Virus record (IMG/VR): IMGVR_UViG_2693429524_000001 | Span: 1-7,460 of that record | Direction: 5' to 3' (one strand) | Source of the DNA: a virus | Lineage: Duplodnaviria; Heunggongvirae; Uroviricota; Caudoviricetes | DNA length: 7,460 bases | Notes under the pieces: generated by a model | Seen by the model: only the letters and a program-made list of their open reading frames with translations | Database searches by the model: none | Told to the model about the DNA's origin: nothing | Translations under genes and position numbers: made by a program | Shown: piece after piece, positions 1 through 7,460 of the stretch | How positions within the stretch are numbered: the stretch's first letter is position 1 | Layout of the letters: every line of letters starts with the position of its first letter

Positions 1-5329: not shown

Positions 5330-5911
5330 TTACTTGTTTTTGCCATGCTTATCCTGAGCGATAAGTTCATCCATAAGGCTGTCTTTCTTCCCAGCAAACC
5401 TAATGTAGCACTCATTTCTATAGCGTTCAGGGATAACAAAACGGTCGATTTCAGGATATCCAGTAGCAGAAGGTATCCGAATAAGAAGCCCTTTTTCGAG
5501 CAATGAGATTGCTTCATGGCTTCCCTTTTCTGTCTTTAGCTGGTTATTCGCGGCTACAGCGAATGCCAAATACGCTCTTTCTCCAAGAGTTAACGAATCA
5601 AACAAATCTTGCACATATTTTTCTTCTTTAGATTTGCGCTTCTGAGCAGCGGATACCTCAATTCTTTCAGTCACAGCGTGATAAGCGGAATTAACAACAC
5701 CGTTAAGCACATAGCTAACGCAGAACAACAGGATGTAATACATCCAATAATGAGGAAGGATTTCTGGATTATGCAGGTTTATCCATTCTTTTACGCTTAC
5801 CGGCATAACAATAATCAATATGATCAGGATGATTAGCATATGAATCAACTGTTTAAGTGTCATTCCTTGCAGGAAAAAATGCATTAGTTCCTGCCACCAT
5901 GAGTTGTTCAT
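5330..5911 (-). CDS. sieB: Superinfection exclusion protein B (SieB), 193 aa, membrane-associated
   Basis: Product MNNSWWQELMHFFLQGMTLKQLIHMLIILIILIIVMPVSVKEWINLHNPEILPHYWMYYILLFCVSYVL... matches lambda SieB as I recall it. It is convergent with N, as in lambda. Hydrophobic N-terminal half. Confidence 0.75.
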   Translation of the reverse strand: MNNSWWQELMHFFLQGMTLKQLIHMLIILIILIIVMPVSVKEWINLHNPEILPHYWMYYILLFCVSYVLNGVVNSAYHAVTERIEVSAAQKRKSKEEKYVQDLFDSLTLGERAYLAFAVAANNQLKTEKGSHEAISLLEKGLLIRIPSATGYPEIDRFVIPERYRNECYIRFAGKKDSLMDELIAQDKHGKNK

Positions 5912-6054
5912 CGGCGTTTCTCTTTTGCTCTCTGTAGGGGTGAATAGAGTTTATCCGATTTCTCGCTGTAGGGGTACACGAGAACCACCGAGCCTGATGT
6001 GGTTAAAAGACAGGCACAATCTTTACTACCGCAATCCACTATTTAAGGTGATAT

Positions 6055-6504
6055 ATGGAAGAACAAGCAAACAAGATTCTCGTAGAACTACTGCAAAAAG
6101 CCAGTAATGGAATAGACGCGGCTGTTTCATTTAGCCAGGCACAGATTCCTGATGTTGTTCATCAGTTGCTGCTATGGAATATGGTTGACAGTCTGATTAA
6201 AACATTAATAGCCATTCTAACAATCCCACTGGTTTTCTGGTTTATGAAGAAGCAGTGCCAAAGAGTTGAGACAGGTAAAATCGGTGATGAAGGATACTCA
6301 TGGGAGAGGGGAAATCCCAAATACAGGCCGACAATGGTTTGGGATAGCAAAGGAGATATTAACCTTCTTATCATGCCATTGGTTGGAGTTTTGACTCTGT
6401 GGGGGATTTTTATTATTGGTGTAGTAACCAATATGACTTGGTTAAAAATTTGGCTGGCCCCAAAACTTTACCTTATCGAATATGCAGCATCATTGGTTAA
6501 GTAA
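6055..6504 (+). CDS. Hypothetical inner-membrane protein, 149 aa, two predicted TM helices
   Basis: Complete ORF with SD AAGGTG upstream. Hydrophobic segments LIKTLIAILTIPLVFWFM and INLLIMPLVGVLTLWGIFIIGVV. Divergent from sieB, in the PL-operon direction. No family recognised. Confidence 0.6.
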   Translation: MEEQANKILVELLQKASNGIDAAVSFSQAQIPDVVHQLLLWNMVDSLIKTLIAILTIPLVFWFMKKQCQRVETGKIGDEGYSWERGNPKYRPTMVWDSKGDINLLIMPLVGVLTLWGIFIIGVVTNMTWLKIWLAPKLYLIEYAASLVK

Positions 6505-6508
6505 TTTC

Positions 6509-6535
6509 AGGCCGCATAGTCGGCCTTTATTTTTG
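6509..6535 (+). terminator. Intrinsic terminator after the 149-aa membrane protein gene
   Basis: AGGCCG-CATAGT-CGGCCT hairpin followed by TTATTTTT, 5 bp after the stop codon. Confidence 0.5.
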
Positions 6536-6556
6536 GCATAAACAACAGAGGCTAAC

Positions 6557-6847
6557 ATGGAATTTAAAGGTACCGAAGGTAAGTGGGAAATAATGATGGA
6601 TGGCGATGAGATTAAAATCATCCAGGCAGACTCACTTGAAAATGGCGCAGGCTGGCGTTCGTATATTGCAATCTGTGAGGAAGTTCAATGCATTGAAGAT
6701 GCCAATCTAATAGCGGCAGCACCTGACCTTTTAAATGCCCTGCAAGCGATGCTAAACAAGGCATACAAGCAAAACTGGAATGACCATTATCCTGATGAAG
6801 TATCGAAAGCACAGTCAGCAATCAGCAAAGCTCTTGGGGAAGAATGA
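6557..6847 (+). CDS. Hypothetical acidic protein, 96 aa
   Basis: Complete ORF. SD AGAGG is 5 nt before the ATG. Its stop overlaps the start of the next small ORF. No family recognised. Confidence 0.55.
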   Translation: MEFKGTEGKWEIMMDGDEIKIIQADSLENGAGWRSYIAICEEVQCIEDANLIAAAPDLLNALQAMLNKAYKQNWNDHYPDEVSKAQSAISKALGEE

Positions 6848-7005
6848 TGAATAAGAAATACATCGTTGAAGTTATAGAGCGAGAAACGAAAGAAGTAATT
6901 AAACATTTCGAATTTGATAATTATAGAAAAGCTGACCGCGTAGAAGAGGGATTGTTGCGGCAAAGTAATCTCGAAAAATTTGATGTTGTCATGCGATGCG
7001 AATAA
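6844..7005 (+). CDS. Small hypothetical protein, 53 aa (MMNKKYIVEVIERETKEVIKHFEFDNYRKADRVEEGLLRQSNLEKFDVVMRCE), below the ORF-track size cut-off
   Basis: ATGATGA overlap with the stop of the preceding gene (translational-coupling arrangement). Charged, Lys/Glu-rich. Translated by hand from the sequence. Confidence 0.4.
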   Translation: MMNKKYIVEVIERETKEVIKHFEFDNYRKADRVEEGLLRQSNLEKFDVVMRCE

Positions 7006-7099
7006 GCGCCTATAGCAGATTTGCGAGTCTGCTATGTGAGCAATGTCGCTCGTAACTAAACAGGAGCCGACTTGTTCTGATTATTGGAAATCTTCTTTG

Positions 7100-7124
7100 C
7101 CCTCCAGTGTGAGGGCCTTTTTAT
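7100..7124 (+). terminator. Intrinsic terminator-like hairpin
   Basis: GCCCTC-CAGTGT-GAGGGC followed by CTTTTTAT. Confidence 0.45.
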
Positions 7125-7188
7125 ATGCATACCAATAACGCTTCACTCGAGGCGTTTTCGTTATGCAATCAAACAGAAGGAGCATCCT

Positions 7189-7249
7189 ATGCAACAGTTC
7201 GCTATTGCAGGGCGGCATCGGTTCGCCCTTTCAACCCGATTTTATCGGT
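7189..7249 (+). pseudogene. Possible 5' remnant of a PL-operon gene truncated by IS insertion (20 codons before the IS end)
   Basis: Strong SD AAGGAG is 7 nt before the ATG at 7189. The ORF (MQQFAIAGRHRFALSTRFYR...) runs straight into the IS terminal repeat at 7250 and continues antisense to the transposase. Could equally be a chance ORF. Confidence 0.25.
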
Positions 7250-7460
7250 TGAACCGCCCCGGGTTTCCTGGAGAGTGTTTTATCTGTGAACTCAGGCTGC
7301 CAGATCATCTTTTCCGATGGAAGCATAATAAGCTTTTTCTGCTTCTGCCGGAGGAGTATGGCCCAGCCTTCCCAGCAATCGTCGATTGTTATACCAGTCC
7401 ACCCACGTTAGTGTGGCCAGTTCCACTTCTGCACGGTTTTTCCAGCTCTTACGGTGTATT
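7250..7460 (-). mobile_element. IS3-family insertion sequence (IS629-like), right-end portion; element continues beyond the window end
   Basis: Terminal sequence TGAACCGCCCCGGGTTTCCTGGAGAG starting at 7250 matches my memory of the IS629/IS1203 terminal inverted repeat. The transposase stop is 42 bp inside this end. Confidence 0.6.
7292..7460 (-). CDS. IS3-family transposase OrfB (integrase-core C-terminus), partial: last 55 codons only
   Basis: Minus-strand translation ...IHRKSWKNRAEVELATLTWVDWYNNRRLLGRLGHTPPAEAEKAYYASIGKDDLAA* has the C-terminal motifs typical of IS3-family OrfB transposases. No start codon in the window. Confidence 0.8.
   Translation of the reverse strand, partial: IHRKSWKNRAEVELATLTWVDWYNNRRLLGRLGHTPPAEAEKAYYASIGKDDLAA

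Follow-up and report, generated by a model that had tools for sequence, protein, structure and literature searches.

The closest described counterpart of the region considered here is the sieB locus of phage P22. In the passages of two later papers that cite the original study, P22 sas is a 105-nt antisense RNA that pairs with the sieB mRNA (PMC12197685, citing Ranade & Poteete 1993), and under its action Esc, which is initiated internally, is translated in place of SieB (PMC12197685, PMC7067206, citing Ranade & Poteete 1993, Genes Dev 7:1498). A 2026 RNA-seq study, which cites the same work, lists P22A-sas as an RNA of 127 nt, UUCAUCGGCG...UACUACCGC (PMC13397905, Table 2). The P22 RefSeq record marks a 'sieB RNA start site' and a sieB promoter, annotates this one sieB start and no second, and gives esc as 24 codons shorter than sieB. 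A related arrangement is found in IS10, where the short antisense RNA-OUT overlaps about 35 nt of the 5' end of its mRNA, including the ribosome-binding site, and presents the complement of the extreme mRNA 5' end in a hairpin loop.

The DNA analyzed here, called the window throughout, is a stretch of 7,460 nt that is the immunity and early-left region of a lambdoid phage (Table 1). The + strand is the pL sense, because the pL-like promoter, the nutL-like site (which we take to be one from established knowledge of lambdoid nut sites) and the N gene all lie upstream on that strand, and sieB is counter-oriented within the pL operon. An earlier note, made from the sequence alone, had drawn attention to a 10-base motif that occurs twice in the interval between sieB and a 149-aa ORF, and it had placed this interval upstream of both divergent genes, correctly. 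The 149-aa ORF matches no Pfam family. Its start, ATGGAAGAA, is common to lambda orf28 and the P22 equivalent, and homology stops afterwards, so that a mosaic joint lies just inside the coding sequence. The homology shared by the window, P22 and lambda on this side (6017-6063) thereby covers the ribosome-binding site and first three codons of the downstream + strand gene; beyond the joint stand the 149-aa ORF in the window and orf28 in lambda and P22.

Table 1. Features of the window, with positions counted from its first base
Feature	Position	Strand	Basis or remark
CI-like repressor gene	4077-4727	+	ORF list, Pfam search
pL-like promoter (TTGACC, 17-nt spacer, TAAATT)	4818-4846	+	promoter scan; just downstream of CI-like repressor gene
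nutL-like site (boxA-like GCTCTTTAA, then boxB-like hairpin CCCGC-CGAAAT-GCGGG)	4893-4936, approximate	+	read from sequence
N-type antiterminator gene	5041-5313	+	Pfam N_peptide PF25694, E = 1e-15
sieB, 193 aa	5330-5911	-	Pfam SieB PF14163, E = 3e-24
internal Esc start codon (Met25 of sieB)	5837-5839	-	homology with P22 esc
sas counterpart	5907-6033	+	aligns with 127-nt P22A-sas; contains both motif copies and the 33-nt module
sieB 5' UTR, 30 nt	5912-5941	-	start at 5941 inferred from P22 annotation
motif copy 1	5932-5941	both	on - strand, +1 to +10 of sieB mRNA
sieB -10 hexamer TAAACT	5948-5953	-	inside P22-annotated promoter
stem-loop SL2 (UUCUCG, bulged C, UGUA, GGGG loop, UACA, CGAGAA)	5960-5984	+	RNAfold, RNAalifold
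motif copy 2	5966-5975	both	on - strand, about -34 to -25, over weak -35 region
33-nt module, predicted H-type pseudoknot	5984-6016	+	nearly invariant in >120 viral contigs
module helix S1, (A)CCAC with GTGG(T)	5984-5988 with 5999-6003	+	3 of 8 variant types compensated
module helix S2, GCCTG with CAGGC	5992-5996 with 6011-6015	+	compensatory changes
ORF of 149 aa, pL sense	6055-6504	+	ORF list

Several other features of the window can be noted in passing. A promoter-like site inside sieB (5835-5863, - strand; ATGACA, 17-nt spacer, TATGCT) overlaps the Esc start codon, and it is probably a chance match because its transcript would start downstream of the Esc ATG. An Rfam scan at E <= 1 gave three weak matches outside the sieB upstream interval, all judged to be chance. 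One of them, to 'snR191', covers inverted iteron-like repeats (ATCCCTC/GAGGGAT with T-rich spacers, 2928-3007) within an O-like replication gene (2438-3376, - strand), and these repeats are taken to be origin iterons rather than a snoRNA. At the right end of the window is a 44-aa ORF fragment (..LTWVDWYNNRRLLGRLGHTPPAEAEKAYY.., 7292-7426, - strand), which presumably resembles the C-terminus of an IS3-family transposase; if it is IS3-like, it would suggest that an insertion sequence truncates the prophage region there.

The sieB promoter and the sas antisense RNA

The interval upstream of sieB, although not recognized in the earlier note, belongs to a characterized region. P22 and lambda share about 95-100% identity with it upstream of their sieB genes (94.7% for P22 over 186 nt, 95.6% for lambda from motif copy 1 onward), and HK140, SPN9CC and many prophages are 98-100% identical to it. 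The base that the P22 record labels as the RNA start is homologous to 5941, the last base of copy 1, so the sieB mRNA should begin ACCCCUACAG. The annotated P22 promoter corresponds to 5948-5978, a segment that includes copy 2. On the + strand, copy 1 gives sas, by homology with P22, its complement to the 5' end of the sieB mRNA. Because the locus is the P22 PsieB/sas region, the element in the window is, as judged from this identity, a P22-type sieB promoter with its sas antisense RNA, and is already known. The earlier note was right to propose a regulatory role for the motif, and the comparison with sieB homologues that it suggested shows the motif to be conserved upstream of them.

PsieB itself is not called by a consensus promoter scan. 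The -10 hexamer in related loci is TAAACT, TAAAAT, TAATCT or TAGACT, mostly 6 nt from the motif with variable intervening bases. The candidates for a -35 hexamer in the window are poor (TACCCC, GTACCC or TGTACC, depending on the spacer) and have little likeness to TTGACA.

The relationship of sas to the sieB leader can be read from the alignments. The sas RNA of 105 nt described in the literature would match about 5912-6016 of the window. With the 127-nt form, the overlap of sas and mRNA spans 5907-5941 and covers the whole sieB leader and the ATG; in sas, the first 30-35 nt from the 5' end form the complement of the entire sieB 5' UTR and the start codon. The Esc start codon is left uncovered, 68 nt from the sas 5' end at about 5907. 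Overlap with the leader and ATG, and not with the Esc start, fits the published switch between SieB and Esc, in which SieB synthesis is blocked and Esc is spared, as far as base complementarity goes.

A search for a promoter of sas's own found no sigma-70-like site on the + strand in 5313-5907, and it is possible that sas comes from a weak promoter or from a processed pL transcript. A dedicated promoter using the TATACT found upstream of copy 1 in lambda was considered and rejected, since this hexamer is unconserved in other phages. The start of lambda sieB is annotated in two ways. In the lambda RefSeq record the gene starts at a TTG about 12 nt from the predicted mRNA start (L002, 1470-1500), and PGAP places the start about 72 nt further in, at ATGTATATG after GGAGAG (L137, 2427). 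With the PGAP start, a short sas-like RNA would leave the lambda ribosome-binding site uncovered.

The repeated motif, stem-loop SL2 and the 3' module

The motif CTGTAGGGGT occurs exactly twice in the window, with starts 34 nt apart, a count that confirms what had been reported from inspection. It is enclosed in a 17-nt repeat (TTGCTCTCTGTAGGGGT and TTTCTCGCTGTAGGGGT) in which 15 of the 17 positions are identical. The chance expectation for the motif with at most one mismatch is 0.23, and two or more matches were found in 6 of 200 shuffles; exact repeats of at least 9 nt at offsets of 20-59 appeared 6 times among 1560 shuffled 100-nt contexts. In lambda, HK620 and two other related loci (L020 and L130), copy 1 stands as a conserved island amid variable flanks. 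Related loci with CTGTAGGGGT as both copies of the repeat are called class A below.

Each copy had been described as sitting inside a short inverted repeat. The one around copy 2 is real and is larger than the CTCG..CGAG first noticed: TTCTCG/CGAGAA and TGTA/TACA together close a GGGG loop, and copy 2 runs from the bulged C of the resulting stem-loop, SL2, through the upper 5' arm and the GGGG loop to the first base of the 3' arm. The CTCT..AGAG around copy 1 is present in the window, yet lambda, HK620 and L130 do not conserve it, and no hairpin around copy 1 is predicted by RNAalifold from 14 diverse class A sequences. A hairpin at copy 1 was rejected for these two reasons; CTCTC is the complement of the sieB Shine-Dalgarno region. 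Two other interpretations of the G-rich motif were also rejected: CsrA-type GGA loops, because GGA is absent from class A loops, and a G-quadruplex, because there are just two G runs and none in the L028 class (see below).

The evidence for SL2 comes from a comparison of more than 130 related loci overall. Scanning IMG/VR with the conserved sequence just to the right of copy 2 yielded at least 120 loci with 76 distinct upstream contexts. SL2 was found in all 53 of the 53 unique contexts, and in every context the hairpin directly adjoins (A)CCACCGAGCCTGANGTGGTNAAAAGACAGGCA. There are at least 18 distinct lower stems, all fully paired, and the covarying arms include TTCTCG/CGAGAA, ATCCT/AGGAT, TTCTTGG/CCAAGAA, TGCTGG/CCAGCA and TACTGG/CCAGTA, as well as TCCTTTTA/TAAAAGGA and CTCGCTGTA/TATAGCGGG. 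Since the stems in this count were themselves defined by folding, a comparison of the two strands was used as an independent test. For 36 of the 37 unique sequences, SL2 is more stable as the + strand than as the reverse complement, with mean energies of -9.4 kcal/mol for the + strand, -6.7 for the - strand and -3.9 for shuffles. The difference is due to G-U pairs, which are A-C mismatches on the opposite strand, arguing that SL2 is selected in the pL-sense (sas) RNA.

RNAalifold recovered both SL2 and a hairpin of the adjoining module from the same 14 class A sequences. Single-sequence folding of the 127-nt RNA gives no advantage over shuffles for either strand (z = -0.47 and -0.17), and it is the comparison of related loci that argues for structure within it. 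SL2 was assessed with our own scripts, MAFFT having set the SL2 arms of different classes out of register; pair counts from alignment tools were applied to the module only, and the N-padded alignment was partly re-gapped. No Rfam family matches 5900-6054 on either strand (cmscan, E <= 1). The earlier suggestion of a structured RNA leader is partly right: RNA structure is involved, but it does not belong to the sieB leader, because the mRNA starts inside copy 1 (by homology with P22) and copy 2 lies upstream of the transcript.

SL2 abuts the 33-nt module, and the sequence to the right of the module diverges at once. The module is a probable H-type pseudoknot, with an A-rich linker between its helices. 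S2 is seen as GCCTG/CAGGC, GCCGGG/CCCGGC and GCCTGA/TCAGGC, and 100% of cells are paired, compared to 17-34% in controls with a slid partner. The first search pattern fixed S1, which therefore did not vary in that data set; S1 variants were collected in four extra scans, each requiring a change in the 3' arm. The compensated types are ACCGC/GCGGT (in two contexts), TCCGT/ATGGT and GCAC/GTGT, the last through a G-U pair, and the remaining 5 of the 8 types are single changes without compensation. S2 is the firmer of the two predicted helices. If the 105-nt size is correct, the right edge of the module (6016) is the 3' end of sas.

Origin and role of the two copies

The direct repeat, at an offset of 32-35, is limited to some classes of related loci, and none is present in the classes with a single hairpin. 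Besides class A, the two-copy classes are the Klebsiella type, with TGTTGGGGA as both copies in several variants, and L028, with TTTGACTGTGGAA as both copies. Common to them is a spacer with a TATCC core (TTATCCGAWT in class A and the Klebsiella type, TCTATCCAT in L028), which carries the conserved -10 hexamer on the - strand. I take this to mean that the two-copy layout would be ancestral to the two-copy classes; the copies differ between classes yet match within each locus, which, on the alignments, is concerted evolution. A protein-anchored search of genome contigs gave just three loci. Where SieB is just 52-55% identical as protein (Yersinia, Phytobacter), both copies are still exact. The 3' arm of the Yersinia SL2 is altered via G-U pairs, and its 5' arm and loop remain equal to copy 1, which argues for a sequence-specific constraint beyond pairing.

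A different kind of junction is seen in L026, L066, L079 and L022, where copy 1 and the - strand gene are replaced and homology returns inside the G run. These loci have an upstream CCCCCT...AGGGGG hairpin built on that G run. From the alignments, the junction has the look of a joint formed inside the motif by deletion or recombination.

One might suppose that the match between the copies has no function. A tandem duplication of about 34 bp, comprising a core promoter and hairpin unit, would automatically bring what had been the +1 region to where the new promoter has its -35; copy 1 would be kept for its role as transcription start and target of the antisense RNA, copy 2 for its place in SL2 or in the -35 region, and occasional unequal recombination between phages would keep the two alike. 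Weak similarity does extend past the 10-mer into the -10-like and discriminator parts (GGTTCT-CGTGT-ACCCC compared to TAAACT-CTATTC-ACCCC), and the peripheral positions of the copies drift apart. The region is also a hot spot of mosaic exchange, with breaks in homology that fall exactly at copy 1 (lambda) or within the G run (L026-type loci), and the match could perhaps be kept by unequal recombination without any function of the match itself. However, three classes with a common TATCC spacer have different repeats that match within each locus, and a repeated homogenization of repeats of 10-13 bp would thus be needed; the fixed 5' arm and loop of the Yersinia SL2 also speak against this explanation. 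We consider such a duplication an unlikely explanation, although one that deserves to be taken seriously.

The copies could instead be sites in duplex DNA, at which a repressor, an activator or RNA polymerase touches PsieB at -35 and +1, such contacts setting the level of sieB expression in the prophage. They do lie at classical regulatory positions of a mapped promoter, both are conserved as sequence, and help from an activator is conceivable because the -35 region scarcely resembles TTGACA. A binding protein that varies along with the motif is nevertheless not evident, since the same motif class occurs with different gene families and with different immunity and N types. Class A precedes genes for three SieB subfamilies and for the HK620 hkaP-like zinc-ribbon proteins as well as a small ORF, and with the Klebsiella type the genes are those of hkaP-like proteins and other ORFs; motif class does not track adjacent gene family, N type or immunity type. 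The motif is not palindromic, and a spacing of 34 bp, or 3.2 helical turns, puts the two sites on different faces of the helix. Nor would a DNA site explain the covariation of the SL2 arms or the G-U preference for the + strand RNA. The operator that had been suggested in the earlier note accordingly has no support, both because motif class does not track the adjacent genes or immunity and because the constraint on copy 2 falls on a + strand RNA hairpin, and a DNA site now seems quite improbable. For copy 2 itself, at a -35 or activator position, sequence by itself would not separate an RNA role from a DNA role.

The single-hairpin classes bear on another possibility, that of two tandem sieB promoters whose transcripts both begin ACCCCUACAG, with copy 2 as the start of a longer mRNA and the promoter of that mRNA inside the conserved module. 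In these relatives the junction of module and hairpin reads TTTTCA, an 18-nt spacer and TATNCT on the - strand, the - strand start codon follows within about 35-40 nt, and the Klebsiella-type equivalent of the -10 hexamer, GATCCT, retains the critical A and T. The equivalent hexamer in the window and P22, GGTTCT or TTCTCG, is without the essential A at position 2, the consensus scan calls no - strand promoter there, and the P22 record has just the one annotated start. We give little credence to a second promoter. The same single-hairpin classes have an AAGGA Shine-Dalgarno sequence and the start codon of the - strand gene directly beyond the hairpin, so that the 5' arm of the hairpin (UCCUU) is an anti-Shine-Dalgarno sequence.

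The interpretation preferred here, in which we have about even confidence, is that the two copies are functionally different parts of one sense/antisense control region, with an ancestry and a docking role as follows. The ancestral form would have been a single-hairpin cassette in which the antisense loop complements the 5' end of the counter-oriented mRNA. The active promoter would then have moved about 34 bp outward, and SL2 would have retained the old sequence, so that a loop-displayed complement to the mRNA 5' end presumably persists. Copy 2, displayed in this way, could provide fast initial pairing with the mRNA 5' end, much as in IS10 RNA-OUT/RNA-IN, and the full duplex of 35 bp over the ribosome-binding site would follow. 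The 3' module would set the position of the sas 3' end or shield it.

The calculated energies are favourable to invasion of SL2 by the mRNA. For mRNA nucleotides 1-17, pairing with the copy 2 region is predicted at -22.4 kcal/mol, as against -32.3 for the true complement, and a cofold of the mRNA leader with just SL2 and the module comes to -30.3 kcal/mol, as against -18.1 for the two separately. Docking is disfavoured by the state of the loop, in which the G residues of GGGG are just about 25% unpaired in the ensemble. The complement of mRNA +1 to +10 is made up of the SL2 loop and 5' arm and is mostly base-paired, the loop being only 4 nt; a GGGG tetraloop on a 4-bp stem would be predicted to make a poor kissing loop unless the upper stem opens.

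The wider cassette family and comparison with known systems

The hairpin and 33-nt module are not confined to sieB, and precede many unrelated counter-oriented genes located just after N or cI. Of 5426 complete E. coli genomes, about 850-1000 have the cassette, among them K-12 in its e14 prophage. The interval of the window is carried by 1010 of the 5426, and PGAP annotates nothing in it. In e14 (L154, 1460-1535, between ymfI and ymfH), a single-hairpin cassette, TTCCTTGCTTGCTGGCTGTGTGAGAACTCCAGCATA followed by the module, lies directly upstream of ymfI and is unannotated there; ymfI is counter-oriented after the CI-like ymfK and ymfJ. A literature search on transcription starts of ymfI and e14 gave nothing useful. 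In phage SfV (L007, 1150-1235), the cassette precedes an unannotated 81-aa - strand ORF (MTFDEKELDN...). The SfV hairpin has the arms TCCTTTTA and TAAAAGGA and the loop TGTATACGGGCT, and the SfV record carries a 'putative terminator' label on a neighbouring stretch. The SfV-type cassette occurs, unannotated, in 856 of 5426 E. coli genomes, O157:H7 included.

A further observation concerns the sequence to the right of the module, where a tRNA T-arm-like stretch, GGTTCGATTCC, lies about 40-60 nt away in L018, L029 and L097. Judging from its letters, it may belong to a tRNA or tRNA-like gene.

In the open-access literature that was searched, with the original 1993 papers outside its scope, neither the duplicated motif nor SL2, the module or the wider family is mentioned, and these sequences are found there in the P22 RNA-seq table only (PMC13397905). 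The duplication, SL2, the 3' module and the cassette family thus appear to be undescribed. A tentative and rather doubtful generalization is that sas would be the founder of a large family of antisense RNAs that are transcribed in the pL sense and have escaped annotation. The members would have two parts, an invariant pseudoknot 3' domain and, joined to it, a hairpin for targeting; the loop and 5' arm of this hairpin would be complementary to the 5' end and the Shine-Dalgarno sequence of a gene that is expressed in the prophage and runs the opposite way. Such an RNA would be a portable switch that silences diverse exclusion, abortive-infection or accessory genes once early-left transcription starts, and in the two-copy versions the second motif would be a docking site for the mRNA 5' end. 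If the family is a general off-switch for prophage-expressed exclusion genes in lytic growth, it would explain how self-exclusion is avoided; ymfI would then offer a tractable K-12 model of the cassette. This family-level lead is of more interest than the element in the window.

Among known prophage RNAs, AgvB and AsxR act in trans on host sRNAs and have a Rho-independent terminator (Tree et al. 2014, PMC4104026). They resemble the cassette in being short prophage RNAs whose 3' scaffold is conserved and whose 5' part, which does the targeting, varies, and in occupying a conserved lambdoid position where inserted genes are tolerated. Unlike the cassette, they lie downstream of PR' and stx, at another locus and with another sequence. 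An identity with AgvB/AsxR or the Pas prophage sRNAs was rejected on these grounds of different loci and different sequences, and the AgvB and AsxR Rfam families have no match in the window.

The fold of the preQ1-I riboswitch is an H-type pseudoknot with an A-rich third loop, and the topology of the module is the same: a 5-bp S1, the S2 5' arm in the S1 loop, an A-rich linker and the S2 3' arm. The likeness is topological only; the module has no sequence or covariance-model match, and its S2 is longer.

The likeness to IS10 RNA-OUT is one of layout. In the window, too, the antisense region overlaps about 35 nt of the mRNA, including the ribosome-binding site, and a hairpin would present a complement. 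In contrast to RNA-OUT, the sequence that the loop would present, copy 2, is a duplicate situated beyond the true overlap, the promoter scan of the window gave no site dedicated to the antisense RNA, and there is an extra conserved 3' module.

The closest system remains PsieB/sas/esc of P22, which occupies the same locus after N in the same orientation with about 95% sequence identity. Its sieB is the same, internal Esc start included, and the two copies are located at the annotated start and in the annotated promoter. The window differs from P22 in coming from an HK140-like lambdoid prophage of E. coli and in the gene that lies downstream.

Follow-up and report, generated by a model that had tools for sequence, protein, structure and literature searches.

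Three genes beside sieB in a lambdoid prophage are probably independent accessory genes juxtaposed by mosaic recombination

The early-left region and its genes

The window, by which we mean the whole stretch of 7,460 nt that was analysed, belongs to a lambdoid prophage and spans its immunity and early region. The minus strand carries NinB, a Lar-like ORF, P, O, cII and cro, the plus strand cI (4077-4727), and a PL-like promoter (TTGACC-17-TAAATT, 4818-4846, plus strand; a consensus match only) is located between cI and the antiterminator gene N (5041-5313, plus strand; Pfam N_peptide 1.1e-15; phrog_271). The sieB gene (5330-5911, minus strand; Pfam SieB 3.4e-24; phrog_1301 5e-123) is convergent with N and antisense to transcription from PL. 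On the PL strand, 3' of N and sieB, follow the 3 genes under study: gene A (6055-6504), encoding a two-helix membrane protein of 149 residues from the Sf6 gene 34 family (phrog_3054); gene B (6557-6847), encoding an acidic protein of 96 residues (phrog_1273, with PF27050 on its homologues); and gene C (6844-7005), encoding a protein of 53 residues (phrog_6949) and overlapping with its start the stop of gene B. A conserved boundary sequence comes next (7038-7249, plus strand), carrying terminator-like hairpins of the tL2A type at 7099-7116 and 7137-7156. The window closes with the end of an IS1203/IS629 element of the IS3 family (7250-7460, minus strand; 99.5% identity; annotated as IS3-like element IS1203 family transposase), which is inserted 3' of the 3 genes and has severed the rest of the PL operon.

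This arrangement bears out the initial annotation, which had placed 3 ORFs in the PL operon beside sieB with the coordinates, lengths and strand that we find. The ATGATGA in which the start of gene C overlaps the stop of gene B is likewise seen in the sequence, and hydrophobic segments, isoelectric point and residue counts agree with its description of a two-TM protein A, an acidic B and a charged C.

In a consensus scan, the PL-like site was the sole promoter-like sequence on the plus strand 5' of the 3 genes; none was seen on that strand between sieB and gene A (5912-6054), where such a scan gives weak evidence. An Rfam scan of 4700-7460 returned nothing above chance. From the position of the genes on the PL strand and the lack of a promoter-like site that belongs to them alone, expression is predicted for lytic growth and not for the repressed prophage, in which a prophage defence module would have to be expressed. 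Transcription would most likely start at PL, with N-modified RNA polymerase reading past the hairpin terminators of 6509-6545 and 7099-7156, and genes A, B and C would be expressed early in lytic growth and not in the repressed lysogen. The suggestion of a defence module expressed from the prophage loses ground on 2 counts: no promoter-like site of its own was found, by a consensus scan only, with which prophage expression is compatible, and a search of PADLOC-DB with the 3 proteins gave no family at E<=10.

All 3 proteins have full-length matches to PHROGs of unknown function: A matches phrog_3054 (E 2.8e-64, residues 1-149 on profile positions 1-137 of 137), B matches phrog_1273 (E 4.4e-31) and C matches phrog_6949 (E 3.4e-40, residues 2-53 on profile positions 1-52 of 52). 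The earlier statement that the ORFs could not be assigned to any family therefore stands for characterised families and falls for these uncharacterised ones. Nothing significant was found with Pfam, NCBIfam and PADLOC, where weak matches to DUF4358, FlaG and an acyl carrier protein model stayed far below the cut-offs, and no relative of A, B or C was detected among defence proteins, toxins, holins or solved structures. Profile searches of solved structures with the family alignments of A and B gave best E values of 0.96 and 0.21, respectively, and literature searches by accession, PF27050, phrog_3054 and Sf6 gene 34 found nothing relevant. Structure prediction and Foldseek had been proposed as checks in the initial annotation; AF2 models of A and B were built, and that of B led to no solved-structure relative. 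Genes A, B and C are, in short, already catalogued hypothetical proteins in an accessory region that has been described.

The gene A family and its possible roles

The product of gene A is identical to WP_000392424.1. It contains hydrophobic segments at residues ~39-57 and ~106-124, and its AF2 model, of low confidence (pLDDT 65), places helices at 33-68 and 106-125. Throughout the family the N-terminal ~42 residues (G[IV]DxAVxFxQxQ[IL]P[DE]V..QLLxW) and the C-terminal ~22 residues (W[LI][KQ]I.xAPK.[YW]L.E[YF]AA) are nearly invariant, while the helices and the loop are variable in sequence and the loop ranges from ~8 to ~65 residues. Net charges over 18 members were -47 for the N tail, +18 for the loop and +18 for the C tail, and the positive-inside rule gave no decision on topology. 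In the N-terminal 42 residues, 17-23 of the ~37 codons for identical residues differ synonymously from those of the Pantoea, Leclercia and Pseudomonas homologues, and synonymous divergence is likewise seen over the C-terminal 22 codons. Such heavy divergence at identical residues argues that A is a real gene whose termini are maintained by purifying selection on the protein. We had also considered the conserved ends as mere DNA boundary sequences, but the strong divergence at synonymous sites led us to reject this explanation.

When 1.84 billion representatives were searched with the A-family profile, 2,565 clusters (50% identity) were found at E<=1e-3 and 1,167 at E<=1e-10. The family is one of the larger uncharacterised families of phage membrane proteins. 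The best 150 of the 2,565 clusters are all 70-184 aa long and therefore too short for a fused second domain. Among GenBank phages, 177 records have a member, whose annotation is in every case hypothetical or 'TMhelix' protein and whose neighbours are not constant; members come from both temperate and virulent phages of Gamma- and Betaproteobacteria. Among the carriers are virulent N4-like Schitoviridae (Vibrio Pariacacavirus, Salmonella FSL SP-058), Justusliebigvirus (~146 kb), Pseudomonas phage Lyrsu01 and the Ralstonia jumbo phage RsoM2USA, in which the family is found in 3 places. The termini are thus conserved unusually strongly across phages of quite different lifestyles. The initial annotation had pictured a small membrane protein with soluble partners; A turns out to occur alone in many phage types, virulent ones included.

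The position of the gene varies as well. Within enterobacterial phages its place is mostly the early-left operon, and the N4-like phages have it amid early/middle genes (RNA polymerase subunits, thymidylate synthase, dUTPase). Its prophage positions include one behind N/ral and one behind a DNA methyltransferase, and in at least 5 of 22 species-level loci it directly follows endolysin and Rz/spanin genes (PF03245, Phage_lysozyme, DUF2514), with an overlap of the Rz stop in Proteus and Providencia. In Pseudomonas and Rahnella it lies on the opposite strand between portal and terminase. Gene A thus moves between at least 2 accessory hotspots, one after ral and the other after Rz. The closest parallel to A is the Sf6 gene 34 protein (phrog_3054), whose gene likewise lies between N and ral on one side and bsq4 and tL2A on the other, and which has the N- and C-terminal motifs in common with A, whereas its central hairpin and loop are a different allele.

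Our best guess is that A acts alone at the inner membrane as an early-expressed accessory protein. The variable helical hairpin would serve as an anchor there, and the working parts would be the termini of ~42 and ~22 residues. Acting on an envelope or inner-membrane component that is conserved across Proteobacteria, A could bring about an Imm-like exclusion of secondary infection or a takeover of the envelope, roles that would fit it best given its occurrence in the early regions of virulent phages and in 2 prophage hotspots. The guess of exclusion draws on analogy in size, membrane location, hotspot position and the early regions of virulent phages. T4 Imm and P22/lambda SieB are small membrane superinfection-exclusion proteins. 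Like A, with its 2 helices, they are membrane-bound products of single genes in early or accessory regions; unlike A, T4 Imm is without long conserved soluble or interfacial termini, and neither Imm nor SieB has a sequence relationship to A. Gene A had no Pfam match at E<=1, whether to SieB (PF14163), which the neighbouring sieB product matches at 3.4e-24, or to T4 Imm (PF14373), and 10 distant members of its family were likewise without a relevant match. We put forward only tentatively, as a possibility, that the A family consists of uncharacterised stand-alone inner-membrane proteins of a superinfection-exclusion or envelope-takeover class, with near-invariant bipartite termini that target a conserved host envelope component. 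If true, the family would define a new class of such factors, and A, B and C would still be no unit. Gene A is in either case a reasonable single-gene target for functional work.

The slot in which the 3 genes lie was taken in the initial annotation for a known variable hotspot of host-interaction genes, and this is borne out by a survey of enterobacteriophages in which the accessory regions 'Ral' and 'RalSupEx' score among the highest of the hotspots (bioRxiv 10.1101/2023.04.06.535777, Supplementary File 2; in part PMC12373910). The accessory genes of these regions occupy the same genomic hotspot as A, B and C. In the same work, Silas et al. synthesised 200 accessory genes and put them through fitness and phage-challenge screens in ECOR strains (bioRxiv 10.1101/2023.04.06.535777; PMC12373910). 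Their library contains orf47, from Salmonella phage SPN9CC (AEW47744.1; 121 aa with 2 TMHMM helices), which is a member of the A family, and orf149, from phage APC_JM3.2 (ATN92755.1), which is C itself from the second Met; B is absent from it. As far as the available part of the paper goes, orf47 and orf149 are not among the conditional-lethal, counter-defence, cell-death-trigger or noted exclusion genes in ~20 ECOR hosts (PMC12373910), and orf47 is not named among the superinfection-exclusion or counter-defence hits with phages T2-T7, P1 and lambda vir in the notes of Supplementary Dataset 1, which read 'among others' (PMC12373910). The same source reports that Imm, Cor, UDP79 and UDP183 scored in the screen, and that its authors found exclusion phenotypes variable and hard to score (PMC12373910). 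The silence on orf47 and orf149 is hence weak negative evidence.

The screen bears also on another explanation, in which one or more of A, B and C are counter-defence proteins that, like Ral, Gam and Abc2, inhibit host immunity early in infection. The genes belong to an early operon and to the Ral accessory region, where other genes interact with defences (ral itself, and mEp213 orf184, which triggers gop-beta-cII); B is small and acidic, and the families occur in virulent phages too. Nonetheless, we consider such a role unlikely, as A, B and C have no homology to any known anti-defence protein and, in what is available of the screen, the A-family member orf47 and orf149 (C) fall outside the counter-defence and cell-death-trigger hits in ~20 ECOR hosts.

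We also weighed a function of A in lysis, as an antiholin-like or spanin-associated protein of lysis timing, for which the PL location in the window would be secondary. Many holins and antiholins are, like A, small membrane proteins with 2 helices, and the loci in which it directly follows endolysin and Rz/spanin, or even overlaps the Rz stop, would fit such a function. The post-Rz slot is, however, an accessory hotspot in itself (the 'Bor', 'Rz' and 'LysUnk' regions), and the early-left position in most enterobacterial phages and the early/middle position in N4-like phages point away from lysis. Furthermore, no holin match was found for A in Pfam, the gene, where it is linked to lysis genes, lies 3' of Rz and not at the holin position, and holins would be too diverse for a single regulator with invariant termini to bind all of them. 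Taken together, these observations make a lysis-accessory A quite improbable.

Gene B, gene C and the link between them

Gene B encodes a protein with a pI of 4.4 that carries an invariant LIAAAPDLL motif. Nearly all of its homologues have a precomputed PF27050 match, and relatives are found in 132 phage records, among them large virulent Klebsiella, Proteus and Cronobacter phages and Klebsiella phages of ~46-48 kb; some contigs carry 2 or 3 B paralogues. The AF2 model (pLDDT 71.5) consists of 3 short strands followed by 2 confident helices. Foldseek searches with this model gave a best E of 1.4 against the PDB and, against BFVD, many uncharacterised phage proteins of ~100 aa with TM scores of 0.65-0.75 and no characterised match. 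B is probably a small cytoplasmic protein, acidic and with a fold that is widespread among phages.

B may also be a remote relative of the N-terminal domain of Ead/Ea22 (PF13935, Ead_Ea22). In a profile-profile alignment with 37 Ead N-terminal segments, hhalign gave a probability of 78.7% (E 1.7e-5) with the hallmark motifs aligned: TxGxW, the beta region and A.[LF]IAA.P..L.AL of the N-terminal ~100 residues of Ead/Ea22 correspond to those of B. A relative of B bears the name 'Ead protein' in one phage record. Ead/Ea22-like proteins differ from B in having a coiled-coil C-terminal part, which B does not have, and hmmscan of 33 B-family members against PF13935 found no match at E<=1. A view of the LIAAAP motif as typical of Ead/Ea22 C-termini was dropped, a regular expression for the motif having found only B in the loci.

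Gene C is much narrower in distribution, with only 13 clusters in 5.8 billion proteins, and mEp043, mEp213 and APC_JM3.2 are the only GenBank phages that carry it. Its product contains 12 acidic and 11 basic residues. Compared with the Cronobacter homologue, the nucleotide differences are distributed 10:7:33 by codon position, and 23 of 41 identical residues use different codons. Considered together, the sequence comparisons indicate that A, B and C are real genes and not chance ORFs, and that all 3 are under purifying selection. B and C are probably small soluble accessory proteins.

The Shine-Dalgarno sequence of gene C, GGGGAAG, lies inside the codons for the conserved ...ALGEE tail of B. 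More generally, the codons for an ...A(I)SKALGEE tail (GGGGAAGAA) form the Shine-Dalgarno of C and are followed by an overlapping or abutting stop/start. Gene C always lies directly 3' of some gene, and the gene upstream varies: it may be a B allele (99%, 74% or 40% identity, the last 2 in mEp043 and mEp213), an unrelated Cys-rich ORF of 53 aa, itself preceded by A, in Cronobacter, or a 78-aa ORF having only the tail of B in common in Atlantibacter. Because the ...GEE tail and the Shine-Dalgarno are the common element across these upstream genes, C is linked translationally and positionally, and not to B as such. C is, on this sequence evidence, a narrowly distributed ORF whose translation appears to be coupled to whatever gene precedes it.

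These upstream partners weigh on the proposal that B and C were inserted en bloc as a functional pair, for instance of a toxin-antitoxin-like or anti-defence kind. In phage Gally, ETEC H10407 and others, the sequence corresponding to 6549 is joined directly to that of 7038-7249, and genes B and C (6550-7037) therefore represent a 488-bp insertion, a single one relative to Gally; the 4-nt ATGA overlap, the position of C directly behind a gene everywhere and its retention with the B alleles of 74% and 40% in mEp043 and mEp213 would also suit a pair. Yet only 4 of the 76-80 loci with B relatives contain C, which follows unrelated ORFs in Cronobacter and Atlantibacter. A toxin-antitoxin assignment found no match in Pfam, NCBIfam or PADLOC, C being paired with 3 unrelated upstream genes, and orf149 alone is absent from the conditionally lethal genes listed in the available part of Silas et al. 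A functional B-C pair is accordingly very doubtful.

Recombination joints and co-occurrence

The borders of the 3 genes coincide with short shared sequences at which different neighbours are joined in related phages. The sieB side is joined to gene A at a 14-bp sequence, GATATATGGAAGAA (6050-6063, plus strand), which comprises the end of the ribosome-binding site and the codons for Met-Glu-Glu. ETEC H10407 has the same 14 bp twice, at the start of gene A and at that of the ORF preceding ral, and by comparison with this strain the ral segment is absent from the window. Gene A was also considered as a candidate moron, an autonomous prophage-expressed unit of promoter, gene and terminator; the weak consensus scan gave no plus-strand promoter-like site in 5912-6054, the conserved A module begins only 10-24 bp before the ATG, and the gene is followed by a terminator-like hairpin (6509-6526) and a T-run. 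This intrinsic-terminator-like element, GGCCGCATAGTCGGCC with its T-run (6509-6545, plus strand), doubles as the mosaic joint between A and B: it stands behind A in phage Gally, and in mEp043 it is found ahead of B, behind an unrelated gene. At the far end, 7038-7249 corresponds to 'bsq4; boundary sequence' and terminator tL2A of the Sf6 record. Gene B is mosaic even within its coding sequence, its N-terminal two-thirds being ~98% identical to B of mEp043 and its C-terminal third common to proteins with quite different N-terminal halves, with the junction at the invariant LIAAAPDLL motif. The window also illustrates neatly how small such joints can be: a ribosome-binding site, a terminator hairpin, and a protein tail whose codons supply the Shine-Dalgarno sequence of the following gene.

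Co-occurrence counts gave the same picture. Across 5,426 complete E. coli genomes, A is present in full length in 130 and B with C in 64, and the contiguous trio is present in a single one. A megablast with 5900-7100 retrieved that 1 genome and no phage record at a query coverage of >=80%. About 3,260 places in the E. coli genomes match part of this query, most probably through the conserved flanks; by our arithmetic, independent assortment over these places predicts ~2-3 co-occurrences, against the 1 observed. In the GTDB collection, sampled as one genome per species, none of the 22 loci with A relatives has B, C or sieB within 6 kb. Close relatives of A in IMG/VR gave 80 loci, with sieB in 8, B in 5 and C in 1; the last (locus L124), which is also the only one with the trio, is the window's own prophage (99.8% identity over 2055-7358). 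Conversely, the 76-80 loci with B relatives contain C in 4 cases and A in 1.

Adjacency and co-occurrence across elements, as expected of a conserved multi-gene cassette or operon module, were thus not seen for A, B and C. The 'three-gene cassette' of the initial annotation does not hold up against a trio in 1 of 5,426 genomes, where A has 130 and B with C 64, in none of the 22 GTDB loci and in 1 of the 80 from IMG/VR. That annotation had itself named a lack of conservation as a unit in related prophages as an observation that would count against it, and in the co-occurrence check across prophages the ORFs were not kept as a unit. A, B and C are separate cargo genes that are shuffled independently, and not a functional three-gene unit.

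It is consequently extremely unlikely that A, B and C, with or without sieB, make up one prophage-expressed exclusion or abortive-infection module of a membrane effector and 2 soluble partners, a reading that the distribution data largely refute: their adjacency on one strand, the B/C overlap, the place beside sieB in a hotspot that carries exclusion genes, a rare parallel ral-A-B-C arrangement in E. coli 20KM2222 and a Cronobacter locus where A and C flank another middle gene would all agree with it, but the trio is rare (1/5,426, 0/22, 1/80), A is bounded by joints and a terminator of its own and its relatives are solitary in virulent phages, PADLOC is empty, no promoter-like site of their own was found for the 3 genes, and orf47 and orf149 are absent from the hits reported in the available part of the screen of Silas et al.

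The arrangement is most probably explained by 3 independent accessory genes that were juxtaposed by mosaic recombination in the variable Ral/SieB slot, with early expression driven by PL and with A as a stand-alone inner-membrane protein. Mosaic recombination in the hotspot would have placed them side by side in the early-left (PL) operon, and this accounts for their adjacency in the window. As a cassette, A, B and C are of no importance, and the only lead worth following is A as a widespread membrane protein. The hotspot itself has already been described for lambdoid and P22-like phages.

Mosaicism of gene B and its accessory neighbourhood

Gene B (6557-6847, plus strand), which encodes an acidic protein of 96 aa, is a within-gene mosaic: in the alignment of its family, unrelated N-terminal halves are joined to a common C-terminal segment (AMLNKAYKQNWNDHYPDEVSKAQ...), with an invariant LIAAAPDLL motif at the junction. 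Nearly all B variants in this alignment end in ...AISKALGEE, and the codons of this tail also encode the Shine-Dalgarno sequence of the next gene.

The accessory region of phage mEp213 contains a B-like gene and C and, approximately 1 kb downstream of them, orf184 (JQ182733.1, 30588..30265), a gene from the library of Silas et al. that triggers the gop-beta-cII abortive system (bioRxiv 10.1101/2023.04.06.535777; PMC12373910). orf184 is unrelated to A, B and C.

Absence of ral and the surroundings of sieB

The 14-bp sequence GATATATGGAAGAA, comprising the end of a ribosome-binding site and the codons for Met-Glu-Glu, is present at 6050-6063 of the window and twice in the ETEC H10407 prophage (locus positions 3166-3179 and 3496-3509), where two consecutive ORFs both begin with it. 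The approximately 310 bp that separate these two copies, ral included, are absent from the window, a pattern that resembles loss or replacement of DNA by recombination across a micro-homology. In the nin region of the window, NinB is adjoined by a minus-strand ORF (509-952) with a Lar-type restriction-alleviation domain at approximately 550-750 (Pfam Lar_restr_allev, 6.7e-10). Taken together, the missing ral and this match indicate a prophage without a PL ral but with a Lar-like gene on its other arm.

Between sieB and A, CTGTAGGGGT occurs twice in direct repeat, approximately 40 bp apart (5925-5975), and this repeat lies where the sieB promoter is expected. A promoter-like site (5863-5835, minus strand) falls inside the sieB coding region and may be connected with esc, the internal start known from sieB of P22 and lambda.

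Truncation of the PL operon by an IS element

The end of an IS1203/IS629 element (IS3 family) occupies 7250-7460, with 99.5% identity to E. coli O157:H7 copies, and is inserted immediately 3' of the conserved tL2A-type boundary block. The insertion severs the PL operon ahead of cIII, kil and the genes for recombination, which probably renders this prophage defective. The IMG/VR contig L124, which carries the same prophage, terminates within this element.

A homologues in other genomes

Behind the A homologue, Pseudomonas lundensis and Pseudocitrobacter both carry another small two-helix membrane ORF (64-68 aa) on the opposite strand, and in locus L016 a 62-aa ORF additionally precedes the A homologue (flanking ORFs at 5802-5990 and 6533-6727 in L016 and 6423-6629 in L019). 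The small membrane ORF and the A homologue may represent a local pairing, unseen in enterobacterial PL operons. The Ralstonia jumbo phage RsoM2USA (MG752970.1) matches the A family at three places, which suggests a paralogue expansion of this membrane protein.

Follow-up and report, generated by a model that had tools for sequence, protein, structure and literature searches.

The question raised by this locus is which gene of a lambdoid prophage has been interrupted at the point where phage DNA gives way to an insertion sequence, which element is responsible, and what the interruption would mean for the phage. The window, i.e., the whole stretch of DNA analyzed (7,460 bp), is the entire draft contig CYFD01000106.1 (L016) of the E. 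coli draft assembly GCA_001284405.1, and it covers a lambdoid immunity and early region in which the + strand is the direction of PL transcription. Our main reading, to which we assign a probability of a little under nine in ten, is that a copy of IS629/IS1203 inserted into a 56-aa cIII-family gene in the early-left region of a lambdoid E. coli prophage, antisense to PL.

On the + strand, the window carries a cI-type repressor gene with HTH_3 and Peptidase_S24 domains (4077-4727), N (5041-5313), and three small conserved phage ORFs of unassigned function at 6055-6504 (PHROG 3054), 6557-6847 (PHROG 1273) and 6844-7005 (PHROG 6949). The - strand carries sieB (5330-5911), cro (3811-3996), cII (within 3409-3789), O (2438-3376) and P (1740-2441). 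The O protein encoded here is a rare 312-aa variant present on 6 contigs only, against hundreds for the 299-aa form in this cluster. The O gene contains ori-type iterons at 2952-3029 (3.8 copies with a period of about 20 bp), and the extra length of the 312-aa form may reflect variation in the iteron region.

Identity and boundary of the insertion sequence

The 211 bp at 7250-7460 (- strand, cut by the contig end) are confirmed as the right end of an IS629/IS1203-type element, at a level of similarity far beyond chance. Identity to the IS629 copies in 176 phage records is 99.5% (E = 5e-105), a figure that covers the visible 211 bp, the remaining ~1.1 kb of the element being outside the contig. 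The same stretch is matched in 4,105 of the 5,426 complete E. coli genomes. The VT1-Sakai record (AP000400) labels the corresponding bases 'insertion sequence:IS629', and direct alignment of the two shows 210 of 211 positions to be identical, with the sole mismatch at 7310 (G-to-T). IS1203 of the O111:H- strain 110512 is likewise identical to the visible part at 210/211 positions. The element opens with TGAACCGCCCCGGGTTTCCTGGAGAG (7250-7275), and the 25 bp at 7250-7274 (- strand) constitute the right terminal inverted repeat (IRR), which starts with 5'-TG as in the IS629 IRR and is identical to the AP000400 feature labeled 'inverted repeat from right end of IS629'. The phage flank aligns with IS-free relatives as far as 7249 and no further. 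An earlier sequence-only reading of this DNA had identified the repeat beginning at 7250 as that of IS629/IS1203, and both the identity of the repeat and the position of the terminus hold.

That reading had also placed the C-terminus of an IS3-family OrfB transposase on the minus strand, where translation and the position of the CDS in the IS629-bearing locus L002 indeed put the last 55 codons of OrfB (OrfAB) and its stop (7292-7459, - strand). The 55 residues are encoded by 7295-7459 and the stop codon is at 7292-7294; in AP000400 the transposase CDS ends 42 bp inside the IS629 right end. The fragment aligns with positions 329-369 of the 369 in the NCBIfam profile NF033516 (transpos_IS3; E = 1.2e-7), with a score under the cutoff for full-length matches, as a fragment would give, and it also matches Pfam rve_3 and rve_2. 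It is the C-terminal 55 residues that are read here, and the catalytic core, orfA and the -1 programmed frameshift site of OrfAB lie beyond the contig. The transposase genes run opposite to PL transcription. [quoted passage not shown] We infer that the visible end belongs to a complete element of about 1310 bp, which is the length of IS629 in L002.

The substitution at 7310 results in a private N-to-K change near the C-terminus of OrfB. The T variant occurs in 0 of the 176 phage records and 0 of the 6,258 E. coli genome records with an IS match, and a 100% match to 7250-7460 was found among neither the phage records nor the complete E. coli genome records. The substitution is a useful marker for this copy of the IS.

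The interrupted gene

A Shine-Dalgarno sequence, AAGGAG (7177-7182, + strand), stands 6 nt before an ATG at 7189-7191 (+ strand), as the sequence-only reading had noted, and it is conserved in all relatives. The proposal that a real early-left phage gene opens at this ATG was borne out by the comparison of the flank with IS-free prophages, which annotate the protein WP_001183771.1 from it. The uninterrupted gene is 171 nt long and encodes 56 aa (MQQFAIAGAASVRPFNPILSVQHSRKNILTGADFKQPRMKSLLEKLWDILKQQGRP), and it is intact in L001, L003, L004, L007, L010, L015 and L023-L029. What remains of it in the window is a 61-nt 5' remnant (7189-7249, + strand), which covers nt 1-62 of the intact sequence with one G missing. 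The flank at 7038-7249 is 98-99.5% identical to lambdoid phages including mEpX1, HK542 and HK140, with the match ending at 7249. About 30 records of E. coli and Salmonella phages carry the 56-aa protein at 100% identity, and diverged homologues occur in Hafnia and Erwinia phages.

The observations that bear on the family to which this protein belongs point both ways. RefSeq names it 'CIII anti-termination' and one author 'CIII-like protease inhibitor'. It matches PHROG 550 over residues 1-56 (E = 1e-22), and lambda CIII belongs to the same family (E = 1.4e-31). Searches of Pfam, PF02061 (Lambda_CIII) included, and of NCBIfam gave no match for the intact 56-aa protein or the L009 variant, even at E <= 10 in the case of Pfam. 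Pairwise BLASTP between lambda CIII and the 56-aa protein gives a weak alignment (E = 0.025) of KSLLEKLWDILKQQGRP with GWKRLIDILNQPGVP. The N-terminal motif M-x-x-AIAG is shared with lambda-, P22- and HK022-type CIII, and the N-terminal residues M-x-x-A-I/L-A-G of CIII were described as highly conserved by Kobiler et al. 2007 (PMC1838920). In hhalign, this motif matches bona fide CIII with a probability of 86.6% (E = 4.5e-6) over the first 13 columns only, stopping short of the region equivalent to the amphipathic helix of lambda CIII residues 14-37, which are essential in lambda (PMC1838920).

Position and leader also point to cIII. In phages without a Pfam CIII, the 56-aa gene fills the cIII slot between the N/ral/sieB module and the kil/recombination genes, judging from gene order in L001, L003, L004, L007, L009, L015 and L023-L029. 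The leader upstream of the gene is homologous to the HK022 cIII leader, and a consensus scan of it identified a terminator-like hairpin (GCCCTC-CAGTGT-GAGGGC) with a T-run at 7099-7125 (+ strand), of which 7099-7116 is the stem-loop itself. The sequence is identical to a hairpin annotated as a rho-independent terminator in phage mEpX1. Since PHROG 550, the N-terminal motif, the cIII slot and the HK022-like leader all agree, we call the interrupted gene a cIII-family member, and not a kil or recombination gene, types that the sequence-only reading had placed in this region. By analogy with lambda, the 56-aa subclass would be an FtsH inhibitor of the CIII type.

Other identities for the interrupted ORF, namely kil, ral and recombination genes, were ruled out by the PHROG assignment and synteny. 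A 56-aa ORF between kil and erf in L011, which as the same gene would oppose a cIII role, proved to encode an unrelated protein (MSLATTVKE...). In GenBank, the cIII-type gene of mEpX1 (L001, 1547-1822) is recorded as a 91-aa CDS with a TTG start farther upstream, so that the CDS spans the terminator annotated in the same phage. The ATG preceded by the Shine-Dalgarno sequence, which gives the 56-aa protein, is likely the true start rather than this TTG, since PGAP uses the ATG with its Shine-Dalgarno sequence and this start is kept in the Hafnia and Erwinia homologues.

Breakpoint and frameshift in the remnant

The last phage base, 7249, corresponds to nt 62 of the 171 nt and lies inside codon 21. 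Alignment of the remnant to its relatives revealed a second lesion within it, a 1-nt deletion in a G-run (GGGG to GGG; 7210-7212, + strand) that shifts the frame by -1 after codon 8. At 7207-7215 the window has GCAGGGCGG, in contrast to the GCAGGGGCGG found at this place in every IS-free relative. The sequence-only reading had the frame from 7189 running directly into the IS. That frame does stay open as far as the window extends, but only owing to the frameshift at 7210-7212, since translation in the native frame would end at 7287, after 12 codons of IS sequence. If the IS continues like the reference copy, the ORF from 7189 would have 98 codons, of which 8 encode native residues. Only MQQFAIAG is left of the native protein and, since nothing past residue 8 is native, the cIII-family allele here is null.

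The GGG allele is restricted to IS-bearing DNA in the material searched. GGGG is present in 14 fetched IS-free loci, and GGG only in the 3 IS-bearing contigs. GGG was not found in GTDB representative genomes, in JGI metagenomes or in the 263 complete E. coli genomes that cover the stretch, and it occurs in IMG/VR only as a copy of a sibling contig. In principle, GGG could be a systematic homopolymer sequencing error. The allele recurs in contigs from at least two isolates (two NCBI assemblies) and in the Logan re-assembly of run ERR178226, whose reads may or may not be those behind one of the NCBI assemblies.

An upstream, out-of-frame ATG opens a further ORF at 7125-7289 (+ strand, 54 aa) that reads native cIII codons 9-21 (AASVRPFNPILSV) because of the single-G deletion. 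It ends 12 codons into the IS, has no obvious Shine-Dalgarno sequence and is probably meaningless. An exact protein look-up of the junction-spanning ORFs (7125-7289, + strand, and 7231-7326, - strand) returned none in the searched collection.

The two sibling contigs, L013 (the same as L030; CYFR01000100.1, GCA_001285905.1) and L014 (Logan ERR178226), have the GGG frameshift and the IS end in common with the window. The junction in them reads ...CAACCCGAT followed directly by TGAACC..., with nine phage bases fewer than the window, so that the phage sequence ends after about nt 53 of the intact gene in the siblings and after nt 62 in the window. Alignment of the window with L013, L014 and L015 assigns the missing bases to 7240-7248 (+ strand), next to the IS end, a placement that is ambiguous by 1-2 T.

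The empty site and position in the PL operon

The prophage L015 (GCA_043013765.1) is the empty site of the insertion. It is nearly identical to the window over 1458-7249 (~5.8 kb), with 2 mismatches and one 1-nt gap, and its homology to the window halts at 7249. Beyond this point, L015 continues through an intact cIII-type gene and then a 102-aa gene, recT, gp157, a 104-aa gene, DUF2737 and ead/Ea22. Its relatives continue to xis and int. Because L015 carries further co-oriented genes past cIII, at least six of them, its gene order places the insertion in the middle of the PL operon rather than at the distal end, where the sequence-only reading had put it. The distal appearance comes from the assembly: the window is one complete draft contig, and it ends in the IS because the short-read assembly broke at a multicopy repeat.

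Simple insertion or rearrangement

If the event was a simple insertion, the element would be complete, and a 3-4 bp duplication and the remaining part of cIII would come after it. The cIII remainder (...GGTACAGCATTCACG...) would follow the left inverted repeat, and a read crossing that end would pass from IRL into (C)GGT-ACAGCATTCACG. IS629 makes target duplications of 3-4 bp (PMC3271280), for which reason GGT at 7247-7249 is the candidate 3-bp target site, expected to be duplicated beyond the IS. The IS is seen for 211 bp up to the contig end, with its far end, the target duplication and the 3' part of cIII beyond the contig. The exact junction is absent from GTDB representative genomes, IMG/VR and JGI metagenomes, and no contiguous junction match or insertion at the exact site was found in 5,426 complete E. 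coli genomes and 50,697 phage records. An inverted-repeat-like sequence, GGGGCGG...GGTTC, lies upstream of the site; by our own estimate a 7-mer match is expected by chance roughly 0.25 times per region, and it carries no claim.

As an alternative, the IS could sit at the edge of a larger rearrangement, either an IS-mediated loss of the distal part of the PL operon or an inversion or recombination involving two copies of IS629. What is left here would then be a defective prophage, its remaining cIII sequence and its recombination, xis and int genes having been deleted or displaced. The contig ends before the far side of the element is reached, and in O157:H7 matching 3-4 bp direct repeats were present at only 21/47 IS629 sites (PMC3271280). 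On L013 another IS629 end, in inverted orientation, lies about 11.3 kb off, beyond the immunity/replication region, and the flank beside the IS end in the siblings is already 9 bp short. In L006, which has an IS3-family element in the same module, the prophage runs into host fimbrial genes right after kil. These observations would accommodate a rearrangement, but positive evidence for one is lacking, the rest of the prophage hardly differs from the IS-free L015, which keeps the full downstream module, and short-read contigs are expected to break at IS copies whatever follows them. We regard a rearrangement as unlikely, and simple insertion as the preferred reading.

The second IS629 right end on L013 occupies bases 1-124 in window orientation (11430-11553 in the contig's own coordinates), with its IRR facing inward. 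The two inverted copies bracket about 11.3 kb comprising the cIII remnant, the immunity/replication region, the nin genes and an HNH gene. Such a pair could allow inversion or composite-transposon-like behavior.

History of the IS-bearing alleles

Over about 5.8-7.2 kb, three SNPs part the three versions of the prophage: an A at 3452 is private to the window, a T at 7015 to the siblings, and an A at the equivalent of window position 4820 to the empty-site L015. With only three SNPs, the IS and the frameshift are very recent relative to the divergence of the prophage. With 2 SNPs between them in 7.2 kb, window and siblings are not the same clone.

The simplest history would be one insertion followed by an IS-adjacent microdeletion. 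The IS-bearing contigs would descend from one ancestral insertion, with the frameshift arising earlier or later, and the sibling branch would then have lost 9 bp by a microdeletion abutting the right end of the IS. The cIII-adjacent IS has T at 7310 in both the window and L013, whereas at the equivalent position the other IS629 end of L013 shows the reference G, and this shared private T favors a single origin of the IS-bearing alleles. Flank deletions associated with IS629 transposition and excision have been discussed, and a 9-bp loss fits with these (bioRxiv 10.1101/2023.06.07.543989).

It is also conceivable that two independent IS629 insertions occurred 9 bp apart and in the same orientation at a hot spot within an already frameshifted cIII. 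IS629/IS1203-type elements are present at several early-left positions in other genomes, IS629 sites are strongly prophage-biased (PMC3271280), and the 2 SNPs in 7.2 kb set the window and the siblings apart as different clones. Two insertions would nevertheless have to account for the private T at 7310 in both alleles, a base absent from matching records and from the other IS629 end of L013, for the identical orientation, and for a GGG frameshift that was never found without the IS. This history is also less parsimonious than one insertion plus a deletion, and we consider it quite improbable.

A more speculative thought, which we would not favor, is that the three lesions at the cIII-type gene, i.e., IS629, the private -1 frameshift and the 9-bp loss in the sister isolates, together reflect ongoing end-proximal microdeletion and/or host selection. 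The microdeletions might come about by a 'sloppy' one-ended strand transfer or by IEE-type processing, and the selection might act against a bacteriostatic FtsH inhibitor made by a resident prophage. The alternative is that the lesions represent plain neutral decay.

Finally, the notion that the junction is an assembly artefact, a chimeric contig end produced by repeat collapse, is hardly credible even for a short-read draft contig ending inside a multicopy repeat, given that phage homology ends and IS homology begins exactly at the terminal nucleotide of the inverted repeat, which is a transposition signature, that a private SNP 61 bp inside the IS ties this copy to the flank, and that related junctions occur in the assemblies of other isolates and in the Logan re-assembly of a sequencing run.

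Functional consequence

Lambda CIII guards CII from FtsH, and without it the lysogenic response is not efficient; it aids the establishment of lysogeny and not its maintenance or lytic growth (PMC1838920). By analogy, loss of a CIII-type FtsH inhibitor would lead to faster turnover of CII and a lower lysogeny frequency of progeny phage, so lysogenization by the progeny is likely to be less efficient. Maintenance and induction of the prophage would be little affected. The sequence-only reading had allowed that the insertion could cripple the prophage, which is not to be expected from this lesion alone, because neither maintenance nor lytic growth needs cIII. If the phage of this isolate is still inducible, its progeny should lysogenize poorly.

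A terminator scan of IS629 in the orientation facing PL found only a weak 5-bp stem, located in the IRR. As the stem is weak, polarity is not predictable from the terminator scan. N is intact in the window. N-modified polymerase suppresses the polarity of IS elements, and N antitermination would thus soften polarity on the downstream recombination, xis and int genes. Expression of recT, xis and int downstream may be reduced and is probably not abolished.

In annotation, the ORF at 7189 is best entered as a cIII-family pseudogene that has been disrupted, and the end of the contig as a break within an IS629 repeat. Typing of strains could make use of the small difference in junction between the sister isolates, which might also stand as a natural example of an IS629-adjacent microdeletion. 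The locus otherwise has little significance beyond annotation and amounts to ordinary prophage damage.

Comparison with known systems

Insertion of IS629 into a gene of a lambdoid prophage is an already known kind of event. In O157:H7, 62% of IS629 copies are on prophages (PMC3271280). The IS629/IS1203 copies in lambdoid prophages of STEC and other E. coli, such as VT1-Sakai and the O157:H7 Sp prophages, have the same IRR and the same orfB C-terminus as the window (99.5% over 211 bp), and there too the target is a non-essential lambdoid prophage gene. The window differs from these copies in its site, inside codon 21 of the 56-aa gene, and in the private G-to-T at 7310. What the present case adds is modest: a private frameshift, and junctions that differ by 9 bp between sister isolates.

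Related elements occur elsewhere in the same module. An IS629/IS1203-type IS3-family element is inserted inside erf in L003 (3425-4638), and IS629/IS1203-type elements lie 62 bp past an intact 56-aa cIII-type gene in L004 (2882-4095) and between a 149-aa gene and a lambda-type cIII in L006 (6913-8126). Many O157:H7 genomes have an IS629/IS1203-type element near cIII/kil/gam. The early-left module looks like a recurrent or tolerated landing zone.

With respect to the gene itself, the 56-aa protein has in common with lambda CIII (PF02061) and HK022-class CIII its small size, the M-x-x-AIAG motif, the slot in the PL operon and PHROG 550, and with the HK022 class also a homologous, terminator-containing leader. 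It differs from lambda CIII in a central part (PILSVQHSRKNILTGADFKQPR) that has no counterpart and in its weak similarity to the 14-37 helix. HK022 cIII is a 44-aa ORF (MMHFQLAGSGVM...) left unannotated in NC_002166.

HK022 (L020, NC_002166) also provides the classical precedent for an IS beside cIII, in the form of an annotated IS903 at 26601-27657, on the PL-proximal side of the cIII leader. As in the window, an IS has entered the PL operon of a lambdoid phage right beside cIII. The HK022 element differs in belonging to the IS5/IS903 family and in lying about 70 bp upstream of the cIII leader, leaving cIII intact and the phage viable, whereas the IS629/IS1203 copy described here lies within the cIII-family gene itself.
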